Shown here: positions 1 through 64,000 of the stretch, in pieces | How positions within the stretch are numbered: position 1 is the first letter of the stretch | Layout of the letters: every line of letters begins with the position of its first letter | Assembly (NCBI GenBank): GCA_002269645.1 | Contig: NIVC01003329.1 | Span: 1-64,000, forward strand | DNA from: Macrostomum lignano | Lineage: Eukaryota | DNA: 64,000 nucleotides | Reading direction: 5' to 3' | The notes under the pieces: generated by a model | What the model saw: the letters and a program-made list of their open reading frames with translations, nothing else | Database searches by the model: none | Told to the model about the DNA's origin: nothing | Translations under genes and position numbers: made by a program

Positions 1-1779
1 CCAAATCTTTATATTGATGGTATTTCTTAGTTTCTTAATCATGTTCTACAAGCCAATTGTAGCCAAATTTGCATTGATGTTTGCAAATTAAACTATTTTG
101 TTGGAAATATATATATTGGATATATACCTAGGCAGTAGCAAATTCAGGAAATGGGCTTTGTTGGCTGAAGCCCCCTATTCACCCCAGAAAAGCTGTTTTT
201 GTAGGCGCACAAACCCCTAAAACATAAGGTCATTAAAAATGTCTATTTAAAAAAGTCATTTAGCATGTGGACTTTTCAAGTTAAGGTACTGGTTCTGCCA
301 CTGCATCTATCCTAGGTTTTATAGTAGAGAACTCATAGATGCAAAATTTATACAAGGTGCTAAGGTGGGGGCGGAGAAAATAAATATTCTGGGGGCGTTT
401 GGGTAGTTTCTAGAACTTTGAATTCTCACCTTCGTTAACTCGGCACTCATAAAGCTAGAAAGTTGCACAGATTTGTTCAAGTTGCTTTCTCCTTTGATAC
501 TCTATCTGCTGGGAACTGTTTACTATCAGTAGTAGAGTAGCACTGCTACTATTATAATATTGTATTATGGAATGTTGAGATCTCAGAGCTCATTCGGAGT
601 TGAGATTAATTCAGTTGTTTATGCCCATTGGCAAATAACTCAAGATAAACTATTAAGGTCTTCGATTAGTTAAGGAAGATAATTAATGAGCAGGCATTTA
701 TTAATATTACTAGTTCTGACCAACTAAAATATTATTATTTCAAATGAGCGAGACTGCTGGCGATGACAGGGTGCTAAATAGCTGTAGAACTGGGTAACTT
801 AAACTATTTAGCTTGCAAACAATGAACTTAGCAAAGAAACTTATTAAATGAAAACAGCAGAGTATACAAAAGAAAACTAGTAAATGAGCACACAAGGATT
901 ATTAATAAACAAGAAGGAAGAAGAGGGATGAGAGATGCATGAGGTGTGGCCTAAACTGGCACTATAAATATTAACAAGACAAAATTTTGCATTGAGTGGG
1001 GCAAGGGATGGGCAGCAGAAGGAGCTACTGGAAATGCAAAGAAGACAGAAAAACAAAAATTCTTACACCAAACAATGGGGCAAGGGATGGGGCAAAGGAT
1101 GGGGAAGGGCTGTTTGCAGGCCACATCAAATTGAGTCATAATCCATCAGCCAAAATCCATGGTAGTTTGCCCTACCACAGCGCGAAAAATTGCATACCCC
1201 CTATGCCAAACACTGCTTAGACTGAGAATTTCTAAAAATATTGGGCAATAGCTTAGGAGCAAGAACTCTTAGGCAAATGTGCATGAGCTCCTGCTTATTT
1301 TATTCATGTAGACCAGAATTGATACTAAAGTTTGATCAACTGCTCACTTTATTCATATAGCCTAAGCCTATTGTCTTAGATACAAATGGTGGTCTTAGAT
1401 AGACAGCTTTGTTTTTAACTAGACCCCTTAGTGTTCTCTCACACTAGTGTATATGTACATTTGTCTTAGTTTTTTCATTGTCATAAATTTTCTAATCTAG
1501 AGTAAGAAAAGATTGTATATAATATGCATAGATATTGCCAAAGCAAAAGCAAGATGAACTTGTTTAATTCTTTTTCTACTGTTGGTGTCCTATGTACCCC
1601 TTTACTTTTTTGGTGCTTTAGTCTTTTTTACCATATACTTGCTCTGGCTACCTTGTCACTAGCTAGATCAGCAAAGTTAGCTAATTATTGCATATGTAGG
1701 CCTATAACTTTCATTCATGATTTTCAGTCCATCGGGACTAAACTGATCAGCTGTGGTGCTGCATCAACAGACTCAGGCC

Positions 1780-4700
1780 ATGTCAAGCAGCGCTGAGCAA
1801 GAGAAGCAGCAGCTCATTGCCAGCATTCGCCAGCAGCTCCTGGCGCAGAGTAGCGAGGCCAGTGCAACTTTTATTGGGGAATTTTTCGCCAATCAGCGCA
1901 GCGCTTCGGGCTGGCGTCAGGCGCTGGCTGAGCTGTTCGCCAATGCTGACGAGGCGGCTGTCAGCGATCGACACTCGCTGCCGACTCTGCAGCTGCGGCT
2001 CAGCGAGGCTGCCGACTGCCTGGTGGTCGCCTGCGCCGAGGCTGCCGGGTTCACGTCGGCTGATGTGCGGGCCGTCTGCGCTCTGGGCAGCTCTGGGAAA
2101 CCGCCTGTCTGCGGACTCTGGAGAGGCTTCGGCTTCAGGTGAGGCTGGAATGCTAGCTTAGGTGAGGCTGGAATGGTAGCTCAGGTGAGGCTGGAATGCT
2201 AGCTTAGGTGAGGCTGGAATGCTAGCTCAGGTGAGGCTGGAATGCTAGCTTAGGTGAGGCTGGAATGGTAGCTTAGGTGAGGCTGGGATGCTAGCTTAGG
2301 TGAGGCTGGAATGGTAGCTTAGGTGAGGCTGGAATGTTAGCTCAAGTGAGGCTGGAATGCTAGCTCAGGTGAGGCTGGAATGCCAGCTCAGGTGAGGCTG
2401 GAATGCTAGCTCAGGTGAGGCTGGAATGCTAGCTCAGGTGTGGCTGGAATGTGATAACTTTGTTAAGCGAGGCAGAAGTGTGGAATTGCAGGAGTGAGTA
2501 AAAGGTGCTCGCTTGAGAGCTAGGCTGTTCACATTTATTATTTAGCACTGAGGTGGTGGGTGCAGACAGATTCAAACGCGCGCATGGGGTGGGGTGGAAT
2601 AAAATACAATCTCTAAGCCAATCAATAACAACTCCACTGCTAGTGAGTCAACACTACAGTGCATGCAACCTATAGCAAAGTTCATCGTGTCACTATGTCA
2701 CAGGAATGCTAGCTCAGGTGAGGCTGGAATGCTAGCTCAGTTGTGGCTGGAATGCTAGCTCAGGTGAGGCTGGAATGCTAGCTCAGGTGAGGCTGGAATG
2801 CCAGCTCAGGTGAGGCTGGAATGCTAGCTCAGGTGAGGCTGGAATGCCAGCTCAGGTGAGGCTGGGATCAGTGATAAAGCTCAATGATAGCTCAGGTGAA
2901 GCTTAGGTGAGTCTGGTGTCAGCGATGAGGCAGATAATCACCCTCACCCGCCTAGGTCAGTGCTGGAGGCGTCGCACTGCCCCGAGATTCACTCAAACGG
3001 GTTTCACTTTGGGTTTGAGTTGGACAGCCAGCAGCCGCTGTCCTGCCTGCTGCCCGTCTGGCTGGGCGTCTCCAGCCGATGGGGCCGACAGATCGGTGAC
3101 TTGGACGACTGCGGCGTCATCATAGTTCTGCCGTTGCGTCCGGAGGTGAGAGGGGGGACTGAGACTGCCACTTTTAATGCGTGTCCCGTTACCTTTAATT
3201 ATTTTGTGCCGAAGAATTCGACTCCTAAGGGCTACAGACTTTCCGTAAAAACTCACCGTTTAATGGTGTGAGCGTTTCATTAAGCTAATTATTAGCTAGA
3301 GATATATCGCAGTCAATTTTGCTATTTATTTAGGTAAAGTAGATAAATAATCGCAGGAGGGCTGTGAGCACCCTGGCGTAACGCCTTTGGCGACATTGTC
3401 CCACAACCAGCAGTGAGGCAATTCTTGATGCTGCCAATACAAGCGTGCGGATGCTGCACACAGACAGGCGCTCACACTGGAAGCCTTGGGGTTGTTAGCC
3501 CTTACAGGCGCGATATACGCGCGCATGCCAAAAGTCCCCCGGGTCTCCCCCAGAACGGGATTCGAACCCAAGGACTTTAGCGAATTGAAGATATGCGGGA
3601 CAAACTGCCAATAACGTTTGTGCTCCTGCTATTGAACAGCTAAAGTGTTGAACACCTGCTTGTTCACGCAGGTGCAGTCCGCCCTGCTGCACTCCGGCGG
3701 CCTCGCCTCCGCGGTAGACCCGCGTTGGTTGCTATGCGCCTCCCGTCTCCGCCGCCTGGTTGTCAAGGACGCCGCCGCCGGTGTCTATCAGTCGTACGAG
3801 CTCCGGTTGCTAAGCAACGGTTGTGAGGCCGTCATCGATCGGCGGACGCGTGATTTTTGTGACGTCGAATTGAAGCCGACCGGCAGCGAGCGCTGGGTTT
3901 TCTTTGACGGCGGCGCCGGCGACCTGCAGCTGGCGGTGCCGGCTGAACCGGAGGTGGTGGCCGCTGCGGACGGCGGCTTCTTTGTCGCCCCGTCGGCTGG
4001 GCTGCCGCTGCTGCGGGGCTGCGGCCTGCGGTTCCTGGCCTGCTCGCCCGCCGGCCTGCTGCGCGTGGACTCCGCCAGGTGAGCCGCTTGAGCTTGTATC
4101 AGAGCTCGGATGAGACGATGCCCGTTGAAAACGATACCGTGACAAGAATATAGTAACCCTTATAGAGTTGTAGAATCGTAAAAAGGGTGGCGAGAGTCGT
4201 CCTAACAATCGTTTTTTGGCGCTTAACTTTCTACTAACTCAGTAGGCTAGTAAGAGTGCTTTAAACCTCAAATACGACTCTACGGCCCTAGAGTCGTTTT
4301 ACCGTCGCCCAAGAGTCACCGCAGTGGCACCAGAGTCGTTTCAGAGTGATTCTTGGGCGACTCTTTGGCGACTTGTACCGTGACATCTCGTCGTTTTAGA
4401 GTTGTCTCTTACCTTTCCTATTTTACCTGTTATTTGCGACGACTCTCGGGCACTTCTTGGCCTAGGTACCGTTTTCCTCGGGATAATATTTAAATAAGGA
4501 CTTTAGTTATTCGTTACTCATTAAATTATTTAAAGGTTAAGGATGAGACTCTGGCCAATCAATAAGCAGCGCCAATTTATTCTCAGTCTCAGCTGTTAGA
4601 AATCCTGAAATTCGAGTCGAGACAAACAGGGGATGAAGGACTCTGGAAGACAGCGACCGCAACTGATGCTACTTATTTCTGAGTAGTATATAAAATAATA

Positions 4701-7700
4701 AAAAAATCGGGAACTTGTAAGCTAGGAAATGCTTATTTATTAATGAGATTCCAGCTCGCGATAGTCCAAGCTTCTGAAAGCCAGGGATCTAAGCTGATGC
4801 AAACATTCCACAATCTGCATGATCAAATGGCACCAGCTCCACCACAATGCCCCCCCCCCAACTCGCAGGCAGCAGCTGCTGGCCGCGTCGGTCAGCCAAG
4901 AGAACGCCGACCTGCTCACCGACCGGCTGCCGCGCCTGTTCGCCGGCCACGCCGCCGCTTGGTCGTTTGATGACCCGGACGCCTCCGCCCGGCTGGCCGC
5001 CTACATCGCCGCCATCCCCTGCGCCGGGAGCTGGCCGAGCCCGGCCTGGCAGCCGCCGTGCACCGCTTGCTGGCCCGCTCCGACTGGCTGCCCTCCGATG
5101 CCGGCCCGCCTGCCGGCCTACACCCGCCTTCCCGCCTGCTCTTCGACGTGCCCGACGCCGTCCGCGCAGCCGCGTCCGCCGGGCTGCGCCGCCACTTCCT
5201 GCCGGCTTGTCTCGAACGCAGCCCGGGCGGGTTCTCCGGCCAGCGGGGCCGCGAACTCGCGACCTGTCTCGGACTGCGCCAATTCCGACTGCAACTCTTG
5301 GCCGAGCCGCTGCTAGCCGATCTGCAGAATCGAGCTCCGGACCTCACCGCGGCGGATTTCGGCCTGCTCGGCCACCTCATTAACGAGCTGTGCTGCGAGT
5401 CCCAGCCAGCCAATGAGGCCGCGAACCCGGTAGAGCTGCTCTGTGGTCTGCCCTGCCTGCCCTGCCGTTGCCTTGGCGACCCGGACCAGCCGCTGCGCCT
5501 CCTTCAGCCCGACAGCGGCGCGACCCTTCTGTTGCCCGCAGCCAGCGAGCTGCCCTGCATGCGGCGGGCATTGGCGGCGCTTGAGTCGCATTTCCGGATA
5601 TTTGTGCTCTGTCCGGAGTTTCTGGCTGCCCAGTCCGGCCAGGCCGGTCACCGGCTGCGTCACTGCCTGGTGGAGCAGCTGGGCGTACTGGACAGCCGGG
5701 CTCTGCCAGAGTTCCTCACCGACAGCCTCATCCTGCCTGTCCTGCAGGCCCTGGCCGGCTCGTCTTGCTCAGAGGCATCTGGCCGCCAGCTCGCCCTGCT
5801 CACCAGCTGTCTCATGGAGGCCGCGTCTTCTGCTGGCCGGAGCCTGGCCAGCCGAGTCCCCCTGCTGACTGCGGACTCGCGAGCGCTGCTGCCCGCCGGC
5901 CGGCACCGCCTATTTTTTCCAGACTCGTTTGGCGCCTCGCCCCGCTCTACCTGCTGCTGGATGGAACCGCCAGCCCGCCGCCCGAGCTCGCCGACTGGCT
6001 GCCGCTGCACCCGACCGCCTACCTGCAGGCTGCATCCGCACCCGCCTCCGCCTGGCGCGAATTCTTTGCCAACAGCCTCGGCGTTGCCGCTGCGCCGACG
6101 TCTCAGGAGCTGCTTCGCCTGCTCGACGACGGCGTCTCTGTTAGGGCGCGTCGAGCCCTGCTGAAATTTCTGGCCGCCGACTGGCAAGCCGTGAAGGCCG
6201 GCTTACCGCAGGCGGAGCTCCCAGCGCTGCTGGCCCGCCTGCGGGAGGCTGCCTGGATTCCCGCCAGCTGCGTCTGCCGCACCGCCGACCCTGGCAGCCG
6301 CGGCGCCTTCCGGCCAGCCGAGGTGTTCGCGCCAAGCCGCCGGGCCCGTCAGCTGCTGGAGGGCACGCCGGCCGCGGTGCTGGAGGATCTCGACGGCCTC
6401 GGTGAGGACAACGGCGAAGCTTTCTATCGCGACGTTGGCATCGTGACGGACGCGCGCGATCCTGCAGCTCTGCGGCGCCTGCTGACCGGCTGCAGTGGGC
6501 TGCCGTTGGCGCGGCTCAGCAGGGCCGCCTCAGTCAGAATCTACCGCCTCCTGGCTGCCGACTGTCTCAGCGAAGAGAACCTGGGAGATGGCGTTGAGGC
6601 CACGGAGACTCCGATCCTGATGCCAGATGTGGCCGCAGTCACCTCCAGTGCCGCCGGGCCACCGAGTTGATGTGGTCGGACCTGATGCCCATGGAGCTGA
6701 AGTCCGCGCCCGGCTGGCCCGCCATGCGAGCCCAGCTGCAGCCCCACCACCTCAGTCTCTGCTACCCGCCTGAACTGCGCGACTTCTTCGTTGGCGTCTG
6801 CGGCGTTCGCGCTGGCCCGCCGCCCCTCAGCCAGCTGGTCGCCGTCCTCCTCCTGGCTGGCGAGCTTCGCAACTCCGACTTAGCCTGGCGCGCGATCGCC
6901 GCTTTTGCTGATGCGCCCGAAGCCGCCAACATCAACCAGCGGCTGCAGGCGCTCCGGCAGCTGCACAGCGGCGCCTTCCTGCCCTGCGTCGGCGGCGGCT
7001 TCTGTGCACTGCAGGACGCGCCGATTCTTTTGGCGCCAGCGCCAAAGTCGACGCGAATTTCGGGGATCGGGCATGACGACGCGGCGACTGCGGAGGAGGG
7101 CGCCCTGGCCTTGGCGGCCGCGTACCCCGGCCAGCTGCGCCTGGTGGACGCCAGCGAGCGCTGTGCCGGCGCCGCCCGCGCCTTGCAAGATTTCTTCAAG
7201 CTGCCACCGCCTGGCCGCGCCCTTGAGGTGGCGCCTATCGGCACGGCAGCGGCCTTGGCGCCGCCGCAGTGGCTGGTGAAGCAGGCAAACTCGGAGCTTG
7301 AGGCCGCCCTGACCTGGACCGCGGCCTCGCACCCGGTCGTGCATCGCGCTTTGTCGGCCGCTGGCTGCGTCCTGGGCCTGGCCGAGTTGCCCTGCCTGCA
7401 GCTGCGATTCCGTCTGCGCTCGCGGCCCGAGCTGGCCGTGGCCGCTCCAGTGTACGAGGCCCTGGCGGTCCCGGGCGGCGGGCAGCAGGTGCAGCTCTAC
7501 CAGGATAACGACGGTCCCGCTGAAGTGGTCGCCTTCGTCAGCTCGTCTGTGCAGAACCTGCGAGACCCTGCAGCGGTCGCTAGCATCTGCCGCCGTCTCG
7601 CGGCCCGAATGCTGGCACGTCTGGCCTCCCAGCGGGTCACCGGCTCCGCAGCGGTGTCCGCCGCTGAGTTGGACGATTTTCGGCGCCAGCTGATGCGCGC

Positions 7701-8309
7701 GAATTGGCCGAAGCTGGTGGCACCCGCGGACGGCTCTGTGGCGCCGTGCCGCGTCAGACTGGCCGCTGTGGGGGAGCGGGCGGAGCTCCGAGACACTGTG
7801 AGTGTGAGTGTCTGCTGTGAGTGTCTGCTGTGAGACTGAGTGTTTTCTGTTAGACTGAGTGTCTGCTGGGAAACTGAGTGTCTGCTGTGAGACTGTGAGT
7901 GTCTGCTATGAGACTGAGTGTCTGCTTTGAGACTGTGTCTTCTGTGAGACTGAGTGTCTTCTGTGAGACTGAGTGTCTGCTGGGAAACAGTGTCTGCTGT
8001 GAGACTGAGTCTGCTGGGAGACTGTGAGTGTCTGCTATGAGACTGAGTGTCTGCTTTGAGACCGTGAGTGTCTGCTTTGAGACTGTGAGTGTCTGCTTTG
8101 AGACTGTGAGTGTCTTCTGTGAGACTGAGTGTCTGCTGTGAGACTGTAAGTGTCTGCTGGGAGACTGTGAGTGTCTGCTCGGAGACCGAGTGTCTGCTGT
8201 GAGACTGAGACTGAGTGTCTGCTGGACATAGTTACTCTTACATATTTGTGTCTATTATTTGCAGATTCCAAGCAACAGCGCGCTGGACCCGAGAGTGGAG
8301 GCTTTCTGA
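1780..8309 (+). CDS. NO VEIN/sacsin-type GHKL (HSP90-like) ATPase-domain protein, 5 exons, about 1310 aa after correcting three -1 frameshifts
   Basis: Exons 1780-2138, 2956-3145, 3672-4078, 4869-7797 and 8265-8309, all with GT..AG boundaries and compatible phases. The spliced peptide reads ELFANADE...GFTSADVRAVCALGSSGK...GFGFR|SVLEASHCPEIHSNGFHF, resembling the NOV motif ELVQNADD...GFSAQNIRALCDVGNSTK...GIGFKSVF...PEIHSNGFH. A later segment YPPELRDFFVGVCGV also resembles NOV. Exon 4 is split over ORFs 4819/5058/5765/6667, each offset by -1 (near 5050, 5940 and 6660). The last exon is the least certain. Confidence 0.8.
2137..2905 (+). repeat. 23-bp minisatellite (AGGTGAGGCTGGAATGCTAGCTY) in intron 1 of the NOV-like gene, split by an LTR insertion
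   Basis: Tandem units at about 2137-2449 and 2703-2905; the first unit contains the real splice donor. Confidence 0.95.
2450..2702. mobile_element. Solo LTR (Ty3/Gypsy-like), 253 bp
   Basis: Termini TGTGATA...TGTCACA (TG..CA, imperfect inverted repeat). GGAA is duplicated on both sides (2446-2449 and 2703-2706), and there is an internal AATAAA near 2598. Confidence 0.75.
3340..3630 (-). mobile_element. tRNA-derived SINE, diverged relative of the 40772 and 60468 copies
   Basis: Minus-strand B-box GGTTCGAATCC at about 3558-3568. The 3' half (...GTTGTGGGACAATGTCGCC...CGCCAGGGTGCTCACAGCCCTCCTGC) resembles the 3' half of the other two SINE copies. Confidence 0.55.
4121..4482. mobile_element. Possible MITE in intron 3 of the NOV-like gene
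   Basis: Imperfect 18-bp TIRs CCCGTTGAAAACGATACC / GGTACCGTTTTCCTCGGG, with recurring GAGTCGT and CGACTC motifs inside. No TSD found. Confidence 0.4.
7798..8220 (+). repeat. Degenerate minisatellite (GTGAGTGTCTGCT..GAGACT) filling the last NOV-like intron
   Basis: Starts at the GTGAGT donor and continues as tandem variants. Confidence 0.9.
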
Positions 8310-8482
8310 CTCAAAGCGAGCTCTCAAGAACGTTAAATTGTTTTTCATGCGCTGTTGACAAACTGTTGTGGGCCTTTTGCTTTTTCTTTAAAGTTGTTTC
8401 TTTCTTTTTGAATAATCAAATTTTAATACGCGGCTCCTACAGCTGTCCAATTCGATTTCTTGAAACTGAAGCAATTCTAGTA

Positions 8483-9087
8483 GTGGAAACTAGCAGTGGA
8501 AACTAGCGGTGGAAACTAGCGGTGGAAACTAGCGGTGGAAACTAGCGGTGGAAACTAGCAGTGGAAACTAGCGGTGGAAACTAGCGGTGGAAACTAGCGG
8601 TGGAAACTAGCGGTGGAAACTAGCAGTGGAAACTAGCGGTGGAAACTAGCGGTGGAAACTAGCAGTGGAAACTAGCAGTGGAAACTGGCAGTGGAAACTA
8701 GCGGTGGAAACTAGCGGTGGAAACTAGCAGTGGAAACTAGCGGTGGAAACTAGCGGTGGAAACTAGCAGTGGAAACTAGCGGTGGAAACTAGCAGTGGAA
8801 ACTAGCAGTGGAAACTAGCGGTGGAAACTAGCAGTGGAAACTAGCAGTGGAAACTGGCAGTGGAAACTAGCGGTGGAAACTAGCGGTGGAAACTAGCGGT
8901 GGAAACTAGCGGTGGAAACTAGCGGTGGAAACTAGCAGTGGAAACTAGCGGTGGAAACTAGCGGTGGAAACTAGTGGTGGAAACTAGCGGTGGAAACTAG
9001 TGGTGGAAACTAGCGGTGGAAACTAGTGGTGGAAACTAGTGGTGGAAACTAGCAGTGGAAACCAGCAGTGGAAACCAGCCGTGGAAA
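8483..9087 (+). repeat. 13-bp minisatellite GTGGAAACTAGCR
   Basis: About 45 near-identical tandem units. Confidence 0.95.
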
Positions 9088-11293
9088 AGTAAATTTTAAA
9101 CTTGTTTTTTATAGCCTGTTTTCTTCCTTTTAAAGCATTTAGTTTTATAGCCATGATAAATTCATAATCTTCCAAGTTCGAAGTTATTTGATGTCCAAGA
9201 GAAATCAGTGTGTGCGTTATTTATTCAGACTTGCTAAGACCCGAATCTTGACGCCATTTGCGCTCAGCTTTTGAAAACCGGGATTCGGCCTTGCTACTCT
9301 ATATTTACCCTATTTTTATCAGTTCCTAGCGTATGCCAACTTTGCTTGTTTGTGATTCAAAGCTGCTACTGTGAGTAGTCTAAATATACTTCAGCGAGTT
9401 TTACTTAACGGCTTTGGTGGGATTCTTTAAGAAATAACCTATTTCAGTCAGTCTAATCTAAAAGCGACTTGCATTTTCTTTCCGTCTGAGTTAACTGGAA
9501 GCATTGACTCCACTTCTGGACAGCTGGACTGCAAATTCATTCGGTTTTTACGAATCGATCGATTAATCTAAATCTGAAGTCTGAACTGAATAGTGCAAGA
9601 ACTGTATAAATATCATAAACCTAGCCTAGTCTTGACTCTTTAGTAGAAAAGCAACCTTAGTATTAAGATTTGTGAAGCGGGTGTGTAAGTACGAAGTGAA
9701 ACTGAAAGACTAGCCAATAATGAGTGCACAGTCCACTCTGCGCATGCGCAAAGCAGACAGGGCTGCAAATTACTGGGCAGATGGATGGCAGCTGTTAAGC
9801 AGGACAGGCAACCACAGGAATTAGCGTGGAAAAGAAAGAAGGCAATGGCGGCATCTCGTTTTCATAGATCTGTCCTCTAGCAAGGGCTTGGCTTGGGGTA
9901 TCGGATGGGCTGAGAGGAAACTCGGGTCAGGGGTAGAGAAAATTCCAGCTGCGATGGTAAATAGAGAGAGTGTACATTGGTGTACACTCAGCACTGTACA
10001 TTGGAATCAGAGGAGGTGGGCCGGAGAGGGGAAAGAGAGGCTAGTCCCAGTATTATTGACTGGGGAAGGAAGGCCAGAGAACGGACCCCCGCTGTGAGCT
10101 ATCTGCCTCACCCTCCTGTGCTGTTGTACAAGCGGCCAGAAGGGAAGGAACCAATTGCATCGCGGGTCACACAGCAGGCCCCTCAGCCTCAAACCATTTC
10201 AGGCTATACTATACAGCTCGGGTTGCCCAGCCTTAGCCTCACCGTGCTATTGATTGATCAGGACCAGAGAGTTCTCTGTTTTCTCACTGCCTTGCCGTGT
10301 GCGCAGACTCAACTACTGAATTCATTTCCACTCTAGGGAGATTTGCTTCTTCAATAAAAGGCTCTGCTCTACCCCATACCAGTTGCAAAATTTCATTCAG
10401 CCCTACTTTTAGCGCTGCAATTTCTGCTAAGCTGCTTCTGCTACTTAACTGAGTGGAATTTATACGGTAAGACCTAGATATTAAAGTGCACTTTTCCGAT
10501 TTTATTCCGATTTCCGATTTCCGATTCCGATTTCCGATCGGATGATAGGTGGTCTCAAATGTGGCGACTTTCATGCGATGGGCCGCACTGATGGAGCTGC
10601 AGGTGCAATATTATATAATCTGAGCTGAGGGTTGAGATCCAAGAAGACTTAGAGATGCAGCTGCTAAATTCAAAGGATGCTGATCAGCTCTGCAGCCTCT
10701 GCTCAGCTCAGCCCGGCCGGCGCAAAGGATTTCCATAAACTGGGATTTTCTTCCCAGCCTATCTAATCTATAGCCAATATATTGAACTGCATGCAGTCGG
10801 TCAGAGCAGAGGCTCCGGGAATCAGCTCTGCTCGTGGTCAGCTAAGGGCAGGACTAACACTAAGCAAGCAAGAGCTGGGAGGAGGGTGCAACCGAACTCC
10901 GTGTCCTTGACTTGCTGACTTGCTTGGGTGTTCATTTCTAGCTAGTTGATTTGTATCGAATGCTCGAATTTGCACCTTACAGTAGCAAAACATTCGTTCG
11001 TATCTCATTTCTAGTGCAAAGTAAACGACCTAAGCTAAATGTAATTCAAATTGGCGCCGAACTATTTTAACGACAAAGCCACATTTTGGCGTTTCAGTAG
11101 CCTAAAAGACTCTTAATCTGCATTCAAAATGACGTCGCAAATTTTAAAACACGAATTGCTTATTTTACGACGTTTTTGATTTGTGTTCTGATTTTTTATT
11201 TAATTTAGCTTTTTAGACGAGCGTTTTCAAACTCGAAATATATCTGTTACTCTTCGCTCCATTCTCCTTTGTCACGTGACCTTCAGCATCAAC

Positions 11294-12236
11294 ATGTCCG
11301 GCCGCAAGATCCTGATCCCCTTGGACGGCTCCCAGCACGCCGAGGCTGCCTACCAGTGGTACCTGGACAACATCCGCCGGGACGGCGACTCGCTGGTGAT
11401 CGCGCACATCCTGGAGCCGCCATCCCTGCCGTCCTTCTCGCTGAAGAGCGGCTTCAACGTGCCGACTGAGGAATGGCGCAACATCATTCTGGAGAGCGGC
11501 AAGAAGGCCAAGGCTCTGGAGGAGGACGTCTCCGTCCGGGCGATGCAGACTCACCTGAAGGTGCCGGAATCCGGGACTTCGGGATCCGGGACTTCGGGAA
11601 TCCGGGACTTCGGGAATCCGGGACTTCGGGAATCCGGGATTTTGGGAATCCGGGACTTCTGAAATTCAGGACTTCAGGAATCCGGGACTTCTGGAATCCG
11701 GGATTTTGGGAATCCGGGACTTCTGGAATTCAGGACTTTAGGAATCCGGGACTTCTGGAATCCGCGACTTCTGGAATCCGGGATTTCAGGAATCCAGGAC
11801 TTGGGAATCTGGGACTTTTGAAACTCGAGTCTTTAGGAATCAAGGACTTCCGGAACCTAGATTTAAGGATCCGGGACTCGGAATTCCGGGATCTGGGACT
11901 CGACATTCCGGGATCTGAGAATCAGGGCATTCTGGAATCACAGGATCTGGGATTCGGGGTCTCAAAATCCCTCACCCTGCCACCCCTCAGATGGAGTTCA
12001 TCGCCGAGACTAGCAAGCGGCCGGGCGAGACCCTGGTGGACATCGCCTGGCGCACCGGCTGCAACATGGTTGTCATGGGAACGCGCGGTCTCGGCGACGT
12101 GAAGCGCGCTTTCCTGGGCTCGGTGTCGGACTACGTGCTGCACAACAGCCGCCTGGCTGTCACCATTGTGCCCGTGAAGCGTTGCGACAGCCAGGGCGAA
12201 CGGCGCCCGAGCCAGACCGGCGGCGCCGATGCCTGA
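11294..12236 (+). CDS. Universal stress protein (UspA family), 2 exons, 170 aa
   Basis: Exons 11294-11560 and 11991-12236 (AAG|GTGCCG ... CCTCAG|ATG). N-terminal RKILIPLDGSQHAEAAYQW and C-terminal VVMGTRGLGDVKRAFLGSVSDYVLHN, which carries the ATP-binding G-2x-G-9x-GS motif. Confidence 0.93.
11566..11945 (+). repeat. Degenerate 15-bp minisatellite GGAATCCGGGACTTC in the USP intron
   Basis: Tandem units begin 5 nt after the donor. Confidence 0.9.
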
Positions 12237-12596
12237 GCTGTGAATTCGGCGGGGACGCCCGACCTGCACTTCTACAAGTGACCAACAGCACTGATGTAGC
12301 ATAGCCCATAATACTGCGTTATCAAGTAAACCTGAGTGACTTATTAGGCCTGCACTTGAGTCTTTTTATTGTCGCTACTCACTCAGCTATAGGCTACTTC
12401 TTCTCTACTGCAACCGCAATAACCCGTGTTTTATTTAGAACTGCTTCTCTCAACTCTTGTTAGAAAGCTATTAATGACAATGTTATAATTATTACCAATG
12501 TGCTTAGTTTGCACACCTGCAACTGCTGCAAGTCCCCTGTGCTGCAGCTTCACTCACCCACCAGCCTTGTAGGGACGAATTAGCCTGATCCGGTCT

Positions 12597-12805
12597 GGGA
12601 TTCAAGATCTGAGTCATGGGATTCGGGATCCGAGTCATGGGATTCGGGATCCGAGTCTTGGGATTCAAGATCTGAGTCATGGGATTCGGGATCAGAGTCA
12701 TGGGATTCAAGATCTGAGTCATGGGATTCAAGATCTGAGTCATGGGATTCGAGATCTGAGTCTTGGGATTCGAGATCCGAGTCATGGGATTCAAGATTCG
12801 AATCA
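12597..12805. repeat. 21-bp minisatellite GAGTCATGGGATTCAAGATCT
   Basis: About 10 tandem units. Confidence 0.9.
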
Positions 12806-14242
12806 TTCTCAGGAATTTATGGGATCCTGTATTCTGGACCCGAAGTGAAGTCGGGATGAGGACCTTGGGCTTTATCCTTGATCTTCATCCAAATAGATAT
12901 GATCTCCATAGCAACGTGTCTGAGCTTTACCTGTACTAATAATCCATCTATACTATCAAGACTAACATATTCTGTGTAATTACCTGTTTAGCAATCCGAC
13001 CTGTAATCTCAAGTATAACAAATCTTAATTGATCCATCGCTGCGAACCCATCAATCTGTATCGAACCTGTTTATATCTAATAGCAAAGAAACCCGCCATA
13101 GCTGGCGCCAGATATTTGACAGCCATTGTTCTGTAAATCACTGAATTCCCTTCGCATTATTCGGAGTAGAAGCTCAGCTCGAAACTCTGACTTGTTATTT
13201 TTTTATTTAAAGTGCCTAATCTTAAACTTAATCTTATATTTTCAGACCTCGGTGGCTGATTCAAGCAGCAGGAAGTCTTGTGGGTATAGCAGTAGCTTCC
13301 CATCAGGAAGGCTTACAGCAGACTGTAGCTTCCCATCAGGAAGTCTTACAGCAAACAGTAGTTTCCTATCAGGAAGGCTTGCAGATGCCAAAGTAGAAAA
13401 TTGAATTTGAACAATTATGAATTATCACCCATGTGCTTCCGAAAGCAGTGAGACAAGTGATCTGCGATACCCATGTAATTGTGCGGACAAAAAACTAAGT
13501 ACTCAAAGTGAACTCACGCGCATCAAACTGTATTTGGACAGTTGAAATTGTATTCAGACTGAACAGTGCTATAAATTAGCCATTGCGATCTTTGGTGTTC
13601 GCCGCTTGCTCGGGGATGGCATAAATGAATAACTGAACCAGGGAAAATGCACAGGGGAAAGATCCCTGGTATGTCCCTGGGATACAGGCAGACAAGCTCT
13701 AACTATCAGATCAGAGGCAACTCACTCGAACAAATAATTAAATAAAAATGATCAGAAAAACAGAATTTGGATTTGTCGCGCGCTACATACTACTGTCCAC
13801 GCGCTACTCAGTAAGCACTAAAGTCTCTCCAGCCAGAAAGGTTGCGCAGCCCAGGAGGGCGCGCTGATTGCACTCGCATAAATACAGGCTTGCCGTGCTG
13901 GAAAAGGGGAAAACAGCTCGGAGATCGGGGCAGAATTCGGCACGCAGCGTTTCGGCTTTTCTTCAAAACTGACGCAAATCAATTAAATAGAAATAGTTAA
14001 TAGTTAAAAATAAACAATTTGGCGCGAACACGTGAATTTGGTGAACTAGGCGGGGCTCTGTGTGACTAGACAGGGTGTCCGAATCAATCCATCAATCATT
14101 CTGGCTCTGCATGCCGGCGGGCTGAGCTGGAGAGTCGCTTGAGCAGCGAGCTGACTGACATCCGCGTCAGCAAAACTGGGGATTGGGGAATCAAAGCTGA
14201 GGTGCTTCGGACACGAAATCTCTATTCCTGCACGGAGAGCAT

Positions 14243-14628
14243 ATGTCCGGATTGGGGATTATGTGTCCGGATTTGGGACTATATGTCTGAATTGGGAATC
14301 ATATGTCCGGATTGGGAATCATAGTTCCGGATTGGGGATCATAGTTCCGGATTGGGGATCATAGTTCCGGATTGGGGATCATAGTTCCGGATTGGGGATC
14401 ATAGTTCCGGATTGGGGATCATAGTTCCGGATTGGGGATCATAGTTCCGGATTGGGGATCATAGTTCCGGATTGGGGATCATAGTTCCGGATTGGGGATC
14501 ATAGTTCCGGATTGGGTATCATGTGTCCGGATTGGGGATCATAGTTCCGGATTGGGGATCATAGTTCCGGATTGGGTATCATGTGTCCGGATTGAGGATC
14601 ATGTGTCCGGATTGGGGATCATGTGTGC
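14243..14628. repeat. 20-bp minisatellite CCGGATTGGGGATCATAGTT
   Basis: About 19 tandem units. Confidence 0.95.
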
Positions 14629-15424
14629 AAACTGGGTCAAGTGTCCGAATTAAGGATAACCAGATTTCGGGTCAGAGTGGGTCAGATCCCCATGGAAACC
14701 AAGCCCACAGAAAGCAGTGCCCCACAGAGAAAAGTGTAGCCGCCCGCAACCCCAGGCCAGCCCATTGCCGCATTGGCCAGCCGGAGAGCTCAGATAATCC
14801 GCAGCTCATTGCTCTGAGGACAATTATTAGTTATTAATTCGGGTTAGTAAATCACAAGCTACAGGTGAGGAATTTCGCTTACAGGGACAGAAAATTCTAA
14901 ATAAGCACACAATAACTGACAATAGGTCCAGCTTCGCCACCCGAACTCGCAAGTCAGGAATAGAAAAATATAGGATAGAGAAAAAACATTATAAAAAACA
15001 GCTAGTCCCTAAATAATTTAACAGTGCAAGCACAGGAAGGCACGGCAGATGCTAGCAGGACAGACAGAGTTTACCTGGCCAAAATCAGGGCAGTGCGGCA
15101 CAACAGTAAGCAGTTAATATGCAGACTGGGCAGGGCTCACAGCACGGGCTGAATTCAATTGATGGGATCGGCAATCACAGGCCGGCAAATCGGGGGAGTG
15201 AAAATTAATGGGATCATTTTCTCAGAAAAATTCGATCATCTTTTAGTCAGACTGAGAATGAAGAAAAACAAAAACTGATTCGTTTAAACAAATACGCGCG
15301 AATTCAAAATCGGGTCAACAGGGGAAAGGCTGGTTACGGAGTCCGACGCAGCGAAGGTCTATCATGGAAGTCGCTTCAGTCTTGAAGGCGGAGCACCAGG
15401 AGGAGGGGTTCAGCGGCCGACGGC

Positions 15425-18400
15425 TCAGTCCCGCTTGGGTCGTCCGACAGCCGGGACGGCGGACGAGGACGACGAGGAGCGCTGGCGCTGCCTGGCCATG
15501 TTGAAGCCCACGGCCTGCTCGGCCGCCTTCTGCGTCACGGCCACGTACAGCGGGCAACCGATCTGGGGCGGCGGTTGAGAATAGCATGGGATTCAGGTTG
15601 AGCAGTGCTAATGGTTTGGGATTCAGGTTGAGCAGTGCTAATGGTATGGGATTCAGGTTGAGCAGTGCTAATGGTATGGGATTCAGGTTGAGCAGTGCTA
15701 ATGGTTTGGGATTCAGGTTGAGCAGTGCTAATGGTTTGGGATTCAGGTTGAGCAGTGCTAATGGTTTGGGATTCAGGTTGAGCAGTGCTAATGGTTTGGG
15801 ATTCAGGTTGAGCAGTGCTAATGGTATGGGATTCAGATTGAGCAGTGCTAATGGTATGGGATTCAGATTGAGCAGTGCTAATGGTATGGGATTCAGGTTG
15901 AGCAGTGCTAATGGTATGGGATTCAGATTGAGCAGTGCTAATGGTATGGGATTCAGGTTGAGCAGTGCTAATGGTATGGGATTCAGGTTAAGCAGTGCCA
16001 ATGGGATGGGATTCAGATTGAGCAGTGCTAATGGTATGGGATTCAGGTTGAGCAGTGCTAATGGTATGGGATTCAGGTTAAGCAGTGCCAATGGTATGGG
16101 ATTCAGGTTGAGCAGTGCTAATGGTGTGGGATTTAGATTGAGCAGTGCCAATGGTATGGGATTCAGATTGAGCAATGCTAATGGTATGGGATTCAGATTG
16201 AGCAGTGCCAATGGTATGGGATTCAGGTTGAGCAGTGCTAATGGTATGGGATTCAGATTGAGCAGTGCCAATGGGATGGGATTCAGGTTGAGCAGTGCTA
16301 ATGGGATGGGATTCAGATTGAGCAGTGCTAATGGTATGGAATTCAGGTTGAGCAGTGCTAATGGTATGGGATTCAGGTTGAGCAGTGCTAATGGTGTGGG
16401 ATTCAGATTGAGTAGTGCTCATATTTGGATTGAAATGACGATCAGGCTGCATCAAGGGCGATTGTCGGGAGGCATCAGGGGCGACTGTTGGAGTCAGAAA
16501 GCAGTTCCAGCAGTCGGTGAAGTGCAATGTATTTTTCCACTGACAGGTCCAAGTTACACCAAACCAACCAAGGTTTACACAAGTTCAACAATCCCAGACG
16601 CATCCATAAAGTGCAAAAGCTCTAGCAATCTCCCCCACCATGTCCGCCCCGTCTGCTGCCTGTCAACCTCAGCAGCATCGGGCAAAACCTGCGCCATCCA
16701 GCCCGGCCAGATGCGGCCCAATATTCGACTGCAGCGTCCGCAGCGAGCAGAATTAGCGGGCCAAAAATATCCCATAGTCCCATAGAGAAAGTAGAGCCTG
16801 AGGAAAAGGACACTTGAAAAAAATCAGACAAAAAAGGAAGATCGAGGAGGGCGAGAAAAGCCAGGAAAGAGAGAGACGGCGAGGCCTGCGCCGAAAATCT
16901 GCGCATCTCCCGGGCGCAGCCGAATCTCCTGCCGCATGCGAGCCGGAGCCCCCAGAGACCGAGGCAGGCGGGACGACCCCCCCAGCCAGCCGTGAATGTA
17001 CGGCCTCATTGAAATTCAGGCCTGCCCCTCCCCTGGGTACAGAATTCAGAATTAGCCATGCATTGATGAGGCCGCGCCCAGGAAAGTCTTGCAAAAAAAC
17101 TGCACAGCCACAGGGGACCCCCGCAGTGCTGTGACAGCCCAGTTCAAAATCCATACCACACTTTGACCCCACCTAAGCTAAACCAATATCTGCATGCTTG
17201 TGTTGGCTCAGGGCAAACAGAACAGCAACAATCTCTAGGCATAGCGCCCCTAACAGCTGGACCTATGCGATTGGCCAATACTACGCTTGATAGCTTTAGG
17301 CATTGTACTCTTCTGAAAGCCTATTACACTCGAATTGCCGCACTGATGACCCAATCCCAGCCTCACTGACCCCAATCCCAGCCTCACTGACCCCAATCCC
17401 AGCCTCACTGACCCCAATCCCAGCCTCACTGACCCCAATCCCAGCCTCACTGACCCAATCCCAGCTACACTGACCCCAATCCCAGCCTCACTGACCCAAT
17501 CCCAGCCTCACTGACCCCAATCCCAGCCACACTGACCCAATCCCAGCCGCAATGACCCAATCCCAGCCTCACTGACACCAATCCCAGCCTCACTGACCCA
17601 ATCCCAGCTACACTGACCCCAATCCCAGCCTCACTGACCCCAATCCCAGCCTCACTGACCCCAATCCCAGCCTCACTGACCCAATCCCAGCTACACTGAC
17701 CCCAATCCCAGCCTCACGGACCCAATCCCAGCCTCACTGACCCCAATCCCAGCCTCACTGACCCCAATCCCAGCCTCACTGACCCAATCCCAGCCACACT
17801 GACCCCAACTCCAACCACACTGACCCCAACTCCAACCACACTGACCCCAACTCCAACCACACTGACCCCAACTCCAACCACACTGACCCCAACTCCAACC
17901 ACACTGACCCCAACTCCAACCACACTGACCCCAACTCCAACCACACTGACCCCAACTCCAACCACACTGACCCCAACTCCAACCACACTGACCCCAACTC
18001 CAACCACACTGACCCCAACTCCAACCACACTGACCCCAACTCCAAGCACATGACCCCAATCCCAGCTACACTGACCCCAATCCCAGCCTCACTGACCCAA
18101 TCCCAGCCACACTGACCCAATCCCAGCCACACTGACCCCAACTCCAACCACACTGACCCCAACTCCAACCACACTGACCCCAACTCCAACCACACTGACC
18201 CCAACTCCAACCACACTGACCCCAACTCCAACCACACTGACCCCAACTCCAACCACACTGACCCCAACTCCAACCACACTGACCCCAACTCCAACCACAC
18301 TGACCCCAACTCCAACCACACTGACCCCAACTCCAACCACACTGACCCCAACTCCAACCACACTGACCCCAACTCCAACCACACTGACCCCAACTCCAAC

Positions 18401-21400
18401 CACACTGACCCCAACTCCAACCACACTGACCCCAACTCCAACCACACTGACCCCAACTCCAACCACACTGACCCCAACTCCAACCACACTGACCCCAACT
18501 CCAACCACACTGACCCCAACTCCAACCACACTGACCCCAACTCCAAGCACATGACCCCAATCCCAGCTACACTGACCCCAATCCCAGCTACACTGACCCC
18601 AATCCCAGCCACACTGACCCCAACTCCAACCACACTGACCCCAACTCCAAGCACACTGACCCCAACTCCAACCACACTGACCCCAATCCCAGCCACACTG
18701 ACCCCAATCCCAGCCACACTGACCCCAACTCCAACCACACTGACCCCAACTCCAAGCACACTGACCCCAACTCCAAGCACACTGACCCCAATCCCAGCTA
18801 CACTGACCCCAATCCCAGCTACACTGACCCCAATCCCAGCTACACTGACCCCGATCCCAGCCTCACTGACCCCAATCCCAGCTACACTGACCCCAATCCC
18901 AGCCACACTCACCCCAATCCCAGCCACACTGACCCCAACTCCAAGCACACTGACCCCAACTCCAACCACACTGACCCCAACTCCAAGCACACTGACCCCA
19001 ACTCCAACCACACTGACCCCAACTCCAAGCACACTGACCCCAACTCCAAGCCCATGCCAGCGACTCGCACCTTATCCCACAGCAGATTGGCAAAGGCATC
19101 GATATGGTGGCCCAGGTCCAAGTAGTTGCCACTGTGCCTGACGTAGCACCAGGTGATGAGGGCCACGATGAGGACCCACACCATCCAGGTGCACAGGTTG
19201 GCCAGCGGGTCCAGGCCGATGAAGTCCAAGAAGCCGGCCAGGAAGTAGCAGAGCAGCAGGGCGCTGAACAGCACAGACAGGGTGCGCATGCCAACGTACA
19301 CGTTCTTGGACTGGTTGTGCGCCCTGTACATCTCGAAGGCCTCGTCGCAGTCCAGGCTGAGCTGCTCCTCGTACTGGGCGCTGAACTCCGGGCCGCCCAT
19401 CTTGCGCAGCTTGCGGAACCAGACCAGGCTGTCATCTACGCAGCGCCTGTGCTCGTCCAGCAGCTTGTCCGGCGCCACGTAGGGCCGCTCGCCGCCGCAA
19501 ACTTCCTCCATAAGGCCCGTGTACACCGTGCGGGAGGCGGCCACGGCGGCCAGGTTGTTGGCCTCCGCGGTGGCCATCAGCATCGTCTTCGGCTGCGGCA
19601 GGTCGTCGCCCTGAATTTGCGTTTGGGTGAAATCAGTGCGGGGCTGCTGCTGGACCAGATGCCTAATGTACTATGCTGGGGGGTGGGGCGGGGGGGGGGC
19701 TTGTCTAGCAGGACGATGGAGAAGGGTGTCTGTCTGCCGCATAGTGATGATGGAGAAGGGTGTCTGTCTGCCACATAGATGATGGAGAAGGGAGTCTGTC
19801 TGCCACATGGATCATGTAGAAAGGTGTCTGTCTGCCACATAGTGATGATGGAGAAGAATGTCTGTCTGCCACATAGTGATGATGGAGAAGAATGTCTGTC
19901 TGCCACATAGTGATGATGGAGAAGGGTGTCTGTCTGCCACATAGATGATGGAGAAGGGAGTCTGTCTGCCACATGGATCATGTAGAAAGGTGTCTGTCTG
20001 CCACATAGTGATGATGGAGAAGAATGTCTGTCTGCCACATAGTGATGATGGAGAAGAATGTCTGTCTGCCACATAGTGATGATGGAGAAGAATGTCTGTC
20101 TGCCACATAGTGATGATGGAGAAGGGTGTCTGTCTGCCACATAGATGATGGAGAAGAATGTCTGTCTGCCACATAGTGATGATGGAGAAGGGAGTCTGTA
20201 TGCCACATGGATCATGTAGAAGGGTGTCTGTCTGCCACATAGTGATGATGGAGAAGGGTGTCACAGCAAACCTAGGCTGCCAGAAAGGGGTGCTCAGCTT
20301 CGAAATGTGAACACAAACACAAGTGTGACGAGGTCCGCAGGCCCGCATACCTGGTAGATGGGCATGTAGGCCTTAAAGTAGTGAAGCAGCTCCTGGCAGG
20401 TGACGTCGGCCCCGTTAATTCGCTTCACCACCAGGTTGGCGGGGGCCAGCAGGCGGGGCACCAGCAGGCGCAGCTGAGCCACGAACTGCGGATGGATGGC
20501 AGACAGCCGGCCGTCGAAGGTCGGGTCGGTGGCGACGTCCAGGCCGGGATGCGGCAACAGGAAGCAGCTGATGTCATCGAAGCACTGGCGAATGTGCCGG
20601 CGCAGCTGCTGCAGCTCGTGGTGCTGCTTGTCGTTGATGAGCAGTCGCTTCTCCAGCAGGGCGCGGCCGCCCTCCTCACCGAAGCCGTGCTCGTACGGGT
20701 AGCTCCAGTCGCGCACGAGAAACAGCAGGTGCTGGAAGGGCGCCCCGGCGCTCTCAAGGCTCTCCTGGGCCAGCTTGCCGTACTCGGTGAACAGCTGCAG
20801 GTGCTGCAGGTCGTCCTCCTGGATGTTGGTGCTCAGGTTGTAGATCTGCACGCTGCTCAACATGGTGCTCAGAGCGAACACGGTGGCGCAGTCCCGCACA
20901 GTCGATTGGCTGTCAAAAGCGCCCTGGGTGTCCATGAGCAGCACGGCCATCTTCTCCCCGCCGGCCAGGGTGACCAGGAACGGCTCCGACCACAGCAGGA
21001 TGCCGGTGGTGTCCCGCTCGGAGCCGCCGCGCCAGGAGAAGCCGCGCAGTGGCTGACTGCTGGACCCCAGCCAGTCCTCGGCGCCGCAGCTGCCCGCCAG
21101 GCCGCCGCCGTCCGTGTCAGAAATGCAGGCAAGGTAGCGCAGGAAATAATTGAGCAGGAAGGACTTGCCCTTGCGAAATGCACCGGCCACGCTGACTACG
21201 GCGACCCGGTGGTCCCGGATTCGATCGTTGAGCAGCAGTTGCTCAAGTGCGGGCAGGTCGAGGTCGAACTTGCCTTTGCCGTCCTCCCCATAGGTGGCGG
21301 TCACGATTTGAATTGGTCGGGGCACGGCGGCCGGGCCATCCATGGCAGCCAGCTGCTGCTGCTTGTGATGGTCGTGAGAGACTGGGTGCTCATTTGCCTC

Positions 21401-21409
21401 GCTAGACAT
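15425..21409 (-). CDS. ATL: Atlastin (ER membrane-fusion dynamin-like GTPase), 3 coding exons, 578 aa
   Basis: Exons 21409-20351, 19610-19071 and 15562-15425. Motifs: P-loop [45 protein letters not shown]-like RKMGG, a two-TM hairpin, and the amphipathic tail WDK|[19 protein letters not shown]. Confidence 0.96.
15586..16420. repeat. 30-bp minisatellite ATGGTATGGGATTCAGGTTGAGCAGTGCTA (atlastin last intron)
   Basis: About 28 tandem units ending about 20 nt from the acceptor. Confidence 0.95.
17342..19052. repeat. 21-bp minisatellite CACTGACCCCAA(C/T)(T/C)C(C)A.. (atlastin last intron)
   Basis: About 80 tandem units in two variant classes, starting about 20 nt after the donor at 19070. Confidence 0.95.
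19715..20260. repeat. 31/34-bp minisatellite GATGGAGAAGGGTGTCTGTCTGCCACATAGTGAT (atlastin intron)
   Basis: Tandem units between the 20350 donor and the 19611 acceptor. Confidence 0.93.
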
Positions 21410-21487
21410 TGTTGCAGAGTCTGCTTTTTTGATAGCTGTGCTGAGTGACAACTCGAGTTTGTTGGCGCTGACGTTGCGGCAAGCAGC

Positions 21488-22272
21488 AGTTTGAGATGGT
21501 GGGGAGGGGGCTGATATTGCAGTTTGAGATGATATGAGGGCTGATACTGCAGTTTGAGATGATATGAGGGCTGGTGCTCCCAGTTTGAGATGATATGAGG
21601 GCTGGTGCTCCCAGTTTGAGATGATATGAGGGCTGATACTGCAGTTTGAGATGATGAGGGCTGATACTGCAGTTTGAGATGATATGAGGGCTGATACTGC
21701 AGTTTGAGATGATGAGGGCTGATACTGCAGTTTGAGATGATATGAGGGCTGATACTGCAGTTTGAGATGATATGAGGGCTGATACTGCAGTTTGAGATGA
21801 TGAGGGCTGATACTGCAGTTTGAGATGATATGAGGGCTGATACTGCAGTTTGAGATGATATGAGGGCTGATACTGCAGTTTGAGATGATGAGGGCTGATA
21901 TTGCAGTTTGAGATGATATGAGGGCTGATACTGCAGTTTGAGATGATATGAGGGCTGATACTGCAGTTTGAGATGATGAGGGCTGATACTGCAGTTTGAG
22001 ATGATATGAGGGCTGATACTGCAGTTTGAGATGATATGAGGGCTGATACTGCAGTTTGAGATGATGAGGGCTGATACTGCAGTTTGAGATGATATGAGGG
22101 CTGATACTGCAGTTTGAGATGATATGAGGGCTGATACTGCAGTTTGAGATGATGAGGGCTGATATTGCAGTTTGAGATGATATGAGGGCTGATACTGCAG
22201 TTTGAGATGATATGAGGGCTGGTGCTTCCAGTTTGAGATGATATGAGGGCTGGTGCTTCCAGTTTGAGATGA
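21488..22272. repeat. 27/30-bp minisatellite TGCAGTTTGAGATGA(TAT)GAGGGCTGATAC upstream of the atlastin ATG
   Basis: About 27 tandem units; probably a 5'UTR intron. Confidence 0.93.
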
Positions 22273-24694
22273 CAAAAGAGCTGCAGTACAATATAAATTG
22301 TAGCATATCAAGGATAAGTTGCAAAACTATCAAATTTTTGACAATTTTCTCCATTTTTAAAAACATTTTTTGACAGAATTAGATGTCAAATTGAAGTTTT
22401 TTGTTATTTTTTGGGCAAGTCATAAACCAAAGTTGCTTGTTCTAGTTTTTTAGCTAATGTAATTTTAAAGGCTGCATATATATAATTAGCTTTATATTTA
22501 TATTACTATAATTTTATATTCAAATTAATATAATTTAACTATAACCTAGTTTTCATGCTAAAGTAAGAAATAAAAGTTCAACTAAATCCCTAATTTGGCT
22601 AGGATTTATAATTTAATTTACTATTAAGCTTATACTAATAAAACAAATCAGATAATTTATTATGTTTGTCTTTTATTATAATAAAAAATAAGACAAAAGG
22701 CTAAGCTAATAACATAATGCATAATATTATTATAAATAATAAGAAAATATAGTTTACAAATAAATAATTTGGCCTTGCAATATACCAAAAACTAGATTAT
22801 AATATAGTTAAACAACTATTTACAAAATTTTCAAGTTTTAAATTTATTATATTATAAATATTTTGGACTTTCATTTTTGTTAGAATTTAGGGGTTGCTTT
22901 TGTCTAAGAGTATATATTTATTTATTTACTATCTATAAAAATGTACTTTTTTTCTTCAATGTACATAAGCCATCCTATCTTTGCTTAACCCACTATACAT
23001 TAAATAATAATAACTAAAAAGGTACAATTTTGGTTAGTATATTTTTTCTACTTTTTGTATTTGTTTGCCTATGTGAGATTGCACAAATTGCTGAAGGCAA
23101 AATTCTATCCAATTTTGCTTGCTTCACTAATTTTTTATTACTAAGAAAATGTCTAATATAGAAACTAGTATATAAAGCATGGTTGAAACAGATAAAAAGA
23201 CAGTGAAAAAAACCAAGTCAAACTAGGGCACTCTGAATTTGTATATAAAGTGGCTCTAGATTGGCTAGTGAATATAAACTGGTGCTAATGTTGGAAGATC
23301 TAGACTATTTTTTGCCTAATAGTAATATGACAAAAAGCACACCTCAGTTAAGTTGAAAAAGCTAGGTGATCTAATCTGATGGATATAATGGTTATCAATC
23401 TAATAAATCTAATAGAGATAGATTGTAAAGTTAAATTAGATAGCAATGGATTGCTTCATCTGCATGTGCAAAATAAATTACCAATTAATAGTTTAATACA
23501 TTGGTATATTACTACCAATAGATTAGGGAAAATAATAGCAATGACATACCCAGTATTCTTTTTCAATAGCCATTATAATAGGCTAGGTATGATATAATTG
23601 CTATAGAATTAGTGTATAGAGTTATAATAGAATAAACCAGGAACAAGGAAGATAGGCCCCTAGAACAAAATAAAGTAAAAAAGTTTAGTAAAATGCAGCC
23701 CATGAAGATGGAGACAACTTGAATGCAACAAATACATTTAAACAATAATTGCAATAGATAACAAAATGGCCAGGACAAATGATTATACTAGACCTAATCA
23801 ATAGGAACCTAATTAACATTTAAAGGAAAAATGTTTTAGGCATTTTAAGAGGAGAGCCTGAAGTGAGAGGCTATTTAATAATATTGCTTTTTTAATTTTA
23901 AATTTAATTGCTATCAGGCTATCTTATTAATCGCATTGGCTATTATCATTGATCTTTTAGTTTTAAATGCCAGACCTATTGTCATTGACTGACAAATAAG
24001 CTAATGACCAAATAAGCTCGAAAAATTAATTTGTAGTAGGCCTACCTAAAATGGCATAACTAAAACTAGACTAGGCCTAGATAAAAAATATTTTAATATC
24101 TTTATAGGCCTAAGATAGGGCCTACAGCCTAGATTTGCTTTTGTCCCTTTGATAAATAGGCCTAGTAAGCGGTAGGCCCAATTATTGTTAATAATGACAA
24201 TGTTATTGATACTATAGGCAGAGGCCTAGCATAAAATGTCATAAAATATTTGTAAATTGTAGTTAGGCCTAAACTAGTTCTAAATTAGTTCATAAGAAGT
24301 CAGAACAGAAGACTGTTGTATAAATTATAAGAAGACTATTCTGTATTTTTTCAATAATTATAAATCAATTGAAATGCTTTGCGAGTAGCGCTTAAGCTTA
24401 ACTCTTAAACTTACGTAACTAATATAGATCGAAGACTAAGAGCTAAGTATAATTGTTAAAACTTAAAATTTATTCCCAATTATTAATTCTGCATAGTAAT
24501 AGTAGTAGTAGTAGTAAGTTGGCTCAGGCAAGAAGCCTGTTTGGCCAGTATATTTCTGTGTATTTAAGTTATTTTAGCATTAGTTGTTTAATTACGATTA
24601 AGTTCAAAAGGTTAAATTTGTTCAAAAGGTTAAATTTTTACACGAGTTACGATGCGAGTTACGATATTTGTAACATTATTAAGGTATTTGAAAG

Positions 24695-27600
24695 ACGCAT
24701 TTGTTTCCCCATTGATATTCGCATTGATATTCGAATTTTAACAAAAGCAAAATACTAAAAGCAACCCGTAGCATGAAAAATTACACAGAGTAAACTGCAA
24801 CCGTGAAACGACTATTGGTCAAGTTTCAGCTCGATATGTAACTTTGGCTCTGAGCAGGAGCGATTTTCGATGTGTTCCATTTAAAATACATGTGATTCCA
24901 AAATTCATATTGATATTCGAGTACAGGTACTTCTGCTTCACTGATCTTGACGAAACTTTACACAGAGTAAACTGCAACCGTGAAACGACTATTGGTCAAG
25001 TTTCAGCTCGATATGTAACTTTGGCTCTGAGCAGGAGCGATTTTCGATGTGTTCCATTTAAAATACATGTGATTCCAAAATTCATATTGATATTCGAGTA
25101 CAGGTACTTCTGCTTCACTGATCTTGACGAAACTTTACACAGAGTAAACTGCAACCGTGAAACGACTATTGGTCAAGTTTCAGCTCGATATGTAACTTTG
25201 GCTCTGAGCAGGAGCGATTTTCGATGTGTTCCATTTAAAATACATGTGATTCCAAAATTCATATTGATATTCGAGTACAGGTACTTCTGCTTCACTGATC
25301 TTGACGAAACTTTACACAGAGTAAACTGCAACCGTGAAACGACTATTGGTCAAGTTTCAGCTCGATATGTAACTTTGGCTCTGAGCAGGAGCGATTTTCG
25401 ATGTGTTCCATTTAAAATACATGTGATTCCAAAATTCATATTGATATTCGAGTACAGGTACTTCTGCTTCACTGATCTTGACGAAACTTTACACAGAGTA
25501 AACTGCAACCGTGAAACGACTATTGGTCAAGTTTCAGCTCGATATGTAACTTTGGCTCTGAGCAGGAGCGATTTTCGATGTGTTCCATTTAAAATACATG
25601 TGATTCCAAAATTCATATTGATATTCGAGTACAGGTACTTCTGCTTCACTGATCTTGACGAAACTTTACACAGAGTAAACTGCAACCGTGAAACGACTAT
25701 TGGTCAAGTTTCAGCTCGATATGTAACTTTGGCTCTGAGCAGGAGCGATTTTCGATGTGTTCTATTTAAAATACATGTGATTCCAAAATTCATATTGATA
25801 TTCGAGTACAGGTACTTCTGCTTCACTGATCTTGACGAAACTTTACACAGAGTAAACTGCAACCGTGAAACGACTATTGGTCAAGTTTCAGCTCGATATG
25901 TAACTTTGGCTCTGAGCAGGAGCGATTTTCGATGTGTTCCATTTAAAATACATGTGATTCCAAAATTCATATTGATATTCGAGTACAGGTACTTCTGCTT
26001 CACTGATCTTGACGAAACTTTACACAGAGTAAACTGCAACCGTGAAACGACTATTGGTCAAGTTTCAGCTCGATATGTAACTTTGGCTCTGAGCAGGAGC
26101 GATTTTCGATGTGTTCCATTTAAAATACATGTGATTCCAAAATTCATATTGATATTCGAGTACAGGTGGAGGAGATGGCGCAACGTGACACAGTGGTCAT
26201 TCTCGGAGACCTGAACGCAGTTCTGCGTAGGTCCGAGCGATCGCTGTTTGTGACAGCGCGCGAGAACGGCAACACCGGAGCGCTAGAGGACTTCCTGGAG
26301 AGACAGGACATGGTGTCGGCCAACACCAGATTCCGCAAGTCACCGGGCAGGCTCGCGGCCTTCGTGGGCTGCAAGCGGAGGCGGCGGAACGCGCGCGGCC
26401 GGAACGCTACGCGGAGGCTGGCACAGCTCGACCACGTGCTTGTGCGCTTTCGTGAGCGCCGCCGCGTCACTAACTGCCGCACCATTACGCCGCTGGCTCT
26501 GCGGTCCGACCATCGGCTGCTCATCTGCGACCTTCGGCTTCGGGACCCGCTCTACCGTCCGCCAAAGCGGCCATCGCGCGGCGCTACTACCGCGCGCTCA
26601 GGGACGCCGAGACGCGGCGTCGCTTTGCCGGTGCCTTTGTCACTGCGCTGGGCGACAAGCGTGGAGGAGCCGAGTACGCGGAGGTGAGCGCTGCAGTTCG
26701 AGCCGCTGCGGAGCAAGCAGTCCCGCTGATGCGACCGGCCCAGCGCGGGCAGCCGGTCTGGCAGGACGACCCCGCGATCGACGAAGCGAGGGAAGATCTG
26801 GAGAGGCTCCGTCTGAGTGGGCGGCAAACTCGCGAGGCGGAGGAGGCTCTGGCAGCTGTCTATCTGCAGCGGCAGCAGTCCGCTGTCGATGACGCCATCC
26901 AAGCCGTCTCTGCCGCAGGGCCCGATGCCAGAGGGCGCGTGGCCTGGTCCGTCATCAACACTCTGACGGGGCGAAAGCGGCGCATCGCGCTCAACCAGGC
27001 AGGCGACATTCCGGATGAGCGCAGGAACGAGCTGCGCGAGTTCTTCGCCGCCATTGTCAACGCGCCGCCCCCTCCGCTTCCAGAAAATCTGAGGCTGCCG
27101 ACGGAAACGCCGTTGCCGGCGGAGGAGAGCTTCAACGTTGCCCCAGTCAGCACAGCCGACGTTGTGAAGTTCGCTCGGCAGTCGCCGGGCGGCAAAGCGC
27201 TTGGTCCGGACGAGGTGCCCACCGAGGCGCTGCGGATCCACTGCGTGGCCACTGAGGTCGCCAGAGTGATGAACCGGTGAGGTGGCGCCAAACGAATGGA
27301 CCACGGCGCACATCGTCGCCATTCCAAAGAAGCCGGGCACCACCAAGCTCGAGGAGCATCGAGGCATCTGCCTACAGTCCTGCGCCGCGAAGCTGTTCAA
27401 CCGCATGCTGCTATCGCGGTTACAGACTGTGCTGGACCCGTACCTGTGGCCTGAGCAGAACGGATTCCGGCCCCATCGCAGCACAGTGACGCAGATCCTG
27501 GCTCTTCGGCGAGTCATCGAGGAGGCGCGCATCCGCCAGTTGAACCTGATCCTGATCTTCGTCGATTTCAGGAAGGCCTTCGACTCGGTCGTGAGGGACG

Positions 27601-28767
27601 CGCTCCCAGAGGTGCTCCGTGCGTACAACGTGCCAGACCTGCTGATTTCTGCTGTCATGGCGCTATACCACGGCACGACGGCTGCTGTCTCAGCACCGGA
27701 CGGCCTATCGGATTTCTTCGAGACATCCTCCGGGGTGCTCCAGGGAGATACGCTAGCGCCGTTCCTATTTATTCTGGTGCTTGACTGGGTGCTACGGACT
27801 GCTCTGCCTTCCAACGACGACGGCTTCCTGCTGCGGCGACGTGTGGGTCGACGCCAACCGGAGAGACGGCTCAGCGTGCTTGGCTACGCCGATGACCTCG
27901 CCCTGTTGTCCTCGACCGTCGAGGGCGCCCAACGACAGCTGGATAGACTGGTTGCCGTTGCGGCGAGCGTCGGCCTGGTGGTCAACACGCAGAAGACCGT
28001 CGTGCTATGCGTGCCGGACGACACCGAGGCTGAAATCTTCTGCCGAGGCGCTGACGGACAGGCGAGTGAGCTTCCAAGATGTCAGCAGTTCGTCTACCTC
28101 GGCGGTCTGGTTCCCGACGTCCGCGAAGATCTGCGGCATCGCCGAGGACTTGCCTGGGCTGCCTTTCGTTCTATAAGGTCAGTCCTGTAGTCCGAGTCCC
28201 TACCGCGGACCGCCAGAGGGCGGCGCTGTTCCAGGCGGTGATCGAGACCGTCCTGTTATACAACGCCGAGACCTGGACGCTGATAAACTCGCTCGAGGCT
28301 CATGTCGACGCGGCGCACGCTGGCCTGCTCTGTGTAAAGTTTCGTCAAGATCAGTGAAGCAGAAGTACCTGTACTCGAATATCAATATGAATTTTGGAAT
28401 CACATGTATTTTAAATGGAACACATCGAAAATCGCTCCTGCTCAGAGCCAAAGTTACATATCGAGCTGAAACTTGACCAATAGTCGTTTCACGGTTGCAG
28501 TTTACTCTGTGTAAAGTTTCGTCAAGATCAGTGAAGCAGAAGTACCTGTACTCGAATATCAATATGAATTTTGGAATCACATGTATTTTAAATGGAACAC
28601 ATCGAAAATCGCTCCTGCTCAGAGCCAAAGTTACATATCGAGCTGAAACTTGACCAATAGTCGTTTCACGGTTGCAGTTTACTCTGTGTAAAGTTTCATG
28701 CTTTTAGTATTTTGCTTTTGTTAAAATTCGAATATCAATGCGAATATCAATGGGGAAACAAATGCGT
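24695..28767. mobile_element. Foldback-type TIR transposon (4073 bp) with 177-bp tandem-repeat arms, an 8-bp TSD and a captured LINE fragment
   Basis: Identical 68-bp TIRs (24695-24762 and 28700-28767), and TTTGAAAG at both 24687-24694 and 28768-28775. The left arm has about 7.8 units of 177 bp (24781-26167) and the right arm has 2 inverted units plus a partial one (28328-28697). Confidence 0.88.
26168..28330 (+). pseudogene. Decayed RTE-clade non-LTR retrotransposon fragment (end of the AP-endonuclease, then RT), truncated at both ends
   Basis: Endonuclease motifs GDLNA, QLDHVL and SDHRLL. RT motifs EQNGFRPHRST, FVDFRKAFDSV, GVLQGDTLAPFLF and YADD, followed by VLLYNAETWTL. Frameshifts near 26570 and 27280 and a TAG at 28188. 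Confidence 0.9.
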
Positions 28768-29043
28768 TTTGAAAGAGCGTTTTTTGTAAAAAGATGTAGT
28801 ATTTTGCAAGTGCGCAATATTTCAAAGCGTGAAAAACGAACGAAAAATGAACAAAAACGAACTTCGAAAGAACTTTAACGTTAAACGAATAGCGACGATT
28901 TAAATAGGTATTAGATAGGAAACTAATTAAATACTAATTAAATGCTAATTAAATAGGAAATTAAAAAGACAGTAAATGAATAAACAAAAGAAAAGCGGAT
29001 TTATTACACTGCTGATATGTCTGTTTCAGTTTGCATAACTGTT

Positions 29044-30855
29044 TTAGCTATTCATGACTTCATATATTTTAGCTACACCAGTGAGCTCTTTTCTGACTCT
29101 TTTTTCATTTGTAGCATATCCTAACTTGTGTACTTGCTTGTCATTTAAGAGGTACTGGCAGAAGTATTTTTTTCTGATCTTTTCAGTTTGTGGACATTCG
29201 GTCAAGTAGTGTAGGATATCGGAACCATTTCTCGCTCCACACAGTCTACATGCTTCATGAGAGAAAATGTTGGGTGTAATTTCGCATTTCAGTTTTAGGA
29301 GGGTTGTTAGGAATTTTTTGTTTCTAAAAGTGCATGGAAAGTAATCTGAAAGGTCGGGCCTGCAGATTTTTTTGTAGAGATAGGCGTTTTTGTAGAGTTT
29401 AATATGTTGCTGATTCTCTAGCTTTTGGCTAAGTTCTCTTTCTCTGTGTATCTTGAGGTGCTTTTTCACTAGGTATTTCTCGTTATTAAAGCTTTGGGAA
29501 AGTTTATCTTCAGTTAGTGCTTTTAGGTCTATACTTTCCAGTTTCTTTAGTACATTTGTTTTCCATGGATTTTTTTGGCTGGTGTTTGAGTAGAAAATTT
29601 CTAGAGTCGTTTGGCAGAGTTTTTTGTGTCTAATCTTCAGCCAGTAGATGAGGTAGGTTTTAGCGATTCGTTGAGAGATTGGAGTAAGCTCAAGTTCTGA
29701 TGATATCACACTGTTGCTAGCAAATCTTGGTAGATTGAGGAGATATTTGTAGAATTTCAGCTGAATATTATCAATAGCTTTTGTATCAGACATGGTAGCC
29801 AGAGGGCCCCAGAGCTCACAACCGTAAGTGATAACGGGGGTAACAAGCGCGTCAAATAGTCTGCGAATGAGTGTGATGTCTAGGGACGTATTCTTTACCC
29901 TATGGAGTAGGGAAAACATGGCTGTATATCCCTGCTTAGTTTGGTGTTCAATACATTTTTTAAAGCTGTTTTTTGGTTCAAAAATAATTCCCAGGTATTT
30001 AAATTCATTTACTTCTTCTATTTCTTGGTTGTCGTAGTATATTTTTGTAGCAATGCTATCTGTGTCGTTTTTTTGTCTGGTATTGCCCTGCATAAACTTT
30101 GTTTTGCTTGCATTTACTTTCAAGTAATTTTGTTTGCAGTAATTTTCCATAGTCGTAAATGTGTCTTGAAGTTCGTCTTTGTTTTTAGCTAGAATGGCTT
30201 GATCGTCTGCAAAGAGTAGGATGAGTGGGAAAGCAGATCTCGTAAGAGAGCGCCTAGCGCTAGAGAGTTCAAGATATTCAACAATGTCGTCAATATATAG
30301 TTCAAAAAGAATGGTAGAGAGAGGGTTGCCTTGAAGAACACCTTTAGATATTGGGATTGGCTGGGTTTCATCATCATCATCATCATCTTTTTTTAGAATG
30401 AAGCAGGCATTTTTATGCATGTTCTTGATAAGTTCCATCATTTGACCTTTAATACCCAGATTATCCGTTTTGCACCAAAGGGTCGGTTGATTTAAGCTAT
30501 CGAAGGCTTTTTCATAGTCAACAAATCCAATAAAGAGTTCTTCTTTGTTGTAGATGGATTGGTTTATAATGTTGTAAAGATTAAAACATTGGTCGATTGT
30601 GCTGTGATTGGGCTTGAAACCGTATTGGTATTTTGATATAAGATTGTTTGCGTATGCTAGGTTTTCGAGTCTGGATTTAATAATTTGGCAAAAGAGCTTG
30701 CCAAGAATTGGTTGAATGCAGATTCCTCTGTAATTGTTGGGGTCGGCACTGCTGCCTTTGTTTTTATAAATCGGATGAAGTGTATTTGTTATCCAACTAG
30801 TTGGGAAGGTTCCTTGTTTGAGTGCTTCGTAGACGAACTCTGCTGAAAAATTCAA
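29044..30855 (-). mobile_element. AT-rich non-LTR retrotransposon RT ORF (RTEX-like), 5'-truncated or decayed
   Basis: 603-codon ORF with DPNNYRGI, QYGFKPNHST, FVDYEKAFDS, GVLQGNPLS and LFADD, and a C-terminal CRLC..H...C knuckle. AATAAA downstream near 29000. The clade call is tentative. Confidence 0.85.
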
Positions 30856-31070
30856 ACAGTAAATTAATATTCACCAATAGTTTTGGCTAGAAATGTTTAA
30901 AGAACTTAACCAATTTTTTGAAATCCATAGGATAACTGTTAAAGCACAGTTACTATATATTTTATTATTAAGACTTTGTTTAAATCAACTATATAAATTT
31001 ACAATCTTTATATCGGCCGGCAAACTCCGTGAGAGACTTCAACTTCAGCATCTACATGTACAAATCAGCT

Positions 31071-31480
31071 CAGGCGCGTCGCCATCGGGGGGTACAGGGT
31101 CACAGGGAGACATGCATGCAGTCCCCCAGTAAAAGCTATGGGGGGACATTGCTAATGCTAGTTGTCCCCCGTACCCTGTGACTCGTGTTAATCAATAATT
31201 TTTCTTCAGGGCGCCAAAATATATAGCGCCTTCGGCGCTAAAATGAGTGCGGCGCTAATATGGGTGCCTGCGGCGCTAAAAGGAATGCCTACGCGCCGAA
31301 ATGAATGCCTGCGGCGCTATAATTGAGTGCCTGCGGCGCTAAAAGGAAATGCCTACGGCGCCAAAATGAGCGCTGACAACACGATTCTCAAAATAATGGA
31401 ATTGTAGGAATTTAGTAATGTATGTACATGTTAAACATTGGCCTTGTCCCCCCACCATAAAATCCATGGCGACGCCCCTG
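31071..31480. mobile_element. hAT-type MITE, 410 bp
   Basis: TIRs CAGGCGCGTCGCCAT / ATGGCGACGCCCCTG, with an 8-bp TSD AATCAGCT at 31063-31070 and 31481-31488. Internal short tandem GCCTGCGGCGCTAAAA repeats. Confidence 0.9.
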
Positions 31481-32266
31481 AATCAGCTTCTCGGCAGATG
31501 GTACTTGATGGCTTCGAGACCGGACGGATGATGCATGCCGACACACGGACCGGTTTCTGGCTGGTGTTCAAGCCAAGTTCAATGGCGGAAAAACTACATA
31601 TGGTAATCCTGTACGTGGATGCAGCATGCCGAGTTTGACCTGTTCCACCGAGCCTGTGCCACCGCCTGCACGGGGTCGCCCCGGTTGGTTTTGGAGGCCG
31701 ACAATCCTTCTTTATATGCCTCCTGCAACTTCAGGACCCCAGAGGAGTCTGTACTATTCGCTGCTGGATTTTGATAGTGAATTGTCCGTACAGGAATCAA
31801 TTCTTGGTGTTTAAGGTCGTTTGGTTCATCTGCTTGCCTGGCCTTATTTAAGCGATTAGGCTTGGACAGCAAAGTACGTGATAACTTTCGCTCGACGTGA
31901 CACTTTAGTGCAAAGAACAGTCAAGTTTTTTTGATAGGTACGTAGACCCAGAAATTAAATTAATACCGAATGTGGCTTATACATACATGCTCTCTTCAGC
32001 GGTCTCCGAGCTTGTGTTTGATTTTTTCGAATTATCATTCCACAAAAACTTAACCAAAGCAAATATCGGATAATTGATAGACCAAAGCTTTATGCACTGC
32101 CCCTCCCCCGGCTTGACCTCATGTCGGAGTGTGCAGCGGCTGCTATTGAGCCAAAAACATTTTTAAGACGTTGAATTTTCTGAAAACACTTTGCCTGATC
32201 GTCTGTATATATCTTTTATAACTACTCTATATAGTAACTCTATAGTACAAGTTCCCTCAGCGTGTA

Positions 32267-33172
32267 CAGTGGCCCTGACTCTCTAATAGTGAGGCATGTA
32301 CACACCCTGTGCTTTATTGAGGATTGGCCCTCAAGTGTGAGAATCGCACGACAACCCGCTGGCTAATTTTCGAGTACAAAGCCCAAATTCATGTGGCTGG
32401 AAGCATATACACGTACACTCAGCATCATGGAAAAGTGCAGACCACGCCAACCCCAATCATGCTGAAAAACTGACTGGAGAGACTGAGAAGTGACCAACTG
32501 GGCCTCCAGATTACGCAACTTGCGCCACAGGACGGTAGAAACTGAGGCAAGGAGGGAAGGGAGAGCTAGACTTTTGCCTCGTGAGCATTGTGTTAAGCTC
32601 CGACTCAAATATTTCCGTCTCAAGCACTCGCGATGGTGGCCGCCATGCAGATGACAGACTCCGCGACATGGCGCACTGTTGGCATGCTGGAAGCCGGCAT
32701 GTCGATTGGGACAGCTGCCTGCCGATTCGGTCAAGGATGGTTGACAAACTGGAGAATGCAAAGACAGTCTGGAGAGACAGGCAGCGTCAAGCATGCAAGT
32801 TTGGGAATTAACGCGATTAAATCGATCTCAACCGCATGCTGTTTTTCATCATTAATAGAAACACACCTGATCCATCGCTAGCTCGTACCATTAGTTTGCC
32901 AGGTGTGTCAGCCAGGTCCAGTTGCGTACACAGGAACAGTAGGCTGGTACAATCTGAGGATAACCTTGAGAGGTTGATACAATCCAACGAGCTGCATATT
33001 TAACGGCGTACTCAACATATAAATGCAAGTGTAATAATCTATACAAAAAATGACCAGAGTGAAATCAGAGTGCCGAGCTCTGGCACTGCACAGCTCTGAC
33101 TGATTTATCATCTCACACGGTGTCATTTCTCCTCGCTTTTCTCACAGTTAGGCCTCACTTTCATGCACACTG
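32267..33172 (+). mobile_element. Decayed Tc1/mariner derivative retaining the N-terminal HTH
   Basis: Peptide TWRTVGMLEAGMSIGTAACRFG...SGETGSV at about 32650-32790 resembles the Tc1 paired-like HTH. Flanked by TA|CAGTG ... CACTG|TA, with poor TIR identity. Confidence 0.55.
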
Positions 33173-33380
33173 TATTGCCGTCAGCTAATTTCTAATTGGC
33201 TATTCTCTCTGTCCCCATCAAGAAATTATTAAGCAGCTGCCAATCTCAAATAGACTTGAAAATTTTGATGATACCTGGAGCTCGGAACAGCTCCCCTTCA
33301 TTTGTAATTGACAGTTTTAAGGAGTCACAGCATAAACCAATTGAGTTACTGCTGTTTCTCTTTGCTCAGCCGTTGTTCAT

Positions 33381-42101
<8,721 letters not shown>

Positions 42102-42291
42102 GATGTAAGTGAGCTTTGCCGAAGCCTTGAACTCAAACCTACTCGGCTCTGCGTCTGCCTGTCTACCGGGCTTCCGGGCTTCCGAGTTTAAATCCTCTGC
42201 CTTTGCCGAAATTCTGAGCCCAGTGCGTCAGCCAATCAGAGCCGCCCTCCATCCAGCGGGGTAGCGCATCGGCTTCTGAGGAACTTTGAAT

Positions 42292-42610
42292 CAGTGCCTG
42301 TCTCAGTGCCTGTCTCAGTGCCTGTCTCAGTGCCTGTCTCAGTGCCTGTCTCAGTGCCTGTCTCAGTGCCTGTCTCAGTGCCTGTCTCAGTGCCTGTCTC
42401 AGTGCCTGTCTCAGTGCCTGTCTCAGTGCCTGTCTCAGTGCCTGTCTCAGTGCCTGTCTCAGTGCCTGTCTCAGTGCCTATCTCAGTGCCTGTCTCAGTG
42501 CCTGTCTCAGTGCCTGTCTCAGTGCCTATCTCAGTGCCTGTCTCAGTGCCTGTCTCAGTGCCTGTCTCAGTGCCTGTCTCAGTGCCTGTCTCAGTGCCTG
42601 TCTCAGTGTC
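42292..42610. repeat. 12-bp minisatellite CAGTGCCTGTCT upstream of the PDE ATG
   Basis: About 26 units. Confidence 0.95.
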
Positions 42611-43374
42611 TGCGTGCCTGCTTGTCTGAATCCCCAGAGTTAAACTCCGACCGTCGGCTGCCCGTGTTTGCTGGCGCAAGCGAGCGGCTTGGCGTCTCTC
42701 CGAGTAGACTCAGAAAGCCAGTGAAATCTCCCGCTACCGTCCGACTGCGAGCTGAGCTCCCCCTCGCCTGTCTCATCTCAGCCCTGCAGTTCTCCATCCC
42801 CCAGCGCTCGAGTTCCGTTACTAATGATCAGACCTGACGCCCAGCGAGTCTCAGGTTGCGCAGCTTCTCAGGCTGTCTGTCTGTCCCCCCTGACCGGCAG
42901 CTTCGAACCGCTTTGAGCCGCACGCGCCCGGACGTGATGACAGGCCTGAAAGACCGGCAATTATTCAGCGCTCCATTTCTATGGAAGTTTTCGGTGTACT
43001 TTTATTGCAGCAGAACAAAATAGCAACTTAACGAAGGAAGGAAATTTCGCTTTGAGTTATTACTCGCATTTCACATGTATAGCCCTTCAACTCAATGCGG
43101 TAGCTGAGGCGACTTATCTCTAGGACTAAAAGCGATGAAAGTTCTTGCAAAAACTTAAATGCCTTTTTAATATCTGCCTCATTCGATTTCAGGCTCAATC
43201 TAAATTTGGATTTGAGCATACAGAGACATAAAATGATTTATGAACCATTTAGTAATGTGTCGCGGCTAACAATAAAGACGGGATCTGTGACCGCTGAAAC
43301 TTGGCAGAATTGATTGGTGGCGGCTGGACTCAAAGACTGACATCAGTTTTGGCTCACTTCAAAGACCTCAAAGA

Positions 43375-43790
43375 TCAAAAACGATATCAGCGGCGGCCCA
43401 GATCAAATACGATAACAGTGGCGGCTTAGATCAAAGACGATATCAGTGGCGGCCCAGATCAAATACGATATCAGTGGCGGCCCAGATCAAATACGATATC
43501 AGTGGCGGCCCAGATCAAAGGCAGTGTCCGTGACGGCCCAGATCAAAGACGGTATCAGTGGCGGCCAGATCAAAGACGGTATCAGTGGCGGCCAGATCAA
43601 ATACGGTATCAGTGGCGGTCAGATCAAAGACGGTATCAGTGGCGGCCAGATCAAAGACGGTATCAGTGGCGGCCAGATCAAATACGGTATCAGTGGCGGT
43701 CAGATCAAAGACGGTATCAGTGGCGGCCAGATCAAATACGGTATCAGTGGCGGCCAGATCAAATACGGTATCAGTGGCGGCCAGATCAAA
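43375..43790. repeat. 27-bp minisatellite AGATCAAAGACGGTATCAGTGGCGGCC
   Basis: About 15 units. Confidence 0.93.
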
Positions 43791-43829
43791 GGCAGTCGGC
43801 ACAAACGGCATGAAGCAGTTTCGTTGGCG

Positions 43830-44259
43830 GGCAGGCGGGCAGATGGGGAGTCGGCAGAACGCGAGCGCATTGCGGCAGGAATTGCAGCGGAGGTGGCTGA
43901 GCACGAGAGGCGAGCGGAGGCCCTCCAGCGGGCGGTGGAGGCGGTGCGCAGGGCGGAGCGGCTGGAGGCCGGGCTGGAGCAGCCAAGGGAAGCGCCGCGA
44001 CCGGTCACCTCGGAGGAGGTGGAGGCGGAGCAGCAGACTCAGGCTCTGGAGCGGGCGCGGGGCCGCGGTGCTCCGTGCGGAGAGGATGGAGGCGGAGGCC
44101 GAGGACGCCATGGCGATGGAGCGGGCGGCGCTGGCCTGCAGGGCGGCGGCTTGGCTGGCTGCCAAGGAGGCGGCGGAGCGGCGACAGACGGGAATGATGA
44201 AGTGGTGCCGCAACAGGAGGCTGAGGATGGAGGATTCTGCCTCAGGCAGTGAACCGTAA
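43830..44259 (+). CDS. Orphan exon-like segment encoding an Ala/Glu/Arg-rich coiled coil (one frameshift near 44060)
   Basis: ESAERERIAAGIAAEVAEHERRAEALQRAVEAVRRAERLE...QALERAR joins by a one-base shift to AAVLRAERMEAEAEDAMAMERAALACRAAAW...SGSEP*. GC-rich with exon-like codon use; no start exon identified. Confidence 0.45.
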
Positions 44260-44547
44260 ACTCGTATATTCGCTACTACTTTCAGTGTCAGTAGCATACC
44301 GCGCCGCGTAATTGCAGCAGAACTTTTTACAGGAATGAAAAGGCTTTGAATTTGAAAGCTTGACTTACTTGTGGTTTTTATGAGCTCAAGGCAGTTCGAA
44401 TTGTATTTTCTACGAGTATTTAGCATGAAACTCAACACATCACTGCTAACTTATTTTAGTAGAACTTTTCAAATACATGGCCCACATCCATTCTTACAAG
44501 CATTGCGAGCGACAGCACAGGTTTTGTTCTACTTAAACGGCGTATTG

Positions 44548-44950
<403 letters not shown>

Positions 44951-45494
44951 CACTAAGACACTAAGAAACAAAGACGGACAGAACAAACAGGCCAGAATTA
45001 GTAAAGAAAAAATCGGATAAAATAAATGTAGTTACTTTAAGTAGCACCAAAAGGCCTTTTATTTTGACCGCGGGATCGGCACAGCAACCTGGCCTGAGCC
45101 TGAATAATTGATCAAAATCTCGCTCCAGTGTGCCAAAATGCAGCTGCGAATAAAGCCAGCAGATGTGCGCCAGGTGCTTTCGTGTGGTCCTGGTTTGCCA
45201 TGAACGCTGATTTAATATTTATAAATTTGGTTAATATAACTCAACGAAGTTGAGCTAGTATAAATATCTAAATAAATTACAAATTTCTGAATTTCTACTT
45301 TATTTAAATTAGCGCAAGACTGATTCTTAAGCAGCCAAGTTGAAACTTGCAGTTGAAATCTGCAGAAGCTGGCTCAGGTACGTCGTAAATCGAGTGGATT
45401 GGCTATTTTGGGTCTGGTAGAGTCTAAGAGTCCCCACGGGCCATTCGTCCACCAGGCCTATGTCAGCTCTTCTGCCTCCACTAATGCAGCCCTG

Positions 45495-46395
45495 CCTCTC
45501 TCTGCTTCTCTCTGCCTCTCCTCTGCCGCTCCTCTGCCTCTCCTCTGCCTCTCTCTGCTTCTCCTCTGCCTCTCCTCTGCCTCTCCTCTGCCTCTCCTCT
45601 GCCTCTCCTCTCCCTCTCCTCTGCCTCTCTCTGCCTCTCTCTGCCTCTCCTCTCCCTCTCCTCTGCCTCTCTCTGCTTCTCCTCTGCCTCTCCTCTGCCT
45701 CTCCTCTCCCTCTCCTCTGCCTCTCTCTGCTTCTTTCTGCCTCTCCTCTGCCTCTCCTCTGCCTCTCCTCTGCCTCTCCTCTCCCTCTCCTCTGCCTCTC
45801 CTCTCCCTCTCCTCTGCCTCTCTCTGCCTCTCTCTGCCTCTCCTCTGCCTCTCTCTGCCTCTCCTCTGCCTCTCTCTGCCTCTCTCTGCCTCTCCTCTGC
45901 CGCTCCTCTGCCTCTCCTCTCCCTCTCGTCTGCCTCTCTCTGCCTCTCCTCTGCCTCTCTCTGCCGCTCCTCTGCCTCTCCTCTCCCTCTCCTCTGCCTC
46001 TCCTCTGCCTCTCCTCTGCCTCTCTCTGCCTCTCCTCTGCCTCTCCTCTCTCTCTCCTCTGCCTCTCCTCTGGCTCTCTCTGCCTCTCTCTGCCGCTCCT
46101 CTGCCTCTCCTCTCCCTCTCCTCTGCCTCTCTCTGCCTCTCTCTGCCGCTCATCTGCCTCTCCTCTCCCTCTCCTCTGCCTCTCTCTGCCTCTTTCTGCC
46201 TCTCCTCTCTCTCTCCTCTCTCTCTCCTCTGCCTCTCCTCTGTCTCCCCTCTCTCTCTCCTCTGCCTCTCCTCTGGCTCTCTCTGCCTCTTTCTGCCTCT
46301 CCTCTGCCTCTCCTCTGCCTCTCCTCTCTCTCTCCTCTGCCTCTCCTCTGGCTCTCCTCTGGCTCTCCTCTCTGCTTCTCTCTGCCTCTCTCAGT
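45495..46395. repeat. CT-rich low-complexity array (CTCTGCCTCTC variants)
   Basis: About 900 bp, lying between a candidate donor (CAG|GTACG, 45378) and acceptor (AACAG|, 46448). Confidence 0.93.
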
Positions 46396-47505
46396 CTCTT
46401 CTGTGTCTGTCTCTCCATTATTCTAATTTTTTCTATCTATTTGAACAGATCCTCCCGCGCAAAAAGCAGTCCACCCCGGTGCTTCAAGCGGGCGATTCCT
46501 GGATGAGCAGCAAAAACTATGAAGAAAGCCTGCATAAAAAGAATCGGCACTGAGCGGGAGCGGCAGCTCAAGTGGCGCGGCAGCCGCTGCACGGCTTCAA
46601 ATAAAAAGTCCAGCCGGCCACCTGCCGCCCGGAGGCGGGCAGCCGAGCCGAGGGAAAGCAGAAAATCCCAGCCGGGCGCTGAGGCAGGCGAAGGGAAAGC
46701 GAACGGGGGATCTCAGAAGTGCAGCCGCGAGTGCCGCAGTAGCCACACAGGCCTGCCGTGGGCGCGGGGCGGAACCGGGGAGGGGGCGACCGCCTCAAAC
46801 AGGCGCGCTGGAGCAGCCAGCGGACCCTCCGAGTAGCTCGTGCTGCCCGAGGGTTCCGCAACTCTGAAAGGCTCGCGTGACCACCCGGATGCGGTGGCAG
46901 CCCCTGCATTCTTTCTTTCTTTCTGTCTCTCAGGAGGCCAGGACCCGCTGCCGGAGGAGAGAGAGAGCGGCAGGGACAGGGAGAAGTGAAAGGTGGAGTC
47001 AAGGACGCCTAAGGTAGAGATCAGAACCGGAAAACACGAGTACCTGATACAGGGGCAGTTTTCTACGGAAATCTCCAGAGATCTCGCATTGGCATACAAA
47101 ATGCATTTGGAAGATGAGAAGTTACCTGCTTTGTCTGATCTTACCTGACAATACCCTACCTTCCGAATCGCAAGTGTCCAGAAGTCCAGAGGGTGAGATG
47201 TTGCAGCTTTAGTGATAAAAACGGAGAAAGTCTCAATCTCGCAAATGCATTTTGCAGTGAAAACCGGCCTGTCGCTCCAGGCGCTCTCTGCGGGTCTCCC
47301 TGGCTGAGCAGCCGGCCGCTGTGGGGAGGGGGGTTGGCCAGGAAATTCTCCCTTCCCGCCCGAGCTCAGCCGGTTGGGCAGCTCAGTGACGCTGCTGGGG
47401 TGGCATCTCAGTTGAGTATCGGGCCACTAGAAATGCTCAAAAACTCCCCAACTCCAGGCCGATCCCGGCTCCCCGAATCCCAGAACCCCGCCCAGCAGCC
47501 GCCTG

Positions 47506-48578
47506 ATGCTGCCGCCATCGCCGAGCATCTTCCCAGTGGACGAGGCCGCCGAGACCAGCAGCAACTCGGACTGCGAGAAGTGCAACAGCAGGTTCGACCA
47601 GAAGCTGCTCACGCTCCGCCAGCAGAGCAGCGGCGGCGGCGGGGAGCCGCAGCAGAGCTCCCAGCAGCGCGGCCTGCTGACCCGCCAGGACGCCGCGCCC
47701 TTCATTGACGACTTCGAAAACTTTGGTGGCGGTGGTGGCGGCGTCGGCCTTCGGGCCCGACTGAAGCGCTGGATGTCGGGGAAGCGCAGCCAAAAGCGAC
47801 GCCACCAGTGGCGCGGCGGCGGCGACAGCCCAGGAGGCGGCGGCAACGGCAAGAGCTACGAGTTCCTGCAGGAAGTGGCGGCCGCGCTGGAGGGCGCTCA
47901 GCACCAGCAGCTGCCTCATCCCGAACGGCGTCAGAAGAGCAGCAGGCAAAAGCCGCTGGGCTCGGCGCCCGCCGGCTTCGGGCTCCCGACGGTGCGAACG
48001 CGCAGCCTGCGCCGCGCCCTCTTTGCCTGCGTGGCGGTGGGCATCGCCGTGTTCCTGCTGCTTGGCACCTGCCTGATCGCCGCCGGCCACGCCTGGAGCC
48101 ACCGACCGGCCATCACGGCGGGCGCCATCTTGGTGATCAGCGGTGGCGGCCTCCTGCTGTACTCCTGCTGCGCCTCCTCGCAGTACCAGACCGAGCACGC
48201 GCCGCCCTCGGTCACCACCGCCGCGGCCCGCTGGGAGAAGCCGGCCTGCCTGCCCGATTTGGAGGGCTTTCAGCAGCCGCCGCTGTCGCCGCCGCCGCCG
48301 CCTCCCCCACCCGCGACGCATTACCAGCAGCCGCCGTCCTCCGCGCCGCCGGTGCCGGGCCGGCCGCCTTTCCTGCCAGCGGCCGGGGCGAGCAGCCGGC
48401 AGGGCAGCCTCTACAGCCTGGCCACCAACGCCGGCGCTGGGGCAGCGAGATGCGGCTGTGCCGGGGCAACTCCATCACGGACATGCTGCACGAGACGGTA
48501 CCAGCCTGCCTGCACCGCCAGCACCACCACCTGCAGCGGCACCGGTCACTGGCGACCGCCATCCCGCTGCCGCTGTGA
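47506..48578 (+). CDS. Unrecognised single-exon two-transmembrane protein with a Pro-rich cytoplasmic tail
   Basis: GC-rich ORF from 47506 with two hydrophobic segments (ALFACVAVGIAVFLLLGTCLIAAG; AITAGAILVISGGGLLLYSCC). After about 48430 the alternative frame (RRWGSEMRLCRGNSITDMLHETV...PLPL*, stop 48578) looks more protein-like, which implies one indel. Confidence 0.65.
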
Positions 48579-49139
48579 GCCTCCGATATCGAGAAGCTGA
48601 CAATAAAATTACAAATTGCTTTGCGGACAGTCTATCGCTGTGAGAGATTGTGCTCATCACAGAGAATTCATTCTTTTGCACAACTTTTTTGCGTCAAATG
48701 CGTCCTGGGACAAAATAAAGTTGCGAGCCAGCGCTAAGTCAGGAACAGGTCGAGTGGTTCGTTTTCTCACAGAGTTCCGCCAGCATTGATCTGTGCGAGC
48801 TCTGATTGACGGCTCGGGTAAAGCAAAACGTCTGAAGGCCGGCGCGAGGGGCGAATCGATCCAGTTTGTTACCTGGCTGTAATTACAGTCCAGTCCATTT
48901 AGGTCGCGGCGCCCGCACAGTCCCGCTCATCAGCGCGCTTCCTCTTCGCAGACGAAGAACAAAGAAAGTGCGCGGAGAGGTCGACATCAATCAGATTCTA
49001 TAATTAGCCCTGCCCTCCGCTTCAGCCGGCACCGTCCGCTAATCTGTTATGGAAACAGAATGCGAGCTGAGCTCAGCTGCAACATTCAAAGCTGAGCCTT
49101 GTGACTCGCGCTTCGGGCTTAGAAAATTCCTATTGACCT

Positions 49140-49380
49140 AAATAGCTAAGCACCTAAGCATCTAAGCACCTAAGCACCTAAGTACCTAAGTACCTAAGTA
49201 CCTAAGTACCTAAGCACCTAAGCACCTAAGCACCTAAGCACTTAAGTTACCTAAGCACCTAAGTACCTAAGTACCTAAGTAACTAAGTACCTAAGTACCT
49301 AAGCAACTGAGCACCTAAGCACCTAAGCACCGAAGCACCTAAGCACCTACATTTAAGTACATAAGTACCTAAGTACGAGT
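49140..49380. repeat. 8-bp minisatellite AAG(C/T)ACCT
   Basis: About 28 units. Confidence 0.9.
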
Positions 49381-49749
49381 ACATTAGTAACTATGGAAAA
49401 GACGTTATCGCGCGTACTCGCAAAACACAACCAGCTCGCACATGTAGCTTAGATAAACTCCATGTCAAGCAGTACTTGTTTGACGTCACGGCAGAAGTTT
49501 TGTTTGATGTCACCAGGGTGGGATTCTGGCGGGGGGGAGGGCAGAGTGCCCCGTTGCCGTCTACAAAGATAAAAAATGACGATCCGCGCAGAGGCGGCTC
49601 TGGCTGTCCGGGACTTTCAAGCAGATTCAGCCGCAGCCGATCCTCTTAGCTCGGCCTGTGTGGCTGCAAAATATCAATTAGGCGAGCACCGGAAATTACT
49701 CGGGCCGAGCAGGCCCGGCAGGCCGGCGGAGAAAGTTTGCTCGGGTAAG

Positions 49750-50860
49750 CTCAGACATGCTCAGATATGCTCAGATGTGCTCAGACATGCTCAGATATGC
49801 TCAGATGTGCCCAGATGTGCTCAGATATGCTCAGATGTGCTCAGGTGTGCTGAGATATGCTGAGATATGCTGAGATATGCTCAGATATGCTCAGGTATGT
49901 TCAGACATGCTCAGGTATGCTCAGATATGCTCAGGTGTGCTGAGATATGCTGAGATATGCTGAGATATGCTCAGATGTGCTCAGATGTGCCCAGTTTGCT
50001 CAGATGTGCTCAGATATGCTCAGATATGCTCAGGTATGCTCAGATGTGCTCAGATTTGCTCAGATGTGCTCTGATATGCTCAGGTATGCTCAGGTATGCT
50101 CAGACATGCTCAGGTATGCTCATATATGCTCCGGTATGCTCAGATATGCTCAGACATGCTCAGGTATGCTCATATATGCTCCGGTATGCTCAGATATGCT
50201 CAGACATGCTCAGGTATGCTCATATATGCTCCGGTATGCTCAGATGTGCTCAGAAATGCTCAGGTATGCTCAGGTATGCTCAGACATGCTCAGGTATGCT
50301 CATATATGCTCCGGTATGCTCAGATATGCTCAGACATGCTCAGGTATGCTCATATATGCTCCGGTATGCTCAGATATGCTCAGACATGCTCAGGTATGCT
50401 CATATATGCTCCGGTATGCTCAGATATGCTCAGACATGCTCAGGAATGCTCATATATGCTCCGGTATGCTCAGATGTGCTCAGATATGCTCAGGTATGCT
50501 CAGGTATGTTCAGACATGCTCAGGTATGCTCATATATGCTCCGGTATGCTCAGATATGCTCAGACATGCTCAGGTATGCTCATATATGCTCCGGTATGCT
50601 CAGATATGCTCAGACATGCTCAGGTATGCTCATATATGCTCCGGTATGCTCAGATATGCTCAGACATGCTCAGGTATGCTCATATATGCTCCGGTATGCT
50701 CAGATATGCTCAGGTATGCTCAGGTATGTTCAGATATGCTCAGGTATGCTCAGGTATGTTCAGATATGCTCAGGTATGCTCAAGTATGCTCAGGTATGCT
50801 CAGATATGCTCAAATATGCTCAGATGTGCTCATATGCTCAGATATGCTCAGGTATGCTCA
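49750..50860. repeat. 10-bp minisatellite ATGCTCAGRY with a 50-bp higher-order repeat
   Basis: About 110 units; the block CAGACATGCT CAGGTATGCT CATATATGCT CCGGTATGCT CAGATATGCT recurs across about 50090-50700. Confidence 0.95.
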
Positions 50861-51709
50861 GCCAAGGCTTAGTCGGACCAAAAAGGCTGCTCAGAGCGCC
50901 CTCATCCAAACATGGCACCGAAACATGGGAAGACAGAAGAAAGAAGAAGCAGAAGAAGAATTGGTAAGCGAATTTCAGCAAAATAATTTGCGCCAAGGAG
51001 CGGCTGCGGAGAACCTCAGAAAATCTGTTTTTCAGTCGATCGCAACTGGTCCGTTACCGCACCTGCCGCTCGAGGAATTTGCAAACGAATTCAGACAGCA
51101 GGGACTCCTAATCGGTTTAAATTGCAATCCGGATAGTTGCCGGTTTCTTCTAGAAGCAGCAAGGTCCAGCGGCGGTTGGACTTGCACTTTGAAAGCTCGA
51201 GCATACAGCAGACGGCAAGTGCAGTTTGGCAGCCTTCTTCTGCCGTACTCAGCTCCCACAGAAGCAGAAATTGAATTTGGCAGCGGGCCGCCCCGACCTG
51301 AAACTGAGCTGTAGGGGCGAGTTCGCGAATTCCTAATTCAATCCGGGCCCCGGGGTGCGAGATGGAAGGGAGATGAGCAGCTCTGAGCACTGGGCGACAG
51401 GCACCGATAGGCCCAGAGGGCAGGGCGCTGAGTCAATTGTGCCGCCTTCGTGCCATCTGTCCGCCTAATTAAACAACTCCAACGGGGGAATCCAGGGTCG
51501 GCATGGATTCCTACAAGTCTGTAGCGGTGATGTGCCGGATATATCCGACACAGTTACCTTTATGGGTGCCCTGCGGTCACTACGGATTGCTGTATAATGT
51601 ACGAATTTTTAGATTATATGTACGAGTAGAGCCTCGGACATGCATGACGAAGTCTGCCGCCCCTGGAGCCAATTTTATAACGCCTTGGTAAAAAATCTAT
51701 GGTTAAAAA

Positions 51710-53100
51710 GCCCCTGGTGCTAAAGCCATGTTGCTAAAGCCATGATGCTAAAGCCTTGTTGCTAAAGCCCCTGTTGCTAAAGCCCCTGTTGCTAAAGCCC
51801 CTGTTGCTAAAGCCCCTGGTGCTAAAGCCCCTGGTTCTAAAGCCCCTGATGCTAAAGCCCCTGGTGCTAAAGCCCCTGATGCTAAAGCCCCTGGTGCCAA
51901 AGCCCCTGTTGCTAAAGCCCTGTTGCTAAAGCCCCTGTTGCTAAAGCCCTTGTTGCTAAAGCCCCTGTTGCTAAAGCCCCTGTTGCTAAAGCCCCTGTTG
52001 CTAAAGCCCCTGTTGCTAAAGCCCCTGTTGCTAAAGCCCCTGGTTCTAAAGCCCCTGATGCTAAAGCCCCTGGTGCCAAAGCCCCTGTTGCTAAAGCCCT
52101 GTTGCTAAAGCCCCTGTTGTTAAAGCCCTTGTTGCTAAAGCCCCTGTTGCTAAAGCTCCTGGTGCTAAAGCCCCTGTTGCTAAAGCCCCTGTTGCTAAAG
52201 CCCCTGGTGCTAAAGCCCCTGGTTCTAAAGCCCCTGATGCTAAAGCCCCTGGTGCCAAAGCCCCTGTTGCTAAAGCCCTGTTGCTAAAGCCCCTGTTGCT
52301 AAAGCCCTTGTTGCTAAAGCCCCTGTTGCTAAAGCCCCTGTTGCTAAAGCCCCTGTTGCTAAAGCCCCTGTTGCTAAAGCCCCTGGTGCTAAAGCCCCTG
52401 GTTCTAAAGCCCCTGATGCTAAAGCCCCTGGTGCCAAAGCCCCTGTTGCTAAAGCCCTGTTGCTAAAGCCCCTGTTGTTAAAGCCCTTGTTGCTAAAGCC
52501 CCTGTTGCTAAAGCCCCTGTTGCTAAAGCCCTGTTGCTAAAGCCCCTGTTGCTAAAGCCCTTGTTGCTAAAGCCCCTGTTGCTAAAGCCCCTGTTGCTAA
52601 AGCCCCTGTTGCTAAAGCCCCTGTTGCTAAAGCCCCTGGTGCTAAAGCCCCTGGTGCTAAAGCCCCTGGTTCTAAAGCCCCTGATGCTAAAGCCCCTGGT
52701 GCTAAAGCCCCTGATGCTAAAGCCCCTGTTGTTAAAGCCCTTGTTGCTAAAGCCCCTGGTGCTAAAGCCCCTGGTTCTAAAGCCCCTGATGCTAAAGCCC
52801 CTGGTGCCAAAGCCCCTGTTGCTAAAGCCCTTGTTGCTAAAGCCCCTGTTGCTAAAGCTCCTGGTGCTAAAGCCCCTGTTGCTAAAGCCCCTGTTGCTAA
52901 AGCCCCTGGTGCTAAAGCTCCGATTCGAAAGCCCCCGGTGCTAAAGCCCCCGGTGCTAAAGCCCTTGTTGCTAATGCCCCTGGTGCTAAAACCCCTCGTG
53001 CTAAAGAGCCGGGTGCTAAAGCTCCTGATGCTAAAGCTCCTGGTGCTGAAGAACCTGGTGCTAAAGAACCTTGCTAAAGTGCTATGTGCTAAAGGTGCTA
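51710..53100. repeat. 15-bp minisatellite TGCTAAAGCCCCTG(T/G) with a 179-bp higher-order repeat
   Basis: About 90 units. Single-base deletions recur every 179 bp (ORF starts at 51923, 52102 and 52281). Confidence 0.95.
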
Positions 53101-53858
53101 AAGTATGATTGAGTTGGAATTCTGCAGCTTGTGAATCTCTACTCTCAAAGATTTCGGTCACAGCTTCAAGTAGCAGTCAAAACAGCTGCTGCCATCAGGT
53201 CAGGCATGCGGACCGAAATGCCACGCCGTATTGGTCTGTTAGCAAGCTTTCACTCGCGGGTACGTTCACGGGTGACTTGAGAGCTGTACGCTTAATGACA
53301 ATGAATGCTATTATTGTAGATTAAAGTACATTTTACGAGCTGCCATGTCTCTCTTCTTTGAGCTTTGCACCCTGATAAAGTATTTCGAGCAACATATTGC
53401 GTTGATAAAATGGTAAAACAGCCCTTTCTAAATGCTTTTCTGGCCTCAACGCTGCCATGAGCAAATGGTGCGGTTATGAAGCAACAGTCTACGAGTACAG
53501 AGCGACATAAAATTCTACCGGTGCAGACTGTCCGCCCGCCTCACACTGAATTTCTAATTCGTCTTTGTGTATGATTCTTCATTTAGCCTGTCAGTCTTCC
53601 AAGCCCCAAACCTGAAGACCAGCCTACGACCGCAGGCGTACAGAAAGGTCCGTACTGGAGCGAGGAGCGTTCACTAACTGTACACCAGCGCAGAAAACTG
53701 AGTGTGCACTGCAAACCATGGACTGGAATCTACCCCCCCCCCCCGACCCCTACATTATCTAAGAGTCTAGAAAGTCGTGACCTCGAACAAAAGCAAATAG
53801 AAAAGCTCTCTGAAAGAAAGGCAGCACAGGAGAGCACAAATCAAGGTGAAAGACGGCA

Positions 53859-55481
53859 ATGATGCAGCGACTGTCTGATCTGCTCAGCCAGCAGCAGCCA
53901 GGAACTCTGGCAACACTTGCGGCCACGACAGCCGCTGCAGCCGGCACCCTGTGGCTTGTCAGGGCCTGGTCGACCTCAGGCAGCCGTCAGAAACCTCCTC
54001 TCCCCCCCTGGACCTCGCGGATGGCCGCTCCTGGGCTCCCTGCCCAACATGGATCCGAAAAGGTCGCACGAGTCTGTGCTGGAGCTCTGCAAGACGTTCG
54101 GCCCGATCATCTCCTACAGGCTCGGCTCCCAGCTCTTCATCGTCATCAACGACTACGACTTGGCCAAGGAGCTTCTGGACGATGAAAATTTCACTGGGCG
54201 CTCGCGGTCGGTGGTAATCCAACGGCAGACTGGCGGCTGCGGCCTACTGTTCAGCGAGGGCTTGCTCTGGAAGCAGCACCGGCGACTGGCGCTGAAGACC
54301 CTGCGGGACTTCGGCTTCGCTAAAGACCGATCTGTGGAGATGGTCAACATCCAGCTGGACGACATCCTGACTGACCTGCGCGACGCCAGCGAGTCAGCGC
54401 GTCCGTTGAACATCCTGGACACATTCACCGAGGCCACCAACGCCGTCATCGCCACGCTGACTCTGGGCAGGCAGTTCAGGCGCGGCGACCCGGAGCTCGA
54501 ATTCGTGCGAACAGCTGCTCGCCGCCTGTTCGCGGGCAGGCCGCTGCAGAACCTGCCGTTTCTGTTCCCCTGGACCGACTACATCGTGCGGCTGTTCCCG
54601 ACCTCGAACGAGCAGAACCTCGTCAACATGGAGATTCTCGAGTTCATCCAGCGCCAGGTGCAGGAGCGCCTGAAACTCATGGGTGCCGACATAGAAGGCT
54701 TTGAGCCCGAGTGCCTCTGCGATGTGTACATCAAAGAGAGGCAGAAGGCTGAGGCAGCTGGAGACTTTGAAAGCTTCAAGGACATGCAGGTTTGTGCTTT
54801 CAGTCCATTTGAACTATTCAGTCTCTCGTATCTCTCAAAAAATCCAACATCCTGCAGGTTCTCCGCGTGGTGATGGAGCTGTTCATGGCCGGCACGGACA
54901 CCACGGCCCGCAGCCTGGAGTGGCTGCTGCTCTACATGGCGTTCGAGCAGGACTGGCAGTCCCGGGTGCAAGCCGAACTTGACAGAGTCATTGACGGCGA
55001 GCGCAGGCCGTCCATGAGGGACAGGGACCAGCTGCCGCTCACCTGCGCCGTCATCGAGGAGACTTACCGCATCGTGTCGCTGACTCCGTTTGCGCTGTTC
55101 CACCCCGCGACGCAGGAGGACACAGTCTTTCACGGCTACAGCTTCCCGACGAATGCACTGATCTTCCCGTTCACCTACGGCATGTCGCGAGATCCCAAGG
55201 TGTGGGCTCGACCGAATGAGTTTCACCCGGAGCACTTCCTGCGGCCGGACGGCTGCTTCGCAGGTTCCGGCAAGAACATCCCGTTCTCCATGGGCCGTCG
55301 AGTGTGCGTTGGCGAGTCGCTGGGTCGCATGGAGGTCTTCCTCATCTTCTCAGCCGTGATGAAGCTGTTCAAAGTTTGCATGGCGGATGAGTATCTGAGC
55401 AAGCGGGAGGACATCCTGCGCGGCAGTCTGGGCATTCTGAGAATTCCCGGCGACTACCGGCTGCTGTTTGAGGCCCGCTAG
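53859..55481 (+). CDS. Cytochrome P450, CYP2 clan, 2 exons, about 517 aa (one +1 indel in a C-run near 54005)
   Basis: Exons 53859-54789 and 54858-55481 (68-bp GT..AG intron). N-terminal anchor, then PPGPRGWPLLG, WKQHRR...LRDFGF, AGTDTT, ETYR, PEHF and the heme motif FSMGRRVCVGE. Confidence 0.93.
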
Positions 55482-56714
55482 GTCTGGCGACGTTCTTCGC
55501 TGGGCGAGCCGACGTGACGAATGCTGGCTCTGCCAGTCTCGAATTTGTTGACTGAACTCAGATTTTTAATAACTATTATTGCGCAACTCAATGACTCCAC
55601 GTCCACGAGTGCAGGTATGTATGTACCTGGGTTAGGTTGGATCTATTAAACTTTTGCCAGCTTCATTGTGTTTAATTTGGCCATTTTGCACGAGCTGTTG
55701 CGGATAAATTGCCCAAGCTAGCTAAACCAGTAGTACACATAAAGCGCATTGTGTAACTCCAAATCTATTGACAAAATATACTAGTAGGCATGCATTGTTA
55801 AAATCACAACAGAGATAAATCAGATAATTTTTTTCTGAGAACACCTCCGTTTTACAAGAAGTATTACTGCGGCGAGGGGGGCAGAGCTCAGCGGTATGTC
55901 AACGAGGGCCAACGCCCAAGGCCCAGAGTGTCATAGAAAAATGAATAAACAGGAGATATTTTATACTTATCCTCCACTTTTCCCGGTATCCGTGTGTGCA
56001 TATGGGTGCTCAGGGGTCAGCGGAATGCTCATGTCTGCTTGTCTTCTCTGTCGGCTGTCACTTTGCCCCCCCCCTTTGAGAACTACATGCATGTGTACTT
56101 ATTATCTACTGCCATGCGAGAAATGTCTAAAAAGATAGCAGAGTGAAACGTAGCACAAAGGCAGGGGGCTTGTTAGCAGAGGCCTCCCCGAGCAGACAGG
56201 GAAGCTGGGCTCATGGGCAATCGATAGCTGCTGCATCGCCACTAATCAGGACCGGGGCATCTGATACTTCGCGTAATTGCGGCTTGTCTCCGGTCTGTGA
56301 GCAGCTCCGCTCAACAGCCCGCCCACTGGAGCAGCTGCCTGGTGCTCGGAGGGTAAAAGCGACTTTGTCGCAGCTGAGGGCGGCGGAGGCGCTTTTTTAC
56401 CTCCCTCCCTCTGCATTTCGAGGAGCCGACTTCGGCTCTCGGAAGCAACTAATTGGGGCCGCGGCAGTCGGGGCTGCTGCAGCGAAGCGCCCGAGAGTCA
56501 GAGATTTAATTGACAGCGAGTACTTTTGAACCGCTCGAGACAGCGGCTGAAACATTGCGGATTTTTCTGGGTTTTTTTCTGGGCCACTTGCATATTGCTA
56601 GTTTAGCCAGAGTTGGCAGGTCAGCATGCAGATGAACCAGCTGATTGCGCCACTCCGGAAGCTAAATAGGACAGCTTATTAATTTCAGTTCTGTTCACAA
56701 AGCTTAGATACATT

Positions 56715-57195
56715 GCTGTGCCCCAGCTGCACCCACCTCCCCATTCTTTCTTCCCCAGTTATGCGCGGCTCAGCCTGATTGGCTGCCCCTCTCTGGCTGC
56801 TCCCCAGCTGCACCCACCTCCTCATTCTTTCTGCCCCAGTTATGCGCAGCCCAGCCTGATTGGCTGCCCCTCTCTGGCTGCTCCCCAGCTGCACCCACCT
56901 CCTCATTCTTTCTGCCCCAGTTATGCGCATCCCAGCCTGATTGGCTGCCCCTCTCTGGCTGCTCCCCAGCTGCACCCACCTCCTCATTCTTTCTGCCCCA
57001 GTTATGCGCAGCCCAGCCTGATTGGCTGCCCCTCTCTGGCTGCTCCCCAGCTGCACCCACCTCCTCATTCTTTCTGCCCCAATTATGCACGGCCCAGCCT
57101 AATTGGCTGCCCCTCTCTGGCTGCTCCCCAGCTGCACCCACCTCCTCATTCTTTCTGCCCCAATTATGCGCGGCCCAGCCTAATTAGCTGCTCCT
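56715..57195. repeat. 81-bp minisatellite
   Basis: About 6 units with period 81 (CCCCAGCTGC at 56721, 56802, ...). Confidence 0.93.
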
Positions 57196-58154
57196 CTCTG
57201 CTCTACCCCCTTCTCTATCCCTGTGCATTGTCGTGTTTTTCTATCATAGAGAATCATTGCTACAACAACAGAATAATAAATGAAGGGCATCAGGCCATTC
57301 TATACCCGTAGATAGAGCACCACACGAGGTTGAATAAATAAGTTATTATTGGCCATTTAGCAGTTATTAAGTCTCCAGCCGAGTTGGGGAAGTGCAGATA
57401 GACTCGTAGCGATGGGAAATCTAATTGCAAATCGGTCCCTGCGAAGTTCCGAAGCTGTTCGAGTCGACCTCTATTTTATTAATCCTAAGCCAGATCCCAA
57501 GGCCCGGGATTTGTCGGGGACTGGAGCCTGAGCTCTCGCGGCAGATTTTAGGATTTGTTAACCGATGCCGGGCATGCAGAGAGGGAGGCAGTGACGGTGA
57601 AATTAGCAGCCTCCGATGAGGCATCCCATCAATGCTAGTGCCGTCTGCAGCGCTCTGACAACATGGCTGGATATAGAAATATTTTTATAACTCAACTCAA
57701 CAGATGCAAATGAGACATCTGAGCAGAATGACTGCGAGCACGGGGGATCTGCTTCAGCGTGGCTCATCTGAGCAGGACCCAAAAAAGACTAATTAGTTTT
57801 TTAGCCCCACAGCAGGTCTCCAGCGGGCACAGAAGGCAGTGATTAAAAGTGAAGAAAAGATAGCTCGGTGTTAATTTAGATTTCCAGTGGGACCGAGCCG
57901 CTGATGCCGCGGATCGAGCAGAGATTCCATGATTGCCACGCAAGGCTCTGAACGCAAGCCGGTAATTACAGGATTCCGGATTTCAGCACTCCCTGTTGCA
58001 AGCGACACCTGCAATTGGCACCTTCGCCGCTGCAGACCGTATCTATTTTAGCTAACTTGGCGCGCGGTATATATTTACTATTTTTATTTTTTACAGAGAA
58101 ATATTTTTAGTCTAGGTAAGCAACACTTCATGCTTGAACTCCTACTTTAAGATG

Positions 58155-58345
58155 AGATGGGCCTCCTATCTCTGCAATGATAGCCGTCCCCAATTTACAG
58201 AGATGGGCCTCCTATCTCTGCAGTGCTAGCCGTCCCCAATGTACAGAGATGGGCCTCCTATCTGTGCAGTGCTAGCCGTCCCCACTGTACAGAGATGGGC
58301 CTCCTATCTGTGCAGTGCTAGCCGTCCCCAATGTACAGAGATGGG
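58155..58345. repeat. 46-bp tandem repeat AGATGGGCCTCCTATCTGTGCAGTGCTAGCCGTCCCCAATGTACAG
   Basis: About 4 units. Confidence 0.88.
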
Positions 58346-59211
58346 TCTCCACTGCATGCTTTTTCAATGGCGGAACAATGACCAAAACTGGATAATTTCG
58401 ATGAGTCAAAATGAGATGAACAATCAAAAGTATTGAATCATTTAAATTGGCTTAATAATAGCAAATTTATAAAGATTATGCTCGTAAGATTATTCTTAAC
58501 AGAAAGGATTGCATATTGATTACCTGAGTTACATGATTAAATAATTATGCGAGAAGAGCAGTCTGAGCGGTAGGGGCAATGGGGTTCAATGTAATAAAAT
58601 TCGAATTCGGGAAATCAAGCACACTTTTATTATAGTATTCAATGTATTGCATTGTTGGGCTCATAAGCTACTCATATCAGTAGTAGCTGTAACAGTACCT
58701 GTTCCAGTTTGCTTCAGTTCGTTTCATCCAGTTCGGTGAATCTGGAAAATGGTTTTGTGTCGCTTTGCTGACTATGCATGTACCCGAACCAATAGAAATT
58801 GATTTACTATACTTTACGATTAAACGGACCGCTCCGTTGAGGTGTCCAGGACCTCTCTTGAGCTTTCTGGCGACGTCCTCGGAGGGCTGTGGTCGTCTCT
58901 GGCACTCAGGGAGCTTCGGACATTGGTGCCCAGTGGGCTGTCCGAGTCTGCGGGAAGGATTAGGAGCTACATTTGACTCCGAGGCTAAGACACAGTCGGC
59001 ACTGGTTGAAATAATGAATTTGTCTCACCCTCGCTTGATGGAGCTTGGACTGGCGGAAAATATTCGCTGATGTGCCCGCTGTCCTCAGCCGGGACGAGAA
59101 TCGCCACGCGGTTTGCAGGGTCGCCGCCGTGACTGCCTGACCGACCTGATTGCGTTTGGGTGGAGCCTTTGTTGCAAATTTTTTATTAGAATTTTATTAG
59201 AATTAAAATTA

Positions 59212-59600
59212 GAAACTAGAGCTAGCCCCATACCAGAAACTAGTCCCATACCAGAAACTAGCCCCATACCAGAAACTAGCCCCATACCAGAAACTAGCCC
59301 CATACCAGAAACTAGCCCCATACCAGAAACTAGCCCCATACCAGAAACTAGCCCCATACCAGAAACTAGCCCCATACCAGAAACTAGCCCCATACCAGAA
59401 ACTAGCCCCATACCAGAAACTAGCCCCATACCAGAAACTAGCCCCATACCAGAAACTAGCCCCATACCAGAAACTAGCCCCATACCAGAAACTAGCCCCA
59501 TACCAGAAACTAGCCCCATACCAGAAACTAGCCCCATACCAGAAACTAGCCCCATACCAGAAACTAGCCCCATATCAGAAACTAGCCCCATACCAGAAGC
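59212..59600. repeat. 18-bp minisatellite GAAACTAGCCCCATACCA
   Basis: About 21 near-identical units. Confidence 0.95.
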
Positions 59601-60467
59601 CAACCCCTGACCAACGCACTCTGTACACCCTGAGCGGTGGCACTTGCAGATCCAGGTTGCGCAGATGAGGACACTGGGAGCCCTTCATTATACTGGGCCG
59701 AATCGCGTCCGCTGTCTGCCAATCTCGGATCCAGCATTACAGCTTCCCGGTTCTGAGAATCCGGATAACCTGAATTTTCAGAAAGCACCATGCCGTGACG
59801 ATTTTCATTTTCCGTTCCGTTCTGTCCACCATGTGGTCGATGTGTCTGAAATTGTATTTTGGGTTCGATTCCGTGAGCGAACTCTTTAATTTTGGGCTTG
59901 TGTTATGCTCGCCGTGCAATTTTCACTGCAGTGCTAGCCGTATCAGACTGCTTGCCTGATTTGGTTGCCTGATTTGGTTGGTTGAAGCATTTCTAATGCC
60001 CATGGTCTAGCAACTAACGAATTGACTGCTGCTAATATCAGAAAGGCTCAGTGGAGTCCATACAGACGTTCTCACCGCTCCCTCGACATCGCTTTGCTTG
60101 TCTGTCATGTCGACAATTGGCAGGTAGAAATGATGGAGCCTTGCAGTTTACCGTCTCAGCAGTGTAAAATAAAATCTAGCGGTGAGAATTTATTTGCATG
60201 ATAAAGAGGCTTCGAACAAGGCACTTTATTTGTGAGCCAGCCAATAGACTCTCGGACAGTAAGTGCAGCTGTACATGTTTGATATCTACACTGGTTAAGT
60301 GTAGAAAGTGCAGAGACGATCTGACTCACTGCTGTAAAGAGCACAGAATATACACAGAATGGCGAATCCCGCATTTTGAGAAAATTTCTTGCATAAGAAT
60401 GATATTCTATACTGGCTACTCTTGTTGTGAAGAAAAACTAAGTAGTGTTGTATCCCAGCAGCCCCCG

Positions 60468-60830
60468 GGGGGCCGTAGCCCAGCGGTCTAGCGCAGGCTC
60501 TGGTGTGCCAGCGACCCAGGCTCGATTCCAAGTGCAGTCACATTAATTTGGGGCTGAATTGGAATCTCGGCTTGGCTCTGCTCGTGCAATTAACGGCCTT
60601 GAGAGCCAAACCCCCCAAGGTGCAGTGAAGTGTACATGCCTAACGATAAAATAAAGTTAGGGCCACTGTACACTCCTGTGTGAGTGTGTGCCTGCGTACG
60701 TATCCGCACGCGCTTTTATGCCTGCTCAGGGAAGTCGGCGGAATGGGCAGTAATGCCTCTTGCCGGTTGTGTGCCTATGTCGCTTAAAGTGCGCCAGGGT
60801 GCACACAACCCCCCTGCCTCTAATTAAAAA
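60468..60830 (+). mobile_element. tRNA-derived SINE (second copy of the 40772 family)
   Basis: Reverse-complement match to 40772-41131, with A and B boxes and a 16-bp TSD ATCCC(A/T)GCAGCCCCCG (60452-60467 and 60831-60846). Confidence 0.9.
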
Positions 60831-61885
60831 ATCCCTGCAGCCCCCGGCCCGGCAGTAGGGTGGTACTACAGAGTACAGTACTGAGTAAAAGCGGGTCCTT
60901 GCTTAGCCTGCGCGCGGGCGCTAGGGCGAGCAATTCCAAAAAGTCTGGGGCGTCAGGACAGGCCCACGCAGCTTTCCCACGCGTCGGGACGCAGTGGTGC
61001 TGGCCGCCTTCAGCGAGGCGTCGGGACGCGCTGGCTGGCGGCGTAAAGACGTATGTACGTACGGTATGTACCCTTCCGACGTCTCCCTCTAATCGAGCTG
61101 AGTCGGCGTCAGGACACACGGACTCTCTTTCACCCCCTAGGCAACCGAAATAAGGAAAGCAGATCGCGCACTTACTCAACTGGCGGCTGTCGCCCAGGGC
61201 CGGTACAGGTTGATGGCCTTTTTCGTTTTATTTTTCTTTTCAAAACGTATCGCCGTAGCCTTGGCTGTATGGAGCCGTCTAGCTAATTGGAGCTGACTGA
61301 ATTTGGAGTACTAAGAGAGAGGGATAGCCGAGACGTGCACCGCTCCAACCCGCTGCGAGCGATGCCAAATAGCACACGCCCGCGGAGGGGGAGGGCCACG
61401 CGCTCTCCACCCCACCACCCCACCAACCAGCCAGCCAACCCCCCGCCCGGGGACGGCAGCACCAAACCCGCCGCCGGCTCAGCCAATCACTACACGGCTG
61501 GGCTGGCCGCAACCAATCAACCATGCAGGGCGAGAGAAATAATACCAGTAAAAAAACAAACCGACTTAAGCCTCTGGCTGGGGCATACGCAAAGAGGGGT
61601 TAACAAACAAAAAAAGAATGTATGCAAATAGGGTTGACTCAACCCACTGGGAGGGCCAGGTGCACTGGCACTGTGAAAGTGCACAACACAACAGCAGGCT
61701 GAATGGCACTTTACCAATTCTTTCCATGTATCCCCCACTTGCCCCGGGCGAACATCTATGGTCTCGATGTAAATTTCATTTATTTGCATCGGTGCAAATA
61801 AACGGTTTATTTCACTGTGCAACTGCTCTTTCGATGCAAATAAATGGTATATATTCCCAATTTATACCAGTGCTAGGGCAATATA

Positions 61886-62523
61886 CTCAGCAACAGTCAA
61901 AAGTTCCACCCACCAAGCGAGCTGAAAATTTTCTCACTTATTGCGACAAATTCTCACACACAATTCAACCCTCAAGTTACGCAACTAAGCCGCGGCGAGG
62001 AAGGGAAAGTGGACTGTATCAATAACTTGTAATAAACGTCAGTCGCACAAAATCATAAATTTTTTAATGCAATATTCAGTTAGAATCGCGATGCTTAATA
62101 ACGCGTGCAGGATCCCCTCGCATGCAGAAGTGCGCGATTCTGCGGGGCATCCTCAGGATGAGGCGGCGCAGAGAGTCCTGGGGGAAGCTGCTGCCAAGCG
62201 TTTTCAATGGCATGACGCAGCTCCGCAACATTCTGTGGTGGATTCTCTTTTCGAATGCTACGTTTTAGGAAGTTCCAGACATGCTCAATGGGATTCATGT
62301 CTGGGAACCGGGAAGGCCAGCGCAGAGTGCGCAGCTGTAGCTGTTCCTTCAGTTGACTAACAGCATCGGCTCGGTGTGGCGGCGCGTTGTCCTCCTGGAC
62401 CATTAAGCAGACCCAAGACACCCCCAAGTGGCAATAAGATTTGTTCGTGCCGTAAGTTGCGTCACTCGCAATAAGTGAAAAAATCATCATCTCAGTGGGG
62501 TGGAACTTTTCACTGTTGCTGAG
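61886..62523 (-). mobile_element. Internally deleted Tc1 element keeping the C-terminal DDE segment
   Basis: About 60-bp TIRs (CTCAGCAACAGT.AAAAGTTCCACC...CACTTATTGCGA) flanked by TA. Peptide QEDNAPPHRA...WPSRFPDMNPIEHVW...AWQQLP in ORF 62095-62586. Confidence 0.85.
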
Positions 62524-63194
62524 TATAAATGCTTGAGTGACTTGTTTATTAACCAAGGCGAAGCCGAGGTCAAGGCACGAAAGCATTTTTGCCCTAGCAC
62601 TTGGTATTAATGGGGAATATGTGATGTATCCACCACTTGCCCCGGGCGAACGTCTATGGTCTCAGTGTAAATTTCATTTATTGCGGCTTTGTTCCACAGA
62701 ATATAGGAAGGCTTGATAGAACCAACCCACCCCTTCCAAACTGTGCTATTTTTAATAACTACGACGTACCTTAAGGCTGGCCCTGCCTTCTGGTGCTTCT
62801 GAGCTTTACGTTAGTGCCTTAGACAACATGCCTTGGGCGTTCTAGCACGAGCTCATGGCGTGAAAGCATGCAGGTCAAATGCATTATTGATCGTCTTTGC
62901 TGTATTGCATTCTCTATCGCCCAAGCTGGTGCTGCTAAAGCAAGTTTTGGCTTCAAAAGTGCTAATACCGAAGGCATATCTGCTAGGGTTTGAATACGCA
63001 GCTTATTGTGATACTGTTTTTGCATGACTGCGTCTGCTTCGAGGCTTCAGTGCGCTGCATACGGATGCCCAGACTACGCCGGAAAGTGTCCGCCGGGCAC
63101 CGGTTTCCGGCAGCCAGAGAGCGGTGAGTGGCAGCTCGATAATTCTTAAAAAATGATAAGAGCGTTTTTACGTTTCCACGCCCCTTTTCGTTTT

Positions 63195-63550
63195 AGATGC
63201 AAAGATTGGGCTAAGCGCATCTTCAGAGCTGACCTGCTGTTCCGCTTCTTTAAAACCGAGTGCAACTGAAGGGAACTGAAGGGAAAGCAATTCGATCGGA
63301 CACGCTTCCTGCGACTGAAGTACAAGCGAGACGACAGCTTAGTCACCCCAAGCAGAGCAGTTATCAGAGCTGTCACTGAGATGGAACGCCAATTCAAATT
63401 GCTGGAAGTCACAGAGTTCAAGCATGTGTCACACAGAATCAGCAAATTATTGGCCAATTGCATCAGGCCATATATTGCGACTCATTGCGCTGAGCACTCA
63501 GAGAGATGCGTGATGGGCATTGCGAGGCTGTTCTCGAAGCTAGCATTTTG
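63195..63550 (+). pseudogene. Possible decayed P-element/THAP9-type transposase C-terminal fragment
   Basis: The frame reading TRFLRLKYKRDDSLVTPSRAVIRAVTEMERQF...HCAEH resembles P-transposase C-termini (L..PS..V....E..F; C..H). It is interrupted by a 10-bp duplication and a stop. Confidence 0.35.
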
Positions 63551-64000
63551 CTAGCTTCTTGCAATGCAATGAGGCGAGGCGAGCATTTTGCAATGAGCAA
63601 TCGAGAAAGTTCAGGAGGATGAGTGTGATTGCATGAGATTTGCAATTTCTGTTGCGCCTGGCATTTCCTGCCTTGCGTGCAGCGCTAAAACTTAACCTGT
63701 TTCTATATGTTTGTTCCTTTTGTTTTTTAGCTTGCATATACATGGCAATGAGGTTACAACAGCTGTTACTACTGCTCATGATTTTGCGCACGCACCGTTC
63801 TGAACAAATTAATTACAAGAATAGCGCAGCATTCATCTGCAGCGTCAAAAAGACGACTCAAAGCTTTCAAAGGCTGTCTTGAGCTCGACTTTTACATTCA
63901 ACTTTGCGTTAAAAAAAGTTGCAGCTACTTATCAGCTTCAAAACGTTAGTAGTGCAAGTGCATTTATTTTCGCTTTCATAGAGAACTGCCGATTCGCCAT

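Follow-up and report, generated by a model that had tools for sequence, protein, structure and literature searches.

A probable non-autonomous foldback-type DNA transposon with unequal 177-bp repeat arms in Macrostomum lignano

The locus and its features

The sequence analyzed here (hereinafter, the window) is a stretch of 64,000 nucleotides of contig NIVC01003329.1 from the Macrostomum lignano assembly Mlig_3_7. Within it we found an AT-rich LINE on the minus strand, the protein of which has a best match of 38% identity, and, in the 3' UTR of this LINE, an element of 4,073 bp (24695-28767) delimited by terminal inverted repeats (TIRs). Inside the TIRs there are two arms made of the same 177-bp unit in opposite orientation, enclosing a fragment of a different retrotransposon. 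Also on the minus strand, an atlastin exon (20294 to about 21400) matches M. lignano BOX15_Mlig015865g1 with 99% identity. The sequence of NIVC01003329.1 (L021) agrees with window positions 20001-31481 at 100% identity and with unchanged coordinates. The features of the locus are as follows.

24497-30824, minus strand: host LINE, AT-rich and 5'-truncated; absent from the diverged paralogue NIVC01000939.1
about 24497-24516, minus strand: (TAC)n tail, part of the host LINE
24687-24694, no strand: left target site duplication (TSD), TTTGAAAG; single copy at the empty site in NIVC01000291.1
24695-24762, plus strand: left TIR, 68 bp, beginning ACGCATTTGTTTCCCC; ATTGATATTCG twice, at 24711-24721 and 24723-24733
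24763-24772, plus strand: 10-bp segment AACCCGTAGC, at the left TIR/arm boundary only
24781-26167, plus strand: left arm, 7.8 tandem copies of the 177-bp unit, 38% GC; one ATTGATATTCG per unit
26168-28327, plus strand: middle domain, dead RTE-like non-LTR retrotransposon fragment, 2,160 bp, 63% GC
28328-28697, minus strand: right arm, 2.1 copies of the inverted 177-bp unit; 100% complementary to the left-arm monomers over 370 nt
28700-28767, minus strand: right TIR, 68 bp, same as the left TIR; ATTGATATTCG twice, at 28729-28739 and 28741-28751
28768-28775, no strand: right TSD, TTTGAAAG
29044-30855, minus strand: reverse transcriptase (RT) ORF, part of the host LINE

Terminal repeats, arms, and a shared 11-bp motif

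The two TIRs are reverse-complementary at 68 of 68 positions, and TTTGAAAG flanks the element on both sides, an 8/8 match at a fixed position for which we calculated a chance probability of about 2-4e-5. The base following the TSD is A at both sides; hence, the duplication can alternatively be read as the 9-bp TTTGAAAGA with a one-base asymmetric end. Eight base pairs is the simplest reading, while 9 bp is possible if one end has an unpaired base.

The arms are strongly asymmetric, with 1,387 nt on the left and 370 nt on the right (monomer counts may be slightly off, as this is a PacBio assembly). The whole left array contains a single substitution (C>T in monomer 6, unit position 98, window position 25763), and the longest inverted-repeat match within the element covers 375 nt with 99% complementarity. 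Just inside the 10-bp segment that is exclusive to the left end, there are two mismatches between the ends (left ATGAAAAATT, right ATGAAACTTT). A preliminary description of this DNA had already reported identical 68-bp TIRs, an exact 8-bp TSD, 177-bp arms in opposite orientation with unequal copy number, and the lack of AACCCGTAGC inside the right TIR, and all of these features were recovered in our analysis.

Within the 64-kb window, self-BLAST detected neither the TIR nor the 177-bp unit nor the RTE fragment outside the element, and self-BLAST and tblastn of the window plus L020 to L022 likewise gave no second copy of the arms, TIR, RTE or flanks. Free 177-bp arrays were also absent from the window and from ~50 kb more of sequence from the sister loci. 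The first 27 nt of the TIR had 0 exact matches in JGI metagenome contigs, and no other family members appeared in the window, L020 to L022, metagenome and viral contigs, or protein libraries. Rfam and tRNA scans of the window gave no matches, so no known RNA gene is the source of the monomer. A 59-codon open frame running through the array had 0 protein matches among 1.84 billion representatives; therefore, the frame is not coding, and no annotated protein elsewhere comes from such arrays.

TIR and monomer share a local similarity of 16/18 nt. The 11-bp motif ATTGATATTCG is present twice per TIR and once per monomer, so that the left end has 10 sites and the right end 4. All 14 exact copies are located within the element, versus 0.01 expected by chance. 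Considering this distribution, it is plausible that the copies of ATTGATATTCG are binding sites for a transposase, like those of Galileo and Tetris. A scan for the tandem motif pair ATTGATATTCGNATTGATATTCG returned 16 metagenome loci and 1 viral locus, but BLAST found that they share with the element only a common motif of 23-35 nt, and they were discarded as chance short tandem repeats.

The middle segment

In the middle segment, Pfam profiles identified the C-terminal part of an AP endonuclease followed, in the expected order, by a reverse transcriptase (RVT_1, E=3e-30), although the endonuclease match (Exo_endo_phos) is weak, with 18.1 bits versus a gathering cutoff of 24.5 bits. Its nearest relatives are RT proteins, some unnamed and others from M. 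lignano; "RTE" is the label given to this cargo in the preliminary description, which had considered it a fragment of ~2.16 kb cut at both ends. This is indeed the case, since the endonuclease match begins at profile position 145 of 225 and two RTE relatives (L001 and L002) continue 400-490 nt beyond the 3' end of the segment. The fragment is inactivated by at least three frameshifts (near 26575, 27275, and 28205) and a stop codon at 28188, and has no tail or TSD of its own. The CTC microhomology initially described at the right junction needs to be corrected: the RTE relatives read ...GGCCTGCTGCG at this point, leaving only 2 nt (CT) in common with the arm. A longer, patchy match to the arm downstream in the L001 RTE (CTGTGT...TCAAGATC) was rejected, as it would require an extra 5-nt deletion. 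The left RTE/arm junction is covered by no relative.

This segment might alternatively have arisen by nested insertion instead of capture, which in our opinion is less likely. An RTE would have integrated by TPRT into the center or the left arm of the foldback element, truncated at its 5' end, and a later deletion, driven by the instability of the palindrome, would have taken the inner right arm together with the 3' end, tail, and TSD of the RTE. LINEs are normally 5'-truncated, the fragment is in a single piece and a single orientation, the 2-nt microhomology at the right junction is what would be expected of an end-joining deletion, and a one-sided deletion would give an asymmetry such as that of 7.8 versus 2.1 units. 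However, two events would be needed versus one for capture, and neither a tail nor a TSD left behind by the RTE is present. Furthermore, the fresh copy of an active RTE would start intact, whereas this one, enclosed by identical TIRs and arms, is interrupted by a stop codon and at least three frameshifts; such damage demands a long residence in the element lineage, with its age masked by homogenization of the arms. This alternative concerns only the origin of the middle domain, and a single copy cannot separate it from capture.

An empty site in a sister contig

The empty site that the preliminary description had proposed to look for was found, and is precise, in the sister contig NIVC01000291.1 (L022). 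This contig carries the same host LINE but lacks the element and has TTTGAAAG only once, reading ...GGTATTTGAAAGAGCG... (the empty site itself reads attattaaggtaTTTGAAAGagcgttttttgt). BLAST aligned it to window positions 22293-24706 and 28768-29627 at 99.1-99.3% identity, and over 3,235 aligned nt the flanks differ by 13 substitutions and 4 indels (~99.5% identity). In NIVC01000939.1 (L020), a third and more diverged copy, LINE and element are both missing, the sequence corresponding to 24484 being joined directly to 30825. Therefore, the LINE was inserted first and the foldback element second. The uninterrupted target in the sister copy indicates that the whole unit was inserted as one piece, after both the LINE insertion and the divergence of the sister copies, in agreement with the core reading of the preliminary description (a TIR-bounded, foldback-type, non-autonomous transposon in which arms and middle move as one).

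The insertion is very recent: its flanks are ~99.5% identical to those of the empty copy, the TIRs have 0 differences, and the arm monomers have one. Whether the sister contigs are alleles or very recent duplicates, they constitute a filled/empty pair.

These data also bear on whether the structure could be an artefact of assembly, in which a local 177-bp satellite was duplicated in inverted orientation around the RTE through a mis-join or through a long read that was chimeric or folded back. Such errors are known in long-read assemblies of repeat-rich genomes, and the element is known from one copy, in assembly sequence. However, a fold-back read produces a perfect palindrome about one point, while here we found a non-palindromic center of 2.16 kb, arms of clearly different length, and a 10-bp indel between the ends. 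Moreover, the structure is bounded by unique 68-bp TIRs, the exact 8-bp flanking duplication corresponds to a target that is single in the sister contig, and no 177-bp satellite adjoins the site for folding. We consequently give this explanation very little credit, and the argument made previously against a read-fold artefact holds, with asymmetric arms, non-palindromic center, TSD, and empty allele all in its favor.

Even less credible is that the element rode inside a source LINE and was copied here by retrotransposition of the LINE RNA. It does lie wholly within the LINE insertion (24497-30824) that is absent from NIVC01000939.1, but NIVC01000291.1, with the LINE at the same site, no element, and a single TTTGAAAG, rules out this route. 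Replication fork switching can yield inverted arrays of satellite monomers, but a non-transposon inverted duplication by template switching in a pre-existing satellite block is just as improbable, given that unique 68-bp TIRs, an exact TSD, and a precise empty site do not fit a local rearrangement and that no satellite flanks the element.

NIVC01000291.1 carries in turn a different, private long-TIR insertion of 4.9 kb with an 8-bp TSD. Examined as a possible autonomous partner, it showed no transposase (no ORF is longer than 105 aa) and no similarity to the foldback element. With this private insertion besides the foldback element, cut-and-paste activity in the M. lignano genome looks current.

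Classification and proposed mechanism

Taken together, we consider the element very likely to be a non-autonomous DNA transposon of M. lignano, of foldback type and of class II (cut-and-paste). Inverted arms of tandem repeats within inverted terminal domains, together with a TSD and a filled versus an empty site, make it foldback-like, a term that denotes a structural class and not a superfamily. No transposase was found in the element: RVT_1 is the sole Pfam match above the gathering score, below which there are only Exo_endo_phos and three chance-level matches to the array ORF.

Regarding the superfamily, a TSD of 8 bp fits hAT or P, and one of 9 bp fits MULE/Foldback (9 bp, with a range of 8-10 bp, in the Mutator/Foldback group, whose autonomous copies have a MULE-type transposase). 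hAT elements have 8-bp TSDs, usually with the pattern nTnnnnAn, and short TIRs starting with YARNG. TTTGAAAG follows the TSD pattern (T at position 2, A at position 7), which is weak evidence in AT-rich DNA, but the terminus ACGCA does not fit YARNG, in line with the earlier remark that this terminus is unlike the usual hAT ends. As for the P superfamily, which has 7-8-bp TSDs and a THAP-domain transposase with repeated subterminal binding sites, the TSD length is compatible and a repeated 11-bp motif is present. We regard as a long shot that the element is the first observed copy of a currently active, uncatalogued flatworm lineage that has free 177-bp satellite arrays in M. lignano and is moved by a transposase outside the usual 8-bp-TSD superfamilies, on the grounds that ACGCA ends agree with neither hAT nor P.

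Mobilization would depend on a transposase supplied in trans that recognizes the termini of the element. Judging from its sequence distribution, ATTGATATTCG is probably the repeated binding site of this transposase, and the arms would be amplified subterminal arrays of binding sites, by analogy with proposals made for Galileo and Tetris. The number of monomers may change independently in each arm by slippage or unequal exchange, while conversion between arms would hold the monomers identical. In our preferred reading, the RTE fragment was most likely gained as DNA: the palindrome is unstable in its center, and ectopic sequence would have served to repair a break there. The resulting asymmetry would have stabilized the element.

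Significance

The filled/empty pair at ~99.5% flank identity provides sequence evidence of a very recent foldback movement in a laboratory model, M. lignano. This bears on the stability of lines and transgenes and on the assembly and phasing of its duplicated, repeat-rich genome. It would also extend the Tetris/Galileo pattern, in which arms that are arrays of binding sites are able to become satellites, past insects and nematodes, while existing knowledge of how such elements work is unchanged. If the idea of an active, uncatalogued lineage were true, M. lignano, in which transgenesis works, would offer a live system for a transposon that seeds a satellite and carries foreign DNA.

Comparison with known systems

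A literature search retrieved no paper on foldback elements in Macrostomum. What defines Pack-MULEs and other Pack-type elements is the capture of host gene fragments, together with many copies carrying different cargo. The M. lignano element resembles them in being non-autonomous and in enclosing, within its TIRs, foreign genomic DNA that moves along with it; however, the cargo here is a dead retrotransposon piece, and one copy is known.

Drosophila FB and Meloidogyne Tm1, of the Mutator/Foldback group, have composite TIRs made of tandem repeats (PMC3169594). They share with our element a variable arm length, mostly non-coding copies, and the ability to carry foreign sequence between the arms. 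Their TSDs are mostly of 9 bp, whereas here the simplest reading is 8 bp, and the TIR ends here are symmetric, unlike Tm1, in which the 7-bp terminal motifs are asymmetric and a MULE transposase is present. Their arm repeats are also short, 10-31 bp in FB and about 14 bp in Tm1, versus the 177-bp monomer.

In Galileo, a member of the P superfamily in Drosophila, the two TIRs are unequal in repeat number, and there are secondary transposase-binding sites, which the repeats have been proposed to contain and in D. buzzatii are reported to contain (PMC3573991). Many non-autonomous derivatives consisting of two TIRs, as well as chimeric copies, are found in this family (PMC3573991). The similarity to our element lies in the long TIRs with internal tandem repeats that differ in number between the TIRs of one copy. 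In contrast, Galileo has a 7-bp TSD and a P-like/THAP transposase, and the TSD here is of 8 (or 9) bp.

Tetris of Drosophila virilis is a foldback element with 8-9-bp TSDs and 220-bp TIR repeats (Dias et al. 2014, PMC4079207). As in the M. lignano element, a terminal domain is followed by tandem repeats of ~200 bp in variable number inside the TIRs, a stretch is common to the repeat and the terminal domain (37 bp in Tetris, 16/18 nt here), the middle is variable and non-coding, and the TSD is of 8-9 bp. Both lack a transposase and a known autonomous partner, and in both the monomers are homogenized within the element. They differ in host phylum and sequence, in the size of the terminal domain (up to 866 bp in Tetris versus 68 bp), in the similarity of the monomers (87% in complete Tetris copies, essentially identical here), in the middle, which in M. 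lignano is an identifiable LINE fragment, and in the free monomer satellite arrays shown for Tetris. The architecture of the element is already known from other animals, Tetris being its described precedent (PMC4079207).

Structure of the foldback element

The non-autonomous transposon consists of the following parts.

Features of the foldback element (window coordinates)
24695-28767: foldback element, 4,073 bp
24687-24694 and 28768-28775: target-site duplication (TSD) TTTGAAAG, direct copies either side of the element
24695-24762 and 28700-28767: left and right terminal inverted repeats (TIRs), 68 nt each, perfect match
24763-24772: 10-bp segment AACCCGTAGC, directly inside the left TIR and missing from the right end
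24781-26167: left arm, 7.8 copies of a 177-bp unit, 38% GC
26168-28327: central segment, RTE-like fragment, 2,160 bp, 63% GC
28328-28697: right arm, 2.1 copies of the 177-bp unit, inverted relative to the left arm

The preliminary description of the TIRs, the TSD, and the unequal inverted arms is exact as read in the window. It had also described the right arm as lacking a segment just inside the TIR; this is AACCCGTAGC, found on the left only and followed directly by two mismatches between the two ends of the element. The left-arm array contains a single substitution in total, and 370 nt of the right arm are 100% complementary to the monomers of the left arm. The unit register is the same at the outer boundaries of both arms and different at the inner boundaries. 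No second copy of the TIR, the 177-bp unit, or the central segment was found elsewhere within the 64-kb window. Since an A follows both copies of TTTGAAAG, the duplication could formally be 9 bp long, with a terminus asymmetric by one base, 8 bp being the simpler reading of these bases.

Genomic context

The element sits within the 3' untranslated region of a LINE, about 3.3 kb upstream of the coding start of an atlastin gene.

Features surrounding the element (window coordinates)
near 11-12 kb: Usp-domain gene, placed by synteny with L020
20294 to ~21400, minus strand: first coding exon of atlastin (N-terminal part), 99% identity to Macrostomum lignano BOX15_Mlig015865g1
24497-30824, minus strand: host LINE, AT-rich (~35% GC), 5'-truncated, missing from the diverged paralogous locus L020
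~24497-24516: (TAC)n tail of the host LINE
29044-30855, minus strand: reverse transcriptase (RT) open reading frame (ORF) of the host LINE, 603 aa
~31 to 37 kb: GAF/PDEase gene, placed by synteny with L020

Among 5.8 billion proteins, none matches the RT ORF of the host LINE at more than 38% identity. A duplication of roughly 8 bp (CTGCRTAG) is visible at the LINE insertion junction. The atlastin gene runs leftwards to ~16 kb, across an array of 82 copies of a 21-bp repeat (17350-19052). Some 30 different minisatellite arrays (periods of 4-81 bp, up to 1.7 kb) lie between and inside the genes of the window, and many are conserved in position in L020 with different copy numbers.

An exact empty site in a sister locus

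We compared the three genes of the atlastin protein cluster from GCA_002269645.1 (Mlig_3_7).

Atlastin-bearing loci
L021 (NIVC01003329.1): 100% identical to the window over 20001-31481, same coordinates; LINE present, foldback element present
L022 (NIVC01000291.1): 99.0-99.3% identical; LINE present, foldback element absent
L020 (NIVC01000939.1): 94-96.6% identical; LINE absent, foldback element absent

By its match to L021, the window corresponds to the first 64 kb of NIVC01003329.1. The alignment of L022 to the window stops at the left TSD and restarts at the right one, leaving an empty site (...attattaaggtaTTTGAAAGagcgttttttgtaaaaag...) with one TTTGAAAG and no footprint. Over 3,235 aligned nt of flank, 13 substitutions and four indels separate L021 from L022. 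Everything from TIR to TIR, including the two arms and the RTE piece, is missing from the empty site and present in the filled one, and on this alignment these parts demonstrably moved together, with an 8-bp staggered-cut duplication made on insertion. The preliminary description had named such a site, with a single TTTGAAAG, as a check on its reading, in which a foldback-type element with arms resembling a satellite moves together with a LINE cargo, and the presence of this site in exact form in L022 supports that reading. A read-fold artefact and a local inverted duplication are both ruled out by the empty site, as is co-retrotransposition with the host LINE, which L022 carries without the element.

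In L020, window position 24484 is joined straight to 30825, a 6.3-kb block containing both LINE and foldback element being missing. Between 23918 and 23929, the window lacks a stretch of ~600 bp that L020 has (L020:6985-7588), a further indel between these paralogous loci. Because L022 has the LINE without the element and L020 has neither, the order of events read from the alignments is that the L020 lineage split off, the LINE inserted, and L021 and L022 separated, the last event being the insertion of the foldback element in L021.

L022 has a private 4.9-kb insertion of its own (L022:57-4954, NIVC01000291.1) in the same LINE, at the site equivalent to window 29619-29627. Its TIRs (524 nt, 100% identical) begin with CAAGGACTTCTAG, which fits the hAT consensus YARNG; it has an 8-bp TSD (TTTTTTGT), 33% GC, and no ORF longer than 105 aa, and no sequence similarity to the foldback element was found. 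It represents another non-autonomous, long-TIR element that has been mobile recently. The main interest of the foldback element itself is the evidence it gives that a DNA transposon has been active very recently in a laboratory flatworm.

The central segment and its possible origin

Encoded in the central segment are the C-terminal portion of an AP endonuclease domain (Pfam Exo_endo_phos, profile positions 145-203 of 225; a weak match, under the gathering score) and, downstream, a complete RVT_1 domain (E=3e-30). Its closest relatives are metagenome proteins with at most 85% identity, and M. lignano RT proteins reach 63-65%. The nearest are on ERZ2272135 (85% aa, 84% nt) and ERZ27315222, both of them short metagenome contigs from ENA. 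The related contigs L001 (84% nucleotide identity) and L002 (72%) continue 400-490 nt beyond the point where the fragment stops, which shows that not only the 5' end but also the 3' end is missing. The fragment is indeed truncated at both ends, as had been described; "RTE" stays a label only. Compared with these relatives, it has frameshifts near 26575, 27275, and 28205 (the last a 2-nt insertion) and a stop codon at 28188 (CAG to TAG), and is a dead retrotransposon copy.

Neither a tail nor a separate TSD belongs to the segment. The relatives have ...GGCCTGCT/GCGCG at the position of the right junction and the arm has ...TTTACT/CTGTGT, so that the CTC microhomology noted earlier shrinks to CT, the only bases common to both. 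With about an even chance, the middle would have originated when the palindrome broke at its unstable centre and was mended with ectopic DNA taken from an RTE copy that was dead by then. The competing possibility is that an RTE, 5'-truncated as is normal, inserted into the element and that a deletion later took away its 3' end together with the inner part of the right arm. Between identical TIRs and arms, the cargo is damaged by frameshifts and a stop codon, a contrast that speaks for copying from a dead template or for an early capture retained by the family since then.

Proposed mechanism and comparison with known elements

The element lacks a transposase: its sole Pfam hit above the gathering score is RVT_1, and hits under it are Exo_endo_phos and three chance-level matches to the array ORF. 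A search of 1.84 billion representative proteins found no relative of this ORF, a 59-codon open frame that runs across the array. A transposase acting in trans would bind the termini. All 14 copies of the 11-bp motif ATTGATATTCG in the window (0.01 expected by chance) lie within the element, two per TIR and one per monomer, and the similarity between TIR and monomer reaches 16/18 nt. Given this distribution and similarity, and the match to Tetris and Galileo, the arms are interpreted as amplified subterminal arrays of putative binding sites. Monomer number would be altered by unequal exchange, and exchange between arms would keep the monomers identical.

The TSD is compatible with hAT or P elements if it is 8 bp long and with MULE/Foldback if it is 9 bp. 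hAT elements have the target pattern nTnnnnAn and the TIR terminus YARNG. TTTGAAAG fits the former, which is weak evidence; the terminus ACGCA does not fit the latter, in agreement with the earlier remark that it is unlike the usual hAT ends. By structure, the element is foldback-like. Our literature search found no paper connecting foldback elements with Macrostomum, and an undescribed family is plausible but unproven.

The nearest described analogue is Tetris, followed by Galileo, Drosophila FB, and Meloidogyne Tm1. In Tetris, the TIR-220 repeats and the terminal domain have a 37-bp stretch in common, and it is already published for Tetris that such an element can supply satellite building blocks (PMC4079207); here too, monomers and TIR have a stretch in common. 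Galileo has secondary transposase-binding sites in its TIR repeats, and a single copy carries unequal repeat numbers at its two ends (PMC3573991), resembling the repeated ATTGATATTCG (putative sites) and the unequal arms (7.8 versus 2.1 units) of the element described here.
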